Positions 1 to 52,653 of a DNA stretch of 52,653 nucleotides are shown here, piece after piece (positions within the stretch are counted from its first letter, which is position 1; each line of letters begins with the position of its first letter). The stretch lies in UHGV virus genome UHGV-0083175. One strand, 5' to 3'. The notes under the pieces were generated by a model. The model was given only the letters and a program-made list of their open reading frames with translations, had not been told where the DNA came from and searched no databases. The DNA comes from a virus. The translations under genes were made by a program, and so were the position numbers.

Positions 1-49
1 TTTTGTTTACCTGCGGGTATTCTTTTGTTGTGTTTACTAAGGAGTAGTT

Positions 50-331
50 ATGGAAGAATTAAGAATATTTCTCAATTCTCTTTCGTCAGATGAACAGCGT
101 ATGTTTGCATGTGAGTGTGGTACTAGCATCGGTTATCTAAGAAAAGCATTGAGTAAAGGTCAAGTGTTAGGGGCATCGTTATGTGTCCTTATTGAGCGAG
201 CCAGTAATGGTGAAGTTACACGTCAGCAACTACGGCCTTTTGATTGGATGAACATTTGGCCTGAGCTGGAAGATACCCAAACGTTAACACAACCACTTTC
301 CAGGAGCTTGATTCATGAAAATCAAGCATGA
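50..331 (+). CDS. YdaS/Cro-like HTH DNA-binding protein
   Basis: 93-aa ORF behind an AAGGAG RBS. The C..IERA..GEV....LRP pattern is recalled from the Rac YdaS family. Its end overlaps the next gene. Confidence 0.65.
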   Translation: MEELRIFLNSLSSDEQRMFACECGTSIGYLRKALSKGQVLGASLCVLIERASNGEVTRQQLRPFDWMNIWPELEDTQTLTQPLSRSLIHENQA

Positions 332-752
332 ACATATCCGCATGGCAATGAATGCGTGGCTGCTTTATCCGAGGGTAGGGCGCAAAAAAATCGCTGATGA
401 TATAGCGACAGCATATTTTGAGCTTGAAATGACTTATCCACCAATGCATGACACCTCTACGACAGAGGGTATTGGATTGAACATACAAAATATTTTTCGC
501 TGGCTTGAAAAGGATACGCCTGATGCTGTTGAAAAAATTCAGGCACTAATTCCGGCTATCCTGACTGTTCTTCCGCGTGAACTGCGTTATCACCTCAGTA
601 TTTTTGACACTGTTGAGCGCCGTGCATTACTGGCGGCGCAGGAAGCGTTGAGCACGGCAATTGATGCACATGATGATGCAGTCCAGGCCGTTTACCGGAA
701 AGCGTATTTCAGCGACAGCGGGTCATCCGGCGAATCTGTTGTGGTGCATTGA
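315..752 (+). CDS. ydaT: YdaT-like (CII-type) regulatory protein
   Basis: The MKIKHEHI... N-terminus and ...RRALLAAQEALSTAIDAHDDAVQAVYRKA.. C-terminus match the recalled Rac prophage YdaT. Confidence 0.8.
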   Translation: MKIKHEHIRMAMNAWLLYPRVGRKKIADDIATAYFELEMTYPPMHDTSTTEGIGLNIQNIFRWLEKDTPDAVEKIQALIPAILTVLPRELRYHLSIFDTVERRALLAAQEALSTAIDAHDDAVQAVYRKAYFSDSGSSGESVVVH

Positions 753-838
753 TATTTATGCCAGACCCCTGCTGATTCTGTTGATTGGGGAATCACAGAA
801 TATCACCAGAGGATGGTTCGTCACAAGATGAGGCAATT

Positions 839-1849
839 ATGGCCGCATTACCATACATGCAACTGTACATAGCTGATTACCTGGCTGACACCATGCATTT
901 GTCCGCAGAGGAGCACGGCGCGTATTTGTTGTTGATGTTCAATTACTGGCAAACAGGGAAACCAATACCTAAAAACAGGCTGGCAAAAATTTCCCGTCTG
1001 ACTAACGAGCGATGGGCTGATGTGGAACCATCCTTGCGGGAGTTTTTTTGCGATAACGGCGATGAATGGGTGCATCTTCGGATTGAGGAAGATCTGGCAT
1101 CAGTCAGGGAAAAATTAACCAAAAAATCAGCCGCCGGAAAAGCATCTGTTCAGGCCAGAAGAAGCAGAAAGGAAGCATATGTTCAAACAAAACAAGAGAG
1201 AGATTTAACAGGCGTTCAAACAAATGTTGGTGTTGTGTTTGAACATGACGCAAACACAAAAGCAACTAATAAAGATACAGATCTAAAAGAATTAAACCCC
1301 ACACATAACGTGCATGAACGCGAGAGTATTCCGACCAGTGAGTCGCATGGTGCGCCGTTGCAGACAGCCGAACCTGAATACCTGGACGGCCTGAGCGAAC
1401 CCATCGGGAAATTTTCGATGACTACTGTCTGGCAGCCGTCGCCGGATTTTCGACAACGGGCAGCAGTGTGGGGTATGGCTCTGCCTGAGCCGGAATTTAC
1501 ACCTGCTGAGCTTGCCGCATTCCGGGATTACTGGATGGCGGAGGGGAAGGTTTTCACGCAGGTTCAGTGGGAGCAGAAATTTGCCCGTCACGTGCAGCAC
1601 GTCAGGGCACAGGTAAAACCAGTCAGCAAGGGGGTAAGCCATGCAGCATCAGGTGGCACGGCATCACGGGCAGTTCAGGAAATCCGGGCAGCACGCGAAC
1701 AGTGGGAACGTGACAACGGATTTATCAGCAACGGAAACGGCCTGGAAGCTGTGGGAGCTTATGGGGGAGGTGTATTCGAACCGCTGGACTCAGAAGAACG
1801 GGGCCGCACCTTCGAAGCTCTGGATTGCCCAGATTGGTGCGATGACTGA
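839..1849 (+). CDS. DUF1376/YdaU-like replication initiation (O-like) protein
   Basis: The ATG at 839 gives MAALPYMQLYIADYLADTMHLSAEEHGAYLLLMF, a DUF1376 signature. The track ORF starts at an upstream TTG (785). Confidence 0.7.
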   Translation: MAALPYMQLYIADYLADTMHLSAEEHGAYLLLMFNYWQTGKPIPKNRLAKISRLTNERWADVEPSLREFFCDNGDEWVHLRIEEDLASVREKLTKKSAAGKASVQARRSRKEAYVQTKQERDLTGVQTNVGVVFEHDANTKATNKDTDLKELNPTHNVHERESIPTSESHGAPLQTAEPEYLDGLSEPIGKFSMTTVWQPSPDFRQRAAVWGMALPEPEFTPAELAAFRDYWMAEGKVFTQVQWEQKFARHVQHVRAQVKPVSKGVSHAASGGTASRAVQEIRAAREQWERDNGFISNGNGLEAVGAYGGGVFEPLDSEERGRTFEALDCPDWCDD

Positions 1850-2303
1850 ACAGCAAATCCGTCTGGTCTGCCGTCAGTGCATGGACCGCTGCCGGGCGGG
1901 TGAAACGTGGCCCCCGGACCTGGCTGAGTTTGTTGCGCTGATTTCGGAGAGTGGGGCAAATCCATTTGGTCTTACGGTGGATGCAGTGATGGAAGAGTAC
2001 CGGCGCTGGCGCAATGAATCCTGGCGATACGACGGGAGTGATAAATACCCGTGGCCACAGCCTGTGCTGTACCACATCTGCCTCGAAATGCGTACCAGAG
2101 GGATTGAGCGCCAGATGACGCAGGGTGAGTTAAAACGACTTGCGGAACGGCAACTGACGAAATGGGCAAAGCATGTTGGTAACGGGATGAGTGTTCCGCC
2201 AGTGCGACGACAACTGGAAGGGGCGAAACACCCGCAAGGGCCAACGCCAATTGAACGGCTGAAACAGGAATACGAACGCCGGAAGGCAGCTGGTTTTATT
2301 TGA
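1641..2303 (+). CDS. Replication protein P-like (helicase loader)
   Basis: Central and C-terminal similarity to recalled lambda P (..PPDLAEFVALI.., YPW....Y). The start is uncertain: alternative ATGs lie at 1761 and 1842, and 1842 overlaps the upstream stop as ATGA. Confidence 0.6.
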   Translation: MQHQVARHHGQFRKSGQHANSGNVTTDLSATETAWKLWELMGEVYSNRWTQKNGAAPSKLWIAQIGAMTEQQIRLVCRQCMDRCRAGETWPPDLAEFVALISESGANPFGLTVDAVMEEYRRWRNESWRYDGSDKYPWPQPVLYHICLEMRTRGIERQMTQGELKRLAERQLTKWAKHVGNGMSVPPVRRQLEGAKHPQGPTPIERLKQEYERRKAAGFI

Positions 2304-2336
2304 ATCTGAGAAACGATTTTGTCGGAGGAAATTTTA

Positions 2337-3053
2337 ATGGAAACCGTATTTGACGCACTGAAAGCACTGAAAAGAGCCTCTTCACAGGTAGTGGCGGCCC
2401 GCCTTGGAATCAGCCGTGAAGATGCGGTCAACGAACTGTGGAAACTGAAGCGCCGCGGTGAAGCGGATAACAAGGGTTCGATGTGGTGGCTGATTCAGGC
2501 TGGTGAAAGTGAACCGGTGTCACCGGTACCGAAAGTGACAGCGCAAATGCTGATTAAGGCGATTGAACAACATGGCCCACAAACGGCAGATGAGCTGGCA
2601 CTGATGTTCGGGATTACCTCCCGCCGGGCGAATTCATCGCTGGCCATGGCAATCAGCAAAGGGCGTCTGATTCGCGTGAATCAGGGCGGTAAATTTCGTT
2701 ACTGCATACCGGGCGCTGATTTACCGGCAGAGCCGGAAGCTGCATCCGTAGCGGAAACAGATGGTAAAGCCTTTCCTCAGCCAGCAGGTGTTGCGTTACC
2801 AGTCCGGGAAACGACGACACAGGAAGAAATGAAAACAGAAATCGTGGAAGACATTGTGAAGTTACAGCCATCGGTCACCGAAACGAAAGCAGATGACCTG
2901 ATTCTACCATCGCTGCATGTGGCTAACCGCGAGCTGCGCCGGGCAAAAGGTCAGGTTCAGAAGTGGGAGCGTGTCTGCGCCGCGCTGCGGGAACTGAACA
3001 AACACAGGGATATTCTCCGGGATATTACCGCCACCAGAGAGCTGCTGCGGTGA
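2337..3053 (+). CDS. Hypothetical phage protein with N-terminal winged-helix-like region
   Basis: ATG at 2337 preceded by GGAGG. The N-terminus has a wHTH-like pattern (..[24 protein letters not shown]). Confidence 0.55.
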
Positions 3054-3367
3054 GTGGCTGGAAGAAGTGGCGCTGGGCGGAAATTATGATACTCCGGCAG
3101 TGTGCGGGAACGATGACAGTCGAAAGCATCGGCAGTCTGATTGGCCGTAGTGGGGCTGCCGTCAGGACGAAAGCGCGGGAACTGGGTATCTGCATGATGT
3201 TACGGGGTGATTATCACCAGTCAGCCAAATGTTCACAGCGTGATATTGAGCTGGCGCGGCAACTGCATCAGCGTGGCGTACCCCGACGGGAAATTGCCGA
3301 AAAGTTTGGGATGAAGTTGGGCGCAGTGAATAACTACGTTTATTTCGACAGGAGGGTTCAGGCGTGA
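3050..3367 (+). CDS. Hypothetical HTH protein
   Basis: GTG at 3050 overlaps the upstream TGA. Two HTH-like segments are present (..[19 protein letters not shown].., ..[18 protein letters not shown]). Confidence 0.5.
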
Positions 3368-3705
3368 GGGTGAGAATTTATATCGCCGGTCCGATGACGG
3401 GATATGAAAATTTCAACCGTGAGGCGTTTCACAAGGCGGAAGAAGCACTGAAACAGGAAGGGCATACCGTATTAAATCCCGCAGTACTTCCGGACGGGCT
3501 GACTCAGCCACATTACATGGATATTTGCATGGCAATGATTCGTTGTGTGGATGCGGTTTATATGCTGAAAGGCTGGCAGCGGTCGGCAGGCGCTAAGGCA
3601 GAGCTGCACTGGCGGAGAAACTGGGGCATGCAGTTATTTTCCAGGAGGCAACCAGTGAGCGAAATTAATTACCAGGAACTACGGCAGGTGAAAGAGAAAG
3701 CATAA
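3364..3705 (+). CDS. DUF4406 (nucleoside 2-deoxyribosyltransferase-like) protein, probable 3' frameshift
   Basis: [23 protein letters not shown] is a DUF4406 signature. The family-typical C-terminus LAEKLGHAVIFQE lies in the +1 frame from about 3609. Confidence 0.65.
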   Translation: MRVRIYIAGPMTGYENFNREAFHKAEEALKQEGHTVLNPAVLPDGLTQPHYMDICMAMIRCVDAVYMLKGWQRSAGAKAELHWRRNWGMQLFSRRQPVSEINYQELRQVKEKA

Positions 3706-3815
3706 TCCAGAACTGAATAATTAAAATCAGCACTGTAAATAAAATTTAATCCTTAACCGGAGGGATTCCTGCACCCTCAGAACATCAGGAGACCGCCCGG
3801 CAGGGCGGTAGTGAA

Positions 3816-3998
3816 ATGCGAAAGTTCAAAATAATTATTGAAACGGGAATCGCCGGTGGAGATTCCGAGGATGAATTCGAAGTGAATGATGATGCGACGC
3901 CTGATGAAATTCATAACGAAGCAAAAGAAATTTTCTTTAACTACTGCAATTACTCATATCACGAAATAAAAGACGAAGAGGAAGAACAAAATGGCTGA
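3816..3998 (+). CDS. Hypothetical small acidic protein
   Basis: 60-aa ORF, D/E-rich, sitting in an AT-rich inserted segment. Confidence 0.45.
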   Translation: MRKFKIIIETGIAGGDSEDEFEVNDDATPDEIHNEAKEIFFNYCNYSYHEIKDEEEEQNG

Positions 3999-4167
3999 TT
4001 TTGGTTCAACTAAATACAACGTCAGTTTTGAAGAATGGCATGAACTGTTAATGGACTATGCAGAGTTACGTGGTGGAAGTGCCGCCGATGCTGAAGCATG
4101 GCGTGATGACTATGAAGCAGGAAAAACTCCGGTCGAAGCATATTGTGATGAGTGGGGCTATGAATGA
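3991..4167 (+). CDS. Hypothetical 58-aa protein (below the ORF-track cutoff)
   Basis: The ATG at 3991 overlaps the upstream stop, and its TGA overlaps the ATG at 4164 (ATGA). Translation: MADFGSTKYNVSFEEWHELLMDYAELRGG... Confidence 0.45.
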   Translation: MADFGSTKYNVSFEEWHELLMDYAELRGGSAADAEAWRDDYEAGKTPVEAYCDEWGYE

Positions 4168-4679
4168 GCGAGATTAATTATCAGGAAGGGCATGAAACGG
4201 CAGGGCAGGCAAAACCAGTGGCATGGCGATATCGCTACGTGAAGAAAGACGTTACAGACTTTCAGGGGAAGCTGTGGGTTGGTGACTGGAAATATGTACC
4301 GACAAAAGAGGATTGCAACGACAGACCGAACTATGAAATTCAGGCCTTATTCATCGGCCCGCCAGTCCCGGTGACATCAGAAGGACTGGTTAAAGCTGTG
4401 CGCTTTTATGAACAGGTAAAGCGTGAGAATCCGCCAGTCGAAACAGGAGCATGGAAGGATGCTGTTGACTGGGTGCTCAGAGAGGCCTGCTGTGCTGCCA
4501 TTCTGGGTAAAGCCGACAATCCACCAGCATCCGGCAATCAGGTTAGCGAATTAGCAATGTGGGTTAAACGGCTGGTCAGCCAACTGAAAAAAGCGAAGCC
4601 GGACTGCAAATTACCGGATAAGGCGATGGACTACCTGAAGCGAAACGGACTGATAAACGAGGAGAATATTTTACGATGA
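4164..4679 (+). CDS. Hypothetical phage protein
   Basis: 171-aa ORF, translationally coupled on both sides. Confidence 0.6.
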   Translation: MSEINYQEGHETAGQAKPVAWRYRYVKKDVTDFQGKLWVGDWKYVPTKEDCNDRPNYEIQALFIGPPVPVTSEGLVKAVRFYEQVKRENPPVETGAWKDAVDWVLREACCAAILGKADNPPASGNQVSELAMWVKRLVSQLKKAKPDCKLPDKAMDYLKRNGLINEENILR

Positions 4680-4759
4680 CCTGGCCTGAAGCGTTCATAA
4701 CGGTAGGAATTGCAATGGCGGTGGCGCTGGTGGTGTATTCGATTTGCCGCTGGGGATAA
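4676..4759 (+). CDS. Putative 27-aa single-TM peptide
   Basis: The ATG overlaps the upstream TGA. Translation: MTWPEAFITVGIAMAVALVVYSICRWG. Confidence 0.3.
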   Translation: MTWPEAFITVGIAMAVALVVYSICRWG

Positions 4760-4854
4760 AAACGGTTTGCGGGGAAAGAAGAGTTAAGTAGAATTGCTGC
4801 GGGTGCTTGAGGCTGTCTGCCTCGGGCATGCCGACGTAAGGCAGACAGAGAAAA

Positions 4855-4921
4855 GCCCCAGTTAACATTATGCGTCTTGCAGGACGCTTAACATTAATCT
4901 GAGGCCATATCTATGACTTGC
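4855..4921 (-). ncRNA. sok: Sok-like antisense RNA (predicted)
   Basis: Minus-strand promoter TTGCCT-N17-TAATCT (plus coordinates 4956-4928), antisense to the mok start region. The 3' end is only approximate. Confidence 0.45.
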
Positions 4922-5125
4922 ACACTTAGATTAGCCTCTTATGCGCCGAAAGGCAAGGAGCAGCAGGCTATGAAGCAGCAAAAGGCGATGCTAATCGCCC
5001 TGATCGTCATCTGTATTACCGTCGTTGTAACGGTACTGGTAACGAGGAAAGACCTCTGCGAGGTACGAATCCGAACCGGCCAGACGGAGGTCGCTGTCTT
5101 CACAGCTTACGAATCTGAGAAGTAA
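4913..5125 (+). CDS. mok: Mok-like overlapping reading frame (modulator of killing)
   Basis: 70-aa ORF in the same frame as hok and extending it at the 5' end, as in hok/mok/sok loci. Confidence 0.55.
   Translation: MTCTLRLASYAPKGKEQQAMKQQKAMLIALIVICITVVVTVLVTRKDLCEVRIRTGQTEVAVFTAYESEK
4970..5125 (+). CDS. hok: Hok/Gef family type I toxin
   Basis: MKQQKAMLIALIVICITVVVTVLVTRKDLCEVRIRTGQTEVAVFTAYESEK matches the recalled Hok/Gef family. Confidence 0.9.
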   Translation: MKQQKAMLIALIVICITVVVTVLVTRKDLCEVRIRTGQTEVAVFTAYESEK

Positions 5126-5193
5126 GAGACCCGGCGAGGGAGAAATCCCTCGCCACCTCTGATGTGTCAGGCATCCTCAACGCACCCGCACTT

Positions 5194-5220
5194 AACCCGC
5201 TTCTGCGGGTTTTGTTTTTT
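5194..5220 (+). terminator. Intrinsic terminator of the hok mRNA
   Basis: ACCCGC-ttct-GCGGGT hairpin followed by a T-run. Confidence 0.7.
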
Positions 5221-5273
5221 CCTGGCATTCTGGTTTACAATTCGCACGCCGGCCTGAACAACTGGCACCTGCT

Positions 5274-5564
5274 GTGTCACCGGAGAACCCGATGGCGCAA
5301 CGTATAAAATCCCACAATTCTGAAGCCGTCCCGGCCATTAAGCGGGGGCGGCATTCGCACGTATTTAAAACCGACTGGTACCAGCATCCCCCATGCACTG
5401 AAGAACAGGCCGAATGGCTGATTCAGTGTTACCGCAGGCGCGGATACGAGGTTAAGAAAGCCATCAGCCTCGATTATCGTCACTGGATAATCTCTGTCAG
5501 GCTCCCTTATTCCGAACATCCACCGCGTCCGTCCCGCACATTCCAGCAACGTATCTGGAGGTAA
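5274..5564 (+). CDS. Hypothetical protein (same position as rem in Qin)
   Basis: 96-aa ORF (GTG 5274, alternative ATG 5292) lying between hok and the DUF968 gene, as in the Qin prophage order. Confidence 0.5.
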   Translation: MSPENPMAQRIKSHNSEAVPAIKRGRHSHVFKTDWYQHPPCTEEQAEWLIQCYRRRGYEVKKAISLDYRHWIISVRLPYSEHPPRPSRTFQQRIWR

Positions 5565-5565
5565 C

Positions 5566-6615
5566 GTGCGGGTATTACTTCGACCTGTTCTGGTGCCGGA
5601 ACTTGGCCTGGTGGTCCTTAAGCCTGGACGCGAATCACGGCCTGTTTTTCATTGCGGCAGGGTGCTGGTGGAGCCGGAACCGAAAAACATGCGCGGTCTG
5701 CCGTCCGGAGTCGTTCCTGCCGTTCGCCAGCCGCTGGCAGAGGATAAAACATTACTGCCATTTTTCAGCGATGAGCGGGTTATTCGTGCAGCAGGTGGTG
5801 CAGGTGCACTGTCTGACTGGTTATTACGTCACGTGAAATCCTGCCAGTGGCCACACGGCGATTATCATCACAGCGAAACCGTCATTCACCGTTATGGTAC
5901 CGGCGCGATGGTGTTGTGCTGGCACTGTGACAACCAGCTGCGCGACCAGACATCAGAATCACTCGATCAACTTGCTCAGCAGAATCTGGTTGCCTGGATG
6001 ATTGACGTCATCCGTCACGCAATAAGCGGTACGCAGGAGAGGGAGTTATCGCTGGCCGAATTATCCTGGTGGGCGGCCTGCAATCAGGTGGTGGATGCAC
6101 TACCTGAGGCAGTAGCGCGTTGTTCGCTGGGATTACCAGCGGAAAAAATCCGCTCCGTATACCGTGAGAGTGACATCGTACCGGGAGAACAGACAGCCAT
6201 CAGCATACTGAAGCAGCGCACAAAAAATATTGCGCTGCCACTTCACGTCCACCAGCAACAAAATCCACCACAGAAAAAAACGGTTGTCAGTATCGCCGTT
6301 GATCCGGAGTCTCCTGAATCGTTCATGAGGCGGCCTAAACGTCGCCGTTGGGTTAATGAGAAATACACGCGCTGGGTAAAGACACAGCCGTGTGCGTGTT
6401 GTGGTAAGCCAGCTGACGATCCGCATCACCTGATTGGTCATGGTCAGGGGGGAATGGGAACAAAGGCCCACGATATTTTCACGCTACCGTTGTGCCGGGA
6501 GCACCACAACGAACTTCATGCAGACCCGCAGGAGTTTGAGAAAAAGTACGGCTCTCAGATTGAGTTAATTTTTCGTTTTCTTGATCACGCCTTTGCGACT
6601 GGCGTGCTCGGGTAA
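5566..6615 (+). CDS. DUF968 (YdfU-like) protein
   Basis: GTG start after GGAGG. The C-terminus, C.CCG....DPHHL......GMG.K..D....PLC..HH.ELH, is the DUF968 Zn/HNH-like signature. Same 349-aa length as recalled for YdfU. Confidence 0.8.
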   Translation: MRVLLRPVLVPELGLVVLKPGRESRPVFHCGRVLVEPEPKNMRGLPSGVVPAVRQPLAEDKTLLPFFSDERVIRAAGGAGALSDWLLRHVKSCQWPHGDYHHSETVIHRYGTGAMVLCWHCDNQLRDQTSESLDQLAQQNLVAWMIDVIRHAISGTQERELSLAELSWWAACNQVVDALPEAVARCSLGLPAEKIRSVYRESDIVPGEQTAISILKQRTKNIALPLHVHQQQNPPQKKTVVSIAVDPESPESFMRRPKRRRWVNEKYTRWVKTQPCACCGKPADDPHHLIGHGQGGMGTKAHDIFTLPLCREHHNELHADPQEFEKKYGSQIELIFRFLDHAFATGVLG

Positions 6616-6627
6616 AAGAGGTGACTG

Positions 6628-6990
6628 ATGCTCATAGATTTGGTTTTACCTTACCCGCCGACGGTGAACACTTACTGGCGACGCCGTGGCAGCACATATT
6701 TTGTATCAAAAGCCGGGGAGCGTTATCGCCGGGCAGTGGCGCTTATTGTTCGCCAGCAGCGGCTGAAATTAAGACTGTCCGGACGGCTGGCAATAAAAAT
6801 TATTGCAGAGCCACCGGATAAGCGTCGTCGTGACCTGGACAATTTTCTGAAAGCGCCGCTGGATGCGCTGACGCATGCAGGAATGTTAATGGACGATGAG
6901 CAGTTTGATGAAATCAATATTGTACGTGGCAAGCCAGTATCTGGTGGACGGCTGGAGATAAGAATTACAGAGGTGGGTGTGCATGAATAA
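6628..6990 (+). CDS. rusA: Holliday junction resolvase RusA
   Basis: ..PPDKRRRDLDNFLKAPLDALTHAGMLMDDEQ..GGRLEIRITE matches the recalled E. coli RusA. Confidence 0.9.
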   Translation: MLIDLVLPYPPTVNTYWRRRGSTYFVSKAGERYRRAVALIVRQQRLKLRLSGRLAIKIIAEPPDKRRRDLDNFLKAPLDALTHAGMLMDDEQFDEINIVRGKPVSGGRLEIRITEVGVHE

Positions 6991-7648
6991 CCAGTATTTA
7001 CAGTTTGTTCGTGAGCAACTCATGATTGCCACTGCGGATCTTAGTGGGTCGACAAAAGGCCAGCTGGAAGTCTGGCAGGAAAATGCCCTGTTCGATACAG
7101 GGCGTTACAGACGCAAAAAAATTCGTTACCGCGATGAGGTAACCGGAAAAATGATCACGCGGGATAATCCCCCGATCCCGGGTAAACAATCACTGGCGAA
7201 AGGCTCATCAATTGCCCTGGTCAGTCCGGTTGAGTTTTCGACATCATCATGGCGACGCGCCGTTCTGTCTCTTGAAGAACATCATAAAGCCTGGCTGCTG
7301 TGGTGTTACAGCGGTAGCATTTGCTGGGAGCATCAGATCGCGATAACGCAGTGGGCGTGGACTGAATTTAATGCTCAATCCGGTACCAGAAAAATTGCAG
7401 GAAAAACTCTGGTGCGCCTGAAGACGTTGATCTGGTTGGCGGCGCAGGCGGTAAAAGCTGAGCTTTTTGGTGGGGAAGGTTACGAATACCAGGAACTGGC
7501 GTTACTGGTGGGAGTAACAACCAAAAACTGGTCCAAGACATTTACTGGTCACTGGGTTGCAATGAAACACATTTTTCATCGGCTGGATAGTGAAGCTTTA
7601 TTGTTGGTGGAGGGAACTCGTTCAAAACAAAAGGCGGCATTTTCATAG
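6983..7648 (+). CDS. Late-gene antiterminator Q (Qin/QuuQ type)
   Basis: It sits directly downstream of rusA and upstream of a promoter plus short terminated leader. The ATG at 6983 follows GAGGTGG. Confidence 0.75.
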   Translation: MNNQYLQFVREQLMIATADLSGSTKGQLEVWQENALFDTGRYRRKKIRYRDEVTGKMITRDNPPIPGKQSLAKGSSIALVSPVEFSTSSWRRAVLSLEEHHKAWLLWCYSGSICWEHQIAITQWAWTEFNAQSGTRKIAGKTLVRLKTLIWLAAQAVKAELFGGEGYEYQELALLVGVTTKNWSKTFTGHWVAMKHIFHRLDSEALLLVEGTRSKQKAAFS

Positions 7649-7655
7649 CAAAGTA

Positions 7656-7684
7656 TTGCAAAAGTAGACAAAAAGGCATATATT
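7656..7684 (+). promoter_or_regulatory. Late promoter PR' (predicted)
   Basis: TTGCAA (7656-7661) - 17 nt - TATATT (7679-7684), immediately after Q. A -10-like GATATT in the early transcribed region may be the pause element. Confidence 0.5.
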
Positions 7685-7734
7685 TCGTGTAAATCTGATA
7701 TTTTGCCGTTATTATACGTGATGGCAAAGCCACT

Positions 7735-7760
7735 AAAACCCGTGACCGAGCGGGTTTTTT
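7735..7760 (+). terminator. tR' intrinsic terminator
   Basis: aaaACCCG-tgaccgag-CGGGTtttttt, about 70 nt downstream of the predicted PR' start site. Confidence 0.75.
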
Positions 7761-7833
7761 ACCCCCCAAAAAATGGCATAGACATTAAACGTGATGACGA
7801 TTGTGCCAATACTTTCTCCATCAATGACGCCCC

Positions 7834-7862
7834 TTGACTGCATGGAATCCAATTTGTTATGT
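7834..7862 (+). promoter_or_regulatory. Predicted sigma70 promoter of the membrane-protein moron
   Basis: TTGACT - 17 nt - TTATGT. Confidence 0.4.
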
Positions 7863-7901
7863 AATGTGTGTTGATATTTTTGAGTTGTTAATGGTGTTAC
7901 T

Positions 7902-8615
7902 ATGGATGACAGTGCTCTGCTCAGAAACTCTTCACTTTTTGTCGCTTATATGGGCTGTCTCGGATGGGGGAGCGCTTATTTCTATGGATGGGGTACTTCA
8001 TTTTACTATGGCTTTCCATGGTGGGTTGTCGGGGCTGGTGTCGATGATGTAGCACGAAGTTTGTTTTATGCTGTGACAGTTATTGTTATATTCCTTATTG
8101 GATGGGGAGTTGGTATTGTTTTCTTTTTGGGCATAAAACAAAAGCGCAATATACAAAATTTGAGTTTTATCCGGCTTTTTCTCGCGATATTGCTGCTTTT
8201 TATTCCACCTGTTCTGGAGTTTTCTGTAATTCATCAGCATGTTGAGCCAGATGTACTGATTTTCTGCGTTCTTGCTGCCTTTGCAATCACGCTTTTTGTC
8301 AGGTCTGGAAGAAGACTTGTTTCAGTCAAATGTTTTTCGGAAATGTCTGTTATTCGCCATCACCGAATTGAGTTCATGATGGCTGGGTTTATGATTTATT
8401 TCTGGGCATTCTCTCTTATTGCCGGTTGGTACAAACCACAGTTTAAGAGGGAATATCAGGCGGTCCACTATGAGAATGTATGGTATTACATTATTGCGCG
8501 CTATGATGATCGTCTGGTGTTATCGAAATCATACAGGAGTGGGGGTAAGAAATTCGTTATATTTAATAGCGGAAATATTAATGATTTTGAAATTAATACT
8601 GTCAGAGTACGTTAA
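7902..8615 (+). CDS. Multi-pass inner-membrane protein of unknown function (moron)
   Basis: 237-aa ORF with about 5-6 hydrophobic segments rich in W/Y/F/G. It is visibly AT-rich and occupies the slot downstream of tR' where stx sits in Stx phages. Confidence 0.65.
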   Translation: MDDSALLRNSSLFVAYMGCLGWGSAYFYGWGTSFYYGFPWWVVGAGVDDVARSLFYAVTVIVIFLIGWGVGIVFFLGIKQKRNIQNLSFIRLFLAILLLFIPPVLEFSVIHQHVEPDVLIFCVLAAFAITLFVRSGRRLVSVKCFSEMSVIRHHRIEFMMAGFMIYFWAFSLIAGWYKPQFKREYQAVHYENVWYYIIARYDDRLVLSKSYRSGGKKFVIFNSGNINDFEINTVRVR

Positions 8616-8788
8616 AATTTCCTGAGTAATAAAGATTTTACTGCCCGGCATTGAGCGGTTTTTTTATGCCAGAAAAATGGTGCAGTACATAAAATGTGCA
8701 GGTGGTTATTAATACCGGTCTTTCAGCTTGCTGGCTTTTTTGACAAGAGTTACTGGTGTGTCACGTTAACCGGAAAAGGGAAAAAGAC

Positions 8789-8986
8789 ATGCTGAAACAG
8801 CAGGATATGACAGAAACCGCCAGAGTGGTGTTTAATGAATTAAGCGTCACCGAACCGGCGACAGTCGGGGAGATTGCACAGAATACGTACCTTTCACGCG
8901 AACGCTGTCAGTTAATACTGACCCAGCTTGTTATGGCGGGTCTGGCAGATTATCAGTTCGGTTGTTACAGACGCCTTCAGTCCTGA
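8789..8986 (+). CDS. Small hypothetical protein, wHTH-like
   Basis: MLKQQDMTETARVVFNELSVTEPATVGEIAQNTYLSRERCQLILTQLVMAGL. The track ORF starts further upstream, at 8756. Confidence 0.45.
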   Translation: MLKQQDMTETARVVFNELSVTEPATVGEIAQNTYLSRERCQLILTQLVMAGLADYQFGCYRRLQS

Positions 8987-8996
8987 AGGCTTTTTT
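8973..8996 (+). terminator. Intrinsic terminator
   Basis: GCCTTCAG/CTGAAGGC stem followed by TTTTTT. It spans the stop codon. Confidence 0.65.
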
Positions 8997-9136
8997 ATTT
9001 GTGGTAAATGGGCGGCTGGTGGGTGTTAGGGGCACTCACCAGCCATCTGCTCATGCGTTGGGGTCACAAGCAAACCTCAGGCCCACTGCTTTGCGCAAAA
9101 GCAGAATGAGCCTATCAGAGACAGGCTTAATGATCC

Positions 9137-10195
9137 ATGCTTAATACTGTAAAAATATCCAGTTGTGAGTTAATCAACGCCGACTGCCTGGAATTTATCC
9201 GGTCGTTACCCGAAAATTCTGTTGACCTGATAGTCACGGACCCGCCGTACTTTAAAGTGAAGCCTGAGGGCTGGGATAACCAGTGGAAGGGCGACGATGA
9301 TTACCTGAAGTGGCTGGACCAGTGTCTGGCGCAGTTCTGGCGGGTGCTGAAACCTGCCGGAAGTCTTTACCTGTTCTGTGGCCATCGCCTGGCATCTGAT
9401 ATCGAAATCATGATGCGTGAACGCTTCAGTGTACTGAACCATATTATCTGGGCAAAGCCGTCCGGACGCTGGAACGGGTGCAACAAGGAAAGCCTGAGGG
9501 CGTATTTCCCCGCCACAGAGCGCATTCTGTTCGCGGAACATTATCAGGGGCCGTATCGTCCGAAAGATGCCGGGTATGAGGCGAAGGGCAGGGCACTGAA
9601 ACAGCATGTGATGGCTCCGCTGATTGCTTACTTTCGTGATGCGCGTGCTGCCCTGGGGATAACGGCAAAACAGATAGTGGATGCCACAGGAAAGAAAAAC
9701 ATGGTGTCGCACTGGTTCAGTGCCAGTCAGTGGCAGCTACCGAACGAAAGCGATTATCTGAAATTACAGGCGCTGTTTGCCCGGGTGGCAGAAGAGAAGC
9801 ATCAGCGCGGTGAACTGGAAAAGCCCCACCACCAGCTGCTGGAGACGTATACTTCACTGAACCGGCAGTATGCGGAACTGCAGAGTGAATATAAGCATCT
9901 GCGGCGGTATTTTGGCGTGACGGCGCAGGTGCCGTACACGGATGTGTGGACGCATAAACCGGTGCAGTACTATCCCGGGAAACATCCGTGCGAAAAACCG
10001 GCAGAAATGCTGCAGCAGATAATCAGCGCGAGCAGTCGTCCGGGGGACCTGGTTGCAGATTTTTTCATGGGGTCGGGTTCGACAGTCAAAGCCGCGATGG
10101 CGCTGGGGCGTCGTGCAACAGGCGTTGAGCTGGAGACTGAACGTTTTGAGCAGACGGTCAGGGAAGTTCAGGATTTAGCCAGTCAGAACGGATGA
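9137..10195 (+). CDS. Orphan DNA N6-adenine (beta-class) methyltransferase
   Basis: DPPY motif IV near the N-terminus (..LIVTDPPYF) and motif I FFMGSGST near the C-terminus. No restriction enzyme gene is adjacent. Confidence 0.85.
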   Translation: MLNTVKISSCELINADCLEFIRSLPENSVDLIVTDPPYFKVKPEGWDNQWKGDDDYLKWLDQCLAQFWRVLKPAGSLYLFCGHRLASDIEIMMRERFSVLNHIIWAKPSGRWNGCNKESLRAYFPATERILFAEHYQGPYRPKDAGYEAKGRALKQHVMAPLIAYFRDARAALGITAKQIVDATGKKNMVSHWFSASQWQLPNESDYLKLQALFARVAEEKHQRGELEKPHHQLLETYTSLNRQYAELQSEYKHLRRYFGVTAQVPYTDVWTHKPVQYYPGKHPCEKPAEMLQQIISASSRPGDLVADFFMGSGSTVKAAMALGRRATGVELETERFEQTVREVQDLASQNG

Positions 10196-10235
10196 TATTG
10201 CAGGATTAGTTACGTACCGTTATTATCCTGCGCCC

Positions 10236-10310
10236 GGCCCTTTAGCTCAGTGGTGAGAGCGAGCGACTCATAATCGCCAGGTCGCTGGTTCAAATCCAGC
10301 AAGGCCACCA
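10236..10310 (+). tRNA. tRNA with anticodon CAT (Ile2/Met type), irregular acceptor stem
   Basis: Cloverleaf read by eye: TAGCTCAGTGGT D-arm, CTCATAA anticodon loop, GGTTCAAATCC T-arm, encoded CCA. The 3' acceptor strand is AAGGCC against a 5' strand of GGCCCTT. Confidence 0.7.
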
Positions 10311-10319
10311 TATCACATA

Positions 10320-10396
10320 CCGCCATTAGCTCATCGGGATAGAGCGCCAGCCTTCGAAGCTGGCTGCGCGGGGTTCGAGTCCTCGATGGCGGTCCA
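10320..10396 (+). tRNA. tRNA-Arg (anticodon TCG)
   Basis: Acceptor stem CCGCCAT/ATGGCGG, anticodon loop CTTCGAA, T-arm GGTTCGAGTCC, encoded CCA. Confidence 0.85.
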
Positions 10397-10674
10397 TTAT
10401 CTGCATTATGCGTTGTTGGTTCTGATGAGTGAATCATTGTCTTTTGAGCAACAGGCTATCATATAAGATAGCCTCAGACTTCCTTGTTTATTCTCGCCGG
10501 ATGCTTCGTAGATATTTGCAGGCATCTGTATGCAGGGGTATTATTGCGGCATATATCATCCGGAAAAATAAAAACTACATGCTGATCCGGAGATGATAGT
10601 TACAAGTCCTCCCGGATCCCGCATATTTACTATATTTTATAGATAATTGTTCTTGTTAATATGGAGATGGATAA

Positions 10675-11103
10675 ATGTATTGCCGTGCTGTACCGGTTCT
10701 TGTTTTGATATTAGCCAGTCTGACAACTGGCTGCACAAAAGATGTATCGACAAATAATTATGATGCTTCTCTGTATCACTCAGATAAATTAATAAAGTCG
10801 CAAAATTTGAGCTCATCGGAACGTACCCCTGATGCCAGTGAAGAAATCCGGCTGTATGCCATTCAGGTCAGGAAAGCCATAGAAGAACAGTTAAAGGATG
10901 CGAGTAAGTATTCAGGAAAAGAGTGTTCACTGAGAATGTATATGGCCCCGAATGGTCTTCTGCTACAGGTTAAAAGAGAAAGCGGTGATCCCGATTTATG
11001 TCGTGAAGCGATGAATGCAGTAAAGAATGCTGATATACCATCACCACCGTCTTCAGGAGTATATAAAGCATTTAGAAATGGCGTGCTGGATTTTAAACTC
11101 TGA
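10675..11103 (+). CDS. Lipoprotein carrying a TolA C-terminal (domain III)-like domain
   Basis: Lipobox LTTGC at residues 16-20. The C-terminus ..YAIQVRKAIEEQL.DASKYSGKECSLRMYMAPNGLLLQVKRESGDPDLCREAMNAV...IPSPPS..VYKAFRNGVLDFK parallels recalled E. coli TolA domain III. Confidence 0.85.
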   Translation: MYCRAVPVLVLILASLTTGCTKDVSTNNYDASLYHSDKLIKSQNLSSSERTPDASEEIRLYAIQVRKAIEEQLKDASKYSGKECSLRMYMAPNGLLLQVKRESGDPDLCREAMNAVKNADIPSPPSSGVYKAFRNGVLDFKL

Positions 11104-11238
11104 CAGGGGGAGAAGATTTTCTCCTGTCCTGATGATTTTGGGGCGCTGGAAAGATATTGTGCTGTGAAGTGTTAAATCCCTCACAATTCAGTAAGTTGAC
11201 AGTTGCCTGTCAGACTGAGCATTTGTTAAAAAAATTTC

Positions 11239-11416
11239 GCATGGTGAATCCCCCTGTGCGGAGGGGCGACTGGTGAACGGTATGATCTCTTTGATGATCG
11301 TAAGCGAGAATACGCGGGTTTGGTGTCACCGGGCTGAACTCACCGGGAGGCACCCGGCACCATGCTCATGGTGATACAGAAATGCGGCTTCAGCCCCTCT
11401 CCGGAGGGGCTTTCTT
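11239..11416 (+). ncRNA. Structured RNA module, copy A (unknown family)
   Basis: Closing helix GCATGGTG/CACCATGC, internal hairpins CCCCCT..AGGGG and CCGGG-aggca-CCCGG, and terminator GCCCCTC-tccg-GAGGGGC followed by Ts. Confidence 0.5.
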
Positions 11417-11422
11417 ATGGAC

Positions 11423-11491
11423 AAAAAAAGCCCGCGCTGGGAGACGCGGGCGGCAAGGAATAAACAATAAAACGTGAAGTAATACTTCAAC
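11423..11491 (-). ncRNA. Candidate sRNA, copy 1
   Basis: Minus-strand promoter TTGCGC-N18-TATTAT (plus coordinates 11527-11498), conserved body ACTTCACGTTTTATTGTTTATTCCTTGCC, and terminator GCCCGCG..CGCGGGC followed by T7. Confidence 0.45.
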
Positions 11492-11570
11492 TGGCGAATA
11501 ATACCCGACAGTAATCACTCTGCGCAATAGCGCGGCCTTTTTCGAATTGCGGGCTGTAGTCTCCCTTCTG

Positions 11571-11735
11571 CCGGGTGGCCTGGTTGCAGATTTCTTCATG
11601 GGGTAGGGTTCGGCAGTTAAAGCAGCGATGGCGCTGGGGCGTCGTGCAACTGGCGTTGAGCTGGATACCGGGCGTTTTGAACAGACTGCGCAGGAAATCA
11701 GGGATGTATTTAGCGGGAGCGGTTTGCAGAAGTAA
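11571..11735 (+). pseudogene. 3' remnant of a second N6-adenine methyltransferase gene
   Basis: Nucleotide-level paralogue of 10040-10195. It reads PGGLVADFFMG*GSAVKAAMALGRRATGVEL.., with an in-frame TAG. Confidence 0.8.
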
Positions 11736-11798
11736 TCTCCCAAAATGCCATTTTTGGAATATACTGGTATTAAGTCTTTTTGCTCAGGTTAATTCAAA

Positions 11799-12524
11799 AT
11801 GGATGTTGCCTGCTCTGTGGTCCTGATTCGCTATCCGATAGATATTTTTCTTGAAAAAGAAAAAGTTTCACTCGATGCCGGAAGTGTTATGCTTGTTGCC
11901 AGAAATATAAGAGGGCTTTTCTGTGCTTATGCCGACAGAGTGAAAATGGCAGATATAAGTAACAGCGTCGTCAATCAGTATCTGGAAAGGGAGTGTGAAC
12001 TGACGGAGTATACACCGACAAAAATGCCTCTTTATTTGATGTCTGATATTTACAATACGGAACTGGCGGAGGCTTTAATAACCCAGCATAGTGAATCCAG
12101 TGATACTTTGAAGGATTTCTCTGTTATAACCGCATTTTCATGTATCTCCTTATTTGCAACAGACAGGCGTCTGCCATTATTTTTGTCCGGTGCTGTAAAT
12201 AATATCAGCTGTAAAGTAAGGGCTATAATTCAGACCGACATATCGGCAGGCTGGATGCTAGGTGTGATTGCATTACAATTGCATATGAGCGAAAGCTTGT
12301 TGAAGCGAAAACTTAAGGATGAAGGTTATAGCTTTAGTCGGTTGTTGCTGGAGGAGCGAATGCGTGTTGCTGTTAATCTTGTATGTTTCCAGCGAGAGTG
12401 TGGACAAGCGATAGCGGAAAAATGTGGTTACTCAAGTAAGTCCTATTTCATTTCTGTATTTCACCAGTATTATGGTGCACCACCTGAGAGCTATGCATAT
12501 TTGCAGAAAGCAGACGTTATCTGA
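11799..12524 (+). CDS. AraC/XylS-family transcriptional regulator (moron)
   Basis: C-terminal double-HTH pattern: W.L..IA..LHMSESLLKRKLKDEGYSFSRLLLEERM..A..L......I..IAEKCGYSSKSYFISVFHQYYG.PP..Y. Confidence 0.85.
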   Translation: MDVACSVVLIRYPIDIFLEKEKVSLDAGSVMLVARNIRGLFCAYADRVKMADISNSVVNQYLERECELTEYTPTKMPLYLMSDIYNTELAEALITQHSESSDTLKDFSVITAFSCISLFATDRRLPLFLSGAVNNISCKVRAIIQTDISAGWMLGVIALQLHMSESLLKRKLKDEGYSFSRLLLEERMRVAVNLVCFQRECGQAIAEKCGYSSKSYFISVFHQYYGAPPESYAYLQKADVI

Positions 12525-12613
12525 TGTTTTTTCATCAGGCATATATTGATTGACTGTATTAGATATAGTCTGAATGTGTTCAGCATAAAAAGTTATAATC
12601 ATTTGGTGTTTGC

Positions 12614-12892
12614 GTGAATATTGATGAGAAAATCAGATGTAGCCAACTGTTACAGCGTATTGAAGCCGTCAATGTGGAACGAACAAAGGTCTTCAGTCGT
12701 CTGACAGTTTTATTTTGTACCCCTGATCGACGTTCAGGTCAGGAGATGGTTCTTCTGGATGTAGATGCACTTCGGAACGTCTGTGAGGAGTTCACCGCGG
12801 CTAATTCGGAGTTACTGAGTCTTGTTCAGGAGTACAACAGAATTGCAGGTAGTAACGGTTTTGATGAAATCAAAATTATATCCCGTGGATAA
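12614..12892 (+). CDS. Hypothetical protein
   Basis: 92-aa ORF (GTG start) downstream of the AraC-type gene, within the same AT-rich block. Confidence 0.45.
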   Translation: MNIDEKIRCSQLLQRIEAVNVERTKVFSRLTVLFCTPDRRSGQEMVLLDVDALRNVCEEFTAANSELLSLVQEYNRIAGSNGFDEIKIISRG

Positions 12893-13210
12893 AACATATC
12901 CTGTATATTTATGTTGTTACATACAGGCGCTTTTAGTATCTGCCGCACGGCAGTTGTACTTTAGAATAAGATGCTTTTGTGACTGGTGGTGTTGTATCTG
13001 GGGTTAGCCAGGAGGCAGGTTCAGAGAGTCCGGTGGTAATTATGTGTATGCAGTGGTTGTTGCTGTACCGTGGGCAAGTTCTGGAACTGGCTTCGTCCAT
13101 TGTAGATGATTGTTAGCTGGATATCAGTTACCTCATGGAAATGTTAAATGACTCACAATTCGGTTGATGGACTATTGTCTGATCGATGGAAGTCTTGTAA
13201 AAACGAGCCA

Positions 13211-13375
13211 GCATAGTGAATCCCCCTGTGCGGAGGGGCGTCTGACATGGTCTCCATAGCGATGGTCACAATACGCAGATTCAGTAGTCAGGCTGAATCT
13301 ACCGGGAGGCACCCGGCACTATGCTGCTTATGGTGTATACATAGCGATCGGCCCCTCTCCGGAGGGGCTTTTTTT
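13211..13375 (+). ncRNA. Structured RNA module, copy B
   Basis: Closing helix GCATAGTG/CACTATGC, a compensatory change relative to copy A. It has the same hairpins and terminator. Confidence 0.5.
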
Positions 13376-13469
13376 GTGCGGGAAAAGGCTGTGTTGTTAA
13401 GTGTTAAATTCCTCACAGTTCAGATGGTTGATGCTTGCCTGTCTGAGGGGGAGTTGTTAAAAAAGTTCT

Positions 13470-13634
13470 GCATGGTGAATCCCCCTGAGCGGAGGGGCAT
13501 ATCAGCGCAGGTGTTTCTACTCTATCCTTTCTGTGCGGGTTCAGGTGCTGATACTGAACTCACCGGGAGGCACCCGGCATCATGCATATGGTTAACAGAC
13601 ACGTAGCGAAGCCCCTCTCCGGAGGGGCTTTTTT
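13470..13634 (+). ncRNA. Structured RNA module, copy C
   Basis: Closing helix GCATGGTG/CATCATGC (one G-U pair), variable hairpin TATCAGC/GCTGATA, same terminator. Confidence 0.5.
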
Positions 13635-13729
13635 ATGCAGGGAAAAGGCTGTGTTGTGAAATGTTAAATTCCTCACAATTCATGAGGTTGATGATTGTCT
13701 GATTGATGAGGAGTTTGTTAAAAAAAACG

Positions 13730-13883
13730 GCATGGTGAATCCCCCTGTGCGGAGGGGTGATATCGTATCATTTCATGTGTGGCCGACTGATATCACGGAC
13801 ATTTGTTCACCGGGAGGCACCCGGCACCTGCAGTATACAGAGATTAGGCATACATCCAGGCTCCTCATCGCAGGAGCCTTTTT
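13730..13883 (+). ncRNA. Structured RNA module, copy D
   Basis: 5' GCATGGTG and 3' CACC-TGC (1-nt gap), variable hairpin GTGATATC/GATATCAC, and a different terminator GGCTCCT..AGGAGCC followed by T5. Confidence 0.45.
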
Positions 13884-13889
13884 ACATGT

Positions 13890-13967
13890 AAAAAAAACCG
13901 CTCCCGGGAAGAGCGGTTGGCAAGGAAGCAAGGAATAAATAACAAAACGTGAAGTAATTTATTCAGC
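13890..13967 (-). ncRNA. Candidate sRNA, copy 2
   Basis: Minus-strand TTGCGC-N18-TATTAT (plus coordinates 14003-13974), body ACTTCACGTTTTGTTATTTATTCCTTGC.., and terminator ACCGCTC..GAGCGGT followed by T8. The stem covaries with copy 1. Confidence 0.45.
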
Positions 13968-14115
13968 ACCCTAATAATACCTTAGAGTAATCACCTTGCG
14001 CAACTGTAAGGGCGTATTTCTTTTTTGCGGGCTGTTTTTCTGTGTGACTTTTGTGTTTCCGGAGGTCAGTCCGTGCCTTCTCTGACTCAGAACATTATCC
14101 CGGCCGGGAGGATTC

Positions 14116-16053
14116 ATGGCATTTAAACACTACGATGTGGTCAGGGCGGCATCGCCGTCAGACCTTGCTGAACGACTGACACAAAAACTGAAGGAGGGCT
14201 GGCAGCCATTTGGCAGTCCGGTGGTCATCACGCCTTATACCCTGATGCAGGCCATTGCGGCGGAAGGTGATGTCACCACACCAGTGGCGGTGACCGGTAA
14301 TGAGGGTAAGGCGGTGGCTGTCAGTGCCACCAGCGACCCGGAGTATTACTTTGTTGTGGTTCTGGCAGGGCAGTCAAATGGCATGTCGTATGGTGAAGGT
14401 CTTCCGCTGCCGGAGACATATGACCGTCCGGACCCGCGTATTAAGCAGCTGGCGCGCCGCAGTACGGTGACACCGGGCGGTGTCGCCTGTAAATATAACG
14501 ACATCATTCCGGCGGACCATTGTCTGCATGATGTGCAGGACATGAGCCGTCTTAACCATCCGAAAGCGGACCTGTCAAAGGGGCAGTACGGAACCGTGGG
14601 GCAGGGGCTGCATATCGCCAAAAAACTGCTGCCGTTTATACCGGCGAATGCGGGTATTCTGCTGGTTCCGTGCTGTCGTGGTGGTTCAGCGTTCACCACC
14701 GGAGCTGATGGCACATACAGTGACGCGAGTGGTGCCTCGGAGAATTCAGCGCGCTGGGGTGTGGACAAGCCGCTGTATAAGGACCTTATCGGTCGAACAA
14801 AAGCAGCACTGAAGAAGAACCCGAAAAATGTGCTGTTTGCCGTGGTGTGGATGCAGGGGGAATTTGATTTTGACGGCACGCCCGGAAATCACGCAGCACA
14901 GTTTGGTGCGCTGGTTGATAAATTCCGTGCAGACCTGACGGATATGGCAGGTCAGTGCGTTGGTGGCTCTGCTGGCGGTGTTCCCTGGATATGCGGGGAC
15001 ACGACGTATTTCTGGAAGCAGAAGAACGAATCCACCTGCCAGATGGTGTACGGCAGCTATAAAAACAAAACGGAAAAGAATATCCATTTCGTACCGTTCA
15101 TGACGGATGAGAACGGGGTGAATGTGCCGACGAACAAACCGGAAGAAGACCCGGACATTCCGGGTATCGGGTATTACGGTTCGAAATGGCGTGACAGCTC
15201 AGCCACCTGGACGTCACAGGACAGGGCGAGCCATTTCAGCACCTGGGCACGCCGGGGGATTATTTCCGACCGTCTGGCAACGGCGATTCTGATTCATGCA
15301 GGACGAACCACAGTAAAAGTCGATGCTCCATCTTCTGAAACTGGCGCACCGACGCCATCACCGTCAGAAAATGAAGCGGTAAGCACAACAACACTGCTGT
15401 CTTACCGTGCCAGTGAGTCTGAAGGGAGGCTGACCGAACAGGGCTGGAGTGCTGGCGGAGGTAAAGCGGAAATTGTTGCTGATGAAGGTGCAACAGGTGG
15501 TACCGCGATGAAGCTGAGCAAGGAGACAGGAGTGGGGTCATGGTATCTGGAGCATGATGCCGGTACTGGCGCTGAACTGCTGAAAAATGGCGGTTTAATC
15601 AGCTGCCGCTTTAAGGCATCCGGTGAACTGGTAGCAAATCAGTATGTCATTGCACTTTACTGGCCGGTTTCCTCTCTGCCGCAGGGTGTCACCCTGACAG
15701 GGGATGCAGGGAATAATCTGCTGGCAGCGTTTTACATCCAGACAGATGCAAAAGACCTGAATGTGATGTACCACAATGCGAAGGTGGCGACAAATAACCT
15801 GAAACTGGGAAGCTTTGGCGCATTTGATAACGAATGGCATACGCTGGCTTTCCGCTTTGCCGGGAATAACAGCCTTCAGGTGACGCCGGTTATTGATGGT
15901 CAGGATGGCACACCGTTCACGCTGACGCAGTCACCGGTCAGTGCATTTTCGGCGGATAAGTTGCATGTGACAGACATTACCAAAAGTGCGACTTACCCGG
16001 TACTGATAGACAGCATTGCGGTGGTAGTGAATAACGCGGACGCCGCGGCATGA
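14116..16053 (+). CDS. nanS-p: NanS-p type prophage sialate 9-O-acetylesterase
   Basis: N-terminal DUF1737-like MAFKHYDVVRAASPSDLAERL.., an SASA/SGNH block VVLAGQSNGMSYG, 645 aa, and the typical position upstream of the lysis genes. Confidence 0.85.
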   Translation: MAFKHYDVVRAASPSDLAERLTQKLKEGWQPFGSPVVITPYTLMQAIAAEGDVTTPVAVTGNEGKAVAVSATSDPEYYFVVVLAGQSNGMSYGEGLPLPETYDRPDPRIKQLARRSTVTPGGVACKYNDIIPADHCLHDVQDMSRLNHPKADLSKGQYGTVGQGLHIAKKLLPFIPANAGILLVPCCRGGSAFTTGADGTYSDASGASENSARWGVDKPLYKDLIGRTKAALKKNPKNVLFAVVWMQGEFDFDGTPGNHAAQFGALVDKFRADLTDMAGQCVGGSAGGVPWICGDTTYFWKQKNESTCQMVYGSYKNKTEKNIHFVPFMTDENGVNVPTNKPEEDPDIPGIGYYGSKWRDSSATWTSQDRASHFSTWARRGIISDRLATAILIHAGRTTVKVDAPSSETGAPTPSPSENEAVSTTTLLSYRASESEGRLTEQGWSAGGGKAEIVADEGATGGTAMKLSKETGVGSWYLEHDAGTGAELLKNGGLISCRFKASGELVANQYVIALYWPVSSLPQGVTLTGDAGNNLLAAFYIQTDAKDLNVMYHNAKVATNNLKLGSFGAFDNEWHTLAFRFAGNNSLQVTPVIDGQDGTPFTLTQSPVSAFSADKLHVTDITKSATYPVLIDSIAVVVNNADAAA

Positions 16054-16188
16054 TAAAAAAAGCCGCCAGTTACCGGAATGGACTGGCGGTGGTAATACCT
16101 ATGGAGAAAAAATAAAGGAACGATACTTTCGTACTCTGTTTTTTTAAATGAAAACAGTTCTTATTGTCAACAATAACGGTAAGAAATT

Positions 16189-16368
16189 ATGACTTTTATT
16201 CATCAGGTGATGCTGTACTTCTGTACGGCAGTCTGTGTGCTGTATCTCCTTTCGGGCGGATACCGGGCCATGCGTGACTTCTGGCGCAGACAGATTGACA
16301 AAAGGGCCGCTGAGAAAATCAGCGCCAGTCAGTCAGCCGGAAGCAAACCCGAAGAGCCGCTCATTTAG
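16189..16368 (+). CDS. Small membrane protein (59 aa, DUF826-like; below the track cutoff)
   Basis: MTFIHQVMLYFCTAVCVLYLLSGGYRAMRDFWRRQIDKRAAEK... has one TM segment. It occupies a position conserved upstream of the holin in related prophages (recalled). Confidence 0.55.
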   Translation: MTFIHQVMLYFCTAVCVLYLLSGGYRAMRDFWRRQIDKRAAEKISASQSAGSKPEEPLI

Positions 16369-16408
16369 CGGCAACTTTCTTAATCACACCTTTCGACGAG
16401 AAAATCCC

Positions 16409-16654
16409 ATGTCAGAAATTACATCCCTGGTCACTGCTGAAGCAGTGAAGGACGTCCTGCGCTCTGAAGAAGTCCTGAGCGCACTGAAACAGAAACTTCG
16501 CCATAACCTGGAAGCGCGTCTTGATGCAGAAGTGGATGCCATTCTGGATGAACTGCTGGGCGCACCGGCAGTTCCGGAGCCGGAAGGTATCGCGGGTGAG
16601 GGGAGTGCTTCAGATGGCGGTGACCCCACACCTGACAGCGACATGATGATGTAA
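16409..16654 (+). CDS. Hypothetical acidic protein
   Basis: The ATG at 16409 gives [30 protein letters not shown]... (81 aa). The track ORF is extended upstream to 16235. Confidence 0.55.
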
Positions 16655-16730
16655 GCATGCGCAAGGGACCATCGGTGTGTGCCGGTGGTCTTTATATTGT
16701 TGTGAGCTTCCGGATTGCGGGAGACGGGGT

Positions 16731-16946
16731 ATGTACCAGATGGAAAAAATCACAACAGGTGTGTCATACACCACGTCAGCGGTGGGAACGGGCTACTGGT
16801 TCCTGCAGTTGCTGGACAGGGTTTCCCCGTCTCAGTGGGCGGCAATAGGCGTGCTGGGGAGTCTGCTGTTTGGGCTGCTGACATATCTGACGAACCTGTA
16901 TTTCAAAATTAAAGAAGACCGGCGTAAGGCGGCGCGGGGAGAGTAG
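16731..16946 (+). CDS. S: S21-type class II holin (pinholin), dual-start
   Basis: [71 protein letters not shown] matches the recalled phage 21/Stx-phage S. Met1 and Met4 form the dual-start motif. Confidence 0.9.
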
Positions 16947-16949
16947 ACG

Positions 16950-17741
16950 ATGAATAAACAATACGAACTGGTTGTTAAAGGGATAAATATTTACCCGGAT
17001 AAGATTACTGTTACTGTGGCGCTGGAAACTGGTGGGTATACGTCACTGTTGTTGCCAAATGTGGTGATTGATCTTGATCGTGTTGAAGGTGCCCCGCTGG
17101 AGTTTTACGAAGCTGAGGCGAAAAAGAAGGCGAAGCAGTTTTTCATGGATATTGCTGCCGGGTTATGTGAAGGGAACGAACCGTTGCCGGAAAAGCGCCT
17201 CTGTTCAGAAGAGCGGTATACCATACAAATTAACAATGCATATAACACGATACAGTCAGAAAAAGATGATATCGAATCACGCATTGAAAAACTGGAGAAC
17301 AGCGTCGTTGAACTGAATAAAAAACTGTCGGTGCAGATCCCTTCCGAAGGTGAAAAAAAACGCCGTGATGAGCAGTTCGCGGCGTTTTACGATTATTGCC
17401 GGAAAGTGATGAGCAGAAATCTCGCAGAGTGTTTCCGTATTCAAAAAAACAGAGAGCGCTCTGCAAATAGTGAGATTCTGGATAATTTTTTAAAGGGGAC
17501 GCATCTCGCCAGTGATTGTTTCATTGCTCATTCTTTTGGTGGCTTTCATGAGGCCATCAAACATGATGTTGAGAGAAGTCCAGGTATCCTCTGTTCCATT
17601 CCCGTAAGCATCGAAATAGACACAAATACGATAACCGGTGAACTCGTTACCGCCGGAGTCGGTATATTCCGTCATGAGGGGAACGATGCCAAAGGTTCCT
17701 TTACAAAAATCGGGCCGTTCTTTCTGAAGGTAGAGCGATAG
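16950..17741 (+). CDS. Hypothetical protein (inserted cassette, gene A)
   Basis: 263-aa ORF starting 3 nt after the holin stop, with a coiled-coil-like middle. The last ~84 codons are antisense to gene B and may be fortuitous. Confidence 0.45.
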   Translation: MNKQYELVVKGINIYPDKITVTVALETGGYTSLLLPNVVIDLDRVEGAPLEFYEAEAKKKAKQFFMDIAAGLCEGNEPLPEKRLCSEERYTIQINNAYNTIQSEKDDIESRIEKLENSVVELNKKLSVQIPSEGEKKRRDEQFAAFYDYCRKVMSRNLAECFRIQKNRERSANSEILDNFLKGTHLASDCFIAHSFGGFHEAIKHDVERSPGILCSIPVSIEIDTNTITGELVTAGVGIFRHEGNDAKGSFTKIGPFFLKVER

Positions 17742-18122
17742 TTTGTTAAGTACCCATCCGACAGCTCGCTCATTTTGGTTTATTTTCGTATCGCGAAACA
17801 AAAATTCGAAGCGGCCAGATGACGCATGGGTGCAACCAAATACCGGGGCGTATTCATCAACCTTTGGTGTTCCTGAAAACATGCAGTCCGTGCTCTCGAA
17901 TGCAGATGAATTGCTGTTGATCCACTTAACAAAAGAAAAAAAGGTCTGAATCGCTTGTCTGTCTGAATATTCAACAAAATCCTCAAGGTGTGTCTCGATC
18001 AGTTCCGGGTGTTTACGAAAGTCATAATATTGACCGGGACGATATTTATGAGTGGTTGTTTTATCCCATGGTTGTGCTCTGCGTCCCTGTAAACGGAGGT
18101 CTGCCGCTGGATAGATAAGCAT
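17490..18122 (-). CDS. Hypothetical protein (inserted cassette, gene B)
   Basis: 210-aa ORF. The ATG at 18122 follows a GGAGA RBS. The sequence looks globular and no family was recognised. It is oriented against the late operon. Confidence 0.6.
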   Translation of the reverse strand: MLIYPAADLRLQGRRAQPWDKTTTHKYRPGQYYDFRKHPELIETHLEDFVEYSDRQAIQTFFSFVKWINSNSSAFESTDCMFSGTPKVDEYAPVFGCTHASSGRFEFLFRDTKINQNERAVGWVLNKLSLYLQKERPDFCKGTFGIVPLMTEYTDSGGNEFTGYRICVYFDAYGNGTEDTWTSLNIMFDGLMKATKRMSNETITGEMRPL

Positions 18123-18252
18123 AAGTAATCTCCTGGTGGAATGTAATCCACGATCATCCGGGGAAATTAAGAACCCGCCAGTGCCCACCACTGGTGGGGT
18201 GAAGGCTTAACATATCCAGGGATTCGGAACCGATAAATCCTGATAAATATCC

Positions 18253-18786
18253 ATGAACACCAAAATAAAATACGGCCTGTCGGCTGCCGTTCTGGCGCTG
18301 ATTGCCGCAGGGGCGCCTGCGCCTGATATTCTCGACCAGTTTCTGGATGAAAAAGAAGGTAACCACACCACGGCATACCGTGATGGTGCGGGTATCTGGA
18401 CCATTTGTCGTGGTGCCACCAGGGTGGATGGCAAACCTGTCGTCCCGGGCATGAAGTTGTCGAAGAAAAAATGCGACCAGGTTAACGCCATTGAGCGTGA
18501 TAAGGCGCTGGCATGGGTGGAGAAAAACATCCGGGTGCCACTGACCGAACCCCAGAAAGCGGGGATCGCGTCATTCTGCCCGTATAACATTGGCCCCGGT
18601 AAGTGTTTCCCGTCGACGTTTTATAAACGAATTAATGCAGGCGATCGCAGGGGAGCGTGTGAAGCGATTCGCTGGTGGATTAAGGACGGTGGCAGGGACT
18701 GCCGTATCCGCTCAAATAATTGTTATGGTCAGGTATCCCGTCGTGACCAGGAGAGCGCGCTGGCGTGCTGGGGTATCGACAGATAA
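18253..18786 (+). CDS. R: SAR endolysin (R21-type lysozyme)
   Basis: An N-terminal signal-anchor-release segment KYGLSAAVLALIAAGA, followed by a lysozyme core (EG....AY.D..GIWTICRG). 177 aa. Confidence 0.9.
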   Translation: MNTKIKYGLSAAVLALIAAGAPAPDILDQFLDEKEGNHTTAYRDGAGIWTICRGATRVDGKPVVPGMKLSKKKCDQVNAIERDKALAWVEKNIRVPLTEPQKAGIASFCPYNIGPGKCFPSTFYKRINAGDRRGACEAIRWWIKDGGRDCRIRSNNCYGQVSRRDQESALACWGIDR

Positions 18787-18876
18787 GCAGAATATTTTGC
18801 TGAAAAATGAGGTTTGCTTACATGGACGGATAACACGAAATCCTGCGAACTGGCAAAATGTAAGTGAATAAAAGTA

Positions 18877-18909
18877 AAAACCCCGTTTGTTGGCAGCAAG
18901 CGGGGTTTT
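18877..18909. terminator. Bidirectional-looking intrinsic terminator inside the lysis cassette
   Basis: aaaaCCCCG-15 nt-CGGGGtttt, flanked by an A-run upstream and a T-run downstream. Confidence 0.55.
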
Positions 18910-19006
18910 GTGTTTCTGACCTTGGATAAGGCAAGGGAGAAATTATGGGTAGGGAGGTGCTTTCCCTGTGAGGAAGTATAAAAGATTCTTTCTGAGGTTG
19001 TCCATT

Positions 19007-19120
19007 ATGAAAGGCATTGAAGTGGAGACGCCAGCCAGTCTGGATTTAACAAGAGCGGCAGCTTTTGCCATTCGTATTGTGGCCATTGCTGTTCTGGTCT
19101 GGGCAATCCGTTGGTGGTGA
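19007..19120 (+). CDS. Putative 37-aa membrane peptide upstream of Rz
   Basis: [37 protein letters not shown], with GAGG 9 nt upstream. Its stop is 1 nt before the Rz ATG. Confidence 0.35.
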
Positions 19121-19121
19121 T

Positions 19122-19589
19122 ATGAACCGTGTTCTGTGTGTGGTGATTATTGTCCTGCTGGTAGCCTGTGGTGTGCTTAGTCTGGGGCTGAATCATTACT
19201 GCGATAACGCCATCACCTATAAAGCGCAGCGCGATAAAAAAGCCAGAGAGCTGGAGCTGGCAAACGCAACCATTACTGACATGCAGCAGCGCCAGCGTGA
19301 TGTTGCAGCGCTCGATGCCAGATACTCGAGGGAATTAGCCGATGCGAGAGCTGAAAATGAAACTCTGCGTGCTGACGTTGCCGCTGGTCACCGCAGCCTG
19401 CGGATCAACGCCACCTGTCCAGGTCCCGTGCGTGAAGCCACCGGCACCTCCGGTGTGGATAATGCAACCGGGCCCCGACTGGCAGACACCGCTGAACGGG
19501 ATTATTTCATCCTCAGAGAACGGTTGATGACAATGCAGAAGCAGCTGGAAGGGGCGCAGGAATATATCCGCACTCAGTGTATTAACTAG
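19122..19589 (+). CDS. Rz: i-spanin Rz
   Basis: N-terminal TM segment [19 protein letters not shown] and a coiled-coil periplasmic domain. It contains the embedded Rz1. Confidence 0.85.
19342..19527 (+). CDS. Rz1: o-spanin Rz1 (embedded lipoprotein)
   Basis: +1-frame ORF inside Rz with lipobox LVTAAC and a proline-rich mature region. Confidence 0.8.
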
Positions 19590-19612
19590 TATTTTTGTTA
19601 TCCGGAGGATGC

Positions 19613-19837
19613 ATGAAGAAATTACTGGTAACCGTAAAGCCTTTTCAGGGAACAATTCCGTTCCGTATTTTGCAGCGTGGTCGTGTTCTTGTTGAAGGTT
19701 CGTTCAGTGGTAAATGTACGCAATTACACTCCCGGACCTTTCAGGTGAATGCCACGAATGAAGAGCTAACCGTTGAGTGTACGATGAATGCCGCTAAATG
19801 CCGTATGGTATCGGCTGCATTACAGCCAGTGTGTTGA
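19613..19837 (+). CDS. Hypothetical protein
   Basis: The ATG at 19613 follows GGAGG; 74 aa. Confidence 0.45.
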   Translation: MKKLLVTVKPFQGTIPFRILQRGRVLVEGSFSGKCTQLHSRTFQVNATNEELTVECTMNAAKCRMVSAALQPVC

Positions 19838-20175
19838 GCGACCTTATTATCCATGCGCGGTATTGTCGCCGTATTCCCGTATTAACAGAGACCGCAGCCC
19901 GACAGGGAGACTCCTCTGCGCGAGTGTGCGGGGATAATCAAAAACGATACACACCGGGGTTTACCGCGTTAACGGAGCGCGGCGTTGTCCTCTCATGGTC
20001 GCTGGTCCGGTGCGATGGTGGAAGAAACCTGACGATGTGTTACCTCACAAGACCTGTTATGTCATGTGTCTGATTTGTGATTTAAGTCGGATAATTGTCG
20101 TTGCCATTAAGCAGAGGATTGATGGCCGACAGGGTGGCATTGTTAGAATAAGACTTATTCTTATCTGTGCCGGGA

Positions 20176-20508
20176 ATGAAAATGAAAAGAAATCTTCCGT
20201 TAATTATTTTGTTGTCTTCTCTGGTTATGGGCTGTACGCAACATAAAACAGATATGCCCCGACAGTTGGTTAAGGCATTACCACAATATCCGGCCTATGC
20301 AGCGGCAAATTATATAAAGGGACGGGTTGATGTGAAGTTTGATATTGGTGCTGATGGTACTGTCACCCGAATTGAGTTTATCCGTTCAGAGCCGCACCAT
20401 CTGTTTGATGAGCAGGTTGTAAAGGCGATGGCAAAATGGCGATTTGAGAAGGACAGGCCGCGTAAAGGCGTGAAGAAAACGTTTATCTTTAGTCCTTCTG
20501 CACCCTGA
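20176..20508 (+). CDS. Lipoprotein carrying a TonB C-terminal-like domain
   Basis: Lipobox LVMGC. The stretch ..LPQYPAYAAANYIKGRVDVKFDIGADGTVTRIEFIRSEPHHLFDEQVVKAMAKWRFE parallels the recalled TonB_C motif P.YP..A.....G.V.V.F.V...G.V.....S.P...F...A..A...W.F. Confidence 0.8.
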   Translation: MKMKRNLPLIILLSSLVMGCTQHKTDMPRQLVKALPQYPAYAAANYIKGRVDVKFDIGADGTVTRIEFIRSEPHHLFDEQVVKAMAKWRFEKDRPRKGVKKTFIFSPSAP

Positions 20509-20639
20509 TTATTTCATCAGAAATTAATTATCACTCTGTTGTTATTCTGTACATCCCGGCTGGGTAAGTCTTGTTCCGCCGGGTATGAAGATGAAATATT
20601 GTTGGAGGACAGTGGGTACCTGCTCCTGTAACCGAACGT

Positions 20640-20840
20640 TCATTTCTCGTTATTTGTCATGCTGGCCGGACGCAGATGCGTTGCATCTGTTGCCAGCCTT
20701 CTCCTGCAGGCTTCAATAACCCACGCTGAAAAGTTACCGGACCCTTTATGCTCAAGGGCGATGTTGATCTGTTCAATCATGTGATTGGGGAAACGGATAT
20801 TGCGGGTTGTGGTTCTGCGGGTCCGGTTTTTCGATGACAT
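20640..20840 (-). CDS. YlcI/YnfO-family (DUF3950) small RHH-like protein
   Basis: MSSKNRTRRTTTRNIRFPNHMIEQINIALEHKGSGNFSAWVIEACRRRL matches recalled DLP12 YlcI. Confidence 0.8.
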   Translation of the reverse strand: MSSKNRTRRTTTRNIRFPNHMIEQINIALEHKGSGNFSAWVIEACRRRLATDATHLRPASMTNNEK

Positions 20841-20881
20841 ATTTATTTCCTTTACTGATTGCCATATGACGGGGATTTTAC

Positions 20882-21247
20882 ATGGCTGAGCTTCGTACAC
20901 TCCAGAGCAGAATCAAAACACTGAATACCCGACGGGTGAATATTCTGAAGGGTGAACAGCGTCGTGTCAGTGGCAGTGCACGTGTTTCCCTCAAGCGTCA
21001 TATCTGGCTCAGGGATGCCGGGCAGTGCTGTCTCTGTGGTCGTGTGGTTGACCTCTGTGACAGTGAACTCGATCACCGAATTGCACTTCAGTTCGGTGGT
21101 GGTAATGAGGAGACGAATCTCTGGACGCTCTGTACCGAATGCCATCGACAAAAGTCTGCTCGTGAAGCGGCGGGTGGTATGCCGGACCCGACGCTGCCGG
21201 AGGTGTCCGGAGGTAGTGGCAGAGCGGACGACATCATCGGACTGTAA
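20882..21247 (+). CDS. HNH endonuclease (packaging-associated)
   Basis: C.LCG.......ELDH.......G...NL..LC..CH..K pattern, located immediately upstream of cos and terS. Confidence 0.85.
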   Translation: MAELRTLQSRIKTLNTRRVNILKGEQRRVSGSARVSLKRHIWLRDAGQCCLCGRVVDLCDSELDHRIALQFGGGNEETNLWTLCTECHRQKSAREAAGGMPDPTLPEVSGGSGRADDIIGL

Positions 21248-21249
21248 CC

Positions 21250-21320
21250 CGACCGGGGGGGGGGAATCATTCGGGGTAAAAAACGATCGCTCCGGACACC
21301 CCCCCCCCTCTCACCCAGAG
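21250..21320. other. Helper cos region (predicted cosN)
   Basis: G10 (21255-21264) ... CGATCGCTCCGGACACC ... C10 (21299-21308), between the HNH and terS genes. A homologous copy lies at 30051-30115. Confidence 0.5.
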
Positions 21321-21342
21321 AAAAAATTCCCGTTTCAGGTCA

Positions 21343-21462
21343 GTTAACATGTTAACTGGCTTCACGGGCATTTTTGCAGTTTTTATCTTTATTATTCAGT
21401 TTGTTGCGCGGAAAAAATGTTAACAGGCTTTTTCAGCAAATGTTAACCAGGCAGCAGTTAAC
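21343..21462. repeat. Five ATGTTAAC/GTTAACAT repeats (cosB-like TerS-binding sites, predicted)
   Basis: GTTAAC at 21343, 21351, 21419, 21442 and 21457, lying between cos and terS. Confidence 0.55.
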
Positions 21463-21538
21463 ATTTGCGGCATGAGACGCCGGGAAAAATGGGCTGAACC
21501 ATACCCGGCTGAGTGCATTCTGGACCCGGGAGGAGGCT

Positions 21539-22102
21539 GTGCTGACAACGCAAAAACGAAAATTTGCGCTGGCGCTCATGTCCGGGAAAAACAAAACAGC
21601 GTCAGCCATTGCCGCCGGTTATTCGGCGAAGACAGCCAGGGTTAAAGGCTCGCAGCTGGCAAAAGATCCGGAGGTGCTCGCGTTTATAGCCCGTAAGCAG
21701 TGCGAGACGGTAGAGGTGGATGAGGTTCCTGTTTACCGGCAGAAAAAATCAGAGCAGGAGGATAAACCCCGTCGCCGTGAGGCGGCTGCAATACCACAGC
21801 CGGACGAAACAAATCCGGAGATGCCTCTGCCCGTGGTGATATCTCCTGGTATTGAGTATATGGATGACGGTCTTCCCGATCCGGTGAAAGCGATGGGGCG
21901 TCTTCTGGTGGAGAACATTAATACCGACCCCAGGCTGGCGCTGGATGTGGCTTATAAGCTGGCACAGTTCACGCACCACAAAAAAGGGGATGCCGGTAAA
22001 AAATCGGCAAAAGGTGACGCGGCGAAAAAAGCGGCTAACCGTTTTGCGGTGCCACCACCCCCCCGACTGGTGGTGAATAATGATAATGAGGGCAGCGGAT
22101 GA
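21539..22102 (+). CDS. terS: Terminase small subunit (P27 family)
   Basis: N-terminal HTH QKRKFALALMSGKNKTASAIAAGYSAKTARVKGSQLAKDPEV. Its stop overlaps the terL start. Confidence 0.85.
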   Translation: MLTTQKRKFALALMSGKNKTASAIAAGYSAKTARVKGSQLAKDPEVLAFIARKQCETVEVDEVPVYRQKKSEQEDKPRRREAAAIPQPDETNPEMPLPVVISPGIEYMDDGLPDPVKAMGRLLVENINTDPRLALDVAYKLAQFTHHKKGDAGKKSAKGDAAKKAANRFAVPPPPRLVVNNDNEGSG

Positions 22103-22380
22103 TACCTGTGTGGAGCACGGCCTGCCCGGACTGGGCAGAGCGCCTGAAAAAGGGGCTGTCGATTATTCCGGCTCCGATTTACCCGGACCAGGCCGCACAT
22201 GCCCTGGCGATTTTTAAACAACTGCGGATTGTGGATGCACCGGGCAGCCCGACGTTCGGGGAGTCCTGTGCACCGTGGGTGTTTGATCTGGTGGCTGCCC
22301 TGTTTGGCTCCTACGATGCGCAGACCGGTGTACGCCATATAAAGGAAGTGTTCATTCTGATACCGAAAAATAATAGATAA
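22099..22380 (+). pseudogene. terL: Terminase large subunit, 5' fragment (interrupted by the island)
   Basis: The TerL N-terminus ends ..IKEVFILIPKNNR*. The reading frame breaks inside the P-loop at the island junction. Confidence 0.85.
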
Positions 22381-22381
22381 T

Positions 22382-22415
22382 AAAAAAACAAATAAAGTGT
22401 TTATTTGTTTTTTTC
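22382..22415. terminator. AT-rich hairpin terminator at the island left junction
   Basis: AACAAATAAA-gtg-TTTATTTGTT flanked by A- and T-runs. Confidence 0.45.
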
Positions 22416-22543
22416 TACGTTTTATCAAATAGTTATGGTTATCTTTGCTCTATGTTTTTATGTGTTGCTAACGGCAGATTTTAACGCTTTGTTGTTGACA
22501 TGGACTAACCGATGAACCATAAACTTTATCTGTAGGGGCATTT

Positions 22544-23779
22544 ATGCTAATCAAACCGTTAAGCCATGTTGAAGTAAAGAACGCAAAACCAAAGGATAAA
22601 GATTACTCGCTTCATGATGGATTTGGGTTGTTGTTATATGTTTCAAGAAAAGGCTGTAAAACATGGCGTTTCAGGTATCAGCACCCCGACACCAAAAAAA
22701 GACAAACGCTTACCATTGGTCGTTATCCAGATTATTCAATAGCTGAGGCAAGAGAGGAAAGGGATAAAGCAAGGAAATTACTTTCAAGAGGTGTGGATCC
22801 TAATGAGTCTAAGCGCAAGGCAAAATCTGAACGAATTATGCTGAGGTCACAGACCTTTGAAAAAATAACAAATAACTGGTTTGAATTGTATTTAAAGGGA
22901 AGCAGAAGGGAAAATACAGTAAAAACAGTTAGCAGAGTTATTAAAGTTTATATTATTCCTGATTTTGGGGGTTGGACGATTTATGATATACGTGCTGATA
23001 ATGTATTGTCAGTTATTAGAAAATATGACGAAACGCCTGCACAGCAACGAAAAATAGTACAGGTTATGCGTCTTGTTATGGATTATGCCGTGAATGCTGG
23101 AATTGTTCAGTTTAATCCGTTGTCTCGTATTCATAAAGCGCTTCCACCTATGGAAGAGAAAAGCTTTAAGGCGCTGCCCATAGAAAGATTACCCGCTTTT
23201 CTTAATTGGCTTGAGTCAGAAAGTTGTCATCCATCAATAACATATGGTCTTCTTTTTATGATGCTGACAATGACCAGACCTAACGAGGCATTAGGTGCCA
23301 AATGGTCAGAACTGGACGTTGACAGAAAACTATGGACCATTCCAGCAGAGAGGATGAAGGGGAAAAGAGAACACATTATTCCTTTATCTTTACAGGCTGT
23401 TGAAGTGATAATGCGAATGAGAAAAATAAAACAAAGTGAGTATGTTTTTTTTGGTGCTCATTCAGTTGCAAAGGCAATAACGAGAGATGCTATTGTCAGT
23501 AGGGTTAATAAAAGCGAGTTTGCAAAGGAAATGACAGTACACGGATTCAGGTCAATGTGGAGCACATTACTCAATGAAGAGGGATTTAACCCCGATGTTA
23601 TAGAGGCTGCACTTGCACATAAGAGCGGAAATACTGTAAGGGATATTTATAACAGGACGTCATATATTGAACAGCGGGTAATAATGATGCAATGGATAGG
23701 TGATTTTGTCGATTCTGCAAGACGTGGGGTTATTGTTAGGACGCATGGTAAACGCGGTTTAAAATTGGTAAATGAATAA
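22544..23779 (+). CDS. int: Tyrosine integrase (P4-type, N-terminal DUF4102 arm-binding domain)
   Basis: ..KDKDYSLHDGFGLLLYVSRKGCKTWRFRY... N-terminus. The catalytic region has ..HGFRS.. and ..LAH.....VR..Y. Confidence 0.9.
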   Translation: MLIKPLSHVEVKNAKPKDKDYSLHDGFGLLLYVSRKGCKTWRFRYQHPDTKKRQTLTIGRYPDYSIAEAREERDKARKLLSRGVDPNESKRKAKSERIMLRSQTFEKITNNWFELYLKGSRRENTVKTVSRVIKVYIIPDFGGWTIYDIRADNVLSVIRKYDETPAQQRKIVQVMRLVMDYAVNAGIVQFNPLSRIHKALPPMEEKSFKALPIERLPAFLNWLESESCHPSITYGLLFMMLTMTRPNEALGAKWSELDVDRKLWTIPAERMKGKREHIIPLSLQAVEVIMRMRKIKQSEYVFFGAHSVAKAITRDAIVSRVNKSEFAKEMTVHGFRSMWSTLLNEEGFNPDVIEAALAHKSGNTVRDIYNRTSYIEQRVIMMQWIGDFVDSARRGVIVRTHGKRGLKLVNE

Positions 23780-23791
23780 GGTGTACAATAT

Positions 23792-23998
23792 ATGAATGAT
23801 ATAAATAATAGTCAGATTTTGTTGCGTGATGATGTGATGAAAAAATTGCGATACAACAACGCGGCTGCTTTTCATATGTTTTTTAACAGAACGCCGGACT
23901 TTCCAAAGCCCTTCAAGATAGGCCGTCGCAATGCCTGGTATGAAGAGGATGTGCAAAATTGGCTTGATGAACAGCGAAGAAAAGCCCTTGAGGAGTGA
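23792..23998 (+). CDS. alpA: AlpA-family regulator/excisionase
   Basis: 68 aa, located just downstream of int. The pattern ..FPKPFKIGRRNAWYEEDVQNWL is AlpA-like. Confidence 0.75.
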   Translation: MNDINNSQILLRDDVMKKLRYNNAAAFHMFFNRTPDFPKPFKIGRRNAWYEEDVQNWLDEQRRKALEE

Positions 23999-24056
23999 AC
24001 GTAAAAGAACAGGCGTCCTTAAAGGTCGCCTGTTATGTAGTAGTGGAATATTACAA

Positions 24057-24419
24057 TCATGTTTTTTTTGATGCTATGTAAGCAAGAATGCACGGTTCCT
24101 TTGCCAGTTGTGACCCTTTCGATCTGGCTGTTTTCGCACTGTATCCAGCAAGAATAGCGCACTGTGTCTGATTCAGCCCTTTCATCATGTAATCAGCAAA
24201 TTTCTTTTTTTGCTTCGTCAGCTTGTTTGTTTGGTCGTTTTTATCATCGTTTGCGGTAAAAACATTAGATGTGGTCTTAAGCTGATGTTTACAGGCTTCA
24301 ATTACCCACGATGAGAAGTTGGAGTGCGCTTTATCTCTTTCTATGCGTTTTTCAATATCAGCTAATAAGTCAGGCGGGAAGCGGATCCCCTTAAGTATCG
24401 CTTTGCGTGTTTTGTCCAT
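24057..24419 (-). CDS. Fusion of a YlcI-like RHH domain and a TerS-type N-terminal HTH
   Basis: N-terminus ..GIRFPPDLLADIEKRIERDKAHSNFSSWVIEACKHQL (compare 20640-20840). C-terminus KQKKKFADYMMKGLNQTQCAILAGYSAKTARSKGSQLAKEP (compare the terS N-terminus). Confidence 0.7.
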   Translation of the reverse strand: MDKTRKAILKGIRFPPDLLADIEKRIERDKAHSNFSSWVIEACKHQLKTTSNVFTANDDKNDQTNKLTKQKKKFADYMMKGLNQTQCAILAGYSAKTARSKGSQLAKEPCILAYIASKKT

Positions 24420-24439
24420 TCATGGCCCCAAAATAAGTA

Positions 24440-24535
24440 GTGTTAACTTGTTACTATTTAACAGTTTTTGAGGGTGTGTTAAACAAAAAACTGGTTTGTG
24501 TTTAACGAAAATCGCTTCGTGTTAAACACGTTGCC
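24440..24535. promoter_or_regulatory. GTTAAC / TGTTAAACA repeat cluster (operator-like)
   Basis: GTTAAC at 24442, followed by three TGTTAAAC(A)/GTTTAACA copies upstream of the RHH-HTH gene. Confidence 0.45.
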
Positions 24536-24593
24536 TAGTTAGTGGGGACAGATGACGAGTTGATCAAACCTGCCGGATAACAGGCAAAGAAAA

Positions 24594-24620
24594 GGCCACC
24601 TGTCACGGTGGCCCTTCGAC
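24594..24620 (-). terminator. Intrinsic terminator of the leftward regulatory operon
   Basis: Read on the minus strand: GGCCACCG-tgaca-GGTGGCC followed by TTTTCTTT. Confidence 0.5.
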
Positions 24621-24692
24621 ACAAATTTCGCGTTATCCCCAACGCATGAGCATCGCCGACAATGCCACATTTACGGCTGGTGGACAAGGCTA

Positions 24693-24920
24693 TCAGCCAG
24701 GCGGTCGGTTTTTAGTGGCTTTTAACCGCCGTGGGTATTTCTCGACAAAATCTTCAAGGGCAAATTTTTCTGGTGGCATTAAGCGCGGCGCTGGTGGTGG
24801 TATTTTTGTTCTGGTTAGTTCTTCCTCAACTCTGGCGCAGGCTTCTGACTGCCTTTGCCGGATGATTTCATCATCTTGCGTTTGCGTGTCTTGTATTGGT
24901 GATAGTGTGTTGTTGGTCAT
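24693..24920 (-). CDS. Hypothetical protein
   Basis: 75-aa ORF downstream of the RHH gene on the minus strand. Confidence 0.4.
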   Translation of the reverse strand: MTNNTLSPIQDTQTQDDEIIRQRQSEACARVEEELTRTKIPPPAPRLMPPEKFALEDFVEKYPRRLKATKNRPPG

Positions 24921-24977
24921 GATACTGCCCTGTAAAGCAATGCGCCGTAGTACCTCACACCACGGCGCTGATAGTGA

Positions 24978-25157
24978 TTATTCTGATTCTTTGGCCTTGC
25001 GGCGCTGGCGGCGTTTGATCTCGCCTTTTGCTGCCGTAACTAGAAATCCGGCGGTACTTTCGCCAGGTTCTTTAAGTTGCTCAATATCGGTCATTACCTC
25101 ATGCGGGATTCTGACCGTTGTCATTTGTGATTTTGCGTTCTTTGCACCTGTTGCCAT
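24978..25157 (-). CDS. Small RHH (CopG/Arc-like) regulator
   Basis: The ATG at 25157 follows GGAGA. MATGAKNAKSQMTTVRIPHEVMTDIEQLK.. has the RHH beta-strand pattern. The track ORF is over-extended. Confidence 0.6.
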   Translation of the reverse strand: MATGAKNAKSQMTTVRIPHEVMTDIEQLKEPGESTAGFLVTAAKGEIKRRQRRKAKESE

Positions 25158-25177
25158 TTCTGGTTCTCCTGATAATC

Positions 25178-25270
25178 GGTGTATTTCAGTATACGCAAAA
25201 AAAAAGATAAAAAAAGTCTTGCGGTGTATTTCACCTGAATGTAGATTTAAAAATGAAGGTGAAATACACC
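25178..25270. promoter_or_regulatory. Divergent promoter/operator region of the island
   Basis: Perfect 13-bp inverted repeat GGTGTATTTCACC (25223-25235) / GGTGAAATACACC (25258-25270), plus a half-site at 25178-25188. A TTGCGG-N17-TAGATT promoter overlaps it. Confidence 0.5.
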
Positions 25271-25343
25271 TAAAACAACAACGCCCCGCAGTGATGGGAA
25301 CACATACGGGGCGTCTAACCAACAACGTAAACGAGGAGCCGTT

Positions 25344-25541
25344 ATGGTTGCCGTAAATCATATACCACACCTTGTACACACACAAACGGCCTTTGTGTGG
25401 CGTTTTCTGGCACTGAGTGCCGGAGAATCTCAAATCATCCACGTAACCGCCTGGACGGAACGCGAAGCGCGTAACCGTTGCCCGTCCGGTTGTGTTGCTG
25501 TATTTGCCGCCCGTATTCGTCAGGAGGTGCGCCATGATTAA
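25344..25541 (+). CDS. Icd-like (cell division inhibitor family) small protein
   Basis: ..FVWRFLALSAGES..IHVTAWTEREARNRCP.GCVAVFAARIR resembles recalled Icd-like proteins of P4/PICI elements. Confidence 0.5.
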   Translation: MVAVNHIPHLVHTQTAFVWRFLALSAGESQIIHVTAWTEREARNRCPSGCVAVFAARIRQEVRHD

Positions 25542-25746
25542 TCTGTCACTTACTGACCTTAACCGCATTCAGTTTCGTGAGAAATTCACAGGGCAGCTAC
25601 TGGTCAATGTGGATAAAGGTCGCGTGGTGTGTAATTACCACTTACCAGATGAAGCAATTGTCGCCACAAGGGAATCATTACAGGAAATCACAAAACGTGC
25701 CGGAATGATTAACACGAATATTCAGGGGATGCTTTATGCACAATAA
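25534..25746 (+). CDS. Hypothetical protein
   Basis: ATG after GGAGGTG, overlapping the upstream stop; 70 aa. Confidence 0.45.
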   Translation: MINLSLTDLNRIQFREKFTGQLLVNVDKGRVVCNYHLPDEAIVATRESLQEITKRAGMINTNIQGMLYAQ

Positions 25747-25975
25747 AACCACACCGGACGCAGCCGCCGAAGCCATCAAAACGCTGATGCACGCGCTGAT
25801 TGATATTTCTGTTATCGCGGACAGGGCACATAAGCACGCCACCAGCGAAACAGAATATGCCGGTGCTTTCGTTCCTCACTCACTGGCTGTCATGCAATTT
25901 AGTGCTGATACGGCGCTGAATGAGGCCAAAGCTATCCTGATTGCTGATTGTGAAAATGGGGGGGGTTATGCGTGA
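25736..25975 (+). CDS. Hypothetical protein
   Basis: 79-aa ORF in a coupled gene string. Confidence 0.45.
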   Translation: MHNKTTPDAAAEAIKTLMHALIDISVIADRAHKHATSETEYAGAFVPHSLAVMQFSADTALNEAKAILIADCENGGGYA

Positions 25976-26201
25976 TGATCGTTTTAATTCCCTGAAACAG
26001 GAATTTTCCGGCGTTCCTGATGATGCGGCTGATGCGCTTTCGTCAATGCCAGAACTTATTAGAGCGGCTTTTTTCTTACTTTCCACGAGAGAATATAAAT
26101 CAACGGGGCTTGATGTACTGAATATCGCCGCCGATTATGCGGAATATGTGGCAGAGGCGCGTTATAGAAGAAAATTTCCTGAGGATGTAAGCCATGCGTG
26201 A
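25968..26201 (+). CDS. Hypothetical protein
   Basis: The ATG at 25968 overlaps the upstream stop; 77 aa. Confidence 0.45.
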   Translation: MRDDRFNSLKQEFSGVPDDAADALSSMPELIRAAFFLLSTREYKSTGLDVLNIAADYAEYVAEARYRRKFPEDVSHA

Positions 26202-26427
26202 TATTTACCACCAAACAATAGACCGCGCATTTCTTGCACTTTCTCACAGTGAAAACATGATGGAAATATTGCGCATATGGCTTGAAACACTTGGCGACAA
26301 TGAACGCGACAAACAAAAATCAAGAATTGCCACGGCATTAATAACGCTTCTTGAGCCTGTAATAATGGAACTGCAAGAAATAGATCTATTGCACGACAGA
26401 TATAAAGAACAGCACATCGGAGAATAA
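26194..26427 (+). CDS. Hypothetical protein
   Basis: 77-aa ORF in a coupled gene string. Confidence 0.45.
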   Translation: MRDIYHQTIDRAFLALSHSENMMEILRIWLETLGDNERDKQKSRIATALITLLEPVIMELQEIDLLHDRYKEQHIGE

Positions 26428-26432
26428 AAATA

Positions 26433-26732
26433 ATGAAACTTAAATATTCTGGCTTAACTGCCAGTGGCAACACTCACCCTAAATTTACGCGCGGTGATAT
26501 TTACCGCGACCAGTACGGCGGCACGGTAATGATTAAGGGCGTGGCGGGACGGTGCGTAACTTACCGCCGTGAAGGTTACGAATATGATTGCGTGATGCCT
26601 GTTTATCAGTTCCGGCGTGATTTTTCTCTGGTACAGACCGCGCCGCATAACGTGCCCACCAGCAACGCCAGGGCACGGGCAAACATCCAGAAGCTGAAAA
26701 CCATGATTAACGGATTCAGGGGTAAAAAATGA
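26433..26732 (+). CDS. Hypothetical protein
   Basis: 99-aa ORF whose stop overlaps the start of the rep gene. Confidence 0.5.
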   Translation: MKLKYSGLTASGNTHPKFTRGDIYRDQYGGTVMIKGVAGRCVTYRREGYEYDCVMPVYQFRRDFSLVQTAPHNVPTSNARARANIQKLKTMINGFRGKK

Positions 26733-28126
26733 AACTGGCACCGAATGTAAAACTGTTACCGAAAGATAAACACACCGAAGCGGTTATTTTTGCGGGTGAT
26801 AATGCTCACTCATTTGCAGAGCACTACATCATTGCACAGGCCAAAAAAGCAGGCGATCCAGTCCCTCCCGTTTACCTGGGGCGTTATCAGTTAAGCGAAC
26901 TGGATAACTTGCAGATTGTTGATAAAGGTCGGTTCAGGGCGAAAGTGATACGTGCCGGAAATATTGACGAAGTGCAGTTGTTAACCATCGCCACGAAACT
27001 GGCAATCGCAGGAGTCCAGGAAGCGCGCCTGTTTTCTGAAAATTTCGAATTGCTGGAGGAATGGAGCGACCAGCTTACACGGCTTAGGGAGACATGGGAA
27101 CGCGGGGAAAGCCTGAGCCACCAGCGAAAAACAAAGCTACCGATGAGCGTTGGATCTGCCGGATACGACACGCAATTAGATTACGTGGTAAAGGGGATTA
27201 TTCCGGCATCGTCGCTATGCAGCATATACGGGGCGAGCGGTTCATATAAATCGTTCCTTGCGGGTTCGTGGGCGTGTCACGTTTCCACGGGCCGCCAGTG
27301 GGGAGGCCGCAGGGTTGCACATGGTGCAGTTCTCTATGTGGTTGGTGAAGGCGGTATTGGTGTTCCGCGTCGTGTAAAAGCCTGGGAGGTTGTGCACGGT
27401 GAGCAGGTGAAAAATCTGTATCTGGTAAACCGTCCCATCTTTCCGGCTGTCCCGCTTGATGTTGATGAAATGGTTATCGCTGCCCGCCAGGTGGAACGGG
27501 AAACCGGTAAACCTGTACGCATGATTATTCTGGATACGCTGGCGCGTTGCTTTGGCGGCAATGATGAAAATGACTCCCGCGACATGGGGGCATTTATCCG
27601 TGGTTGTGACGAGCTTAAACGGCGCACAGGGGCCACTGTGCTGGTGGTTCACCATTCCGGCAAGGATGAAACAAAGGGGGCGCGTGGTTCCAGTGCATTT
27701 CGTGCTTCGCTGGATGCTGAATACCGGATACGCAGGGAGGACGCAGGAAGCGAAGCGCTGGTTATCTCATGCACCAAAATGAAGGACGCGGAGGAACTCA
27801 AAGAGGCTGCCTATGATTTGCGGGTGGTGGAGCTTTTTACCGACGCTGACGGGGAGTTAATCACGTCGCTGGTGGTGGTGGATAAGTCGCGCCCTCCCGT
27901 TGAACTGGAGCGCATCGAAGAGGCAGGCAACAAGACGGAAAACCATACCGCGCTATGGGGGTGTATCCGTTCACGCACACAGAACGGCGACAAGTGCACG
28001 ATCCCGCTGTTACGTGATGACATGAAAAAACTGGGGTACGAAATAAAGCACTTCCGGCGCTGGCTGGGCAAGCTGGAAAAAGACGGCGTTATCTATGTTG
28101 ACGGCGATGATGTAGGGCCACTGTAA
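26729..28126 (+). CDS. Replication protein, RepA/AAA_25-type (RecA-like) helicase, Pri-Rep-like
   Basis: Walker A-like YGASGSYKSF, Walker B-like RMIILDTLARCFGG.DEND, and ..VLVVHHSGKD..KGARGSSA. Iterons follow immediately. Confidence 0.8.
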   Translation: MKLAPNVKLLPKDKHTEAVIFAGDNAHSFAEHYIIAQAKKAGDPVPPVYLGRYQLSELDNLQIVDKGRFRAKVIRAGNIDEVQLLTIATKLAIAGVQEARLFSENFELLEEWSDQLTRLRETWERGESLSHQRKTKLPMSVGSAGYDTQLDYVVKGIIPASSLCSIYGASGSYKSFLAGSWACHVSTGRQWGGRRVAHGAVLYVVGEGGIGVPRRVKAWEVVHGEQVKNLYLVNRPIFPAVPLDVDEMVIAARQVERETGKPVRMIILDTLARCFGGNDENDSRDMGAFIRGCDELKRRTGATVLVVHHSGKDETKGARGSSAFRASLDAEYRIRREDAGSEALVISCTKMKDAEELKEAAYDLRVVELFTDADGELITSLVVVDKSRPPVELERIEEAGNKTENHTALWGCIRSRTQNGDKCTIPLLRDDMKKLGYEIKHFRRWLGKLEKDGVIYVDGDDVGPL

Positions 28127-28328
28127 AAAGTGGGGGGCAAAAGTGGTGGGCATGGGGAATTTAACAAAATTTAAACACGACCCCCCACTTTTTGACCTGT
28201 ATACATCCCAAAAAGTGGGGAGCAAAAAAATACTTATGAAACAGCATGATAAAAATTACAAATCCCACGCCTTTAACGAGATGGGGAATTGTGAAAAGTG
28301 GGGAGTAAAAGTGGGTATAGGTGGGGAG
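28127..28328. repeat. Island replication origin iterons (AAAGTGGGG repeats)
   Basis: At least 6 copies of AAAGTGG(G/T)GG(A)G in both orientations (28127, 28140, 28181 inverted, 28211, 28294, 28308), flanking an AT-rich spacer at 28224-28262. Confidence 0.6.
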
Positions 28329-28580
28329 ATGACACAAAAACGCAGAGACAGAACACAGCCAAAATATAAAGCGTTAGACATGACAGAGCACGCTTTAAAG
28401 GTGGCAATCAGAACGATAGACCGCCACGCGGGGGAAGGATACGCGAAGGAACATCCCGACCTGATAAGCGCATTCATGACCACAGCGGCGGCAAACTTTG
28501 CCACGCTGACAGAACGGGAGATTGCCGAAGCGGAACAGGTAACAACCATCAACGTTAAAACCGGAGAGTTGGAATCATGA
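28329..28580 (+). CDS. Hypothetical protein
   Basis: The likely start is the ATG at 28329, after the iterons. The track ORF start (28143) would read through the origin. Confidence 0.4.
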   Translation: MTQKRRDRTQPKYKALDMTEHALKVAIRTIDRHAGEGYAKEHPDLISAFMTTAAANFATLTEREIAEAEQVTTINVKTGELES

Positions 28581-28882
28581 GCGAACCAAAATTTGGTGAA
28601 AAACTTTACAAGCACAACGGACGGATCACGATTCTGCAAATAAGCGCAGCTACACCAGGCTGGTGGGTTGAAACAGACGAAGGATCCTCACCCGTGGCAT
28701 CATGGGCGCTTTGTGCGCTTAGTTACCCTGACCGCGATGTGTATCAGGATATTCTGCCTGTGATATCCACTGACAAAGGCATGAAACCCGTAGACATCAA
28801 AAACATGGGTTTTCAGTGCGTAATGCTCACTGAAAAAATGATGGAAGAGATGAAAAAGAACAACGCCGGATCGCTTCACTGA
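28577..28882 (+). CDS. Hypothetical protein
   Basis: 101-aa ORF, coupled to the upstream gene. Confidence 0.5.
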   Translation: MSEPKFGEKLYKHNGRITILQISAATPGWWVETDEGSSPVASWALCALSYPDRDVYQDILPVISTDKGMKPVDIKNMGFQCVMLTEKMMEEMKKNNAGSLH

Positions 28883-28891
28883 GGTGGCAAT

Positions 28892-29290
28892 ATGACAGCA
28901 CAAATTGCAGCTTACGGGCGGCTGGTGGACGACCCGCAGGTAAAACAGACCAGCAAGGGCACACCGATGACGCTGGCGCGTATGGCGGTATCTTTGCCAT
29001 GCAGCCAGGCACAGGACGGACAGGCGACGTTATGGTTATCGGTCATCGCATTTGGCAAACAGGCCGACTTCCTGGCTAAACATCAAAAAGGAGATGTTGC
29101 CAGCGTATCCGGCACGATGCAGGTAAGCCAGTGGACAGGCCAGAACGGCGAAACGCGGCAGGGCTGGCAGGTTATCGCAGACAGCGTAATCAGTGCCCGA
29201 GGCGGGAACAGACGCAAAACCACAGGCACACAGGGTAATCAGCCACCAGCGGGAGGCGATGACCCTTACGGTGATGGTATTCCGTTCTGA
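28892..29290 (+). CDS. ssb: Single-stranded DNA-binding protein
   Basis: OB-fold pattern (..GRLVDDPQVKQTSKGTPMTLARMAV...W..V.AFGKQA..L...KGD...V.G......W), a Gly/Pro-rich tail and an acidic tip DGIPF. Confidence 0.85.
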   Translation: MTAQIAAYGRLVDDPQVKQTSKGTPMTLARMAVSLPCSQAQDGQATLWLSVIAFGKQADFLAKHQKGDVASVSGTMQVSQWTGQNGETRQGWQVIADSVISARGGNRRKTTGTQGNQPPAGGDDPYGDGIPF

Positions 29291-29300
29291 GGGGGTGAGG

Positions 29301-29573
29301 ATGGTACATGACCGCATAGCGGAGGAACTCGAGGCGAAAGGATTTTACCGGAGGGCGGCGGCGCGATGGGGTGAAGTCATGCAGCTGGTGGAGACAGACA
29401 AGGAACGGTATCAGGTTACGATGCGACGGCTGGAATGTTCCAGGAAGGCACAGAAGCCACCGGAGCCGCCGGATAACTTCGGAGACCTGAGAAAGGCAGT
29501 CGATCGCACTTATGCTGAAATGGGTATAGATGGTGCAGGCGATGAAGTATGGCGTAATTACCCAGACAGCTAA
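29301..29573 (+). CDS. PerC/Pch-family transcriptional activator-like protein
   Basis: MVHDRIAEELEAKGFYRRAAARWGEVM.. resembles the recalled PerC family core (LE..G.YRRAA.RW.EV). Confidence 0.6.
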   Translation: MVHDRIAEELEAKGFYRRAAARWGEVMQLVETDKERYQVTMRRLECSRKAQKPPEPPDNFGDLRKAVDRTYAEMGIDGAGDEVWRNYPDS

Positions 29574-29578
29574 GCACA

Positions 29579-29602
29579 TAGCCGGAGCAATCCGGCTTTT
29601 TT
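29579..29602 (+). terminator. Intrinsic terminator
   Basis: AGCCGGA-gcaa-TCCGGCT followed by T7. Confidence 0.75.
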
Positions 29603-29691
29603 TCGATCTCACATATCTTTAAAAATGGTTGATTGATTATAATCTATCGAAAATAATGATTATGAGATGATAAGCATCAGGAGGAAACAAA

Positions 29692-29886
29692 GTGGAACAG
29701 ATAAAGCAAAGCGCTACCGTGATGATTGATCACGAGATCCTAAACGAGCTTAAAAAACTTCAATTCGATGTTATTCGCCGGATGAATGAAGCTGGTATAT
29801 ACGGCAGAGCCGCCACGCCAACAGTAGGCCATCTTGCTCGCGTGCTGTTACGCGAACGCCTGGGCATTGCAACAGGTGAGGAATAA
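29692..29886 (+). CDS. Hypothetical small protein (RHH-like N-terminus)
   Basis: GTG start 8 nt after AGGAGG; 64 aa. Confidence 0.45.
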   Translation: MEQIKQSATVMIDHEILNELKKLQFDVIRRMNEAGIYGRAATPTVGHLARVLLRERLGIATGEE

Positions 29887-29888
29887 CA

Positions 29889-30050
29889 ATGGTTATCACA
29901 GAACGCGAGGCAAGCATCATTAAAGCCATTGGCGAGGAAACAAGAGACACGATAGCGCCATTAATGGAAAAGATCGCAGAGCTTGAGACACGAATAAACA
30001 AGCTGAGTGATGAAGTTGAAGGCCTGATCTCGTTACTCGGTGAGCAATGA
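29889..30050 (+). CDS. 53-aa protein resembling the N-terminus of the helper repeat protein (below the track cutoff)
   Basis: MVITEREASIIKAIGEE.. compared with the helper protein at 36907, MNERELSIIRALGEE... It has a coiled-coil tail. Confidence 0.45.
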   Translation: MVITEREASIIKAIGEETRDTIAPLMEKIAELETRINKLSDEVEGLISLLGEQ

Positions 30051-30115
30051 CAGGGGGGGGGGAGTGTTCCGGCCGGAAAGTCGATCGCCCTGGACACCGC
30101 CCCCCGTCTCATTCG
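30051..30115. other. Island cos-like site
   Basis: G10 (30053-30062) ... CGATCGCCCTGGACACC-G-CCCCCC-GTCTCA, homologous to helper 21255-21312. Confidence 0.5.
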
Positions 30116-30138
30116 TAGAAAATTTTGCTTTTCAAAAA

Positions 30139-30412
30139 AGTTACACGAAAAGTTACACCCCCTCAAAACGAGGTTTTTGCATGGCATTAACGACCAAAAA
30201 AAAGCGGTTTGCTGATGCGTTATCAAGGGGCGCAAATCCCACGGAAGCCGCTATACATGCGGGATACAGCGAAAAGACCGCAAGGGTTAAAGGCTGGCAG
30301 CTATCCAACGATCCTGAGGTGAAAAAGTATCTTAAGGTTGTCACTCCTGATGTAACTTTTCAGGTTACAAAACCGAAAAAAGTTACAAAGAAAGTTACCG
30401 AAAAAGTTACAC
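30139..30412. repeat. (A/G)GTTAC(A/C) repeat array spanning the terS-like 5' region
   Basis: Copies at 30139, 30151, ~30351 (inverted), 30363, 30381, 30393 and 30405. The last three are spaced 12 bp apart. Confidence 0.55.
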
Positions 30413-30669
30413 CGGAACGGGCATCAATCAGCACCATAGAACGGATGGACAACGGCTTGCCCGACCCTATCAAAGCTATGGGCAGGATACTGGCTGACAA
30501 CATAGACACAGATCCAAAACTGGCTTTAGATGCCGCGTTTAAGCTGGCCCAGTTCACCCACCGCAAGATCGGCAGCATTGGGAAAAAAGAGGTTAAAAAA
30601 CTCAATGCCGCGAATGTCTCCTCAAATCGGTTCCCCATCCCTAAGCCACCAACAGGCTTAAAACACTGA
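30181..30669 (+). CDS. Island-encoded terminase small subunit paralogue
   Basis: The HTH KKKRFADALSRGANPTEAAIHAGYSEKTARVKGWQL and C-terminus MDNGLPDPIKAMGRILADNIDTDPKLALDAAFKLAQFTH closely parallel the helper TerS. Confidence 0.8.
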   Translation: MALTTKKKRFADALSRGANPTEAAIHAGYSEKTARVKGWQLSNDPEVKKYLKVVTPDVTFQVTKPKKVTKKVTEKVTPERASISTIERMDNGLPDPIKAMGRILADNIDTDPKLALDAAFKLAQFTHRKIGSIGKKEVKKLNAANVSSNRFPIPKPPTGLKH

Positions 30670-30680
30670 GGTAGCGAACT

Positions 30681-30842
30681 ATGAACGAATACATCACAGA
30701 CCCTATTGATGTACTCACGGAAATCATGAACGACAAGCAGCAGCCAACCGAAATACGGTTACAGGCTGCCGCTGTTCTGATGCCATATTTTCACGAAACT
30801 CTAACCCCATGTTACCAGGAGGAAGAAGATGATGATTTCTAA
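30681..30842 (+). CDS. 53-aa hypothetical protein (below the track cutoff)
   Basis: MNEYITDPIDVLTEIMNDKQQPTEIRLQAAAVLMPYFHE.. with an acidic tail. It overlaps the next start. Confidence 0.45.
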   Translation: MNEYITDPIDVLTEIMNDKQQPTEIRLQAAAVLMPYFHETLTPCYQEEEDDDF

Positions 30843-31755
30843 AAACATGAAAGGCGTGTCGGCAGTTCGCGCCGCCAGCGTGCTTACATCGTGTAAATTC
30901 AGCCATGCAGACGCAATTGAAATGACGAAAAAAAATGATCCGGCAGTATCGAAATTTCTTGAAAAATCCATTGTTGCCGGAATGACTACGGATAATATGC
31001 CGTCGCTGGTGGCAGAGCCGATAGTAAGAGAGCTTGGCGAGTATATTTTTTCGCAGTCTGTACCAGGCAAGCTAATCAGCAGCGCGCTGAATCTTCCGTT
31101 TGGCGCAAAATTGCAGTCAATATCAGGCAAGGGTAGTAAATGGCTTAAAGAAGCCGAAGAAATCCCTGTCAAAGAGGGAGAAGTAAACGAAAGTGCGCTA
31201 AAACTGTGCAAACTTGGCGCTATTGTGATGCTGAATAACGAGCTAATCAAATTTAGCACCCCTGGTACCAATTCAGCGATCAGAGACTTGATCACATCGG
31301 AATCGGTGAAAGAAATAGATAAAAAATTTCTTTCCAGTGACCAGGAGTTGGCGGGCGTATCCCCTGAGGGCGTGCTTAATGGTGCTGATGAGGCCGAAAA
31401 CTTCATAGAGCTTTTCAAAAAGCACATAGCGAACGGTAACACGCTTGCCACGTCGTCGCTAATCTTGCCCGTAGAAAACGCCTTACAGCTTACTGATGCT
31501 GAGTTCTGGCAGATAGAGCTTTTGAGAATACCGGTAATTGTGAGCGAACAGGCGGATCGCATGATGCTGATAGACGCTCAAAAGCTGATTATTAACGTTG
31601 AAGCCACGGTTATAACCCCAACTGATGAGGCGGTAATAAAAACCGAATCAGGGACGGTTAGCCTTTTCCAGAATGACGCTACAGCGTTCAGGGCAATCAC
31701 CTATTGCGGATGGCAAAAACTCGATAAGGCCGTCACCGTTCTGGCGCAATCTTGA
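30829..31755 (+). CDS. HK97-fold major capsid protein paralogue (no protease/scaffold part)
   Basis: Several blocks align by eye to the C-terminal half of 33397-35334, for example ..LCKLGAIVMLNNELIKFSTPGTNSAIRDLI.. against ..AKVSAIAVLTEELIRFSSPAADALVRNAL... Confidence 0.7.
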   Translation: MMISKNMKGVSAVRAASVLTSCKFSHADAIEMTKKNDPAVSKFLEKSIVAGMTTDNMPSLVAEPIVRELGEYIFSQSVPGKLISSALNLPFGAKLQSISGKGSKWLKEAEEIPVKEGEVNESALKLCKLGAIVMLNNELIKFSTPGTNSAIRDLITSESVKEIDKKFLSSDQELAGVSPEGVLNGADEAENFIELFKKHIANGNTLATSSLILPVENALQLTDAEFWQIELLRIPVIVSEQADRMMLIDAQKLIINVEATVITPTDEAVIKTESGTVSLFQNDATAFRAITYCGWQKLDKAVTVLAQS

Positions 31756-31932
31756 TGTAGTGCGCCGCATTACTGGTTATGTGAATGCGGCGCATAGGGC
31801 CTACGAAAAACAAAATTAGTTTACGTTATCTTATGTAACCATATTTAACGGAGAAGACTAAAACGCGGACTATTTAGTGTCAGTGCGTGAGCCTAACAGC
31901 ATAATAAACAAGATATTAAGATAGCTTTACGC

Positions 31933-33333
31933 ATACCCAAAAAAAACAGCAAGTCCACGCTGGCTGCCGGGATCATGATGACGGCGCTGTTACTGAACTG
32001 GCGGCAGGCGGCGGGCTACACCATTCTGGCCCCGACCGTGGAGGTGGCGGCTAATGCCTTCAATCCTGCCAGGGATATGGTACGACGGGACGATGATCTG
32101 GATGACCTCTGTCAGGTGCAGACACATATCCGGACCATCACCCATCGGGTGACGGACACCACCCTGAAGGTGGTGGCAGCCGATCCGAATACGGTGTCCG
32201 GTATCAAGTCCGTGGGGACACTGATTGATGAACTGTGGCTGTTTGGCAAGCAGTACAAAGCGGAGGACATGTTACGTGAAGCCATAGGTGGCCTTGCCTC
32301 CCGCCCGGAAGGGTTTGTGGTGTATACGACCACCCAGTCGAATGAACCGCCCGCCGGGGTGTTCAGACAGAAACTGCAGTACGCCCGGGATGTGCGCGAC
32401 GGCAAAATTCATGATCCGCACTTTCTGCCGGTGATATTTGAGCATCCGCCGGAGATGGTGGAGCGCGGTGAGCACCTGCTGATGGAAAACCTCGCCATGG
32501 TCAATCCGAATCTCGGTTATTCGGTGGATGAGGCCTTTCTGTACCGGGAGTATCGTAAAGCCCGGGAAGCCGGTGAAGATACATTCCGGGGGTTCATGTC
32601 AAAACACGCCAATGTGGAAATTGGTCTTGCCCTGCGTTCTGACCGCTGGGCGGGTGCGGATTTCTGGGAGCAGCAGGGCAGGCGCGTCAGCCTGGACGAT
32701 ATTCTGCAGCGCGCTGATGTGGTGACGGTGGGGATTGACGGCGGGGGCCTGGATGATCTGCTGGGAATGTACGTGATTGGCCGTGACAGGGAAACCCGCG
32801 AATGGCTGGGCTGGGGCCATGCCTGGGCGCATGAAACCGCGGTGGTCAGACGGAAGAGTGAGGCATCCCGTTTTCAGGATTTTGTGGCCTGTGGAGACAT
32901 GACGATTGTCCGTCGGGTCGGGGATGACACGGCGGAAGTGGCGGAGTATGTGCGTCGTATTCATGAGGCTGAGTTACTGGATCATATCGGTATTGACCCG
33001 TCAGGTGTGGGGCAGATTCTGGATTCACTGGCGGAAGCCGGGATCCCCGACGGAATTGTTGTGGGGATAAGCCAGGGCTGGAAGCTGGGCGGGGCCATCA
33101 AAACCACCGAGCGCAAACTGGCTGAGGGAGTGCTGGTGCATGGTGGTCAGCCACTGATGGCCTGGTGCGTTGGCAATGCCCGGGTGGAGCCTAAAGGTAA
33201 CGCCATCCTTATTACCAAACAGGCCAGCGGACGGGGGAAAATTGACCCGCTGATGGCGCTGTTCAATGCGGTATCCCTGATATCCCTGAATCCGGAGCCC
33301 AAAAAGAAAGAATATGCGGTTTTTTTCATATAA
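31933..33333 (+). pseudogene. terL: Terminase large subunit, 3' fragment
   Basis: The frame is open from 31933 (IPKKNSKSTLAAGIMMTALLLNW...). The track ORF begins at the internal ATG 31975. It continues 22099-22380. Confidence 0.85.
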
Positions 33334-33396
33334 CCCTGTTCACCCTGTAACCATCATGGACCGCTGCGGCGGTTTTTTTATTTTCAGGAGGCTGAT

Positions 33397-35334
33397 GTGA
33401 CTCTTAAACGGGCCTGCTCCCTGCTGACGGTGAAATCCTTCAGTGAGGATGAGCGGGTGATCACCGGGATTGCGTCAACGCCTTCTCCGGATCGGGATGG
33501 TGACATCCTGGAGCCGGAGGGCGCGGAGTTTGGCAGTGCGATCCCGTTTCTCTGGCAGCATGACCATTCCCGCCCGGTGGGGCAGTGTACGGTGCGCCGG
33601 GTCAGCGAAGGGCTGGAAATCACGGCAACACTGGTGAAGCCCGTGCCGGATATGCCGTCGCAACTGGCTGCCCGGCTGGATGAGGTCTGGGCGGCCATTA
33701 AGACCGGGCTGGTCAGGGGGCTGTCCGTGGGCTTCCGTCCCCATGAATACACCTTTCTGGACGGAGGTGGACTGCATTTTCTGCGCTGGGAGCTGATGGA
33801 GGTGTCTGCCGTTACCGTGCCCGCGAATGCGGAATGCACCATCCGGACCATTAAATCTTACGACCGCCCGTTTTCTGCCGCGTCCGGCAACCGGAAACCG
33901 GTGGTGAAAATCGCATCTTCTGCCGGCGCTGCGGCACAGTCAACAACCGTTTTTCATAAGGAAAAGACCATAATGAATATTGGCGAACAGATTAAAAGTT
34001 TTGAAAACAAGCGTGCAGCGCTGGCAGCCTCCCTTGAGGAGGTCATGACCAAAGCCGCAGAGGAAGGGCGCACGCTGGATGTGGAGGAGGAGGAGCATTA
34101 CGACAACACCGCAGCGGAAATCCGTCAGGTGGATGCGCACCTGAAGCGCCTGCGTGAACTGGAAGCCGGTAAGGCCGCCACGGCGCAGCCAGTGAAACAG
34201 GCCGGTAACGGGAATGTGGCCGCGGTGGCTTCTGCGCCGGTGATCCGTGTGGAGCAGAAACTGGATAAGGGGATTGGTTTCGCACGTTTTGCCAAATCGC
34301 TGGCTGCGGCTAAAGGTGTCCGCTCTGAAGCCCTGGAAGTGGCCCGTCGTCAGTATCCGGATGACAGTCGTCTGCATCATGTCCTGAAATCGGCAGTGGG
34401 CGCGGGGACCACCACGGATCCGCAGTGGGCAGGCAGCCTGTCTGAATATCAGGAATACGCACAGGACTTTATTGATTACCTGCGTCCTCAGACCATTATC
34501 GGGCGATTTGGTCAGGGCGGGATCCCTGCACTTCGTCAGGTGCCGTTCAATATCCGTGTGCACGCCCAGGTGTCCGGCGGTGCTGCCGGCTGGGTGGGTG
34601 AGGGTAAGGCAAAACCCCTGACGAAGTTTGATTTTGAATCCATCACCTTCAGTCATGCGAAGGTGTCGGCCATTGCGGTACTGACGGAAGAATTGATCCG
34701 TTTTTCCAGTCCGGCTGCTGATGCACTGGTCCGTAATGCGCTGGCGGAAGCGGTGGTGGCGCGTCTGGATACAGACTTTGTGGACCCGAAAAAAGCGGCG
34801 GTGGCAGATGTCTCCCCGGCGTCCATCACCCATGATGTGAAGGGCACGGCATCAAGCGGTAACCCGGATGCGGATGCAGAGGCTGCGTTTGGACAGTTTG
34901 TGGCAGCAAACCTGCAGCCCACCGGTGCGGTCTGGCTGATGTCCAGCACAAATGCCCTGGCACTGTCCATGCGTAAAAATGCGCTGGGTCAGAAAGAATA
35001 CCCGGACATGACCCTGCTGGGTGGCTCCTTCCAGGGGCTGCCGGTGATTGTCTCTCAGTACGTGGGTGACCAGCTGGTGCTGGTGAATGCCCCGGATATT
35101 TATCTGGCGGATGACGGCGGCGTGGCAGTGGATATGTCCCGCGAGGCATCACTGGAAATGCAGTCTGAGCCGACCGGCGACAGTACCACGCCGTCGCCGG
35201 TGGAGCTGGTTTCCATGTTCCAGACAGGCAGCGTGGCCATCCGTGCGGAGCGCTGGATCAACTGGCGTCGTCGCCGTACCGCGGCGGTGGCGGTGATCAC
35301 CGGAGTGAACTATGGCAGTGCGTCCGGCGGCTGA
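33397..35334 (+). CDS. Prohead protease - major capsid protein fusion (HK97 type)
   Basis: The N-terminus is an HK97-family protease (..GIASTPSPDRDGDILEP.GA.F....P.LWQHD...PVG), followed by a coiled-coil linker and a C-terminal HK97-like capsid domain. Confidence 0.85.
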   Translation: MTLKRACSLLTVKSFSEDERVITGIASTPSPDRDGDILEPEGAEFGSAIPFLWQHDHSRPVGQCTVRRVSEGLEITATLVKPVPDMPSQLAARLDEVWAAIKTGLVRGLSVGFRPHEYTFLDGGGLHFLRWELMEVSAVTVPANAECTIRTIKSYDRPFSAASGNRKPVVKIASSAGAAAQSTTVFHKEKTIMNIGEQIKSFENKRAALAASLEEVMTKAAEEGRTLDVEEEEHYDNTAAEIRQVDAHLKRLRELEAGKAATAQPVKQAGNGNVAAVASAPVIRVEQKLDKGIGFARFAKSLAAAKGVRSEALEVARRQYPDDSRLHHVLKSAVGAGTTTDPQWAGSLSEYQEYAQDFIDYLRPQTIIGRFGQGGIPALRQVPFNIRVHAQVSGGAAGWVGEGKAKPLTKFDFESITFSHAKVSAIAVLTEELIRFSSPAADALVRNALAEAVVARLDTDFVDPKKAAVADVSPASITHDVKGTASSGNPDADAEAAFGQFVAANLQPTGAVWLMSSTNALALSMRKNALGQKEYPDMTLLGGSFQGLPVIVSQYVGDQLVLVNAPDIYLADDGGVAVDMSREASLEMQSEPTGDSTTPSPVELVSMFQTGSVAIRAERWINWRRRRTAAVAVITGVNYGSASGG

Positions 35335-35378
35335 GTCTGATAAGGAGGACGGGAGGCGTGTGCCTCCCGTAACAGGTT

Positions 35379-35600
35379 ATGGCAAAGATCCGATATCTGC
35401 AGGGCACGCATGATGCCCGGGCCGGGGATATCCGTGATGTGGCACAGCCGTGTGCGGAGGTGCTGGTTCGCCTGGGAAAGGCGGAGTACATCACGGTGCG
35501 ACGTCCGGCAGGTCAGAAAAAGAAACGTGATGCGGAGCATGGCGAATGTGGAACCTTTTACGGCGAACCCGAAAAAACCAGAAATCAGGACGTGACGTAA
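35379..35600 (+). CDS. Hypothetical small head-module protein
   Basis: 73-aa ORF whose 3' end overlaps the portal gene start. Confidence 0.4.
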   Translation: MAKIRYLQGTHDARAGDIRDVAQPCAEVLVRLGKAEYITVRRPAGQKKKRDAEHGECGTFYGEPEKTRNQDVT

Positions 35601-36910
35601 GAGAGGCGGGCTGGACCAGCCTGTTTCAGGCGGTGGCTGAGCCCTTTTCCGGCGCCTGGCAGCAGGGCGTGAAAGCCGATCCTGAAGCCGTCCTCTCCTT
35701 TCATGCGGTGTTTGCATGTATTTCGCTGATATCCCAGGATATCGCCAAAATGCGGCTGCGTCTTATGCAGACGGATGCGCAGGGGATACGCAGGGAAACG
35801 CGCCGGGGGGATATTGCCCGCCTCTGTCGTCGTCCCAACGCCCAGCAGAACCGCATCCAGTTTTTTGAACTGTGGCTGAACGCCAAACTGCGTCACGGCA
35901 ATACGGTGGTGCTGAAAATCCGTAATGCCCGGGGGCAGATCAAAGAACTGCGTATTCTGGACTGGAACCGGGTTGAACCTCTGGTGGCGGATGACGGCGA
36001 GGTGTTCTACCGCATCACGCCGGACCGGAACTGCGGGATCACTGAGGCGGTGACGGTGCCTGCCCGGGAAGTGATCCACGACCGGTTTAACTGTTTTTTT
36101 CATCCGCTTATAGGGTTGCCGCCGGTGTATGCCGCCGGGCTGGCGGCCACGCAGGGGCATCATATTCAGGAAAATTCGACGTCTTTTTTCAGAAATGGCG
36201 GCAGGCCGTCCGGGGTGATTGAGATCCCCGGCAGTATTACGGAAGAAAATGCGAAAAAACTGAAGAGCAACTGGGACAGCGGGTATACAGGCGAAAATGC
36301 GGGGAAAACGGCCATTCTGAGCAACGGGGCAAAATACAACCCCACGACGTTTTCACCGGTGGATTCGCAGACGGTGGAACAACTGAAGATGACCGCTGAA
36401 ATTGTCTGTTCGGTGTTCCGTGTCCCGGCCTACAAGATTGGCGTGGGACAACCGCCTTCCAGTGACAACGTGGAGGCGCTGGAGCAGCAGTATTATTCTC
36501 AGTGCCTGCAGACGCTGATTGAGTCCATTGAACTGTTACTGGATGAGGCGCTGGAAACGGGGGAAAACGAGAGTACGGAATTTGATGTCACCACGCTGCT
36601 GAGAATGGACAGTGAGCGGCGCATGAAAACGCTGGGGGATGCGGTGAAAAATACGCTTCTCACGCCCAATGAGGCCCGTAAACGGGAGAACCTGCCGCCC
36701 CTGGCCGGCGGTGATGCACTGTATCTTCAGCAGCAGAACTACAGTCTGGAAGCGTTGTCCCGCCGTGATGCCCGTGAAGATCCGTTCGCGTCGTCCGGTA
36801 AAACAGCTTCCGTGCCTCAGGCGGTCGTTGCCTCTGACGGTAATAAGGCAATCACTGAAACAGAGCATGATGCGGTGAAGGCGATGTTCAGGGGGATTCT
36901 GAAAAAATGA
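35546..36910 (+). CDS. Portal protein (HK97 family)
   Basis: ..VLSFHAVFACISLISQDIAKMRLRL.. and downstream portal-typical blocks; 454 aa. Confidence 0.85.
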   Translation: MWNLLRRTRKNQKSGRDVREAGWTSLFQAVAEPFSGAWQQGVKADPEAVLSFHAVFACISLISQDIAKMRLRLMQTDAQGIRRETRRGDIARLCRRPNAQQNRIQFFELWLNAKLRHGNTVVLKIRNARGQIKELRILDWNRVEPLVADDGEVFYRITPDRNCGITEAVTVPAREVIHDRFNCFFHPLIGLPPVYAAGLAATQGHHIQENSTSFFRNGGRPSGVIEIPGSITEENAKKLKSNWDSGYTGENAGKTAILSNGAKYNPTTFSPVDSQTVEQLKMTAEIVCSVFRVPAYKIGVGQPPSSDNVEALEQQYYSQCLQTLIESIELLLDEALETGENESTEFDVTTLLRMDSERRMKTLGDAVKNTLLTPNEARKRENLPPLAGGDALYLQQQNYSLEALSRRDAREDPFASSGKTASVPQAVVASDGNKAITETEHDAVKAMFRGILKK

Positions 36911-38292
36911 ATGAACGTGAACTGTCCATTATCCGTGCGCTGGGTGAAGAATTTTCCGCAGTGCTGGCGGATTTACAGCGCACATTTGAGGGGAAAATAG
37001 CCGCGCAGGCACAAACGTTTGAAGAAAAACTGGCTTCCCTGTCTGTGGTATTACAGAAGTGCGTGACGGGCGATGATGTGCGTCCGATGCTTGAGCAGAT
37101 GGTGAAGGAGGCGGTAAGCCATATCCCTGTTCCGCGCGACGGTCGTGACTATGATCCGGAAGTACTGCAGAAGGCGGTGAATGATGCTGTCGGGAAAATA
37201 CCGGTACCGGCGAACGGTAAAAGTATTACTCCCGATAGTGTGCGTCCGATGATTGAGCAGATGGTGAAGGAGGCTGTAAGCCATATTCCTGTTCCGCGCG
37301 ACGGTCGTGACTATGATCCCGATGTTCTGCAGAAGGCGGTGAATGATGCGGTCGCAAATATTCCGCAGCCGGCGGACGGTAAAAGTCTCACCCCGGATGA
37401 TGTGCGTCCGATGCTTGAACAGATGGTGAAAGAGGCAGTGAGCCATATTCCTGTTCCGCGTGATGGTCGTGACTACGATCCGGAAGTACTGCAGAAGGCG
37501 GTGAATGATGCAGTCGCAAATATTCCGCAGCCGGCGGACGGTAAAAGTCTCACCCCGGATGATGTGTGTCCGATGCTTGAGCAGATGGTGAAGGAGGCAG
37601 TGAGCCATATTCCTGTTCCGCGTGATGGTCGTGACTACGATCCGGAAGTACTGCAGAAGGCGGTGAATGATGCAGTCGCAAATATTCCGCAGCCGGCAGA
37701 CGGTAAAAGTATCACCCCGGATGATGTGCGTCCGATGCTTGAGCAGATGGTGAAGGAGGCGGTAAGCCATATTCCTGTTCCGCGTGATGGTCGTGACTAT
37801 GATCCGGATGTTCTGCAGAAGGCGGTGAATGATGCGGTGAGTGCCCTGCCGGCTCCGCAGGACGGGCGTGATGCCACTGCACTGGAAATACTCCCTGCCA
37901 TTGACGATCAAAAATCCTTTCCCCGGGGCACGTATGCCACACACCAGGGCGGACTCTGGCGGGCGTATGAAAAAACGCACGGGATGCGGGGATGGGAATG
38001 CCTGGTTGACGGGGTGGCGGATATTGACGTCAGCATGACGGGTGAACGGTTGTTCTCTGTGGTGGTCCGGCAGAGCAGTGGCCAGCGTACGGAAAAAACA
38101 TTTTCCCTGCCGGTGATGCTCTACCGCGGTGTGTTCAGAGCCGGTGAAACCTACCACCCCGGCGATACGGTGACGTGGGGGGGCTCGCTGTGGCACTGCA
38201 ACAGTATGACCGGTGATAAACCCGGAGAAGCTCATTCATCAGGCTGGGCCCTGGCTGCAAAACGTGGGCGGGATGCAGGAGGCGGAAAATGA
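36907..38292 (+). CDS. Repeat-containing virion protein (possible head decoration/fibre) with a C-terminal carbohydrate-binding-like motif
   Basis: Five 54-aa repeats. The C-terminus YHPGDTVTWGGSLWHCNSMTGDKPGE...GW resembles a CBM5/12-type motif. Confidence 0.65.
   Translation: MNERELSIIRALGEEFSAVLADLQRTFEGKIAAQAQTFEEKLASLSVVLQKCVTGDDVRPMLEQMVKEAVSHIPVPRDGRDYDPEVLQKAVNDAVGKIPVPANGKSITPDSVRPMIEQMVKEAVSHIPVPRDGRDYDPDVLQKAVNDAVANIPQPADGKSLTPDDVRPMLEQMVKEAVSHIPVPRDGRDYDPEVLQKAVNDAVANIPQPADGKSLTPDDVCPMLEQMVKEAVSHIPVPRDGRDYDPEVLQKAVNDAVANIPQPADGKSITPDDVRPMLEQMVKEAVSHIPVPRDGRDYDPDVLQKAVNDAVSALPAPQDGRDATALEILPAIDDQKSFPRGTYATHQGGLWRAYEKTHGMRGWECLVDGVADIDVSMTGERLFSVVVRQSSGQRTEKTFSLPVMLYRGVFRAGETYHPGDTVTWGGSLWHCNSMTGDKPGEAHSSGWALAAKRGRDAGGGK
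37078..37887 (+). repeat. 5 x 162-bp in-frame tandem repeat
   Basis: Units start at 37078, 37240, 37402, 37564 and 37726. Each encodes VRPMLEQMVKEAVSHIPVPRDGRDYDPEVLQKAVNDAVANIPQPADGKSLTPDD. Confidence 0.9.
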
Positions 38293-38615
38293 CGGCATTA
38301 CTGACACTGGAAGAGATCAAGGCACATCTGCGTGTCGACCATGACGCGGATGATGACATGCTGATGGAGAAGGTTCGTCAGGCTACCGCCGTGCTGCTGG
38401 CCTACATTCAGGGCAGCCGGGATAAAGTGATTCGTGAGGACGGTGAACTGATCCCGGGCGAGGCATTAACCCGGATGAAGGGGGCTGCCATGCGACTGAC
38501 CGGGATGCTGTACCGGAATCCGGATCTTGCGGAGCGGGAAGAACTGCTTCAGGGGGAGCTGCCGTTTTCTGTTTCCGTGCTGATTTACGATTTGCGTTGT
38601 CCGACGGTGTTATGA
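38289..38615 (+). CDS. Head-tail connector (gp6-like)
   Basis: MTALLTLEEIKAHLRVDHDADDDML.. is typical of the gp6-like family. Confidence 0.75.
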   Translation: MTALLTLEEIKAHLRVDHDADDDMLMEKVRQATAVLLAYIQGSRDKVIREDGELIPGEALTRMKGAAMRLTGMLYRNPDLAEREELLQGELPFSVSVLIYDLRCPTVL

Positions 38616-38624
38616 GGAGGGGGA

Positions 38625-38975
38625 ATGGCAATATCTGCAGGTCGTCTGACACAGATGATAAGTGTTCTGAACCCGGTGTTAACCCGTAATGCTGCCGGAG
38701 AAATGACGGAAGAATGGGTGTCATGCGGGAAAATTCATGCGGATATCCGTGGCAGGAGCAGCCGGGAGCGGATGCAGTCCGGTGCGGAAATGGCGCAGGC
38801 GGAAATCCGCATCTGGGTGCGCGGTCAGTCCGGTCGGGAAATCACGGCAGCGTCACGACTTCATGTGCTGAGTGGTCCCTGGCGTGACCGGATCCTGAAC
38901 GTTGTCGGGCTGCCCGTGCCGGATGCGACCGGCGGACGTCTGGAAATTCTCTGTCGGCTGGGAGGGGAAAAATGA
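38625..38975 (+). CDS. Head closure / head-tail adaptor protein
   Basis: Position, size and ..AGRL...I......TRNAAGE..E.W.....HA.I.. pattern. Confidence 0.7.
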   Translation: MAISAGRLTQMISVLNPVLTRNAAGEMTEEWVSCGKIHADIRGRSSRERMQSGAEMAQAEIRIWVRGQSGREITAASRLHVLSGPWRDRILNVVGLPVPDATGGRLEILCRLGGEK

Positions 38976-39418
38976 TCGAAACCCTGCTGGATTTTTCGGG
39001 GCTGGAGGACATCAGCCGCGATTTGCAGCTTCTGAGTGGTACGGAAAACAACCGGGTGCTGCGTGAGGCAACCCGTGCGGGTGCGAATGTGCTGAAAGAA
39101 GAAGTGGTGTCACGGGCACCGGTGCGCAGGGGAAAACTGCGCCGCAATGTGGTGGTCCTTTCCCGGCGCTCCCGCGATGGCGGGATGGAATCCGGTGTCC
39201 ATATCCGTGGTGTTAATCCGGACACCGGTAACAGCGATAACACCATGAAGGCGGATAACCCGCGCAATGCTTTCTACTGGCGGTTTGTGGAAATGGGGAC
39301 CGTGAATATGCCACCGCACCCGTTTGTGCGCCCGGCGTTTGATGTGCGCAGTGAACAGGCAGCGCAGGTGGCGATTGCGCGGATGAACCGGGCCATTGAT
39401 GAGGTACTGAGACGATGA
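38972..39418 (+). CDS. HK97 gp10-family tail-head joining protein
   Basis: Position plus ..NRVLREATRAGANVLKEEV..RAP...G.L... Confidence 0.7.
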   Translation: MIETLLDFSGLEDISRDLQLLSGTENNRVLREATRAGANVLKEEVVSRAPVRRGKLRRNVVVLSRRSRDGGMESGVHIRGVNPDTGNSDNTMKADNPRNAFYWRFVEMGTVNMPPHPFVRPAFDVRSEQAAQVAIARMNRAIDEVLRR

Positions 39419-39759
39419 CGGAGGCGGATTTGTATCCTCATCTGGCGCATCTTGCCGGCGGGCAGGTGTACCCGTATGTGGTCCCCCTGCTGGATGGCAG
39501 GCCGTCGGTGGCGCTTCCGTGGGTGGTTTTCAGCCTGATTTCATCGGTGTCTGCGGACGTGATGGGCGGGCAGGCGGAGTCCTCAGTGGCGGTGCAGATA
39601 GACGTTTATGCCGGGACTGTGACGCAGGCGCGTCAGATACGTCAGGACGCCCGTGAAGCCATAATGCTGCTGGCCCCGGGATCCGTCAGTGAAATGCAGG
39701 ACTATATTCCGGAAAACCGCTGTTACCGTGCAACCCTGGAGTTTCAGGTCACGGTGTGA
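39415..39759 (+). CDS. Tail completion protein (DUF3168-like)
   Basis: Position and size within an HK97-type connector set. Confidence 0.55.
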   Translation: MTEADLYPHLAHLAGGQVYPYVVPLLDGRPSVALPWVVFSLISSVSADVMGGQAESSVAVQIDVYAGTVTQARQIRQDAREAIMLLAPGSVSEMQDYIPENRCYRATLEFQVTV

Positions 39760-39787
39760 CTTTTTCTTTTTTCTACAAAACCCATAC

Positions 39788-39808
39788 CCCGCCGCGTGCG
39801 GGTTTTTT
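39788..39808 (+). terminator. Short GC hairpin + T6 upstream of the major tail gene
   Basis: CCCGC-cgcgt-GCGGG followed by TTTTTT. Confidence 0.45.
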
Positions 39809-39824
39809 ATTATCAGGAGGCAGA

Positions 39825-40541
39825 ATGTCTGCTTTGTATGAACGCTCACAGCTGACGCAGGTGATGATTTCATCTGCCCCGGCGACTGCTGAAACTATGG
39901 ATAAGGCGGAATATCTGCGCCTGGACTGCACCATCAAGGAAGTCCAGTTCACCGCCGGTCAGAAACAGGATATTGATGTGACCACGCTCTGCTCCACAGA
40001 GCAGGAGAACATCAACGGTCTGGGGGCGTCGTCCGAGATTTCCATGTCGGGTAATTTTTATCTGAATCAGGCCCAGAACGCCCTGCGTGATGCCTATGAC
40101 AATGACGCGTTGTATGCGTTTAAGGTGCTGTTTCCGTCCGGTAAGGGCTTTAAATTCCTGGCGGAAGTGCGTCAGCACACCTGGTCATCCGGTACCAACG
40201 GCGTGGTGGCTGCAACGTTCTCACTGCGTCTGAAAGGCAAACCGGTGTCCTTTGTGGTACCGCTGGCGTTTGTGAAAAATCTGGATAAGACACTTACCGT
40301 GAATACCGGTGTGCTGCTGACAATGTCAGTCAGTGCCAACGGGGGAACGCCGCCGTATAAATACGCCTGGAAGAAGGATGGTCAGCCGGTTGACGGGCAG
40401 ACGACAGACACCTTCAGTAAGCCAGGTGCGCAGTCCGCCGATGCGGGGAAATATACCTGCGTGGTGACTGATTCGGCAGAGAAAGCACAGAGTGTGACGT
40501 CTGTTGAATGCACCGTGACAGTGAGCGCAGCCGCCGGATAA
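39825..40541 (+). CDS. Major tail protein with C-terminal Ig-like domain
   Basis: ATG after CAGGAGG. The C-terminus ..GGTPPYKYAWKKDG.PV......T..........AG.Y.C.VTD is an Ig (I-set) pattern. Confidence 0.8.
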   Translation: MSALYERSQLTQVMISSAPATAETMDKAEYLRLDCTIKEVQFTAGQKQDIDVTTLCSTEQENINGLGASSEISMSGNFYLNQAQNALRDAYDNDALYAFKVLFPSGKGFKFLAEVRQHTWSSGTNGVVAATFSLRLKGKPVSFVVPLAFVKNLDKTLTVNTGVLLTMSVSANGGTPPYKYAWKKDGQPVDGQTTDTFSKPGAQSADAGKYTCVVTDSAEKAQSVTSVECTVTVSAAAG

Positions 40542-40555
40542 GGGGATGGGTCATC

Positions 40556-40930
40556 ATGAAAAAGGATCTGAAAACGCTGGCGCTGGCCAGACTGTCAGGG
40601 TTTCGTCATAAAACGGTGAAGGTGCCGGAATGGGGTAATGTCAGCGTGGTGCTGCGGGAGCCTTCGGCAGAGGCCTGGTATCTGTGGCAGGACGTGCTCA
40701 ATGGTGATGGAGAGGATGATGATACCCTGTCGGTGGTGGCGAAAACCCGCCGTAACCTGGAAGCGGATGTGACGCTGTTCTGCGATGTCCTGTGTGATAC
40801 GGATCTGCAACGGGTGTTCACTCCGGACGACCGTGAGCAGGTGCTGGCCGTCTATGGTCCGGTACATGCCCGCTTGCTGCGTCAGGCACTGGAACTGATC
40901 GCTGATGCAGAGTCGGTCAGAAAAAAGTAG
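40556..40930 (+). CDS. Tail assembly chaperone G
   Basis: It lies directly upstream of the tape measure gene and ends at the slippery A AAA AAG followed by TAG. Confidence 0.75.
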   Translation: MKKDLKTLALARLSGFRHKTVKVPEWGNVSVVLREPSAEAWYLWQDVLNGDGEDDDTLSVVAKTRRNLEADVTLFCDVLCDTDLQRVFTPDDREQVLAVYGPVHARLLRQALELIADAESVRKK

Positions 40931-41235
40931 CCCGCCCGGAAATTCGCTTTCTGATGCGACTTGCGCTCCGTCTGGGGCGCACCTTATCCGAACTGCGGCA
41001 CAGCCTGAGTGCGAGCGAGGCGATGATGTGGATGGAGTTCGACAGGATATCCCCGCTGGGTGATGAGCGCGGGGATATCCGTAATGCACAGATCGTGAAA
41101 GCGCTTTTCGGGGCACAGGGGATGAATGTTGCACTGAAGGACGCCATGCTCTGCTGGGGCGAGGATGAGGATAAGCCGGAGGTGGATCCGTTTGCGGCGC
41201 TGGAACACGCGCTGAGCTTTGCAGCACAGTCATGA
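40556..41235 (+). CDS. Tail assembly chaperone GT (-1 frameshift product)
   Basis: The -1 frame after 40927 reads KKVARPEIRFLMRLALRLGRTLSEL... (gpT/DUF4035-like). Confidence 0.65.
40921..40927 (+). promoter_or_regulatory. Programmed -1 frameshift slippery site (G/GT)
   Basis: A_AAA_AAG in the zero frame, one codon before the stop. The -1 frame runs on into ORF 40954-41235. Confidence 0.7.
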
Positions 41236-41282
41236 ATGATGAGAACCGCTGAGGCGGTTTTTTTACGCCCGGAGAAAGGTGA

Positions 41283-44200
41283 ATGGCGACGTTACGTGAA
41301 CTGATTATCAAAATTTCGGCAAATTCACAGTCATTCCAGTCGGAGATCCAGCGGGCGTCCCGTATGGGCAGTGAATATTACCGGACCCTGCAGAATGGCG
41401 GACGTCAGGCTGCTGCGGCAGCCAGGGAGCAGCGCCGGGCTCTGGCTGAGCTGAACAGCCAGTTGACGGAAATCCGCGCTTCGGCTGTCGGAATGACCGG
41501 TGCGTTTGCCGGTGCCTTTGCCACCGGACACCTGATTTCGCTGGCGGATGAATGGAGCTCCGTGAATGCCCGTCTGAAACAGGCGTCGCAGTCATCGGAT
41601 GAATTTTCGTCATCACAGAAAGTGCTGATGGACATCAGCCAGCGGACAGGCACCGCATTTTCGGATAATGCGGCCCTGTTTGCCCGTTCGGCTGCCTCGA
41701 TGCGTGAATATGGTTACAGTGCTGATGATGTGCTGAAGGTGACGGAGGCCATTTCGACAGGGCTGAAAATTTCCGGTGCCAGTGCGGCAGAGGCGGGTTC
41801 GGTGATCACCCAGTTCAGCCAGGCGCTGGCACAGGGGGTGTTGCGCGGCGAGGAATTTAATTCGGTCAATGAAAGTGGGGACCGGATCATTCGCGCACTG
41901 GCTGCAGGCATGGGCGTGGCCCGTAAGGATCTGAAGGCGATGGCGGACGATGGTCAACTGACGGCGGATAAAGTCGTTCCCGCGTTAATCAGCCAGCTGG
42001 GGATATTGCGTGATGAATATGCAGCCATGCCGGAAACGGTGTCTGACGGGATCACGAAGGTGGAAAACGCCTTTATGGCCTGGGTGGGCGGCGCGAATGA
42101 GGCCAGCGGAGCGACGAAAACGCTCTCCGGCGCACTGAACGGTGTGGCCGGAAATATTGATACCGTGGCAACAGCTGCGGGTGTGCTGGTTGCTGTCGGG
42201 GTGGCCCGGTACTTTGGTAATCTGGCTTCCGGAGCGATGTCTGCCACGGCAGGACTTGTGACCGCTGCACGTAATGAAGTGGCACTGGCTGAGGCCCAGT
42301 TAAGGGGAACGCAGATTGCCACGGCGCGGGCAAGGGCAGCCGTGTACCGGGCTCAGCAGGCTGTGGCGGCAGCCCGCGGGACTGAGATGCAGATTGCGGC
42401 AGAGGCCCGTCTGGCGGTCACACAGGAACGCCTGAACAGAAATATTGCTGCCAGAACCGCCGCCCAGAATGCGCTGAACAGTACAACGGCGGTGGGCTCA
42501 CGTCTGATGAGCGGTGCGCTGGGACTGGTTGGAGGCGTACCCGGACTGGTGATGCTGGGAGCTGCCGCATGGTACACGCTGTACCAGAATCAGGAACAGG
42601 CCAGGGAGTCTGCGCACCAGTATGCACTGACGATTGATGAAATCGCGCATAAAACGCCATCAATGTCTCTGCCTGAAGCCTCAGATAATGAAGGGCGAAC
42701 ACGGGAGGCGCTGACAGAGCAGAACCGGCTGATTGATGAGCAGGCCAGCCGGGTGAAATCCCTGCAGGAAAAAATCGCCGGGTATCAGTATGTGCTGGCT
42801 AATCCGGGCTGGACGACCGGTAACGGCTTCATGATAAACCATCTGACATCGGTGAAAACTGTAACGGAAGGGCTTGCTCAGGCAACAGAGCAGTTTGCTG
42901 TTGAGCAGTCCCGTCTGGCACAGATGCAGGAAAAAGCGCAGTCCATTCAGGATGTGCTTGCCGGACTGGAAGAGCGCCGTGTTGTGTTAATTCGTCAGCA
43001 GGCGGCAGAGCAGAATAAAGCGTATCAGTCACTGCTGATCATGAACGGTCAGCATACGGAATTCAACCGCCTGCTGGGGCTGGGTAATGAACTGCTGCAA
43101 CAGCGTCAGGGACTGGCGAGTGTACCGCTGCGACTGCCACAGGCCACTCTGGATGATAAACAGCAGGGCGCCCTGAATAACACAGAGCGTCAACTTGCCC
43201 TGTCCCGGCTGAAAGGGGAAGAAAAAGAGCGTGCCCGGCTGGGGTATGCGGCGGATGACCTTGGTCTGGTGGGGGATACGTATCAGGAGGCGAGGCAGCG
43301 TTACATCCGTAATTCGATGGAAGCCTGGCGCAATAATGAGGCGAGTAAACCCAAATCCCGGGCCGGAAAATCAGGGGCGGAAAAAGCGGAAGACAGTTTT
43401 TCCCGTCTGCTGAAGCAGCAGAAGGAACAACTGGCACTGGCCGGGAAGAATACAGAACTGGCAAAACTGAAATACCAGACCTCGCAGGGCGAGCTGAAAA
43501 CCCTGACGGAGATACAGAAGCAGGAGCTGCTGCGCAATGCTGCCCTGATTGACCAGAAGAAAATCCGGGAGCAGTTACGGGCCCGGGAGGAGGCTCTGAA
43601 AAATGATAATGCAGACGAAAGGGCATCAAATGACGCTGAGCTGCTGGGGTACGGGCAGGGTGAGCGGGTCCGTGAACGGATGCGGGAGCTGCAGCAGATT
43701 CGTGACGGCTACCGCCAGAAGGATGCGGACCTGCAGTCTCAGTATCAGACAGGGGATATCAGTGAGGATTTTTACAGACAGGCGCTGGCGCAGAATGCGC
43801 AGTATCTGAGTGAACGACTGAAAGACCAGGAGGCTTTTTATGCCGAATCGGATGCGCAGCGTGCTGACTGGCAGAAAGGGCTGCAGGAAGGGCTAAGTAA
43901 CTGGGTGGACAGCGCATCAGATTACGCTTCACAGGCAGCACAGCTTGCGACAGACGGTATCTCAGGGATGGTGAATAACATCACGGAGATGCTGAACGGA
44001 AATAAAGTGGAATGGCGCAGCTGGGCTGCATCAATCCTGCAGGAAATATCAAAAGTTCTTATGAATGCGGCCATTGTCAACGGCATTAAGATGGCGGCAA
44101 ACAGTATGTCCGGTGCAGGAGGATTTTTCGGCAGTATAGGCAACTGGCTGGGTGGCGCGGTGGCAAATGCAAAAGGCGGCGTTTATACCTCGGCAAACCT

Positions 44201-44525
44201 GAGTGCATACAGTAACAGTATTGTGGACACGCCCACGTACTTTGCCTTTGCAAAAGGGGCAGGGCTGATGGGGGAGGCCGGACCTGAAGCCATCATGCCC
44301 CTGACCCGGGCAGCGGATGGTTCACTCGGCGTGCGTGCGGTGGGCCGCATGAACGGCAGTGCGGGTCTGGTGTATTCCCCGGTGTACCACATCGCCATTC
44401 AGAATGACGGCGCTAACGGGCAGATAGGGCCGGAAGCGGCGGGCACCCTTGTGCAACTGATAGACCAGAGGGTACAGGCGGTGATGTTATCCATGCGTCG
44501 TGACGGAGGAATGCTGAGTGGATGA
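41283..44525 (+). CDS. Tape measure protein
   Basis: 1080 aa, long alpha-helical A/Q/L-rich sequence, in the position after G/GT. Confidence 0.9.
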   Translation: MATLRELIIKISANSQSFQSEIQRASRMGSEYYRTLQNGGRQAAAAAREQRRALAELNSQLTEIRASAVGMTGAFAGAFATGHLISLADEWSSVNARLKQASQSSDEFSSSQKVLMDISQRTGTAFSDNAALFARSAASMREYGYSADDVLKVTEAISTGLKISGASAAEAGSVITQFSQALAQGVLRGEEFNSVNESGDRIIRALAAGMGVARKDLKAMADDGQLTADKVVPALISQLGILRDEYAAMPETVSDGITKVENAFMAWVGGANEASGATKTLSGALNGVAGNIDTVATAAGVLVAVGVARYFGNLASGAMSATAGLVTAARNEVALAEAQLRGTQIATARARAAVYRAQQAVAAARGTEMQIAAEARLAVTQERLNRNIAARTAAQNALNSTTAVGSRLMSGALGLVGGVPGLVMLGAAAWYTLYQNQEQARESAHQYALTIDEIAHKTPSMSLPEASDNEGRTREALTEQNRLIDEQASRVKSLQEKIAGYQYVLANPGWTTGNGFMINHLTSVKTVTEGLAQATEQFAVEQSRLAQMQEKAQSIQDVLAGLEERRVVLIRQQAAEQNKAYQSLLIMNGQHTEFNRLLGLGNELLQQRQGLASVPLRLPQATLDDKQQGALNNTERQLALSRLKGEEKERARLGYAADDLGLVGDTYQEARQRYIRNSMEAWRNNEASKPKSRAGKSGAEKAEDSFSRLLKQQKEQLALAGKNTELAKLKYQTSQGELKTLTEIQKQELLRNAALIDQKKIREQLRAREEALKNDNADERASNDAELLGYGQGERVRERMRELQQIRDGYRQKDADLQSQYQTGDISEDFYRQALAQNAQYLSERLKDQEAFYAESDAQRADWQKGLQEGLSNWVDSASDYASQAAQLATDGISGMVNNITEMLNGNKVEWRSWAASILQEISKVLMNAAIVNGIKMAANSMSGAGGFFGSIGNWLGGAVANAKGGVYTSANLSAYSNSIVDTPTYFAFAKGAGLMGEAGPEAIMPLTRAADGSLGVRAVGRMNGSAGLVYSPVYHIAIQNDGANGQIGPEAAGTLVQLIDQRVQAVMLSMRRDGGMLSG

Positions 44526-44859
44526 GATTAAGACCCTTCACTGGTGTCCCCGGGAAGGGATGCAGGTGACGGAGAAACCGTCGGTGGTGACGGTGAAGTT
44601 TGGCGACGGTTATCAGCAACGTCGTCCGGCAGGACTGAATGCGCAACTGAAGACCTTTCAGGTGGTTTTTCGGGTGACAACGGATGCTGAGCGGGAGGCA
44701 CTGTCCGCGTTTCTGTCATGGCATGGTGGTTACCGGGCTTTTTTGTGGAAGCCCCCGAAACATAACCGGACGGTCAGGGTGGTGTGCCGGGAGTGGAGTA
44801 TTACGGATAACGCCCGGTACAGTGATTTCAGTTGTACGATAGAGCAGGTAGTTGGATGA
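44518..44859 (+). CDS. M: Minor tail protein M
   Basis: Size, position and lambda gpM-like sequence (..VKFGDGYQQR...GLN.....). Confidence 0.8.
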   Translation: MDEIKTLHWCPREGMQVTEKPSVVTVKFGDGYQQRRPAGLNAQLKTFQVVFRVTTDAEREALSAFLSWHGGYRAFLWKPPKHNRTVRVVCREWSITDNARYSDFSCTIEQVVG

Positions 44860-44944
44860 GAATTATCCTATAAATCACTCTTTATTGTTTAGTTGTTAAT
44901 TATTTTTAATCTGTCTTGTCAGAAAGTGCGAAATCGATCTTGTA

Positions 44945-44964
44945 TTTACATTTTGTTACATAAT
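44945..44964 (+). promoter_or_regulatory. OmpR-box-like site upstream of the porin gene
   Basis: TTTACATTTTGTTACATAAT compared with the recalled ompC C1 box TTTACATTTTGAAACATCTA. A second ACATCTAAA element lies at about 45013. Confidence 0.4.
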
Positions 44965-45057
44965 ATAAATTGAACTAAGAATTTGTATTAAAATATTTTA
45001 ATTTTTGTTCATGACATCTAAATGCATGAATAGTTCAGTTTAAATAAGGATTAAATC

Positions 45058-46212
45058 ATGAAAAAAATGACAGTGGCACTTTCTGCTGTAGCAGTGGCAG
45101 TGATGTTTGCTGCGGGGGCGCAGGCAGCAGAAGTTTATAATAAAGATGGTAATAAACTGGATCTTTACGGGCGTGCAACCGCTCTGCATTACTTCTCGGA
45201 TGATAAAGGTAATGACGGAGACCAGACTTATGCTCGTCTCGGCTTTAAAGGCGAAACGCAGATTAATGATCAACTGACCGGATTTGGTCAGTGGGAATAC
45301 CAGTTCTCTGGTAACAAAACGGAATCTGAAGGTTCCGCGGGAAATAAAACCCGTCTGGCATTTGCAGGTCTGAGATTTGCAGATGTTGGTACCATTGATT
45401 ACGGACGTAACTATGGTATTGCTTACGATGTCGGATCATATACTGACGTACTGCCTGAGTTTGGTGGTGATGGCTGGACGCAGACCGATAACTTTATGAC
45501 GGCCCGAACTTCCGGTGTCCTGACTTACCGTAATACAGACTTCTTCGGACTGGTTGATGGTCTGAATTTTGCGGCGCAGTATCAGGGCAAAAATGAGCGT
45601 GATGACCTTCAGAAGGCTAATGGCGACGGGTATGGTTTCTCGGCCAGCTATGAGTTTGATGGTTTTGGTTTTGTCGCTGCGTATACCAAGTCAGATCGTA
45701 CTGATAAGCAGGTTCAGGGGTTGAATGGTACTGCAGATGTTCTTGATCCTGCATCAGGTAAAAAGGTTGGAGAAAAAGCAGTTGACTCAGGTAGTGTGGC
45801 AAAAGGTAAACATGCTGAATTCTGGGGAACTGGTCTTAAATATGATGCCAATAACCTGTATCTGGCAGCAGTGTATTCTGAAACCCAGAATATGACGACC
45901 TTTGGTGATCAAGGTGTTGCGGATAAAGCTCAGAATATCGAAGCCGTTGTTCAGTATCAGTTTGATTTTGGTCTGCGCCCGTCCCTTGCCTACCTTCAGT
46001 CCCGCGGACAGGATGTTATGGTTGGTGGTGTGAACCATGGCGATCAGGATCTGGTTAAATATATTGATGTCGGTGCGACTTATTACTTTAACAAGAATAT
46101 GTCCACCTATGTTGATTATAAAATTAACCTGATTGATGAAAGTGAATTTACCCGGAAAGCCGGTGTTGCGACAGATAATATCGTTGCTGTGGGTATGACT
46201 TATCAGTTCTGA
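45058..46212 (+). CDS. General (OmpC/OmpF/NmpC-family) porin, moron in the tail operon
   Basis: Signal peptide ..[20 protein letters not shown], then ..GFGQWEYQF.., ..DYGRNYG.., and C-terminal ..VAVGMTYQF. Confidence 0.9.
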
Positions 46213-46385
46213 TTATTGCTGATAAGTTAATAAATACGGGCCGTCTGCCCTTACAGGCGGCCTGTATCAATGAAAACACAGTTTTCATTGGTCACTGCGA
46301 TCAGCAATTGCCATCTGGCATGTGCTGATTTAACTTTCTGTTATTACCTTTATTGGTTTTATTTTAAATTGGACTTTTATTGTTC

Positions 46386-46409
46386 GGGGCGCGTCTGCGC
46401 CCCTTTTTT
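46386..46409 (+). terminator. Strong intrinsic terminator after the porin cassette
   Basis: GGGGCGC-gtct-GCGCCCC followed by T6, 12 nt before the gpL start. Confidence 0.8.
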
Positions 46410-46421
46410 ATGGGCGGATAT

Positions 46422-47120
46422 ATGCAGGATATTCACGAAGAAAGCCTGAACGAGTCGGTTAAGTCAGAGCAGTCACCGCGGGTGGTGCTCTGGGAAATCG
46501 ACCTGACGGTGCAGGGCGGTGAGCGGTATTTTTTCTGCAATGAGCTGAATGAAAAAGGGGAGCCAGTGACCTGGCAGGGGCGTGAATATCAGGCGTACCC
46601 GATTGAGGGCAGCGGCTTTGAGATGAACGGAAAGGGCAGCAGTGCCCGCCCGTCGCTGACAGTGTCCAATCTTTTCGGGCTGGTCACCGGGATGGCGGAG
46701 GATTTGCAGAGCCTGGTGGGTGCCACGGTGGTCCGTCGCCGGGTGTATGCGCGTTTTCTGGATGCGGTGAATTTTGTGGCAGGCAATCCTGAGGCAGACC
46801 CGGAGCAGGAGCTGACGGACCGGTGGGTGGTGGAGCAGTTATCAGAGCTGACGGCCATGACGGCCTCGTTTGTGCTGGCGACACCGACGGAGACGGACGG
46901 TGCGCTGTTTCCCGGTCGCATCATGCTGGCGAACACCTGTATGTGGGATTACCGGGGCGATGAGTGCGGGTATAACGGTCCGGCAGTGGCGGATGAGTTC
47001 GACAACCCCACCACGGATATCCGGAAGGACAGATGCAGTAAATGCATGCGCGGGTGTGAGATGCGCGGCATGGCGGTCAATTTTGGCGGTTTCCTTTCCA
47101 TCAATAAACTTTCGCAGTAA
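46422..47120 (+). CDS. L: Minor tail protein L
   Basis: MQDIHEESLNESVKSEQSPRVVLWEIDL.. and the C-terminal Cys cluster match recalled lambda gpL. Confidence 0.9.
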   Translation: MQDIHEESLNESVKSEQSPRVVLWEIDLTVQGGERYFFCNELNEKGEPVTWQGREYQAYPIEGSGFEMNGKGSSARPSLTVSNLFGLVTGMAEDLQSLVGATVVRRRVYARFLDAVNFVAGNPEADPEQELTDRWVVEQLSELTAMTASFVLATPTETDGALFPGRIMLANTCMWDYRGDECGYNGPAVADEFDNPTTDIRKDRCSKCMRGCEMRGMAVNFGGFLSINKLSQ

Positions 47121-47130
47121 ATCCTGTTTT

Positions 47131-47874
47131 ATGACACAGACTGAATCAGCGATTCTGGCGCATGCCCGGCGGTGTGCGCCAGCGGAGTCGTGCGGCTTCG
47201 TGATAAGCACCCCGGAGGGCGAACGGTACCAGCCCTGCGTGAATATCTCCGCAGAGCCGGAGGCGTATTTTCGTATTACACCGGAAGACTGGCTGCAGGC
47301 ACAGATGCAGGGGGAGATTGTGGCGCTGGTCCACAGTCATCCCGGTGGTCTGCCCTGGCTGAGCGAGGCGGACCGGCGGCTGCAGATAAAGAGTGCCCTG
47401 CCCTGGTGGCTGGTCTGCCGGGGTGAAATTCACCGGTTCCGCTGTGTGCCGCACCTGACCGGACGGCGCTTTGAACACGGTGTGACGGACTGTTACACCC
47501 TGTTCCGGGATGCATACCATCTGGCGGGGATAACGCTGCCGGATTTTGTGCGTGAGGATGACTGGTGGCGCAACGGCCAGAACCTGTACCTGGACAACCT
47601 GGCGGACAACGGCTTTTACCGGGTGTCTCCGTCCTGTGCACAGGCGGGCGATATCCTGCTGTGCTGCTTTGGCGCATCGGTGCCGAATCATGCCGCCATT
47701 TACTGTGGCAACGGTGAACTGCTTCACCATATACCTGAACAACTGAGTAAACGGGAGAGGTATTCTGAAAAATGGCAACGACGAACGCATTCTGTCTGGC
47801 GTCACCGCCACTGGTCCGCATCTGCCTTCACGGGGATTTACAACGATTTGGTCGCCGCATCAGCCTGTATGTGA
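47131..47874 (+). CDS. K: Tail tip assembly protein K (MPN/JAB + NlpC/P60)
   Basis: ..ESCGFV......Y.PC.N......F.I.P.... HSHP.. followed by an NlpC/P60-like C-terminus. Confidence 0.9.
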   Translation: MTQTESAILAHARRCAPAESCGFVISTPEGERYQPCVNISAEPEAYFRITPEDWLQAQMQGEIVALVHSHPGGLPWLSEADRRLQIKSALPWWLVCRGEIHRFRCVPHLTGRRFEHGVTDCYTLFRDAYHLAGITLPDFVREDDWWRNGQNLYLDNLADNGFYRVSPSCAQAGDILLCCFGASVPNHAAIYCGNGELLHHIPEQLSKRERYSEKWQRRTHSVWRHRHWSASAFTGIYNDLVAASACM

Positions 47875-48452
47875 ACACGGCAGCGGAGGCCATCCGTGCC
47901 CTGTCGCTGCAGGTGCCGGGATTCCGCGGTCAGATGAACGAAGGCTGGTATCAGATACGTATTGCCGGTGAGGATACCGCACCGGAGGCGGTGTACGCCC
48001 GTCTTCACGAACAACTGGGTGAGGGAGCGGTCATCCACATTGTGCCGCGACTGGCCGGAGCCGGGGGAAATGGTGTTTTTCAGGTGGTGCTGGGGGCAGC
48101 AGCCATCGTGGGCTCTTTCTTCACCGCCGGTGCAACGATGGCGTTGTGGGGCGCAGCCCTGAGTGCCGGAGGGCTGACTGCCACCACGATGCTGTTCTCA
48201 CTGGGTGCCAGCATGATACTGGGTGGTGTGGCTCAGATGCTGGCCCCGAAGGCAAAGACGCCGGAGTATAAAAGTACGGATAACGGTAAACAGAACACGT
48301 ATTTTTCGTCACTGGACAACATGATTGCCCAGGGTAACCCGATGCCGGTGCCTTACGGTGAAATGCTGGTTGGTTCACGACGGATATCCCAGGATATCAG
48401 CACCCGTGATGAGGGCGGAGACGGGAAAGTGGTGGTTATCGGGCGGGGATAA
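47772..48452 (+). CDS. I: Tail tip assembly protein I
   Basis: Near-collinear with recalled lambda gpI (..RICLHGDLQRFGRRI...GVFQVVLGAAAIVGSFFTAGAT..DNGKQNTYFSSLDNM). Confidence 0.9.
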   Translation: MATTNAFCLASPPLVRICLHGDLQRFGRRISLYVNTAAEAIRALSLQVPGFRGQMNEGWYQIRIAGEDTAPEAVYARLHEQLGEGAVIHIVPRLAGAGGNGVFQVVLGAAAIVGSFFTAGATMALWGAALSAGGLTATTMLFSLGASMILGGVAQMLAPKAKTPEYKSTDNGKQNTYFSSLDNMIAQGNPMPVPYGEMLVGSRRISQDISTRDEGGDGKVVVIGRG

Positions 48453-48456
48453 AAAT

Positions 48457-48550
48457 AAAAAAAATCCCGCAGAGTTAGCGGAGCTGCGGGAAATAACGAT
48501 GAAGATTAACGTTATGGAGTTATTTTTTTGGGCAGAAGAACAGTAACGCA
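48457..48550 (-). ncRNA. Candidate sRNA, I-J unit 1
   Basis: Minus-strand -10 AATAAT (plus coordinates 48556-48561). The body contains ACGTTAATCTTCATCG. Terminator TCCCGCAG..CTGCGGGA followed by T8. Confidence 0.4.
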
Positions 48551-48647
48551 GCGTCATTATTGCGGCTACAGGCAATTGCCGGAAGTGTGAATAAACTCAG
48601 AATTTTTATTCCGTTGTGGTGATGCCCGGGCTGGCCAGTGACGGGAT

Positions 48648-48745
48648 AAAAAAATCCCGCAGAGTCCGGAGACTGCGGGACAGAACCGATGAAGATTAAC
48701 GTTCAAGGAGTTTTGTTTTTATTGACCCGAAAAAACTGTAACGCC
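48648..48745 (-). ncRNA. Candidate sRNA, I-J unit 2
   Basis: Minus-strand -10 TATCAT (plus coordinates 48751-48756), the same ACGTTAATCTTCATCG core, and a TCCCGCAG..CTGCGGGA terminator followed by T7. Confidence 0.4.
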
Positions 48746-48881
48746 CCGGAATGATATCTGCCACGGGAACGTACAGAAAATGTGAAGAAATTCAGACTTT
48801 TTCTGTCGCAGGTTTACAGAACGGATGACCGCCAGGGTACCAGTGGCGTAAATGAGCAGGATGTTGTGGTGTGGCTGAAGC

Positions 48882-48985
48882 AAAAAAATCTCCCGTAATA
48901 TCGCCGGATACTGACGGGAGACGAATAGTCACCTTAAGGAGGTCTGATAATTATTGCTTTTATTGAGCAAAAAAACTGTAACGCT
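48882..48985 (-). ncRNA. Candidate sRNA, I-J unit 3
   Basis: Minus-strand -10 TATAAT (plus coordinates 48991-48996). The body contains ACCTCCTTAAGG. Terminator TCTCCCGT..ACGGGAGA followed by T7. Confidence 0.4.
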
Positions 48986-49056
48986 GCGTCATTATAGTGG
49001 CTACAGGCAATTGCCGGAAATGTGAAGAATTTCAGAAATTTTATTCCGTCATGACA

Positions 49057-49087
49057 CAGGCACCCTCCGGGGTGCCTGTCGTTTTCT
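49057..49087 (+). terminator. Hairpin terminator upstream of J
   Basis: CAGGCACC-ctccgg-GGTGCCTG followed by tcgttttct. Confidence 0.5.
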
Positions 49088-49129
49088 GGCATAAACAGAT
49101 TCAGACATCAGACAGGAGAGGGGGACAGA

Positions 49130-52100
49130 GTGGGTAAAGGGGGCGGCAAGGGGCACACACCGCGTGAGGCGAAGGACAATCTCAAATCCACGCAGATGAT
49201 GAGCGTGATTGATGCCATCGGTGAGGGACCGGTGGAAGGCCCGGTGAAGGGACTGCAGAGTATTCTGGTGAACAAAACCCCGCTGACGGACACGGACGGT
49301 AATCCCGTGATACACGGTGTGACCGCCGTCTGGCGTGCCGGGGAGCAGGAGCAGACACCGCCGGAAGGCTTTGAGTCCTCCGGGGCAGAAACCGCACTGG
49401 GCGTGGAGGTGACGAAGGCAAAGCCGGTGACGCGCACCATCACGTCAGCGAACATTGACCGTCTGCGGGTCACCTTCGGGGTGCAGTCACTGGTGGAGAC
49501 CACCTCAAAGGGTGACCGTAATCCCTCTTCTGTCCGGCTGCTGATTCAGCTTGAGCGTAACGGGCACTGGGTGACGGAGAAGGATATCACCATTAACGGC
49601 AAAACCACCTCGCAGTACCTGATGTCGGTGATTCTGAATAATCTCCCTGAGCGCCCCTTTAACATCCGGATGGTCAGGGAGACGGCGGACAGCACCACGG
49701 ACCAGCTGCAGAACAGAACGCTGTGGTCGTCATACACCGAAATCATCGATGTGAAACAGTGCTACCCGAACACGGCGATTGTGGGGCTGCAGGTGGATGC
49801 GGAGCAGTTTGGTGGCCAGCAGCTGACGGTGAACTACCATATCCGTGGTCGCATCATTCAGGTGCCGTCAAACTATGACCCGGAAAAACGCACCTACAGC
49901 GGTATCTGGGACGGCAGTCTGAAACCGGCATACAGCAATAACCCGGCCTGGTGCCTGTGGGACATGCTGACCCACCCGCGCTACGGCATGGGAAAACGCC
50001 TGGGGGCCGCGGATGTGGACAAGTGGGCACTGTATGCCATCGGGCAGTACTGCGACCAGACGGTCCCGGATGGTTTCGGGGGCACAGAGCCGCGGATGAC
50101 TTTCAATGCGTACCTGTCACAGCAGCGTAAGGTCTGGGATGTTCTGGGGGATTTCTGCTCGGCGATGCGCTGTATGCCGGTATGGAACGGCCAGACGCTG
50201 ACGTTCGTTCAGGACCGTCCGTCGGATGTGGTGTGGCCGTACACCAACAGCGATGTGGTGGTGGATGATAACGGCGTGGGGTTCCGCTACAGCTTCAGTG
50301 CCCTGAAGGACCGGCACACGGCGGTGGAGGTGAATTACACCGACCCGCAGAACGGCTGGCAGACTTCCACGGAACTGGTGGAAGACCCGGACGCCATCCT
50401 GCGCTACGGGCGCAATCTGCTGAAGATGGATGCGTTTGGCTGTACCAGCCGCGGTCAGGCCCACCGTGCCGGACTGTGGGTGATAAAGACAGAACTGCTG
50501 GAAACGCAGACGGTGGATTTCATGCTCGGGTCACAGGGGCTGCGGCACACGCCCGGTGACATCATTGAAATCTGTGATAACGACTACGCTGGGACCCTGA
50601 CCGGCGGACGTATCCTGTCCATGGATGCCGCCAGCCGTACCCTGACGCTGGACCGTGAGGTGACCCTGCCGGAGACAGGGACATCGACGGTGAACCTGAT
50701 TAACGGCAGCGGTAAGCCGGTGCGCGTGGACATCACCGCACACCCCGCCCCGGACCGGATACAGGTCAGCGTCCTGCCGGATGGCGTGGAGACATACGGT
50801 GTGTGGGGACTCTCCCTGCCGTCACTGCGTCGTCGCCTGTTCCGCTGTGTTTCCATCCGGGAAAACACGGACGGCACCTTTGCCATCACGGCGGTGCAGC
50901 ATGTGCCGGAAAAAGAAGCCATCGTGGATAACGGGGCCACCTTTGAGCCGCTCTCCGGTTCACTGAACAGCGTCATCCCGCCGGCTGTGCAGCACCTCAC
51001 GGTGGAGGTGAGTGCCTCAGACGGCCAGTATCTGGCGCTGGCGAAATGGGACACGCCGCGGGTGGTGAAGGGCGTGCGCTTCAGTCTGCGCCTGACCAGT
51101 GGCAGTGGTGAAAACAGCCGCCTGGTGACCAGCGCTATCACTGCCGACACGGAGCACCGTTTCAGTGGCCTGCCGCCCGGGGAATACACCCTGACGGTCA
51201 GGGCGATAAACAGCTACGGCCAGCAGGGCGAACCTGCCACCACCACGTTCCGGATTAACGCACCGGCAGCACCGGCCAGCATTGAACTGACGCCGGGGTA
51301 TTATCAGATAACGGCGGTCCCGCATCTTACGGTGTATGACCCGACGGTACAATTTGAATTCTGGTTTTCGGAGGCAAAAATCGCAGACACATCTCAGGTG
51401 GAAACCTCTGCCCGTTATCTGGGGACAGGCAGCCAGTGGAGTGTCTCCGGCCCGCACATTAAGCCGGGGAAGGATTTCTGGTTTTATGTGCGCAGCGTCA
51501 ACCTGGTGGGGAAATCTGCGTTTGTGGAAGCCAGTGGCCGGGCCAGCAATGATGCAGAAGGGTATCTGGGGCTGTTTCGGGAAAAGATAGGAAAACTGCA
51601 TCTGGCACAGGGGATGTGGGAGCTGATTGATAACAGCCAGCTTGATGATGAGATGGCGGAGATGAAGACCACCATCACCGAAACCCGCAATGAAATCACG
51701 CAGACGGTCAGTAAAACCCTGGAAGACCAGAGTGCCACCATACAGCAGATACAGCGGGTGCAGACAGGCACAAATCACGACCTGGCTGCGCTGTACATGC
51801 TGAAGGTGCAGAAAACGAAAAACGGCATTCCGTATGTTGCCGGTATTGGTGCGGGGATTGAGGATGCTGATGGCCAGCCCCTGAGCAATATTCTGCTGCA
51901 GGCGGACCGTATCGCGATGATTAACCCGGAGAACGGCAACACCACGCCGCTGTTTGTGGCGCAGGGGAATCAGCTGTTCATGAACGATGTGTTCCTGAAG
52001 CGACTGTTTGCAGTGAGCATCACCTCGTCCGGCAATCCCCCGACGTTCTCCCTGACGCCGGAGGGCAGGCTGACGGCCCGCAATGCGGACATCAGCGGAC

Positions 52101-52603
52101 ATATCAGTGCGAACTCGGGCACGCTCAATAATGTGACCATTAACCAGAACTGCCGGATACTTGGAAAACTGTCTGCCAACCAGATTGAAGGCGATATTGT
52201 TAAAACCGTGGGGAAGGCTTTCCCGCGGGACTCCCGCGCACCGGAGCGGTGGCCATCGGGGACCATTACCGTCAGGATTTATGACGATCAGCCTTTTGAC
52301 CGGCAAATTGTGATCCCGGCAGTGGCTTTCAGCGGCGCTAAACATGAGAGAGAGCATAACGATATTTATTCATCATGCCGGCTGATGGTGAAATGTAACG
52401 GCAGGGTGCTTTTTGAAAGGACGGCGCTGGCTGAGTCTCAGGTGTATTCAGGGGTGATTGATATGCCTGCAGGAAGGGGGCATATGACGCTGGAGTTTTC
52501 TGTGTCTGCCTGGCTGGTGAATGGATGGTACCCGACAGCGAGTATCAGCGATCTGCTGGTTGTCGTGATGAAGAAGTCCACGGCGGGTATCAGTATTTCG
52601 TGA
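49130..52603 (+). CDS. J: Host specificity / central tail fibre protein J
   Basis: GTG start. [22 protein letters not shown]... and long blocks collinear with recalled lambda J; 1157 aa. Confidence 0.95.
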
Positions 52604-52653
52604 TCATGAGGAGCCGGATTGCCGGAAGGAGACAAAAACCGTACATTATGCGC

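Follow-up and report, generated by a model that had tools for sequence, protein, structure and literature searches.

The accessory cassette behind Q and tR'

The stretch of viral DNA analysed here (UHGV virus genome UHGV-0083175, 52,653 nucleotides, hereafter the window) carries on its plus strand, at positions 7902-8615, an open reading frame with an ATG start that encodes a product of 237 amino acids, and RefSeq has the identical call (WP_000342737.1, "hypothetical protein"). An earlier note on this DNA had described an AT-rich ORF of that length, and both properties hold: the GC content amounts to 0.37-0.40 over 7850-8750, with 0.50-0.57 upstream and 0.49-0.56 downstream. The interval proposed at that time, 7834-8615, is correct at its end, but 7834 belongs to a candidate promoter and not to the start codon, which is the ATG at 7902. 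A Shine-Dalgarno-like GGTG, read from the sequence, occurs at 7893-7896 (+), 5 nt before the ATG, and purine-rich strings of the same kind occupy this place in the homologous loci. Across phage, plasmid, island and chromosomal copies dN/dS ranges from 0.06 to 0.2, at synonymous distances from 0.2 to saturation, and the ORF must therefore be considered as real and constrained. Taking into account also the 104 full-length homologues and the transcription of the Salmonella member, the earlier claim of a genuine gene for a multi-pass membrane protein is confirmed, and the ORF is a real gene coding for a predicted inner-membrane protein. Its assignment as a gene of the TfpB/STM1630 family makes use of the ORF call, PHROG, homologues, alignments, an AF2 model and dN/dS.

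The gene is preceded by the Q antiterminator gene (6977-7648, +; PF06323, E 1.3e-90, PHROG 304; RefSeq start 6983), which shares 74% nucleotide identity with the Q gene of phage 434, annotated in the record of that phage as "Q82-like". The 254 nt between Q and the ORF contain a candidate late promoter PR', TTGCAA-17-TATATT (7656-7684, +), detected by a consensus scan and with both hexamers kept in the alignment with phage 434 and E. albertii, followed by the intrinsic terminator tR' (7735-7763, +), made of a 9-bp stem (hairpin 7735-7758), a 6-nt loop and a U run. The hairpin (dG -11.9, z -3.3), equalled in stability by none of 200 shuffled sequences, aligns with the annotated terminator of phage 434. 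The placement of the ORF directly after Q, PR' and tR', as originally proposed, is thus correct.

A candidate promoter belonging to the gene itself, TTGACT-N17-TTATGT, lies at 7835-7863 (+), with a TGn extended -10 containing TATGTA as an alternative. The underlying block, TTGAC-N16-TGTTAT, occurs once per locus in 14 loci, at a fixed distance of some 40 nt from the start codon, on its upstream side. Its two end elements do not vary, and the spacer between them keeps its length but not its sequence. The block is also retained in the IS-flanked copies from enterotoxigenic E. coli (ETEC) plasmids, which are devoid of Q, PR' and tR'. A promoter of its own, as suggested earlier, is accordingly plausible, yet TTGACT-N17-TTATGT is weak by consensus, with a poor -10, and the promoter scan did not flag 7835-7863.

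The left part of the cassette consists of a leader (7778-7834, +) conserved with the iro-island copy and with copies that follow Q genes of other types; blastn homology begins at 7737 for the iro-island copy and at 7853 for the ETEC plasmid copy. On the right side, the ETEC and iro copies cease to be homologous at 8625-8629 and homology to the Stx2a phages resumes at 8655. The hairpin with U run that marks this edge after the stop codon (8640-8665, +) is weak and no better than shuffled sequences (z -0.7), and nothing downstream of the gene makes a convincing terminator. Apart from tRNAs, an Rfam search of 6900-10500 returned no RNA family. Morons, in the sense of Hendrix and colleagues, are accessory cassettes of this kind, expected to be missing with sharp boundaries from syntenic relatives and to differ in composition from their flanks. 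In the Stx2a phages, which are syntenic in other respects, Q is followed by the 65-aa gene and the methylase, with the cassette absent, and the GC content of the cassette (about 0.39, range 0.37-0.40) departs from that of the flanking DNA (about 0.52, range about 0.50-0.57), a foreign composition which supports the accessory character of the gene. A self-contained accessory cassette, or moron, has been inserted immediately behind tR' in a lambdoid prophage (positions 7778-8630).

With respect to the Shiga toxin genes, the position has to be defined more precisely. The Stx2a phages display the order Q, 65-aa gene, methylase, tRNAs, stx2 and nanS-p; in the window the ORF is followed by this same series of 65-aa gene, methylase and tRNAs, and the position of stx is taken by other cargo (10675-13606). 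An Stx2j prophage exhibits the order Q, TfpB homologue, tRNA-Ile and stx2jAB, so that the two are found together there, the TfpB gene preceding stx. Considered as cargo of the stx slot, which extends between the phage tRNA genes and nanS-p, the gene is misplaced, as it precedes the 65-aa gene, methylase and tRNAs, and the description of its place as equivalent to that of stx has to be abandoned. The region "after Q" comprises two slots, one just after tR', occupied here, and one after the tRNA genes, used by stx, and the survey corrects the common shortcut of treating them as one.

Family membership and predicted architecture

No family had been recognised for the protein in the earlier note. 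It matches PHROG 1521 (E 2.6e-85, residues 17-237), and precomputed labels assign PF27470 "TfpB" to 103 of the 104 homologues returned, as well as to cluster mates sharing 95-97% identity. A copy of 98% identity is named "STM1630 family protein" in the newer PGAP annotation. From these sequence matches, the protein belongs to the TfpB/STM1630 family (Pfam PF27470; PHROG 1521), the family name being taken from precomputed Pfam labels only. Scans of the protein against Pfam (in a copy devoid of the PF27470 model), NCBIfam and PADLOC gave no match, and a literature search for PF27470, the WP accessions or "STM1630 family" was equally negative. Literature matches to the name "TfpB" came mostly from papers of chemistry or anaesthesia, or concerned an unrelated PilB paralogue of Acinetobacter. 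Besides the 104 full-length homologues, the homologue list contains many truncated entries. For the 237-aa protein itself, Pfam and further profile scans revealed neither a transporter family match nor a truncated architecture, and a fragment of a housekeeping-type transporter, envisaged earlier, can be set aside.

The members of the family, usually of about 235-260 residues, share an N-terminal motif AYxYGWG...YG[FY]PWW...ARSL, hydrophobic helices and a C-terminal beta domain. Five transmembrane helices are predicted in the window protein (residues 10-36, 47-77, 89-111, 116-135 and 155-181), with the N-terminus inside, followed by a five-strand SH3-like barrel in the AF2 model (residues 184-235). 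The hydrophobic segments reported earlier as rich in aromatic residues and glycine are real; the C-terminal part is soluble as claimed, but measures about 55 residues (183-237) instead of about 70. Depending on the alignment, the model reached a pLDDT of 62 with close homologues only, or a pLDDT of 80.1 and a pTM of 0.74 when remote members were included. No matching fold was found for it in the PDB or BFVD, and a PDB sequence search returned no match below E 4.

The charge bias of the successive loops, calculated family-wide, is +0.8, -0.7, +1.9, 0 and +1.8, and conservation culminates at residues 21-60 and 161-210, on the predicted periplasmic side. On the basis of hydropathy, charge bias and the AF2 model at pLDDT 80, the protein is predicted to reside in the inner membrane with a cytoplasmic N-terminus and five transmembrane helices, and the SH3-like barrel, together with the AYxYGWG...YYGFPWW...ARSL motif spanning the first helix, the loop and the second helix, probably faces the periplasm. 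A lipoprotein reading of "YMGC" (residues 16-19) was rejected, since the box departs from the canonical form and its cysteine lacks conservation.

Genomic contexts of the family

Relatives of the gene occur in 1197 of the 5426 complete E. coli genomes. The slots downstream of Q, for which a survey had been called for, were inspected in viral contigs: at 67 of 80 IMG/VR loci the gene starts 238-283 nt after the end of Q, behind Q genes of three unrelated families, and a fourth Q family precedes the homologue in a Yersinia locus. The downstream neighbours vary among the Q-linked viral loci. Among 50,697 phage records, 3 contain a protein-level match. The closest counterpart in a classical phage is CPT_434_68 of phage 434, annotated as "putative membrane protein", which together with its twin in an O157:H7 prophage shares 56% identity with the window protein and the same slot after Q, as well as a homologous Q, a homologous terminator and the same promoter-like block. 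These two loci differ from the window by the presence of lpxR upstream of Q and of a DUF3927 (TciB) gene, a small membrane protein gene and nanS-p downstream, where the window has the 65-aa gene and the methylase.

The family is also widely distributed outside phages. Full-length copies are carried by 106 Shigella plasmid records, which presumably correspond to pINV; the single pINV copy examined, from an EIEC strain, lies between IS elements and transposase pseudogenes. In porcine ETEC plasmids the copy adjoins eltAB and STb, and another copy resides in an iroBC/bor island, which also contains a Bor homologue. The copy of C. rodentium adjoins an lpxR remnant and that of G. parasuis adjoins cdtB. 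Single copies are found between housekeeping genes in Pasteurellaceae, and a copy also occurs in Neisseria. The protein is conserved over its full length from E. coli as far as Moraxella and Neisseria. The copy of strain ABU 83972 is a pseudogene, frameshifted and deprived of its N-terminus.

The Salmonella copy forms the steB-sseJ islet and corresponds to STM1630 (SL1344_1560 of S. Typhimurium). It was recognised by primer sequence, length and position beside sseJ, the NSSMLLAYLGGLGWG sequence of the Salmonella homologue being encoded by the published STM1630 deletion primer, and its cluster representative P0069 is the match obtained at E 5.9e-69, with 47% identity over the full length. Like the window gene, STM1630 (238 aa) is AT-rich and stands as a single gene; it has its own promoter and lies beside virulence genes. 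In contrast, it belongs to a chromosomal islet lacking Q, PR' and tR', and its promoter differs in both location and sequence. STM1630 has its own transcription start site, is bound by H-NS, is expressed in macrophages and in SPI-2-inducing medium, and falls within a cluster of SPI-2 genes when co-regulation is analysed as a network. Signature-tagged mutants proved attenuated in both calves and chicks. The deletion causes no growth defect in LB and, in strain 4/74, raised rather than lowered the replication in macrophages, and the hypermotility reported from a screen was absent among the phenotypes confirmed when clean deletions were re-tested.

TfpB of Moraxella bovis and M. lacunata, from which PF27470 takes its name, is more distant (tblastn E 1e-23 and 29% identity for the M. 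bovis locus), with the N-terminal motif and the overall architecture in common. It differs by its location outside any phage, with a type IV pilin gene and the gene of an IS110-type recombinase as neighbours, a locus which we take to be an invertible pilin segment.

Possible functions of the protein

The interpretation we favour, to which we would give about an even chance, regards the cassette as a moron whose TfpB/STM1630 protein acts as a lysogenic-conversion envelope factor of benefit to the bacterial host. Bor and Lom of phage lambda are late-region morons of this type, outer-membrane proteins expressed in lysogens to the advantage of the host. The window gene resembles them as an accessory envelope gene of foreign composition located in the late region and probably endowed with its own promoter; it shows no relationship of sequence or fold to them, its product is a polytopic inner-membrane protein, and its effect on the host is putative. 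In the lysogen, tR' would insulate the gene from PR', leaving weak or conditional transcription from the conserved promoter-like block, and silencing by H-NS, as shown for STM1630, is probable because the DNA is AT-rich. Upon induction, Q-modified polymerase would pass tR' and make the gene the first and most abundant late message. Working on its own from the periplasmic side of the inner membrane, the protein would target a component that Gamma- and Betaproteobacteria share, and would be neither a toxin, nor a lysis protein, nor an essential phage function. In this respect, the phage 434 homologue found in the same slot falls within DNA that has been exchanged in 434B, a derivative which still forms plaques, and the gene thus appears dispensable for lytic growth. 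The behaviour as a cassette, the low dN/dS, the STM1630 data and the retention of copies outside phages, in enteric pathogens frequently beside virulence genes, speak for this reading. The small or inconsistent phenotypes of STM1630, the existence of pseudogene copies such as that of ABU 83972, the weak consensus of the candidate promoter and the poor terminator count against it, and the association with virulence loci may result only from shared descent out of phage late regions.

The main rival explanation is superinfection exclusion or defence, which we regard as unlikely: the protein would block the entry of phage DNA, or abort infection by collapse of the membrane potential, and would protect the lysogen through its own promoter and the induced cell through Q read-through. 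The inner-membrane proteins SieA of P22 and gp15 of HK97 act by superinfection exclusion; SieA and SieB are, as predicted for the present protein, small prophage proteins of the inner membrane, and have promoters of their own, and a single-gene, AT-rich mobile cassette with a candidate promoter in a prophage accessory slot, coding for a protein whose conserved surface would be turned toward the periplasm where phage DNA crosses the inner membrane, fits this role. However, neither SieA nor SieB is homologous to it (hhalign probabilities of 0.2% and 0.1%, respectively), and the best PADLOC hit, AbiC at E 0.24, is not a match, so that the toxin, exclusion or defence role suggested earlier finds no supporting match. 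Moreover, no defence island occurs among the loci examined, including those of Pasteurellaceae, the Moraxella pilin locus and Neisseria; an arms-race signature is lacking, since conservation is highest on the predicted periplasmic face and dN/dS values are small; and the expression of STM1630 tracks SPI-2 conditions.

The constant place of the gene at the head of the late transcript could just as well point to a function during the lytic cycle, the protein conditioning the envelope before lysis by acting on holin/endolysin timing or on the release of virions or toxin cargo. Such a helper, suggested by the constant 238-283 nt spacing across Q families upstream of the lysis genes and by its co-linearity with stx2j in one prophage, is improbable: 434B forms plaques in the absence of the gene, no homologue occurs between Q and the lysis genes in P22 and in the Stx2a phages examined, phage records with a match are as rare as stated above, intact copies under purifying selection survive apart from any lysis gene, and PHROG attributes no lysis category to the family.

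We are equally sceptical of an accessory role towards pilins or pseudopilins, according to which the protein would bind type IV pilin-like subunits, whose anchorage before assembly is in the inner membrane, and would influence type IV pili, or type II secretion, with consequences for adhesion, for competence or for the export of toxins. The gene of the founding member immediately follows a pilin gene, beside the IS110-type recombinase gene, the non-enteric members come from Moraxella, Pasteurellaceae, Neisseria and Conchiformibius, all of them piliated and naturally competent, and the ETEC copy adjoins eltAB, which encodes LT, a toxin exported by type II secretion. Nevertheless, pilus or secretion genes are not linked to the copies at the Enterobacteriaceae or Pasteurellaceae loci examined, and the copies of M. 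lacunata and M. equi are truncated (195-197 aa). Finally, a neutral passenger, i.e., a decaying hitch-hiker of phage late regions functionless at present, would agree with the ABU 83972 pseudogene, the truncated homologues and the weak STM1630 mutant phenotypes, but is largely refuted by the selection analysis, as well as by the full-length conservation as far as Moraxella and Neisseria and by the full-length copies of the Shigella plasmid records, the one examined being surrounded by IS elements and transposase pseudogenes, and is very improbable.

Beyond the favoured reading of a host-benefiting envelope factor, a more speculative proposal, possible although doubtful, is that the TfpB/STM1630 proteins represent an unrecognised class of mobile, periplasm-facing inner-membrane effectors with a specific activity, of a fold unmatched in PDB and BFVD, encoded by the first gene behind tR' in temperate phages and kept beside virulence loci. 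The toxin and virulence loci of animal-associated pathogens that would have retained such genes comprise stx2j, LT/STb, cdt, sseJ, pINV and iro, and the candidate activities include a new way of keeping phage DNA out, or a regulated restraint of envelope function and growth in the host. The gene of the window is itself another copy of an already catalogued family, which stands as a conspicuous "known unknown". If a function were assigned, in exclusion, in remodelling of the envelope or in adaptation to the host, thousands of pathogen genes would be annotated at once, and it would become clear why the late-operon junction is a favoured parking place.

A TfpB-family gene behind Q, PR' and tR'

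The window comprises a lambdoid prophage late-control region in which three genes, namely a DUF968 gene (5566-6615), rusA (6628-6990) and Q, a PF06323-type antiterminator gene (6977-7648, E 1.3e-90), precede a candidate PR' promoter (TTGCAA-17-TATATT, 7656-7684), a good sigma-70-like match in the promoter scan. At 7735-7763, a stem-loop ending in a run of U (dG -11.9, z -3.3, 0/200 shuffles equally stable), referred to as tR', aligns with the annotated terminator 3' of Q in phage 434. A gene of the TfpB/STM1630 family lies within a cassette just after this terminator. The ORF, located 254 nt behind Q at 7902-8615 (+), starts with ATG and encodes a protein of 237 amino acids, with a GC content of 0.37-0.40 vs ~0.50-0.57 in both flanks. 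The ORF call, the GC content and the hairpin fold confirm the AT-rich ORF that an earlier note had placed behind Q, a PR'-like promoter and tR'; its start needs correction, since 7834 marks the candidate promoter and the start codon occurs at 7902. RefSeq uses the same start in an identical stretch of E. coli STEC435 (WP_000342737.1, 'hypothetical protein'). A few hundred bases 5' of the DUF968 gene, a 70-aa ORF (4913-5125, +) has an NCBIfam match (E 1.5e-13) to Hok, a type I toxin family, and two RelE/ParE-type toxin-antitoxin pairs occur in the related STEC435 prophage.

The alignment of the regions upstream of TfpB-family genes reveals a conserved leader from ~7778. A TTGACT-N17-TTATGT stretch at 7835-7863 was previously proposed as a promoter of the gene's own. 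Its block TTGAC-N16-TGTTAT is present in 14 loci, once in each and ~40 nt ahead of the start codon; IS-flanked plasmid copies devoid of Q, PR' and tR' are among them. Both TTGAC and TGTTAT are invariant, and the intervening spacer is constant in length and variable in sequence, a pattern which resembles a promoter footprint. The block is a plausible candidate for an own promoter; its -10 element, however, departs strongly from the consensus, and the promoter scan did not flag it. The fold test 3' of the gene yielded no convincing terminator (z -0.7), and such a weak hairpin fits with the need for late transcription to pass through the gene. Homology to the window extends from 7829-7853 to 8625 in a copy from porcine ETEC plasmids, and from 7737 to 8629 in a copy from an iroBC/bor island, so that the gene behaves like a self-contained cassette.

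Local scans of the protein with the Pfam, NCBIfam and PADLOC libraries gave no match, and the earlier note had recognised no family. The protein nevertheless matches PHROG 1521 ('unknown function', E 2.6e-85), PF27470, named TfpB, is the precomputed label of 103 of its 104 homologues, and 'STM1630 family protein' is the recent PGAP name for a 98%-identical copy; it is accordingly an ordinary member of a catalogued family of unknown function. The 104 relatives, found among 5.8 billion proteins, nearly all consist of 236-240 residues and align end to end, with identities falling to 41% in Yersinia. The family is small, as an exhaustive HMM search matched only 71 of 1.84 billion cluster representatives. 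Salmonella STM1630 belongs to it, since a published deletion primer encodes NSSMLLAYLGGLGWG, the gene measures 717 bp and it adjoins sseJ; it shares 47% identity with the ORF protein. Pairwise dN/dS values, calculated for copies from phage, plasmid, island and chromosome, range from 0.06 to 0.2. Together with the 104 relatives and the mapped and expressed Salmonella member, they establish the ORF as a real gene.

The AlphaFold2 model reached a pLDDT of 62 with close homologues only, and a pLDDT of 80.1 with a pTM of 0.74 once remote members were added. It consists of five helices (residues 10-36, 47-77, 89-111, 116-135 and 155-181) and a five-strand barrel (184-235), which reduces the soluble C-terminal part from the ~70 residues previously suggested to ~55. 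Hydropathy distinguishes four clear transmembrane segments and a weaker first one, rich in aromatic residues and Gly. The family-wide charge balance (K+R minus D+E) of +0.8 at the N-terminus, followed by -0.7, +1.9, 0, +1.8 and +0.5 after the fifth segment, fits an N-in, C-out topology with a probably periplasmic barrel. Conservation is highest at residues 21-60 (AYxYGWG...YYGFPWW...ARSL) and 161-210, both predicted to face the periplasm. The family alignment contains no conserved His, Cys or acidic position, which makes an enzyme unlikely.

Placement behind Q and copies outside phages

The place of the gene behind Q is strikingly constant: in 67 of the best 80 IMG/VR loci, a same-strand Q gene ends 238-283 nt upstream of the TfpB-family gene. 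These Q genes are of the PF06323 type (47), of an unrelated 273-aa type (19) or of the lambda/P22 gp23 type (1), and Yersinia copies sit behind a PF06530-type Q. The downstream neighbours differ, e.g., the 65-aa gene and methylase, a DUF3927 gene, tRNAs, stx2 or a holin gene. On one viral contig from IMG/VR (L092, 322-5050) the order Q, 65-aa gene, methylase, TfpB cassette and second 65-aa gene copy indicates that another position is possible.

The position is distinct from that of stx, to which it had been equated. Stx2a phages exhibit the order Q, 65-aa gene, methylase, three tRNAs, stx2AB and nanS-p, and in the window the 65-aa gene (8789-8986, +), the methylase gene (9137-10195) and the tRNAs (10235-10396) all lie downstream of the ORF, homology to these phages starting again at 8655. 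The stx-equivalent position thus corresponds to 10400-14100, between the tRNAs and nanS-p. Moreover, an Stx2j prophage (NZ_CP027437.1, 51377-58090) possesses both genes, in the order Q, TfpB homologue, tRNA-Ile, stx2jAB and nanS-p, which defines a separate slot just after tR'. Its TfpB-family gene is 84% identical in nucleotides and follows a 273-aa Q gene. The 65-aa gene, ~95% identical in nucleotides to that between Q and methylase in Stx2a phages, belongs to PHROG 331, shows a weak winged-helix TrmB-like match (E 0.002) and is followed by a terminator-like hairpin (8973-8990).

Scanning a single genome from each species, completed by neighbour checks and a cluster look-up, located the family in Escherichia, Salmonella, Moraxella bovis, M. 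lacunata, M. equi, many Pasteurellaceae, Conchiformibius and Neisseria. DNA matching the gene occurs in 1197 of 5426 complete E. coli genomes, and full-length copies in 106 records of plasmids from Shigella (S. flexneri, S. sonnei, S. dysenteriae, S. boydii), which are presumably pINV, the invasion plasmid; the single copy inspected, on an EIEC pINV, is surrounded by IS elements. A copy sharing 75% identity is found on porcine ETEC plasmids. It diverges from eltAB, being encoded on the other strand ~870 bp away from eltA; STb follows 3 kb downstream, and IS elements flank the entire region. There are hints that this LT-flanking region descended from a phage late region. Another copy, with iroB and iroC as neighbours and a bor homologue close by, is intact in many genomes and a truncated pseudogene in the iro island of ABU 83972. 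The Salmonella copy lies between steB and sseJ, and that of C. rodentium directly adjoins a split lpxR at the same chromosomal locus, where Q is gone. In phage 434 and an O157:H7 prophage, too, lpxR, the gene of a lipid A deacylase, shortly precedes ylcG-Q-TfpB. In Glaesserella parasuis (L028, 4974-8017) the copy immediately adjoins cdtB (NCBIfam E 5e-125); the two ORFs flanking cdtB are putative cdtA and cdtC, and the group lies between putative tsaB and putative tgt. A distant Enterobacter copy adjoins umuDC, next to P2-like tail genes. In the three Moraxella species, the immediate neighbours of the copy are the type IV pilin gene and a recombinase gene of the IS110 type, at the classical tfpB locus.

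Possible functions

In a lysogen, tR' would shield the gene from PR', leaving weak or conditional expression from the candidate own promoter under H-NS-type silencing. Upon induction, read-through by Q would make it the first late message. The product would be a polytopic inner-membrane protein with its conserved surface toward the periplasm. An envelope factor of lysogenic conversion, benefiting the host and acting alone on a component common to Gamma- and Betaproteobacteria, is our preferred reading, at about even odds. It draws on several observations: purifying selection keeps the gene outside phages, plaque formation can do without it, the chromosomes of Pasteurellaceae, Moraxella and Neisseria harbour stable copies as single genes, and STM1630 provides expression and infection data.

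All experimental data on relatives of the ORF come from STM1630. This gene is bound by H-NS, which accounts for its apparent 'essentiality' in transposon screens. It has its own mapped transcription start, and is expressed in SPI-2-inducing medium and in macrophages. A regulatory network places it in a cluster with SPI-2 genes, and two SNPs in its -10 box silence it in ST313 strains. Its deletion leaves growth in LB unaffected and, in strain 4/74, raises replication in macrophages, and signature-tagged mutants are attenuated in calves and chicks. The hypermotility reported from a screen was not among the phenotypes confirmed on re-testing clean deletions.

Superinfection exclusion or defence, the main rival, fits the location and the topology but is rather unlikely: comparison with PADLOC models and with P22 SieA/SieB gave no similarity, the signature of an arms race is absent, and the copies examined outside phages have housekeeping rather than defence genes as neighbours. 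The earlier note had named toxins, exclusion factors and defence genes as typical of the slot; the gene is neither a toxin nor a recognisable defence gene. The fixed place as first late gene could suit a helper of the lytic cycle, an improbable role given the copies persisting without lysis genes and the 434B phage: the corresponding slot of phage 434 holds a 56%-identical copy, and 434B, in which a ~5.5-kb segment containing this copy is swapped for DLP12 DNA, still forms plaques, so that the copy is dispensable for lytic growth. An accessory of pilins or pseudopilins, suggested mainly by the Moraxella context, has an equally slim chance. A functionless passenger is contradicted by the dN/dS values. 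The family is mildly interesting for its constant place behind unrelated Q genes and its recurrence beside virulence loci, a pattern which renders the function directly testable.

Cargo of the stx-equivalent position

Between the methylase and tRNA-Met/Arg genes and nanS-p, the window contains three AT-rich ORFs, encoding a 142-aa protein with a TolA C-terminal domain (PF06519, E 4.6e-22; 10675-11103, +), an AraC-family regulator (11799-12524, +) and a 119-aa protein without assigned family (13247-13606, +). The same 3.7 kb occur in 78 of 5426 E. coli genomes. The 142-aa protein, named 'tolA' by PGAP, displays a lipobox-like N-terminus (LASLTTGC) and could be a TolA mimic acting on the entry of colicins or filamentous phages.

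Follow-up and report, generated by a model that had tools for sequence, protein, structure and literature searches.

A prophage lipoprotein carrying a free-standing TolA domain III as a candidate decoy for Tol-dependent import

The gene at positions 10675..11103 (+ strand) of the window, a 52,653-nt viral genome (UHGV-0083175), encodes a lipoprotein of an E. coli prophage that amounts in essence to a TolA domain III standing on its own behind a predicted export signal, and a TonB counterpart is encoded nearby. Sequence, profile and fold evidence all back this description, which an initial annotation had proposed from the DNA letters. The gene is not peculiar to this prophage and, judged by sequence, is one of a large TolA-III lipoprotein family found in Enterobacterales prophages, plasmids and chromosomes. 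As to function, we place slightly below even the chance that the protein is a competitive TolA-III decoy which, together with its counterpart carrying the TonB C-terminal domain (CTD), makes the lysogen tolerant to invaders.

Signal peptide, tether and TolA domain III

The open reading frame proved to be as initially annotated, with an ATG start and 142 aa on the + strand in the ORF listing, and a Shine-Dalgarno GGAG (10663..10666, + strand), read from the sequence, lies 8 nt before the ATG. The lipoprotein signal peptide with lipobox L-T-T-G-C, likewise claimed at the outset (aa 1-20; 10675..10734, + strand), was recovered in a regular-expression check with a PROSITE PS51257-type rule, which asks for a basic N-terminal region, a hydrophobic stretch and [LIVMFWSTAG]2-[LIVMFYSTAGCQ]-[AGS]-C with the Cys at position 15-35. 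The N-terminus MYCRAVPVLVLILASLTTGC agrees with this rule, having R4 within the first 7 residues, and the matching stretch, VLILASLTTGC, yields Cys20 as the predicted lipidated residue. A lipobox was found in the alleles and the paralogue checked, its Cys being invariant in one family alignment and in the same place in a divergent MGFRSAS...IIIGC allele, in the paralogue TolA2 and in at least 49 short relatives. In E. coli, the rule for avoiding the Lol pathway is an Asp at +2. With Thr at +2, Lys at +3 and no Asp retention signal, the predicted destination is the outer membrane; across the family, position +2 is occupied by T/K/S/A and other residues, with no Asp among the lipoboxes listed.

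Between Cys20 and the domain lies a low-complexity tether of ~30 aa (aa 21-53; 10735..10833, + strand), the short linker of the initial annotation, which is predicted to be disordered (AF2 pLDDT < 50 for residues 1-50, no Pfam domain) and varies more within the family alignment than any other part. The remainder of the protein (aa 54-142; 10834..11100, + strand) was assigned to TolA domain III by alignment to TolA 333-420, by the AF2 model and by Foldseek. In Pfam, residues 52-140 fall into PF06519 (TolA C-terminal) with E = 4.6e-22 (78.5 bits, cutoff 25) over profile positions 7-96 of 96. A phmmer search against the PDB retrieved E. coli TolA III (1S62, 3QDP, 2X9A, 1TOL) at E ~4e-25, aligning query residues 54-141 with TolA 333-420 at 51% identity (45/88); the TolA domain III motif string noted initially reappears in this alignment, far beyond chance.

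The fold agrees with this assignment. AF2 pLDDT is ~90 in the domain, and the proposed comparison of an AlphaFold model with TolA domain III structures placed the model 1.0-2.1 Å from those of E. coli, 2X9A (g3p-bound) and 3QDP among them. The best five Foldseek matches were all E. coli TolA III, with rmsd 1.0-4.3 Å and TM(target) 0.51-0.88; among them were 2x9a_B (rmsd 1.0 Å) and 3qdp (rmsd ~2.0 Å), at E ~1e-8, and the lowest TM(target), 0.51, belonged to the g3p-TolA fusion 1tol, the remaining four lying at 0.69-0.88. The disulfide cysteines are kept as C84/C109 (TolA C363/C388), both invariant. Shared with E. coli TolA domain III (~333-421; 1TOL, 2X9A, 3QDP/3QDR, 1S62) are thus the fold (rmsd 1-2 Å), ~50% identity, the disulfide cysteines, the β3 LDFK and most of the ColA-binding β2 strand.

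What precedes the domain is unlike TolA. Domain I, the inner-membrane anchor coupling to TolQ-TolR, is absent, the N-terminus being a cleavable lipoprotein signal, and domain II, the periplasm-spanning helix of ~250 aa, is absent from a protein that measures 142 aa in its entirety. Lacking both the membrane anchor and the long helical domain, the protein can therefore neither couple to TolQR nor transmit PMF-driven force. Also in contrast to E. coli TolA, it is predicted to be lipid-anchored at the opposite membrane, and its gene, AT-rich at 41% GC, belongs to the late operon of a prophage instead of tol-pal. RefSeq enters the lipoprotein as WP_000271631.1 under the mistaken label 'tolA', with the name 'cell envelope integrity protein TolA', because it passes TIGR02794 (72.8 bits, cutoff 59.45) through a match limited to the C-terminal 95 residues while failing NCBIfam NF007065 (100.1 bits, cutoff 213); thousands of records name such 142-aa lipoproteins 'TolA' or pseudogenes.

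Taken at face value, the pseudogene labels would make the gene a decaying tolA fragment picked up by a phage. PGAP calls type-B copies incomplete tolA pseudogenes ('missing N-terminus'), and frameshifts alter the C-terminus of some database members, but the gene has its own start, Shine-Dalgarno sequence and lipoprotein signal, which tolA lacks, its nucleotide similarity to chromosomal tolA lies below blastn detection, and the architecture is kept across many 50%-identity clusters. The 142-aa ORF is intact in 80/80 IMG/VR loci examined, and dN/dS against a 67%-identical allele is 0.27-0.36, which indicates purifying selection at the sequence level. These values, together with homologues in 897 of 5,426 complete E. 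coli genomes (16.5%), argue that the gene is maintained, and we rejected the fragment explanation as having next to no probability.

The late operon and the stx slot

That the DNA is a prophage, as first supposed, is borne out by its genes for terminase, the antiterminator Q, the holin and endolysin, and Rz/Rz1; STEC strains carry prophages with >99% identity to the region. The gene for the late antiterminator Q (6977..7648, + strand; Pfam Phage_antiter_Q, E 1e-90) is directly followed by a sigma70-like site (7656-7684) that, as a consensus match in the promoter scan, is a probable late promoter pR'. The TolA-III gene stands outside the tol-pal operon, between the phage tRNAs and the lysis genes of this lambdoid prophage, the latter comprising holin (16677-16946, + strand; Pfam Phage_holin_2_1), endolysin (18253-18786, + strand; Pfam Phage_lysozyme), Rz (19065-19589, + strand; Pfam Phage_lysis) and, embedded in Rz, Rz1 (19342-19527, + strand; Rz1 lipobox).

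The two tRNA genes lie directly upstream of the TolA-III gene (10235..10396, + strand; ARAGORN, RefSeq annotation). The first, with a CAT anticodon, is the ileZ-type tRNA-Ile2 of Stx phages (Met according to ARAGORN), the second is tRNA-Arg(TCG), and comparison with phi24B indicates that the same tRNAs precede stx in Stx phages. On the other side, a ~390-bp non-coding stretch (11181..11572, + strand; megablast against phages, phi24B annotation) shares 93% identity with the DNA just downstream of stx2 in Stx2 phages and delimits the stx slot on its 3' side. Judged by position, then, the gene belongs to the Q-dependent late operon and occupies the slot that holds the Shiga toxin genes in sister phages, and it bears on cargo selection at this hotspot. 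A repeat search also revealed a 138-nt direct repeat that brackets the tRNA and TolA-III cassette; the first copy (10040..10177, + strand) is the 3' end of a DNA methyltransferase gene, the second (11571-11708; 83% identical) is a methyltransferase pseudogene fragment in RefSeq, and the pair looks like a recombination scar.

With a GC content of 41% in the gene against 51.5% in the window and 52-56% in the flanks, and with variable presence at a fixed site (the stx slot, from the tRNAs to the post-stx segment), the gene has two hallmarks of a moron. Moron status in the sense of a promoter and terminator of its own drew no clear support from the sequence: the consensus promoter scan upstream gave a count below the shuffle mean, with one 9/12 sigma70-like site (10515-10544); no scored terminator directly follows the gene, the hairpin past the stop codon having z = -0.95; and the upstream regions, aligned across alleles, contain no conserved element.

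This setting invites a reading of the protein as a lysis or release accessory, which we consider unlikely. Made late, TolA III would flood the outer membrane, titrate TolB, shut down Tol-Pal and loosen the envelope, with faster or fuller lysis, blebbing, vesicles and phage release as the expected outcome, and Stx release as well in related phages. The gene is always found between Q and holin and co-oriented with both, in E. coli often as tandem TolA-III lipoprotein genes ahead of the holin; in the commonest arrangement, TolA1-TolA2-holin stays together as one module while the endolysin attached to it varies, and TolA2 is a 24% identical paralogue adjoining TolA1 in most prophages (a second TolA-like gene was not found within this window). 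The shared slot, with stx as a late-expressed cargo, and the lack of a clear promoter of its own in the scan fit the same reading, as do the leakiness and hypervesiculation caused by tol-pal defects (PMC7391070) and the dependence of the pair-carrying Klebsiella plasmids described below on a release (lysis) protein. Yet the holin-endolysin-Rz/Rz1 set of the phage is already complete, and the TonB CTD, for which an outer-membrane-weakening role is not obvious, nevertheless recurs on two kinds of mobile element. Loss of Tol-Pal, moreover, takes effect chiefly when cells divide, slowly compared with a lysis clock. Plasmid and chromosomal family members lie outside any lysis cassette, and the pair on the Col plasmids is divergent from the bacteriocin-lysis operon, which argues that the function of the family is not tied to phage lysis.

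Chromosomal and plasmid relatives and the TonB counterpart

The taxonomic breadth of the family was taken from the names on protein clusters and from individual contigs. Closely related TolA-III lipoproteins are encoded by single chromosomal genes with housekeeping neighbours in Serratia (beside icd) and Klebsiella quasipneumoniae, and 379 small Klebsiella cloacin-type ColRNAI plasmids carry an overlapping gene pair for a TolA-III lipoprotein and a secreted TonB CTD. The pair adjoins a cloacin/colicin-E3-type bacteriocin-immunity-lysis operon and is divergently transcribed from it. To these plasmid genes one passing sentence is devoted in the literature (PMC10269471), and a full-text search found no study of the TolA-III lipoproteins, whose family, PHROG 5772, is labelled 'unknown function'; the E. 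coli-wide homologues, the Serratia and Klebsiella chromosomal relatives and the 379 plasmid pairs are new here. A search of BFVD for structural neighbours found none at E <= 1e-3.

The TonB mimic claimed by the initial annotation at 20176..20508 (+ strand; 110 aa) is a lipoprotein by its translation, which starts MKMKRNLPLIILLSSLVMGC-TQH... and contains the lipobox LVMGC with Thr at +2, and a TonB C-terminal domain by its matches to Pfam TonB_C (E 5.8e-15) and to E. coli TonB CTD structures in the PDB (E 3e-16). PHROG 1267 labels it a spanin, an identity we rejected given the canonical Rz/Rz1 and the Pfam and PDB assignments. Of 5,426 E. coli genomes, 415 carry its gene. TonB-CTD and TolA-III genes share one contig in 6/8 type-A IMG/VR contigs, these eight being those judged long enough among the 80 listed of 176 TonB-like loci.

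The Klebsiella ColRNAI pair (p44-3, NZ_CP025464) repeats this combination with diverged parts. Its TolA-III lipoprotein has the lipobox LLTAC, a short linker and a TolA III ending in APLDFRP, with ~37% identity to the prophage protein over the domain (tblastn), and a free TonB C-terminal domain is again encoded alongside. In contrast to the prophage, the pair forms a single operon of overlapping genes carried by a bacteriocin plasmid, and the TonB part is predicted to be soluble and secreted (SPase I signal) instead of a lipoprotein. Recurrent TolA/TonB pairing on mobile elements favours an import-blocking decoy, although each of the two pairings is one lineage, and they therefore count as only two independent events.

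The chromosomal relatives lend some substance to another account, in which the protein tunes Tol-Pal in the intact cell, for example by buffering free TolB or setting vesicle output, as a lysogenic-conversion trait for stress tolerance, colonisation or toxin delivery, with tolerance a mere side effect. Housekeeping surroundings of the Serratia and K. quasipneumoniae genes suggest a cell-physiological role, the TolB-binding strand is kept, and a review of Tol-Pal holds that outer-membrane vesicle output could be regulated via TolB interactions (PMC7391070). This account leaves both the pairing with a TonB CTD and the carriage by bacteriocin plasmids and prophages unexplained, and a regulatory link was not found, an adjoining AraC-type gene being present in some loci only; we regard it as improbable.

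Ligand-binding surface and a possible import decoy

We compared the protein with TolA at interface residues drawn from PMC4339652 and PMC3365938. In TolA, β3 residues D418 and K420 are required to bind TolB, ColN and g3p (PMC4339652); both are kept here, as D139 and K141 within a C-terminal VLDFK that corresponds to TolA 416-420, and L138 and D139 are near-invariant across phage families. The β2 segment LLQVKR corresponds to TolA 375-380, and most of the ColA site is retained (LL..K of 375-380, plus K379 and K396). TolA P380 is replaced by R101, and TolA K368, the cation-π contact for ColA Tyr58 (PMC3365938), is Tyr89, which leaves the colicin A contact site with two of its three lysines, so the protein need not bind all TolA ligands.

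Such substitutions could also mean that the TolA-III scaffold has been retargeted, for example to a DNA-entry component of a competing tailed phage or to a protein of the prophage itself. Identity to TolA III is just 51%, surface positions differ among alleles, including the equivalents of K368 (Y/H/N) and D377 (Q/E), and the divergent TolA2 alongside in most prophages suggests a diversification of specificity. The edge strand and fold for the known β3 ligands are, by contrast, the best-conserved feature of the surface, and the gene neighbourhood offers no candidate for an alternative ligand. We also know of no TolA-dependent tailed coliphage, and hold a retargeted binder to be a rather poor prospect.

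As a decoy, the protein would act by competition. The Lol system would sort it to the outer membrane, on the side facing the periplasm, where the flexible tether of ~30 residues would hold out a complete, disulfide-stabilised TolA domain III; with the ligand-binding edge strand kept, we propose that TolA III ligands could still be bound. The translocation domains of group A bacteriocins and the N1 domain of filamentous g3p would first emerge beneath the outer membrane, and the decoy would catch them before energised TolA does, leaving the lysogen tolerant. The TonB-CTD lipoprotein would likewise stop Ton-dependent (group B) bacteriocins and TonB-dependent phages. This reading gains from the conserved TolB/g3p/ColN strand, the predicted location on the inner side of the outer membrane, and the independent Klebsiella pair.

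Several considerations tell against a decoy. A protective role needs expression in the uninduced lysogen, and by position this is a late gene, which in the commonest arrangement lies directly before the holin and so also fits a lysis-related role. Replacement of the ColA contact K368 by Tyr/His/Asn in the family also speaks against the decoy as judged from sequence, and PADLOC gave no match, none of its models covering the TolA-III lipoprotein. A competitor of Tol-Pal should, in addition, cost a gut bacterium bile and detergent resistance (PMC7391070). A moderate amount of decoy could nevertheless protect without crippling Tol-Pal, because TolB binds TolA much more weakly (Kd ~40 μM) than does ColN (Kd ~1 μM; PMC7391070, PMC4339652). 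At the very high level expected of a Q-dependent late transcript, the same competition would also loosen the outer membrane.

An experimental precedent exists in an uncoupled periplasmic TolA III that competes with native TolA. Levengood-Freyermuth, Click and Webster (1993, J Bacteriol 175:222) reportedly found that the TolA C-terminal domain, placed in the periplasm, acts as a dominant-negative: E. coli cells tolerate group A colicins and Ff phages such as f1, and become leaky. That laboratory fragment was artificial, soluble and over-expressed, whereas the prophage protein is natural, diverged, borne on a mobile element and, by prediction, lipid-anchored. The Ff phages themselves provide a mirror image, in that periplasmic pIII-N1 sequesters TolA and thereby makes cells resistant to colicin A and lowers phage uptake by 4 logs (PMC10424213): the same interface would block Tol-dependent entry in both cases, but the inovirus makes a ligand that masks the receptor, while the prophage would make a copy of the receptor domain that soaks up the ligand.

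If the decoy reading is correct, protection would come from mimicry of a host import hub, with the invader left intact and no individual receptor masked, and a single small gene would weaken filamentous phages and an entire class of bacteriocins. The family, which hundreds of clinical Klebsiella plasmids also carry, could then account for some of the colicin tolerance that is common in wild strains and lacks an explanation, and would matter for bacteriocin- and phage-based therapeutics against STEC and Klebsiella. More tentatively, and with doubts that outweigh our confidence, we suggest that Enterobacterales mobile elements (lambdoid prophages, cloacin-type Col plasmids and IncF plasmids) use free C-terminal domains of both envelope energy transducers as a general 'import-hub decoy' defence, with TolA III made as an outer-membrane lipoprotein and the TonB CTD as either a lipoprotein or a secreted protein, and the two often found together. 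Were this true, broad tolerance to group A and B bacteriocins and to Tol- and Ton-dependent phages would follow, amounting to a new class of envelope-level immunity in about 1 in 6 E. coli genomes.

Other outer-membrane lipoproteins of phages, such as Cor of phi80/N15 and Bor of lambda, serve in exclusion or lysogenic conversion. T5 Llp is another small phage lipoprotein that acts on the envelope entry route of competitors (bioRxiv 10.64898/2026.03.26.714494). All of these resemble the prophage protein in being small lipoproteins (inner leaflet of the outer membrane, by prediction), and have no sequence or fold relation to it. Llp and Cor block one receptor, FhuA, whereas the prophage protein would mimic a periplasmic energy-transducer hub and so affect a whole class of invaders.

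Free-standing TolA domain III

The initial annotation had proposed that the ORF at 10675-11103 (+) encodes a lipoprotein consisting essentially of TolA domain III, and the reading frame, the signal and the domain were all borne out. The gene begins with an ATG, preceded 8 nt upstream by a Shine-Dalgarno motif (GGAG) on the same strand, and encodes 142 aa. Residues 1-20 (MYCRAVPVLVLILASLTTGC) conform to the PROSITE-type rule for lipoproteins, and Cys20 is predicted to be lipidated; the next residue is Thr, which predicts sorting to the outer membrane, and Asp at +2 occurs in none of the family lipoboxes listed. Residues 52-140 cover the entire Pfam TolA C-terminal profile (E = 4.6e-22), and a PDB sequence search returned E. 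coli TolA domain III as the sole type of match (E ~4e-25). Residues 54-141 align without gaps to TolA 333-420 (query n = TolA n+279), with 45 of 88 positions identical (51%). An AlphaFold2 model built from a 24-sequence family alignment is disordered over residues 1-50 (pLDDT <50) and forms a confident domain over the remainder (pLDDT ~90), and the suggested comparison with known structures gave a clear match, Foldseek superposing this domain on two E. coli TolA III crystal structures, 2X9A (chain B) with an rmsd of 1.0 Å and 3QDP with an rmsd of 2.0 Å (E ~1e-8). The membrane anchor and the 250-residue helical domain II of TolA have no counterpart in the protein.

The functional surfaces of TolA III are retained to different degrees. 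The disulfide cysteines C363/C388 correspond to C84/C109, whose equivalents are invariant across all relatives aligned. The C-terminal strand β3 (VLDFK, PLDFK in TolA) is the best-conserved surface element among the phage families; it holds TolA D418 and K420, and with proline at these positions TolA no longer binds TolB, colicin N or g3p (PMC4339652). The colicin A site on TolA, formed by β2 (L375-P380) together with K368, K379 and K396 (PMC3365938), is partly kept, with LLQVKR, K100 and K117 present and K368 replaced by Tyr89. Alleles carry Y, H or N at the K368-equivalent position.

Proposed action as a decoy

TolA and TonB are the two periplasmic hubs that form the entry route of all colicin-like bacteriocins and several phages. 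An uncoupled copy of a hub docking domain could only compete with the hub itself. Levengood-Freyermuth et al. reportedly found in 1993 that a periplasmic TolA C-terminal fragment confers tolerance to f1 and group A colicins on E. coli and makes its cells leaky. In the mirror experiment, periplasmic g3p-N1 sequesters TolA; the cells become resistant to colicin A, and phage uptake falls by 4 logs (PMC10424213). Based on these two precedents, we propose that the window protein may be a decoy anchored beneath the outer membrane, at the site where g3p N1 and porin-threaded colicin T-domains would emerge. Given the hierarchy of TolA affinities (TolB ~40 μM, ColN ~1 μM; PMC7391070, PMC4339652), a moderate decoy concentration would intercept invaders and spare Tol-Pal. 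If the gene is expressed as strongly as the late operon, this competition would extend to Tol-Pal, poisoning it and loosening the outer membrane.

The protein is not homologous to Llp, Cor or Bor, and no PADLOC model matches it. In function it would resemble the exclusion lipoproteins that phages place in the outer membrane, and the strategy of g3p would be inverted, with the receptor domain presented instead of the ligand. The TolA III domain is already known, as is exclusion at the level of the envelope; a literature search that lacked most subscription journals returned no description of a natural, mobile, lipid-anchored receptor-domain decoy with a TonB counterpart.

Prophage setting and the TonB counterpart

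The window is a prophage, as had been assumed, and is of the lambdoid kind; many STEC strains carry prophages >99% identical to it. On one strand, the Q antiterminator gene (6977-7648; a promoter-like site comes next) is followed by a hypothetical gene, a DNA methyltransferase, two tRNAs, the TolA-III gene and a 3' remnant of the methyltransferase, and then by an AraC-type regulator, a nanS-p-type esterase, holin, endolysin, Rz/Rz1, the TonB-CTD lipoprotein gene and terminase. In the Stx2 phage phi24B, stx2AB lies between the tRNAs and a conserved segment of ~400 bp, which is found at 11181-11572 in the window. With tRNAs before it and this segment after it, the TolA-III gene occupies the stx slot. 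Its cassette is AT-rich (41% GC vs 51.5% for the whole window), and tRNAs and gene are bracketed by a 138-nt direct repeat (10040-10177 and 11571-11708, 83% identical), a duplicated methyltransferase 3' end that looks like the recombination scar of a module exchange.

We found no convincing private promoter or terminator for the TolA-III gene in the window and, judged by its position, it should be transcribed with the late operon. That position, fixed in front of the holin, favors the main rival to the decoy proposal, in which late, high-level TolA-III protein would poison Tol-Pal and loosen the outer membrane as a lysis or release accessory.

Several neighboring features deserve mention. The tRNA at 10235-10309 is 'Met (CAT)' according to ARAGORN and an ileZ-type tRNA-Ile2 according to RefSeq and publications on Stx phages; the window lacks the third member of the tRNA trio of these phages (argO/Ser). 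Just downstream of the TolA-III cassette lies an AT-rich AraC/HTH_18 regulator (11799-12524, +; PHROG 1450, function unassigned), found in only part of the related loci, which may belong to the STEC prophage AraC-like regulators of the Psr/PatE type. The lysis cassette contains an unexplained insert at 16950-18191, two ORFs wedged between holin and endolysin: one (16950-17741, +) combines DUF1327 with a C-terminal half without known match, and the other (17490-18191, -) has no Pfam or PADLOC match.

A second mimic, of TonB, had been suspected at 20176-20508 (+), and we could substantiate it. The gene encodes 110 aa with lipobox LVMGC, Thr at +2 and a TonB C-terminal domain (Pfam E = 5.8e-15; PDB TonB CTD E = 3e-16), and sits after Rz/Rz1, where lambda has bor. 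It occurs in 415 of 5,426 E. coli genomes and also in Stx1a phages. The protein matches PHROG 1267 (1.9e-42), whose label, 'Rz-like spanin', is probably wrong here, since the window already has its own Rz/Rz1. The TolA-III and TonB-CTD genes travel as companions in the prophage lineage of the window: six of the eight type-A (window-type) contigs judged long enough to reach both genes carry both, a count drawn from the 80 loci that were listed out of 176 TonB-like ones. A TonB partner has no obvious role in weakening the outer membrane, which speaks against a lysis or release accessory.

Prophages, chromosomes and bacteriocin plasmids

By blastn, the TolA-III gene is present in 897 of 5,426 complete E. 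coli genomes (91 at ≥99% and 774 at ~80% identity) and in one of 50,697 isolated-phage records (mEp460_ev081); BFVD contained no structural neighbor of the protein. An intact 142-aa protein is encoded on each of the 80 IMG/VR contigs retrieved, and these contigs split into two arrangements: the window type (methyltransferase, tRNAs, TolA1, in some AraC, nanS-p, holin) and a commoner one (Q, TolA1, TolA2, holin, various endolysins). The commoner TolA1 (signal MGFRSASILTLIISGIIIGC) is 67% identical to that of the window, with a dN/dS of ~0.3 between the two alleles. TolA2, between TolA1 and holin, has 131 aa, a VAGC lipobox and 24% identity to the window protein (7526-7921 in locus L003 and 6861-7256 in locus L002; E. 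coli prophages, phage mEp460_ev081), and proteins of its type occur widely in Citrobacter, Enterobacter, Serratia, Klebsiella and Raoultella.

A phmmer search of 1.84 billion cluster representatives yielded 294 matches; 88 of the 149 next-best were ≤170 aa, at least 49 of these 88 with a lipobox. Chromosomal genes adjoin icd in Serratia species (7001-7444 in the metagenome contigs L090 and L091) and lie among metabolic genes in Klebsiella quasipneumoniae (L092, 7001-7429), so the architecture also exists outside mobile elements. The phage domain is about equidistant (49-53%) from E. coli TolA III and the Serratia lipoproteins, which are themselves ~60% identical to TolA III. On K. pneumoniae IncFII plasmids (region 6406-7435 of L093 and 5406-6435 of L096), the gene stands directly behind a thioredoxin-fold gene that may serve the disulfide of the TolA-III domain; this preceding gene is Thioredoxin_2/DsbA-like.

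TolA-III matches occurred on 726 plasmids (tblastn), about half of which are mobilisable ColRNAI plasmids of K. pneumoniae, small at 10-12 kb. On one of these, p44-3 (NZ_CP025464), a TolA-III lipoprotein (123 aa, lipobox LLTAC, C-terminus APLDFRP) and a TonB C-terminal domain protein (121 aa, ordinary signal peptide) are encoded with a 4-bp overlap at 2115-2848 (-) of locus L095. A bacteriocin-immunity-lysis operon adjoins the pair in divergent orientation, and its toxin combines a cloacin translocation domain, a colicin-E2-type receptor domain and an E3-type cytotoxic domain. Such pairs occur on 379 plasmids, mostly 10-12-kb ColRNAI plasmids of clinical Klebsiella, and a Klebsiella bacteriocin survey mentions the genes in one sentence, uninterpreted (PMC10269471). 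Free TolA III and free TonB CTD are thus found together on two unrelated kinds of mobile element, prophages and Col plasmids; the two pairings are two evolutionary events, not hundreds. Because plasmid and chromosomal family members have no lysis link, the Col-plasmid pair is not part of the lysis operon, and the TonB partner does not fit outer-membrane weakening, we tentatively prefer a decoy role over a lysis or release accessory, with confidence a little short of even.

Lacking anchor and domain II and encoded outside tol-pal, the window protein is not a TolA. It falls below the threshold of the NF007065 equivalog (100 bits, cutoff 213) and passes TIGR02794 solely via its C-terminal 95 residues, which explains the RefSeq 'tolA' label. 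For the window-type gene, PGAP gives the name 'tolA: cell envelope integrity protein TolA', and it calls the type-B allele (annotated at 7115-7375 in both L003 and L004) a tolA pseudogene, 'missing N-terminus', though the gene is intact and encodes 142 aa. Hundreds of genomes and plasmids are systematically misannotated in this way.

Follow-up and report, generated by a model that had tools for sequence, protein, structure and literature searches.

Organization of the late region

The window analyzed is the whole 52,653-nucleotide stretch of the virus genome UHGV-0083175. It contains a late antiterminator Q gene followed by a candidate PR'/tR' (at about 7650 to 7765), a methylase gene, two tRNA genes, nanS-p, and a P21-type holin gene (Table 1). 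In terms of a lambdoid prophage, the stretch between Q and the nanS-p/lysis genes would be the "moron" site, where Shiga toxin phages have stx. As originally predicted, four related units lie here, downstream of Q and upstream of nanS-p and the holin gene; their positions were confirmed, and the last three (copies B, C, and D) are arranged head to tail with a period of 259 to 261 bp. A fragment of a methylase gene follows the solo copy A. Each unit has (i) a closing helix (P1), (ii) two invariant hairpins (H1 and H3), (iii) a variable middle part, (iv) a linker of about 25 nt, and (v) an intrinsic terminator. Alignment showed that the homology between the copies reaches about 70 nt further upstream than first proposed and includes a promoter-like segment and a conserved block. 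No RefSeq annotation was found under the units. The open reading frames (ORFs) that cross them range from 11 to 119 codons and have no common frame, in agreement with the earlier view that the units are noncoding.

A scan of positions 11050 to 14150 retrieved 12 terminator-like sites, compared to 2.6 ± 1.8 in shuffled sequences, including the four plus-strand sites at the unit ends, which bears out the predicted intrinsic terminators. Two further short sRNA-like genes on the minus strand face copies A and D. The partner of copy A differs very little from the EPEC RIL-seq candidate E2348C_1409.E2348C_1408.IGR and has a promoter region in common with AsxR; the partner of copy D matched neither the AsxR nor the AgvB model of Rfam at an E value of <1.

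TABLE 1 Features of the late region (window positions; PK, pseudoknot)
Feature	Position	Strand	Details
Late antiterminator Q gene	6977-7648	+	Pfam PF06323, 303 bits
Conserved upstream block, copy A	11169-11191	+	GTGTTAAAT-CCTCACAATTCAG; about 48-70 nt upstream of P1 (alignment)
Candidate sigma-70 promoter, copy A	11203-11232	+	-35 TTGCCT 11203-11208; 18-bp spacer; extended -10 TGtTAAAAA 11224-11232
STnc100 copy A	11239-11416	+	Solo copy downstream of TolA-C-domain moron gene; P1 11239-11246/11358-11365; H1 11251-11266; PK 11270-11276 with 11326-11332; P4 11316-11323/11334-11341; H3 11343-11357; linker 11366-11391; terminator and U-tract 11392-11416
Convergent sRNA-like gene facing copy A	11423-11490	-	Ends inferred (terminator scan); promoter-like TTGCGC-18-TATTAT 11527-11498; minus-strand terminator 11451-11430
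Conserved upstream block, copy B	13140-13163
Candidate promoter, copy B	13175-13203
STnc100 copy B	13211-13375	+	First in tandem array; P1 13211-13218/13317-13324 (GCAUAGUG/CACUAUGC); H1 13223-13238; PK 13240-13246 with 13287-13292; P4 13277-13284/13293-13300 (AGAUUCAG/CUGAAUCU); H3 13302-13316; linker 13325-13349; terminator and U-tract 13350-13375
Conserved upstream block, copy C	13401-13423
Candidate promoter, copy C	13435-13463
STnc100 copy C	13470-13634	+	Tandem array; P1 13470-13477/13578-13585; H1 13482-13497 (loop GAGCGG); PK 13500-13506 (UAUCAGC) with 13547-13553 (GCUGAUA); P4 13537-13544/13554-13561; H3 13563-13577; linker 13586-13609; terminator and U-tract 13610-13634
Conserved upstream block, copy D	13660-13683
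Candidate promoter, copy D	13695-13724
STnc100 copy D	13730-13883	+	EcOnc27/sRNA103-type, directly upstream of nanS-p; P1 13730-13737/13825-13831 (imperfect); H1 13742-13757; nested hairpin 13758-13764/13789-13795; mini-hairpin 13797-13800/13805-13808; H3 13810-13824; linker 13832-13857; terminator and U-tract 13858-13883
Convergent sRNA-like gene facing copy D	13890-13966	-	Terminator 13918-13896; promoter-like TTGCGC-18-TATTAT 14003-13974
nanS-p, sialate O-acetylesterase gene	14116-16053	+	Immediately downstream of array; Pfam SASA, DUF1737, DUF6645
P21-type holin gene	16677-16946		After nanS-p; Pfam Phage_holin_2_1

The units belong to the STnc100 family

The original prediction had assigned the modules to no known RNA family. 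Infernal/Rfam cmscan placed all four in RF02076, STnc100, with 172.4 (copy A), 119.5 (copy B), 141.2 (copy C), and 129.4 bits (copy D) against a gathering score of 47 and with E values between 1e-25 and 3e-39. The matches span model positions 1 to 206, that of copy A extending over 11210 to 11422, and the consensus helices of the family (the closing helix, CCCCU/AGGGG, GGGUUcag/cugAACUC, and CCGGG/CCCGG) are found in each copy, P4 of copy D being reduced to a 4-bp mini-hairpin. For comparison, the Sakai copy downstream of stx2B scored 207.7 bits. Members of this family are called EcOnc27 in Escherichia coli O157 Sakai and sRNA103 in EDL933, and PasD1 and PasD2 of EPEC are relatives (PMC4104026, PMC7873438, PMC8550237, bioRxiv 10.64898/2026.05.13.724894). 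When reverse complemented, the published northern probe for EcOnc27 matches the linker of copy D. STnc100 was the only Rfam family matched over the unit stretch, and there is no transposase ORF; an insertion sequence remnant or REP-type repeat was thus rejected in favor of a known sRNA family. Assignment to a known repeat or insertion sequence remnant had been named as an outcome that would count against the prediction. A tRNA-like element was also rejected, as ARAGORN called only the two genuine tRNAs at 10235 to 10396. The four modules are therefore members of a known prophage sRNA family and not a candidate new RNA class, which makes the finding an ordinary one except for the pseudoknot described below, which is base paired and missing from the Rfam model.

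Covarying helices and a pseudoknot

Single-sequence minimum free energy (MFE) folding of each copy gave the same multibranch architecture, with z-scores of -2.2 (copy A), -3.3 (copy B), about -3.1 (copy C), and -1.4 (copy D). The stems of H1 (CCCCU-GNGCGG-AGGGG) and H3 (CCGGG-AGGCA-CCCGG) are identical in the four copies. P1 is formed by GCATGGTG/CACCATGC in copy A, by GCATAGTG/CACTATGC in copy B, which represents a true double change, and by GCATGGTG/CATCATGC with one G-U pair in copy C, and it is weakened in copy D by a 1-nt deletion (CACC-TGC). The proposal of a structured RNA with compensatory changes was upheld in a wider alignment of 38 representatives: P1 was 91% paired with changes on both sides in seven of its eight pairs, P4 was 90% paired with changes on both sides in all eight, and covariation over the whole structure amounted to 0.407, compared to 0.167 in shuffles (0 of 500 reached this value) and 0.07 to 0.12 in slid controls. 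Compensatory variants of H1 occur in divergent copies, and one was found for H3. The sequence itself reveals that P1 and H3 adjoin with zero nucleotides between them, giving a coaxial stack of 12 to 13 bp. The first ~125 nt would thus form a compact domain composed of P1, H1, the pseudoknot, a variable insert, and H3 stacked directly on P1, and this fold may bury the 5' end.

The variable hairpin of the original prediction stood only in part. The four complementary pairs that it listed exist, but they form a simple, nested hairpin only in copy D; in copies A to C, the segment that follows H1 pairs with the loop of helix P4, and the interaction is a pseudoknot because its 3' partner lies inside the loop of a covarying helix. 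Several data support this pairing. (i) In an unfitted MAFFT alignment, 57.9% of the pseudoknot cells were paired, compared to 40.1 ± 2.6% in shuffles (0 of 500). (ii) Its covariation was 0.398, compared to 0.181 in shuffles and 0.08 to 0.22 in slid controls. (iii) An alignment-free test of own versus cross pairing gave 6.05 versus 4.10, a value reached by none of 100,000 permutations. (iv) At least 10 distinct sequence solutions exist, including CUGGUGA/UCACCGG, GUCUGAC/GUCAGG, UAUCAGC/GCUGAUA, ACUGGAUA/UAUCCAGU, and AAGUCACA/UGUGACUU, and PasD1 has AAUGAUC/GAUCAUU. The pseudoknot is an addition to the consensus structure of RF02076. Since an almost fully paired loop of 6 to 9 nt is sterically demanding, P4 and the pseudoknot could be alternative rather than simultaneous.

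Candidate promoters, linkers, and Hfq

Promoter-like blocks are kept in all four copies (Table 1), with the proposed consensus of a -35 TTGYCT, a 17- to 18-bp spacer, and an extended -10 TGnTAAAAA. Among the 38 representatives, which cover many genera, -10-like hexamers cluster 4 to 11 nt upstream of P1, often with TTGACN at a distance of 16 to 18 bp, and published RNA-seq data place the 5' end of PasD1 on the first G of GCAUGGUG, where P1 begins. These features suggest that each unit has its own sigma-70 promoter that starts transcription on the first nucleotide of P1 or one adjacent to it, giving an RNA of about 155 to 180 nt, and that the units are independent sRNA genes. A start at P1 predicts a length of ~170 nt, but EcOnc27 was reported to be ~235/247 nt long (Tree et al., PMC4104026); transcription may thus also begin further upstream, or there may be a species processed from read-through transcripts. 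The conserved upstream block may serve as another promoter or bind a regulator; part of it is retained in Sakai Sp5 downstream of stx2B, and PasD1 has no such block upstream.

The linkers are single stranded in the MFE folds and differ in sequence in each copy. By analogy with the homologues, the 3' part, consisting of the linker, the Rho-independent terminator, and the U-tail, would bind Hfq and pair with targets in trans, and the four copies would then be four regulators that carry different seeds on one scaffold. Hfq CRAC reads lie on the last ~80 nt of EcOnc27, and its 247-nt species is destabilized without hfq (PMC4104026); the RIL-seq chimeras and the UGUGAG seed of PasD1 and PasD2 map to the linker/terminator part (PMC8550237). 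EcOnc27 and PasD have been detected by northern blotting, and PasD also by RIL-seq; 11 STnc100 copies are expressed in EDL933, one of which (STnc100_4) was confirmed by northern blotting. Log2 fold changes of 0.55 and -0.18 in a DESeq2 analysis of PasD1 and PasD2 were not significant (PMC8550237), and the Hfq dependence of these RNAs appears weak if the table is read, as we do, as a comparison of an hfq deletion with the wild type. A direct target has been validated for none of the STnc100 members (PMC7873438).

In a lysogen, the units would be transcribed on their own, and their terminators would stop transcription arriving from the moron genes. Once the prophage is induced, Q-modified polymerase that started at PR' would pass all four terminators and go on to transcribe nanS-p and the lysis genes.

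Distribution across genera

More than 12 enterobacterial genera have RNAs with this fold, again located upstream of phage lysis genes. Exact matches to H1 and H3 (30 specified nucleotides) were obtained at 45 loci, which represent more than 12 genera; this conservation is partly imposed by the search pattern, and divergent copies vary in H1. Of 165 loci, at least 59 have a P21-type holin gene on their downstream side, and 55 have nanS there. The tandem array comprises 3 or 4 copies depending on the strain, and the same linker type was found on different cores. Arrays in Pantoea have neither linker nor terminator between the cores: P. rodasii has three cores that are 13 to 25 nt apart with a single terminator at the end, and a Pantoea plasmid has at least four adjacent cores.

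Functional interpretation

Taken together, we consider it probable that the window contains four separate STnc100 sRNA genes, each with its own promoter, a folded core, and a variable 3' seed bound by Hfq. A simple seed-pairing model leaves the strictly conserved loops of H1 and H3, the pseudoknot, and the Pantoea arrays unexplained, and these three features suggest a function of the core itself. The functional unit might even be the pseudoknotted core, which could act as a sponge, decoy, or sensor in the late region of temperate phages by binding a small molecule, another RNA, or a phage or host protein, with a secondary role for Hfq at the 3' end. The ~125-nt core of STnc100 and PasD would then be an autonomous, roughly tRNA-sized fold that temperate phages of many enterobacterial genera have retained between the late antiterminator/moron genes and the lysis genes, and the family an unrecognized class of structured phage RNA filed as an Hfq sRNA. 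Both statements strike us as rather unlikely, although several observations point this way: the exact H1 and H3 sequences across genera, loops that stay fixed while the pseudoknot and P4 covary, a P1/H3 stack that resembles the acceptor/T arm of tRNA, a PasD abundance that changes little in the DESeq2 table as we read it, and cores strung together in Pantoea without promoters or terminators, where function would lie in the fold and not in seed pairing. On the other hand, there are no known partners of the core, neither ARAGORN nor other Rfam families indicate a tRNA-like or otherwise known element, the exactness of H1 and H3 owes something to the search pattern, and RIL-seq and CRAC of homologues put the interacting region in the 3' part. 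A role in cis, in which the terminators of the units and of their partners shield nanS-p and the lysis genes in the lysogen from the promoters of morons and the repeats aid moron-swapping recombination, appears improbable as the main function. The constant position between a moron and downstream late genes, back-to-back terminators for both strands, the variation in array size, the occurrence of one linker type on different cores, and the methylase gene fragment, which indicates past rearrangement, are all in line with it. Nevertheless, a terminator alone needs neither a covarying pseudoknotted fold of 125 nt nor a promoter of its own, and the homologues accumulate as discrete Hfq-bound RNAs; such a role is compatible with the sRNA genes that we favor but does not replace them.

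The original prediction had also hinted at a riboswitch or attenuator, in which the multihelix domain senses a signal and switches between terminator and antiterminator to control the late genes. The alternative pairings behind this hint exist, but in the E. coli subgroup only: the terminator's 5' arm, GCCCCUC, is complementary to GAGGGGC, the 3' strand of H1, and pairs with it in the centroid fold of copy A, and a second (C/U)AUGGU, the additional CATGGTG of the prediction, follows P1 in copies A to C. Mutually exclusive states of P4 and the pseudoknot might be added, and like transcription-attenuating riboswitches, the units combine a multihelix junction, a pseudoknot, and highly conserved loops with a subsequent intrinsic terminator. 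However, the terminators of other genera are unrelated and have no complementarity to H1, so that the alternative pairing is not conserved and no family-wide terminator/antiterminator pair exists. Nor are the units leaders of ORFs: what comes next is another sRNA unit for copies B and C and the convergent sRNA with the methylase gene fragment for copy A, and only copy D precedes an ORF, 230 nt away and with further terminator-like hairpins between. Each unit probably has its own promoter, the terminated product of the homologues is a stable Hfq-associated RNA, and Q-modified polymerase would ignore the terminators anyway. We thus regard this mechanism as very improbable, and give still less credit to the idea that the units are small-protein genes, with the AUG at RNA positions 3 to 5 (GC-AUG-GUG-AAU...) as the start codon of a short ORF that has almost no leader. 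That AUG is present in copies A, C, and D, and ribosome footprints with coverage values of up to 3.2 have been reported for some EDL933 STnc100 copies. Copy B, however, has AUA, the corresponding sequence in other genera is GUGGUG, GCGGUG, ACAGAUG, or CAACG, there is no conserved frame, and substitutions keep base pairing instead of codons.

Comparison with known systems

The closest known system is STnc100/EcOnc27/sRNA103, with which the units share the full-length model match, helices P1, H1, P4, and H3, the linker and terminator, the site between moron and nanS-p, and a convergent sRNA partner. The linker of EcOnc27 is nearly that of copy D. Whereas Sakai Sp5 has a single copy, the window has one solo and three tandem copies with four linkers, and its convergent partner is not AsxR or AgvB. 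PasD1 and PasD2 of EPEC E2348/69, Hfq RIL-seq sRNAs of 172 to 173 nt, resemble the units in P1 (GCAUGGUG), the H1 hairpin, the P4-loop pseudoknot, the linker seed, and the terminator, as well as in their 5' end at P1 and their site downstream of Q and upstream of nanS-p or holin genes. They differ in diverged H1 and H3 sequences and in the seed (UGUGAG) and terminator, and PasD1 scores 37.7 bits against the STnc100 model, which is below the gathering score of 47; the PasD copies are reported as dispersed, whereas copies B to D are in tandem. The convergent dyads of AsxR/AgvB (Tree et al. 2014) pair a plus-strand STnc100-type RNA with a short minus-strand sRNA, with facing terminators, at the moron site 3' of PR'. 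Our finding concerns the plus-strand member of such a dyad; the minus-strand partners in the window have the AsxR promoter region but another body (seed CCUUGC) that matches neither model.

Lambda 6S RNA and StxS are likewise short, terminated late-region transcripts that accumulate in lysogens, with terminators that Q-modified polymerase reads through. They start at PR' directly after Q, whereas the STnc100 units lie 3.5 to 6 kb further downstream, have a large conserved fold, and probably have their own promoters. OmrA/B, PrrF1/2, and Qrr1-5 are also adjacent, duplicated sRNA genes with their own promoter and terminator and a common scaffold of partly differing sequence, but they belong to the chromosomal core genome, their regulons are known, and they lack a large pseudoknotted domain; in the units of the window, it is the 5' fold that is conserved and the putative seed that varies.

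Variants inside the stx2-adjacent STnc100 copy have been statistically linked to severe disease (PMC12711010), and the units described here lie where related phages have their Shiga toxin genes. For the study of the STnc100 family, the covariation of the pseudoknot, the probable start site at the closing helix, the core shared across genera, and the arrays without internal terminators could be of use. These data suggest that the conserved fold, and not only the seed, deserves attention.

Identification and architecture of the four units

Direct reading of positions 10900 to 14200 bore out the coordinates originally predicted for four repeated RNA units (copies A to D; see the table), of which B, C, and D are arranged head to tail with a period of 259 to 261 bp. 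When the copies and their flanks are aligned (alignment A1), (i) the 5' strand of the closing helix (P1) and GAAU are invariant, (ii) hairpin 1 (H1) reads CCCCU-GNGCGG-AGGGG in all copies and is followed by a variable middle section, (iii) hairpin 3 (H3; CCGGG-AGGCA-CCCGG) directly abuts the P1 3' strand, and (iv) a divergent linker of ~25 nt and then a GC-rich terminator lie 3' of P1. Similarity among the copies reaches ~70 nt upstream of P1, beyond the limits initially set. A terminator scan of 11050 to 14150 retrieved 12 terminator-like sites, compared with 2.6 ± 1.8 in shuffled sequences, including all four unit terminators and, on the minus strand, two terminators directed toward copies A and D. 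Folded singly, each copy adopted the same multibranch architecture, with z-scores of -2.2 (A), -3.3 (B), -3.1 (C), and -1.4 (D). Given this terminator excess and the recurrent folds, the four-unit observation is real and well above chance.

The modules could initially not be assigned to a known RNA family. However, when the window was searched against Rfam 15 at gathering thresholds, all four were identified as full-length matches to the sRNA family STnc100 (RF02076), for which the gathering score is 47. In a permissive Rfam scan (E < 1) of 10400 to 16800, no credible family besides STnc100 was found; istR, rli32, anti-hemB, and Esr41 scored far under their gathering scores. A tRNA-like reading was rejected, as ARAGORN detected neither tRNA nor tmRNA in the units, as was a coding reading, since the ORFs across them are not conserved. 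The copy D linker, AGUAUACAGAGAUUAGGCAUACAUCC, is the reverse complement of the published northern probe for the STnc100 member EcOnc27, apart from a few bases. The original prediction had envisaged that Infernal might assign the modules to a known repeat or an insertion sequence remnant; in spirit this is what was found, except that the modules proved to be members of a known sRNA family rather than an insertion sequence remnant. The modules are a genuine and accurately described feature, but they belong to a known family and are neither a new RNA class nor a riboswitch.

In strain EDL933, 11 STnc100 copies are expressed, one of which was verified by northern blotting (PMC5331693). EcOnc27 is the copy immediately 3' of stx2B in the Sakai prophage Sp5 (PMC4104026) and is named sRNA103 in EDL933 (PMC7873438). 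It was captured by UV cross-linking to Hfq, appears as northern species of ~235/247 nt, the longer of which is destabilized without hfq, and forms with the anti-sRNA AsxR a "convergent dyad" at the moron site 3' of PR' (PMC4104026). At the Sakai locus, the STnc100 match downstream of stx2B scores 207.7 bits, and AsxR is directly convergent. EcOnc27/sRNA103 RNA was detected in outer membrane vesicles of STEC (PMC12370729), and sequence variants inside it were selected as predictors of hemolytic-uremic syndrome (PMC12711010). A 2026 preprint describes a common ancestry of STnc100 and PasD1/PasD2, sRNAs found by RIL-seq in EPEC (10.64898/2026.05.13.724894).

Features of the four units, their relatives, and the surrounding prophage region
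Feature	Coordinates	Strand	Details
Q	6977-7648		PF06323
Candidate PR'/tR'	~7650-7765	+	
Membrane protein	7902-8615	+	237 aa
DNA methylase	9137-10195		
tRNA-Met and tRNA-Arg	10235-10396		
TolA C-domain protein	10675-11103	+	
STnc100 copy A, P1 5' strand start to U-tract end	11239-11416	+	
Convergent sRNA-like gene facing A	~11423-11490	-	
Methylase gene fragment	~11575-11735		
AraC-family regulator	11799-12524	+	
ORF	12614-12892		92 aa
STnc100 copies B, C, and D	13211-13883	+	
Copy B, P1 5' strand start to U-tract end	13211-13375	+	
Copy C, P1 5' strand start to U-tract end	13470-13634	+	
Copy D, P1 5' strand start to U-tract end	13730-13883	+	
Convergent sRNA-like gene facing D	~13890-13966	-	
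nanS-p	14116-16053		
P21-type holin	16677-16946		
STnc100 match, copy A	11210-11422	+	172.4 bits
STnc100 match, copy B	13182-13377	+	119.5 bits
STnc100 match, copy C	13441-13640	+	141.2 bits
STnc100 match, copy D	13702-13889	+	129.4 bits
Pseudoknot, copy A	11270-11276 with 11326-11332	+	CUGGUGA/UCACCGG
Pseudoknot, copy B	13240-13246 with 13287-13292	+	GUCUGAC/GUCAGG
Pseudoknot, copy C	13500-13506 with 13547-13553	+	UAUCAGC/GCUGAUA
Conserved upstream block	11169-11191, 13140-13163, 13401-13423, 13660-13683		GTGTTAAAT-CCTCACAATTCAG; 48-70 nt upstream of each P1
Pantoea rodasii array (L023)	3238-3645		Three cores, 13-25 nt apart, no internal terminator; single terminator, then holin gene
Pantoea plasmid array (L011)	894-2010		At least 4 STnc100 cores, 13-25 nt apart, no internal terminator

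A conserved fold with a pseudoknot

With H1 and H3 as anchors, a search covering one genome for each species retrieved 45 loci from Escherichia, Enterobacter, Klebsiella, Kosakonia, Pantoea, Erwinia, Superficieibacter, Atlantibacter, Kluyvera, Lelliottia, Franconibacter, Phytobacter, Mangrovibacter, and other genera; at least 120 loci were present in viral contigs, and the loci sampled were called STnc100 by Rfam. We aligned 38 representatives with less than 80% similarity in the middle section using MAFFT without structural input (alignment A2). P1 was paired in 91% of cases, with both-sided changes in 7 of 8 pairs, and P4, the helix whose loop pairs with the segment following H1, in 90%, with both-sided changes in all 8. 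Covariation of the whole structure amounted to 0.407, compared with 0.167 ± 0.010 in shuffles (0/500) and 0.07 to 0.12 with slid partners. The invariance of H1 and H3 in this set was imposed by the search design; divergent copies retrieved with nhmmer carry compensatory variants of H1 (CUCCU/AGGAG, CCCAUC/GAUGGG, CCACC/GGUGG, and, in Pantoea, CACGUC/GGCGUG) and one of H3 (UCGGG/CCCGA).

The middle section had been described as a "variable hairpin." Its four complementary pairs exist, but in copies A, B, and C the 3' partner is located in the P4 loop, which makes the pairing a pseudoknot; copy D instead forms a nested hairpin from the corresponding segments (13758-13764 with 13789-13795), with P4 shrunk to a 4-bp mini-hairpin. 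Pairing between the post-H1 segment and the P4 loop is kept across genera in varied sequences (ACUGGAUA/UAUCCAGU, AAGCCAG/CUGGCUU, and AAGUCACA/UGUGACUU, with GAACAAUC/GAUUGUU, ACUGGCAAU/GUUGCCAGU, and UUCCAGAA/UUCUGGAG as further solutions), and PasD1 can pair AAUGAUC, 3' of H1, with GAUCAUU of the P4 loop. In the unfitted MAFFT alignment, in which 1-nt register slips dilute the column-wise count, the pseudoknot columns were 57.9% paired, compared with 40.1 ± 2.6 in shuffles (0/500), and their covariation was 0.398, compared with 0.181 in shuffles and 0.08 to 0.22 in slid controls. Because refitting could bias the result, we left the alignment as it was and added an alignment-free permutation test, in which each post-H1 segment was combined with its own P4 loop or with those of all other members. 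The mean for own combinations was 6.05, versus 4.10 for cross-combinations, and none of 100,000 permutations reached the own mean; the same test for P4 gave 7.11 versus 5.13 (0/100,000). The pseudoknot pairing is absent from the Rfam STnc100 consensus line and is not mentioned in the 2026 preprint (10.64898/2026.05.13.724894). The P4 loop is almost entirely base paired, as in kissing complexes, so that the pseudoknot and P4 may form alternatively rather than together.

Putative promoters, terminators, and alternative pairings

Among the 38 representatives, -10-like hexamers cluster at positions ending 4 to 11 nt 5' of the first base of P1, and many have TTGACN a further 16 to 18 bp upstream. 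The window copies have TTG(C/T)CT, a spacer of 17 to 18 bp, and TG-n-TAAAAA. RNA-seq places the start of PasD1 at NC_011601 position 1060260, the first G of GCAUGGUG, which is preceded by TTGACT-17-TTAAAA. The canonical promoter scan returned no sigma-70 site on the plus strand of this region, since it requires a final T in the -10 element, which TAAAAA does not have. From the family-wide positional enrichment and the PasD1 5' end, we infer a promoter with a start at P1 for each unit, which would thus be its own gene producing an RNA of ~155 to 180 nt. However, a start at P1 leaves the ~235/247-nt EcOnc27 species unexplained. The block conserved upstream of each P1 might serve as a second promoter, consistent with species of this length, or as a regulator site; it is partly kept in Sakai Sp5 and missing from PasD and other genera. 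As the main promoter, the upstream TGTTAAAT/CACAAT block was rejected, since it is conserved neither beyond the E. coli subgroup nor in PasD. Likewise, TTGACA in copy A (11196-11201) was discarded as a -35 element, being 25 bp from the -10 element and not conserved in B to D. Within the upstream block lies CUCACA, which has been reported as the motif targeted by the PasD seed. On the minus strand, promoter-like sites at 13721-13694 and 13201-13174 (TTAACA/TTTACA-16-GACAAT) overlap the plus-strand promoters of D and B; they might have arisen by chance or represent divergent antisense promoters.

The hint at a riboswitch or attenuator was derived from two alternative pairings. The 5' arm of the terminator can indeed pair with the H1 3' strand, as it does in the centroid fold of copy A, and the CATGGTG noted 3' of the closing helix corresponds to a second (C/U)AUGGU after P1, but both are confined to the E. 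coli subgroup; the terminators of other genera are unrelated in sequence. The terminator-H1 pairing, not being conserved family-wide, was rejected as a switch. This confinement and the lack of an ORF downstream of copies B and C argue against a riboswitch or attenuator.

Prophage context and tandem arrays

The window is a lambdoid prophage of the STEC type. Over the 4-kb segment 10200 to 14200, it shares 99.9% identity with E. coli strain N51, and matches covering at least 80% of this segment occur in 78 complete genomes. The gene order, with the units between Q and nanS-p/holin, agrees with the late-operon placement originally proposed. In Stx2a phages, stx2AB occupies the slot equivalent to the moron site of the window; the cargo at this position here is a TolA C-terminal-domain protein with a lipoprotein-like N terminus and an AraC-family regulator. 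Right after Q, the combination of promoter-like TTGCAA...TATATT with a strong terminator (AAAACCCGTGACCGAGCGGGTTTTTT) likely specifies a short PR'/tR' transcript corresponding in position to lambda 6S RNA or StxS, and directly 3' of this candidate tR' lies a predicted multipass membrane protein with no Pfam match. The segment 11575-11735, which adjoins copy A and its partner, is homologous to the 3' end of the DNA methylase gene, and the equivalent stretch is labeled a methyltransferase pseudogene in RefSeq; it marks a past duplication/recombination that brought the second moron cassette and the sRNA array. In the early/nin region, an Rfam match to sok antitoxin RNA (4801-4975, plus strand; 113 bits) indicates a hok/sok-type toxin-antitoxin locus.

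Two sRNA-like minus-strand stretches, at 11423-11527 and 13890-14003, are convergent with copies A and D, respectively. A promoter-like TTGCGC-18-TATTAT, a 5' hairpin, a CCUUGC motif, and a strong terminator characterize both, and they have the promoter region in common with AsxR. Neither matches the Rfam model of AsxR or of the anti-sRNA AgvB, and these identities were rejected; they match another EPEC RIL-seq candidate, E2348C_1409.E2348C_1408.IGR, to which the partner of A is almost identical.

The B-to-C junction was found in 86 of 5,426 complete E. coli genomes. Array size varies between strains, since O113:H21 strain FWSEC0010 (L170, 3285-4264) has four tandem STnc100 copies and a solo copy, compared with three tandem copies in the window; strain OkiPb01681 has three. 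Among the 165 loci listed with core matches (the core being the P1-to-P1 fold of ~125 nt), at least 59 have a P21-type holin homologue 3' of the core in the same orientation, 55 have nanS there, and 40 have the methylase upstream; cores form clusters of two (10 cases), three (6 cases), four, and five (1 case each). The P. rodasii locus holds a further core (2065-2170), followed by a tRNA-like sequence. Because PasA and PasD copies have been described as dispersed, not tandem (10.64898/2026.05.13.724894), the tandem STnc100 arrays are a minor addition to the published description.

Proposed scaffold and seed

The four distinct linkers of the window would provide four distinct seeds on one scaffold, and the 5' fold would confer stability by hiding the 5' end in P1. 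Hfq contacts the last ~80 nt of EcOnc27 (PMC4104026), and the RIL-seq chimeras of PasD1/2, together with their UGUGAG seed, locate to the linker directly 5' of the terminator (PMC8550237). In the lysogen, the units would be transcribed independently, and their terminators would halt moron transcription; after induction, Q-modified polymerase would pass all four terminators. That the fold itself, rather than the seed, is the functional unit appears unlikely, but this reading keeps some weight because four points speak against a pure seed model: (i) no member has a validated direct target in the literature (PMC7873438), (ii) PasD levels do not change significantly in a DESeq2 table (PMC8550237) that we read as the hfq deletion comparison, (iii) conservation is strong in the loops of H1 and H3, and (iv) P. 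rodasii has three cores in series with 13- to 25-nt spacers and one terminator just 5' of a holin gene, and a Pantoea plasmid has at least 4 adjacent cores. For the STnc100 family, the pseudoknot supported by covariation is still of interest, as are the conserved, widespread core and its role.

Follow-up and report, generated by a model that had tools for sequence, protein, structure and literature searches.

Two putative copies of an EcOnc08-type Hfq-binding small RNA gene in the moron site of a lambdoid prophage

RESULTS

Gene organization of the moron site

The window, i.e., the whole stretch of 52,653 nucleotides of virus genome UHGV-0083175 that was analyzed, contains the late-region "moron" site of a lambdoid prophage. 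A DNA methylase gene (positions 9137-10195, plus strand) and a TolA-C-like ORF (10675-11103, plus strand) enclose genes for tRNA-Met(CAT) and tRNA-Arg(TCG). The TolA-C-like ORF is followed by an STnc100 module (A) and then, on the opposite strand, by the first of the two elements studied here (copy 1). Next come a gene for an AraC-family regulator (11799-12524, plus strand), a 92-amino-acid ORF, and three further STnc100 modules (B, C, and D). Copy 2, again on the opposite strand, is located between module D and a plus-strand DUF1737/SASA/DUF6645 sialate-esterase-like (nanS-p-like) ORF (14116-16053), downstream of which lie DUF826 and DUF1327 ORFs on the plus strand.

The STnc100 modules had been described in a first-pass annotation as structured RNAs. 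They correspond to four plus-strand matches to the Rfam family STnc100 (RF02076) with scores of 119 to 172 bits: A (11210-11422; 172 bits), B (13182-13377), C (13441-13640), and D (13702-13889; 129 bits). Modules A and D extend to 11422 and 13889, respectively, the points at which the minus-strand RNAs end as well, and each pair of STnc100 module and minus-strand element is therefore convergent and arranged tail to tail, as had been proposed. Such a unit of STnc100 and sRNA flanks the AraC moron on both sides.

A minus-strand ORF (11390-11743) that gave no Pfam match overlaps copy 1. A 48-amino-acid ORF (13971-14117) is positioned upstream of the copy 2 RNA body and overlaps the start region of the esterase gene. 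Searching positions 9000-17000 against Rfam, at gathering thresholds and at E ≤ 1, revealed no family for either sRNA element; an anti-hemB match that overlaps copy 1 (19 bits, E = 0.82) is at chance level.

Sequence and predicted structure of the two copies

The first-pass annotation had pointed to one promoter geometry occurring twice on the minus strand and followed by a conserved U-rich body. Searching the 52.6-kb window for TTGCGC-N18-TATTAT yielded exactly two matches, both on the minus strand (11498-11527 and 13974-14003), against a chance expectation of 0.01 in shuffled sequences. Downstream of each match lies a U-rich body of 28 nt, ACTTCACGTTTT(A/G)TT(G/A)TTTATTCCTTGC. The body pattern ACTTCACGTTTTRTTRTTTATTCCTTGC likewise matched exactly twice (11453-11480 and 13928-13955, minus strand), with 0 matches expected in the window. 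Both observations thus held, and the same two pairs were recovered in a repeat search (D5 and D6). Terminator scanning identified minus-strand hairpins at 11451-11430, followed by T7, in copy 1 and at 13918-13896, followed by T8, in copy 2. The stems of copy 1 (GCCCGCGU/GCGCGGGC) versus copy 2 (AACCGCUC/GAGCGGUU) differ by three double compensatory pairs, in agreement with the covarying hairpin and tail of 7 to 8 U residues noted previously.

The predicted short form of copy 1 is about 70 nt long and covers 11423-11492 (minus strand), as judged from its homology to the EcOnc08 locus of Sakai Sp4, its fold, and a start placed by analogy with AgvB and AsxR. It opens with a variable 5' end that includes a small hairpin and continues with a single-stranded U/G-rich stretch, the seed CCUUGCC (11452-11458, minus strand) directly 5' of the terminator stem, and an intrinsic terminator (11423-11451, minus strand) with an 8-bp stem and a U7 tail. 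The putative promoter, assigned by the exact pattern, consists of the -35 hexamer TTGCGC (11527-11522), an 18-nt spacer, and the -10 hexamer TATTAT (11503-11498). Copy 2 is a divergent allele with a doubled seed and another terminator stem. Its predicted short form of about 78 to 80 nt covers 13890-13969 (minus strand), with a putative promoter at 14003-13998 (TTGCGC) and 13979-13974 (TATTAT), also separated by 18 nt, and an intrinsic terminator at 13890-13918 (minus strand; stem and U run supported by terminator scan and fold). The seed of copy 2 lies within an 8-nt tandem duplication, UUCCUUGC-UUCCUUGCC (13919-13935, minus strand), which was overlooked in the first-pass annotation and which accounts for the greater length of this copy. 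No other allele in alignments A1 and A3 contains these additional 8 nt. Judged by its sequence, copy 2 appears to be a minor variant with a tandemly duplicated seed that had not been met before. Over the 31-nt conserved core, the two copies are 94% identical, and both carry G/A changes in the UUUUGUUGUUU stretch relative to the EcOnc08/EPEC allele. The stretch ACUUCACGUUUUGUUGUUUAUUCCUUGCC is located on the sRNA body, away from the promoter.

The predicted RNAs fold more stably than shuffled sequences (z = -4.6 for copy 1 and -4.1 for copy 2). In the predicted minimum free energy structure of copy 1, the U-rich region and the seed are single stranded. In that of copy 2, the second seed repeat alone is unpaired, and the first is contained in a predicted 5' helix. 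Both copies thus present what may be expected of a class I-like Hfq sRNA, namely, a terminator with at least six U residues, a U-rich strand, a predicted accessible seed, and a putative promoter of their own.

Both elements belong to the EcOnc08/EcOnc21/EcOnc42 family

The first-pass annotation had left the element without a name. For comparison, the loci of EPEC E2348/69 prophage PP6 (L001), Sakai Sp4 (L002), and Sakai Sp15 3' of stx1B (L003) were aligned (A1). All three show promoter, body, seed, and terminator as in copy 1 and can be aligned from the -35 hexamer to the U tail. From promoter spacer through U tail, copy 1 shares 95% and copy 2 shares 75% of its sequence with the EcOnc08 locus of Sp4. 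The Sp15 locus, 3' of stx1, is that of EcOnc42.

These loci coincide with published Hfq-bound RNAs. Table S2 of Tree et al. (2014; PMC4104026) lists the EcOnc08 Hfq-CRAC peak at 1179938-1180010 (minus strand) of Sakai Sp4 in 5 of 5 data sets; the peak maps to L002 2439-2511, i.e., from the last T of TATTATT to the U tail. Table S6 of Pearl Mizrahi et al. (2021; PMC8550237) lists the EPEC sRNA "E2348C_1409.E2348C_1408.IGR" at NC_011601 1444797-1444978 (minus strand) in prophage PP6, with the remark "Homologues identified in EHEC (EcOnc08/EcOnc21/EcOnc42)."

The homologues occupy the same position as the window elements, convergent with an STnc100-type sRNA and upstream of the DUF1737/SASA/DUF6645 esterase gene, and their strand relative to the late operon is also the same. 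Copy 1 differs in being located upstream of an AraC-type moron instead of the esterase gene. Copy 2 has diverged from the homologues in its duplicated seed, its terminator stem, and its 5' end. Membership is nevertheless apparent for both copies from the homology of the RNA body (A1, A3), from CCUUGCC directly 5' of an intrinsic terminator with U tail (doubled in copy 2), and from their position, which is downstream of PR', on the strand opposite to the late operon, and tail to tail with an STnc100-type RNA. On the evidence of their sequence, the two minus-strand elements are true copies of a prophage Hfq sRNA gene of the EcOnc08/EcOnc21/EcOnc42 family, which is carried by lambdoid and Stx prophages.

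The family is already known as Hfq bound in pathogenic E. coli but was never named, annotated, or functionally studied. A review entry for EcOnc42/21/08 reads "Northern probing; Hfq-CRAC; targets unknown." A literature search with the sequence or the EPEC locus name yielded no further paper; EcOnc08/21/42 occur in two other papers, with targets unknown.

Distribution and constrained parts of the family

To survey the family, IMG/VR was scanned with a body-anchored and with a promoter-anchored pattern, each of which gave at least 120 stretches. Among the matches listed in the body-anchored scan, all 123 keep the promoter, with TTGCGC followed 18 nt on by TATTAT (122 matches) or GATTAT (1 match). 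Among those listed in the promoter-anchored scan, CUUGC[CU] was found in 142 of 144 and a stable hairpin followed by at least six T residues in 141 of 144; the three exceptions are a copy interrupted by an insertion sequence, an unrelated match, and a point mutation in the stem.

The IMG/VR matches listed include at least 31 distinct RNAs with at least 15 distinct hairpins. Compensatory changes in the hairpins convert G-C to A-U, C-G to A-U, and G-C to U-A; besides the copy 2 type, GCCCGCG/CGCGGGC occurs as GCCCGCA/UGCGGGC. A third body allele (...CGUUAAUUAAUUGUUCAUAUUGUUUCUUCUUGCC...) shares with the others only the promoter, CUUGCC, and the terminator, and this degree of divergence indicates that seed and terminator are the constrained parts. 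The copy 2 allele was also found in three IMG/VR sequences (L046, L056, and L019) and, without the duplication, in a fourth (L047). The two-copy arrangement of the window was seen again in L046 and L056.

A search with copy 1 matched 990 of 5426 complete E. coli genomes (about 18%), O157 and ST131 included, with as many as 5 sites in one genome; it also matched 48 phage records, most of them of Stx2a-converting phages. No annotated feature lies under the copy 1 matches among those listed. The copy 2 query matched 359 E. coli genomes, 116 of them over the full length. The exact body pattern CACGTTTTNTTNTTTATTCCTTGC gave 0 matches in GTDB representatives (one genome per species); at the level of the exact pattern the element is therefore absent from all species representatives, a result that bears on these representatives and not on spread beyond E. 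coli strains.

The covariation of the stem shows selection on the hairpin itself, and the hairpin stands back to back with the STnc100 terminator. Both observations would be accommodated if the hairpin and T run were a mere terminator or insulator against antisense transcription running into STnc100 and the tRNA genes, the "sRNA" being a functionless by-product. We regard this reading as hardly credible, because the 28-nt body and CUUGCC are kept across lineages whose stems and 5' ends have diverged and because homologues are reported, in the published tables, to bind Hfq and to form mRNA chimeras with a seed-complementary motif.

Published interactions of the homologues and candidate pairing sites

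RIL-seq chimeras of the EPEC homologue are tabulated in PMC8550237 with the 5' untranslated regions (5'UTRs) of cfa (767 chimeras) and dppA (197), with pcm (118 and 17), perA (30), tir (29), espC (26), the LEE gene E2348C_3965 (16), and emrA (15). For 9 of its 10 interactions, these tables place the homologue in the RNA2 position, with 8 mRNAs as its partners. Its classification as an sRNA by the authors was based, in the same source, on the criterion of >67% mRNA partners. The MEME motif given there for its target fragments, GGCAAGG/GGCAGGG, is the complement of the conserved CCUUGCC. The element UUAUUCCUUGCC, which the first-pass annotation had put forward for target prediction, may accordingly be taken as the likely seed by analogy with the EPEC homologue, since it complements the motif that the RIL-seq targets share.

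The first-pass annotation had further proposed an Hfq-dependent sRNA that is expressed antisense to the late operon in the lysogen and had suggested Hfq CLIP or RIL-seq data as a check. For the homologues, such data already exist in the form of the EcOnc08 CRAC peak and the EPEC RIL-seq partners. Near-identical homologues are bound by Hfq and ligated to mRNAs, from which a trans-acting, Hfq-dependent sRNA may be expected in the window as well. Both data sets come from ordinary lysogen cultures, with no mention of prophage induction in the available portions of the two papers (PMC4104026, PMC8550237). Expression in the lysogen is consistent with these data and would by analogy extend to the window copies.

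RNAduplex runs on whole target regions produced long-loop artifacts that were no better than shuffles. A search for contiguous helices took their place and gave a suggestive outcome. For the cfa 5'UTR, the highest-ranking helix was UCCUUGCCG:CGGCAAGGG (9 bp), which the EHEC allele and copy 1 are both predicted to form. The seed-target helices are short and alone not significant against shuffles (p about 0.07 to 0.3; cfa, p about 0.07 to 0.09). For dppA, the EHEC/EPEC allele is predicted to pair over 10 bp (UUUGUUGUUU:AAACAACAAA) with a C/A-rich element just upstream of the ribosome binding site. This helix is broken by the G/A polymorphisms in both window copies, and pairing to dppA via the U/G stretch is offered as a predicted site and a lead only. 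The searched literature contained no report of a regulatory effect on any target of an EcOnc08-type sRNA.

Relation to other prophage sRNAs and to GcvB

Tree et al. (2014; PMC4104026) described convergent sRNA pairs between the moron coding sequence and a conserved downstream ORF; the minus-strand partner in these pairs is AgvB, AsxR, or EcOnc03, RNAs of 51 to 60 nt whose 3' region is conserved over 42 nt. The loci of AsxR (Sp5) and AgvB1 (Sp10) were compared with the EcOnc08-type loci (A2). The upstream backbone ...GGCAGAAG-AGAC-ACAGCCC--AATACGAAAAAGGCCGCGC--TTGCGCAG is common to both groups. Sp4 and Sp5 show 94% identity in the left flank, up to and including the -35 element TTGCGCAG; for the right flanks, the identity is 82 to 85%. 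AgvB (RF02702), AsxR (RF02703), and EcOnc03 thus share with the EcOnc08-type loci the prophage slot, the flanks, the -35 hexamer, and the 18-nt spacer. The homologues and the AgvB class are also alike in binding Hfq, in being antisense to the late operon, and in being convergent with an STnc100-like sRNA.

The likeness ends at the RNA body, which in a forced global alignment is 54 to 59% identical between the EcOnc08-type RNAs and AgvB/AsxR/EcOnc03; on this ground, membership in the latter class was rejected. The EcOnc08-type RNA is predicted to be longer and is U/G rich rather than C/A rich, and RIL-seq of the EPEC homologue yielded mRNAs as partners rather than sRNAs. The 3' region that marks this class of 51- to 60-nt RNAs, GUAUCUCAUGC-AUUGCCCGAACCCAYUCGGGC, is absent from both elements, and RF02702 and RF02703 had no match at E ≤ 1 in 9000-17000. 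The unrelatedness of the bodies explains why the EcOnc08-type element has no Rfam match. As judged from these alignments, the EcOnc08-type RNA does not belong to the AgvB/AsxR family but constitutes an alternative cassette at the site of that family.

The common slot, flanks, and -35 element, together with the convergent sRNA pairs that Tree et al. describe at this site, raise the question of whether the RNA is itself an anti-sRNA (sponge) of the AgvB/AsxR class that sequesters or destabilizes a core-genome sRNA instead of regulating mRNAs; RNAs rich in C and A would in principle be able to pair with its U/G-rich stretch. This appears very improbable. The body is unrelated to the 42-nt 3' region, the Rfam models of the class find nothing, and the predicted length of 70 to 80 nt exceeds the 51 to 60 nt of the class. 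Moreover, all 8 of the EPEC RIL-seq partners tabulated are coding sequences or 5'UTRs, in line with the mRNA-based criterion under which the homologue was called an sRNA.

PasA and PasC of EPEC are prophage-encoded, Hfq-dependent, minus-strand sRNAs of about 80 nt (Zhu, Shabalina and Storz 2026, 10.64898/2026.05.13.724894). Like the window element, they are encoded near STnc100/PasD and a sialate-esterase gene. In contrast, PasA of E2348/69 PP2 flanks the opposite end of the esterase gene, at a distance of about 2.2 kb from PasD2, and its published seed region differs from the EcOnc08-type seed. The PasA probe target CTCTCCACCGAAAGTCAGTGCTGGC has no match in the window with up to 3 mismatches. 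Identity with PasA/PasC was rejected, as this target is absent and the elements are not positioned downstream of the esterase gene next to holin. The EHEC/EPEC allele also contains UUGUUGU of the GcvB R1 seed region, with no overall homology to GcvB; a further link to GcvB is that the dppA 5'UTR is the second RIL-seq partner of the EPEC homologue in the published table.

A bolder reading, which we consider speculative and rather doubtful, is that the STnc100-esterase site is a swappable slot for sRNA cassettes in which unrelated bodies, set into a fixed backbone, target one host circuit from two opposing sides. If this were true, the fixed backbone would extend on the left up to and including the -35 TTGCGCAG and resume on the right at the U tail. 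AgvB, mimicking GcvB targets, would sponge GcvB and thereby derepress dppA; the EcOnc08-type RNA, with its GcvB-like U/G stretch and CCUUGCC, would itself bind the leaders of dppA and cfa. Retargeting would then account for the G/A polymorphisms in the U/G stretch and for the seed duplication of copy 2.

Promoter, 5' end, and transcript length

The putative promoter is of moderate quality, with 3 of 6 consensus positions in the -35 hexamer, an 18-nt spacer, and no extended -10, and it falls below the threshold of a consensus promoter scan. At the AsxR and AgvB loci, the -35 hexamer TTGCGC is followed after an 18-nt spacer by the -10 hexamer TAAAAT, and the published sRNA sequences start 6 nt after the -10. 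The primary 5' ends of AgvB and AsxR were mapped by RLM-RACE (Tree et al. 2014; PMC4104026). The shared -35 backbone and 18-nt spacer identify TTGCGC-N18-TATTAT as homologous in position to a promoter whose use has been shown by experiment. On this analogy, the start site is predicted at about 11492 for copy 1 and at about 13969-13967 for copy 2, within 1 to 2 nt of the positions proposed in the first-pass annotation. The start predicted via AgvB/AsxR and the 5' boundary of the EcOnc08 peak are 5 nt apart.

Published size estimates are larger, about 271 nt for EcOnc08/21/42 on Northern blots from EHEC (PMC4104026) and about 182 nt for the EPEC homologue, as estimated from RNA-seq coverage (PMC8550237). 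Further CRAC peaks with the same orientation are listed upstream in PMC4104026; EcOnc21 immediately precedes the -10, and EcOnc42 is antisense to the beginning of ECs_2972. As these peaks are upstream of the proposed promoter, longer read-through RNAs exist in the homologues. A promoter-like site in the window, ATGCCA-17-GATAAT (14094-14122, minus strand; promoter scan), overlaps the esterase start codon on the other strand. A start there would give a precursor of about 196 nt through copy 2, and its position fits the published EPEC estimate and the EcOnc21 peak as tabulated.

On the basis of these long forms, it might be argued that the functional RNA is solely a long antisense RNA of about 180 to 270 nt, which starts near or inside the esterase 5' end and acts in cis on the esterase 5'UTR, ribosome binding site, and start codon, with TTGCGC-N18-TATTAT being transcribed sequence and no promoter. 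The Northern size, the two upstream CRAC peaks, the EPEC estimate, and the GATAAT site all speak for it. We consider it unlikely, though worth serious attention. In the alignment, the esterase 5' region and the GATAAT site are both absent upstream of copy 1, yet its proximal promoter and body are intact. The -35 and the 18-nt spacing are homologous to those of the RACE-mapped AgvB/AsxR promoters, and the RIL-seq partners in trans are, as far as the published tables go, ligated to the 3' module. Furthermore, the probe used for the Northern blot, AATAATATCCGACAGTAATCACTCTGCGCAATAGC, is the exact reverse complement of GCTATTGCGCAGAGTGATTACTGTCGGATATTATT, i.e., of the -35 to -10 region itself. An RNA of 70 nt that starts downstream of TATTAT was thus undetectable by that blot, and its absence there is uninformative; with the sole Northern probe on the promoter, the short sRNA was never actually looked for. 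Finally, the presence of a long precursor is compatible with that of a short form, whether primary or processed.

A short primary form of about 70 to 80 nt is therefore the fairly probable reading, favored by the homologous RACE-mapped promoter, by the 5-nt distance of the EcOnc08 peak edge from the predicted start, and by the retention of the proximal promoter in copy 1. The functional 3' module would be identical in short and long forms.

DISCUSSION

The combined data make it very likely that each of the two elements is a gene for an Hfq-binding, base-pairing sRNA of the EcOnc08/21/42 family, equivalent to the EPEC sRNA E2348C_1409.E2348C_1408.IGR. The sequence comparison and the papers on the homologues provide the basis, i.e., the homology, Hfq binding, the RIL-seq partners with their motif, the covarying terminator, and the common promoter backbone. 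By extension from the homologues, both window copies would be expressed.

The gene occupies the moron slot downstream of PR', tail to tail with an STnc100-type sRNA. Its transcription is antisense to the late operon, and the RNA could therefore be made in the lysogen. A primary transcript of about 70 to 80 nt would probably start from TTGCGC-N18-TATTAT; longer transcripts of about 180 to 270 nt, starting near or inside the esterase 5' end, would also be made and end at the same terminator. The functional module would be the 3' part of about 70 nt, composed of the U/G-rich strand, CCUUGCC before the terminator stem, and the GC-rich hairpin with its U tail. This hairpin would dock on Hfq, and with Hfq the seed would pair to sites resembling GGCAAGG in mRNAs of the host and of virulence genes, with the cfa 5'UTR as by far the strongest partner, followed by the dppA 5'UTR, pcm, perA, tir, and espC. 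Regulation of these mRNAs would be the presumptive outcome.

An EcOnc08-type sRNA adjoins stx1 and stx2a in many Shiga-toxin phages. Since cfa, dppA, pcm, tir, perA, and espC head the list of its RIL-seq partners, it is a plausible prophage-to-host regulator. Beyond the published accounts found, the present analysis adds the cassette relation to AgvB/AsxR, the limit of the Northern probe, a third body allele, and a seed-duplicated allele. These are modest additions that leave the general picture of prophage sRNAs unchanged. The analysis also links the elements to existing CRAC and RIL-seq data and provides a defined target for characterization and for an Rfam family.

Genomic context of the sRNA copies

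Analysis of the region surrounding the two EcOnc08/21/42-family sRNA copies revealed tRNA-Met(CAT) and tRNA-Arg(TCG) genes at 10235-10396 (+), predicted by ARAGORN. Their homologues in the Sakai prophage Sp4 are annotated as ileZ (a tRNA-Ile with anticodon CAT) and argN; argO, the third tRNA gene in Sp4, is missing from the window. The tRNA genes are separated from the lone STnc100 element (RF02076) at 11210-11422 (+) by an ORF of 142 aa (10675-11103, +) that contains a TolA C-terminal domain (PF06519, E value of 5e-22). The other STnc100 elements of the window form a tandem array of three copies at 13182-13889 (+), spaced by about 250 to 260 nt, which directly precedes sRNA copy 2 (13890-13969, -). 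In the prophage early region, a match to the sok antitoxin RNA at 4801-4975 (+) (Rfam RF01794, 113 bits) indicates a hok/sok-type toxin-antitoxin locus.

A further sRNA-like unit was found on the minus strand at 16055-16175, immediately downstream of the sialate-esterase-like ORF. It has a consensus -35 element (TTGACA) at about 16169-16164 and, approximately 100 nt past it, the hairpin GCCGCCAGT...ACTGGCGGC followed by T7. The sole Rfam match over this unit was a weak one to Esr41 (23.8 bits versus a gathering score of 102). EcOnc52/PasA occupies the equivalent position in Sakai Sp4 and EPEC PP2, but the PasA sequence used as a probe target had no match in the window.

In an IMG/VR locus (2526164619_000010, about 1300-1420, -), an EcOnc08-type copy is broken within the U/G-rich body. 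Foreign sequence (GGTAATGACTCCAACTTACTGATAG...) that looks like an insertion-sequence end begins directly after CACGTTTTG.

AraC moron between the two units

The gene for an AraC-family regulator (11799-12524, +; HTH_18/HTH_AraC) and a 92-aa ORF without a Pfam match (12614-12892, +) constitute one moron. Sakai Sp4 also carries a nearby AraC-family gene, ECs_1087, but it is located upstream of the Sp4 tRNAs. In the window, the moron is flanked on each side by an STnc100 plus sRNA unit, as if this unit had been duplicated, or had recombined, around the moron insertion.
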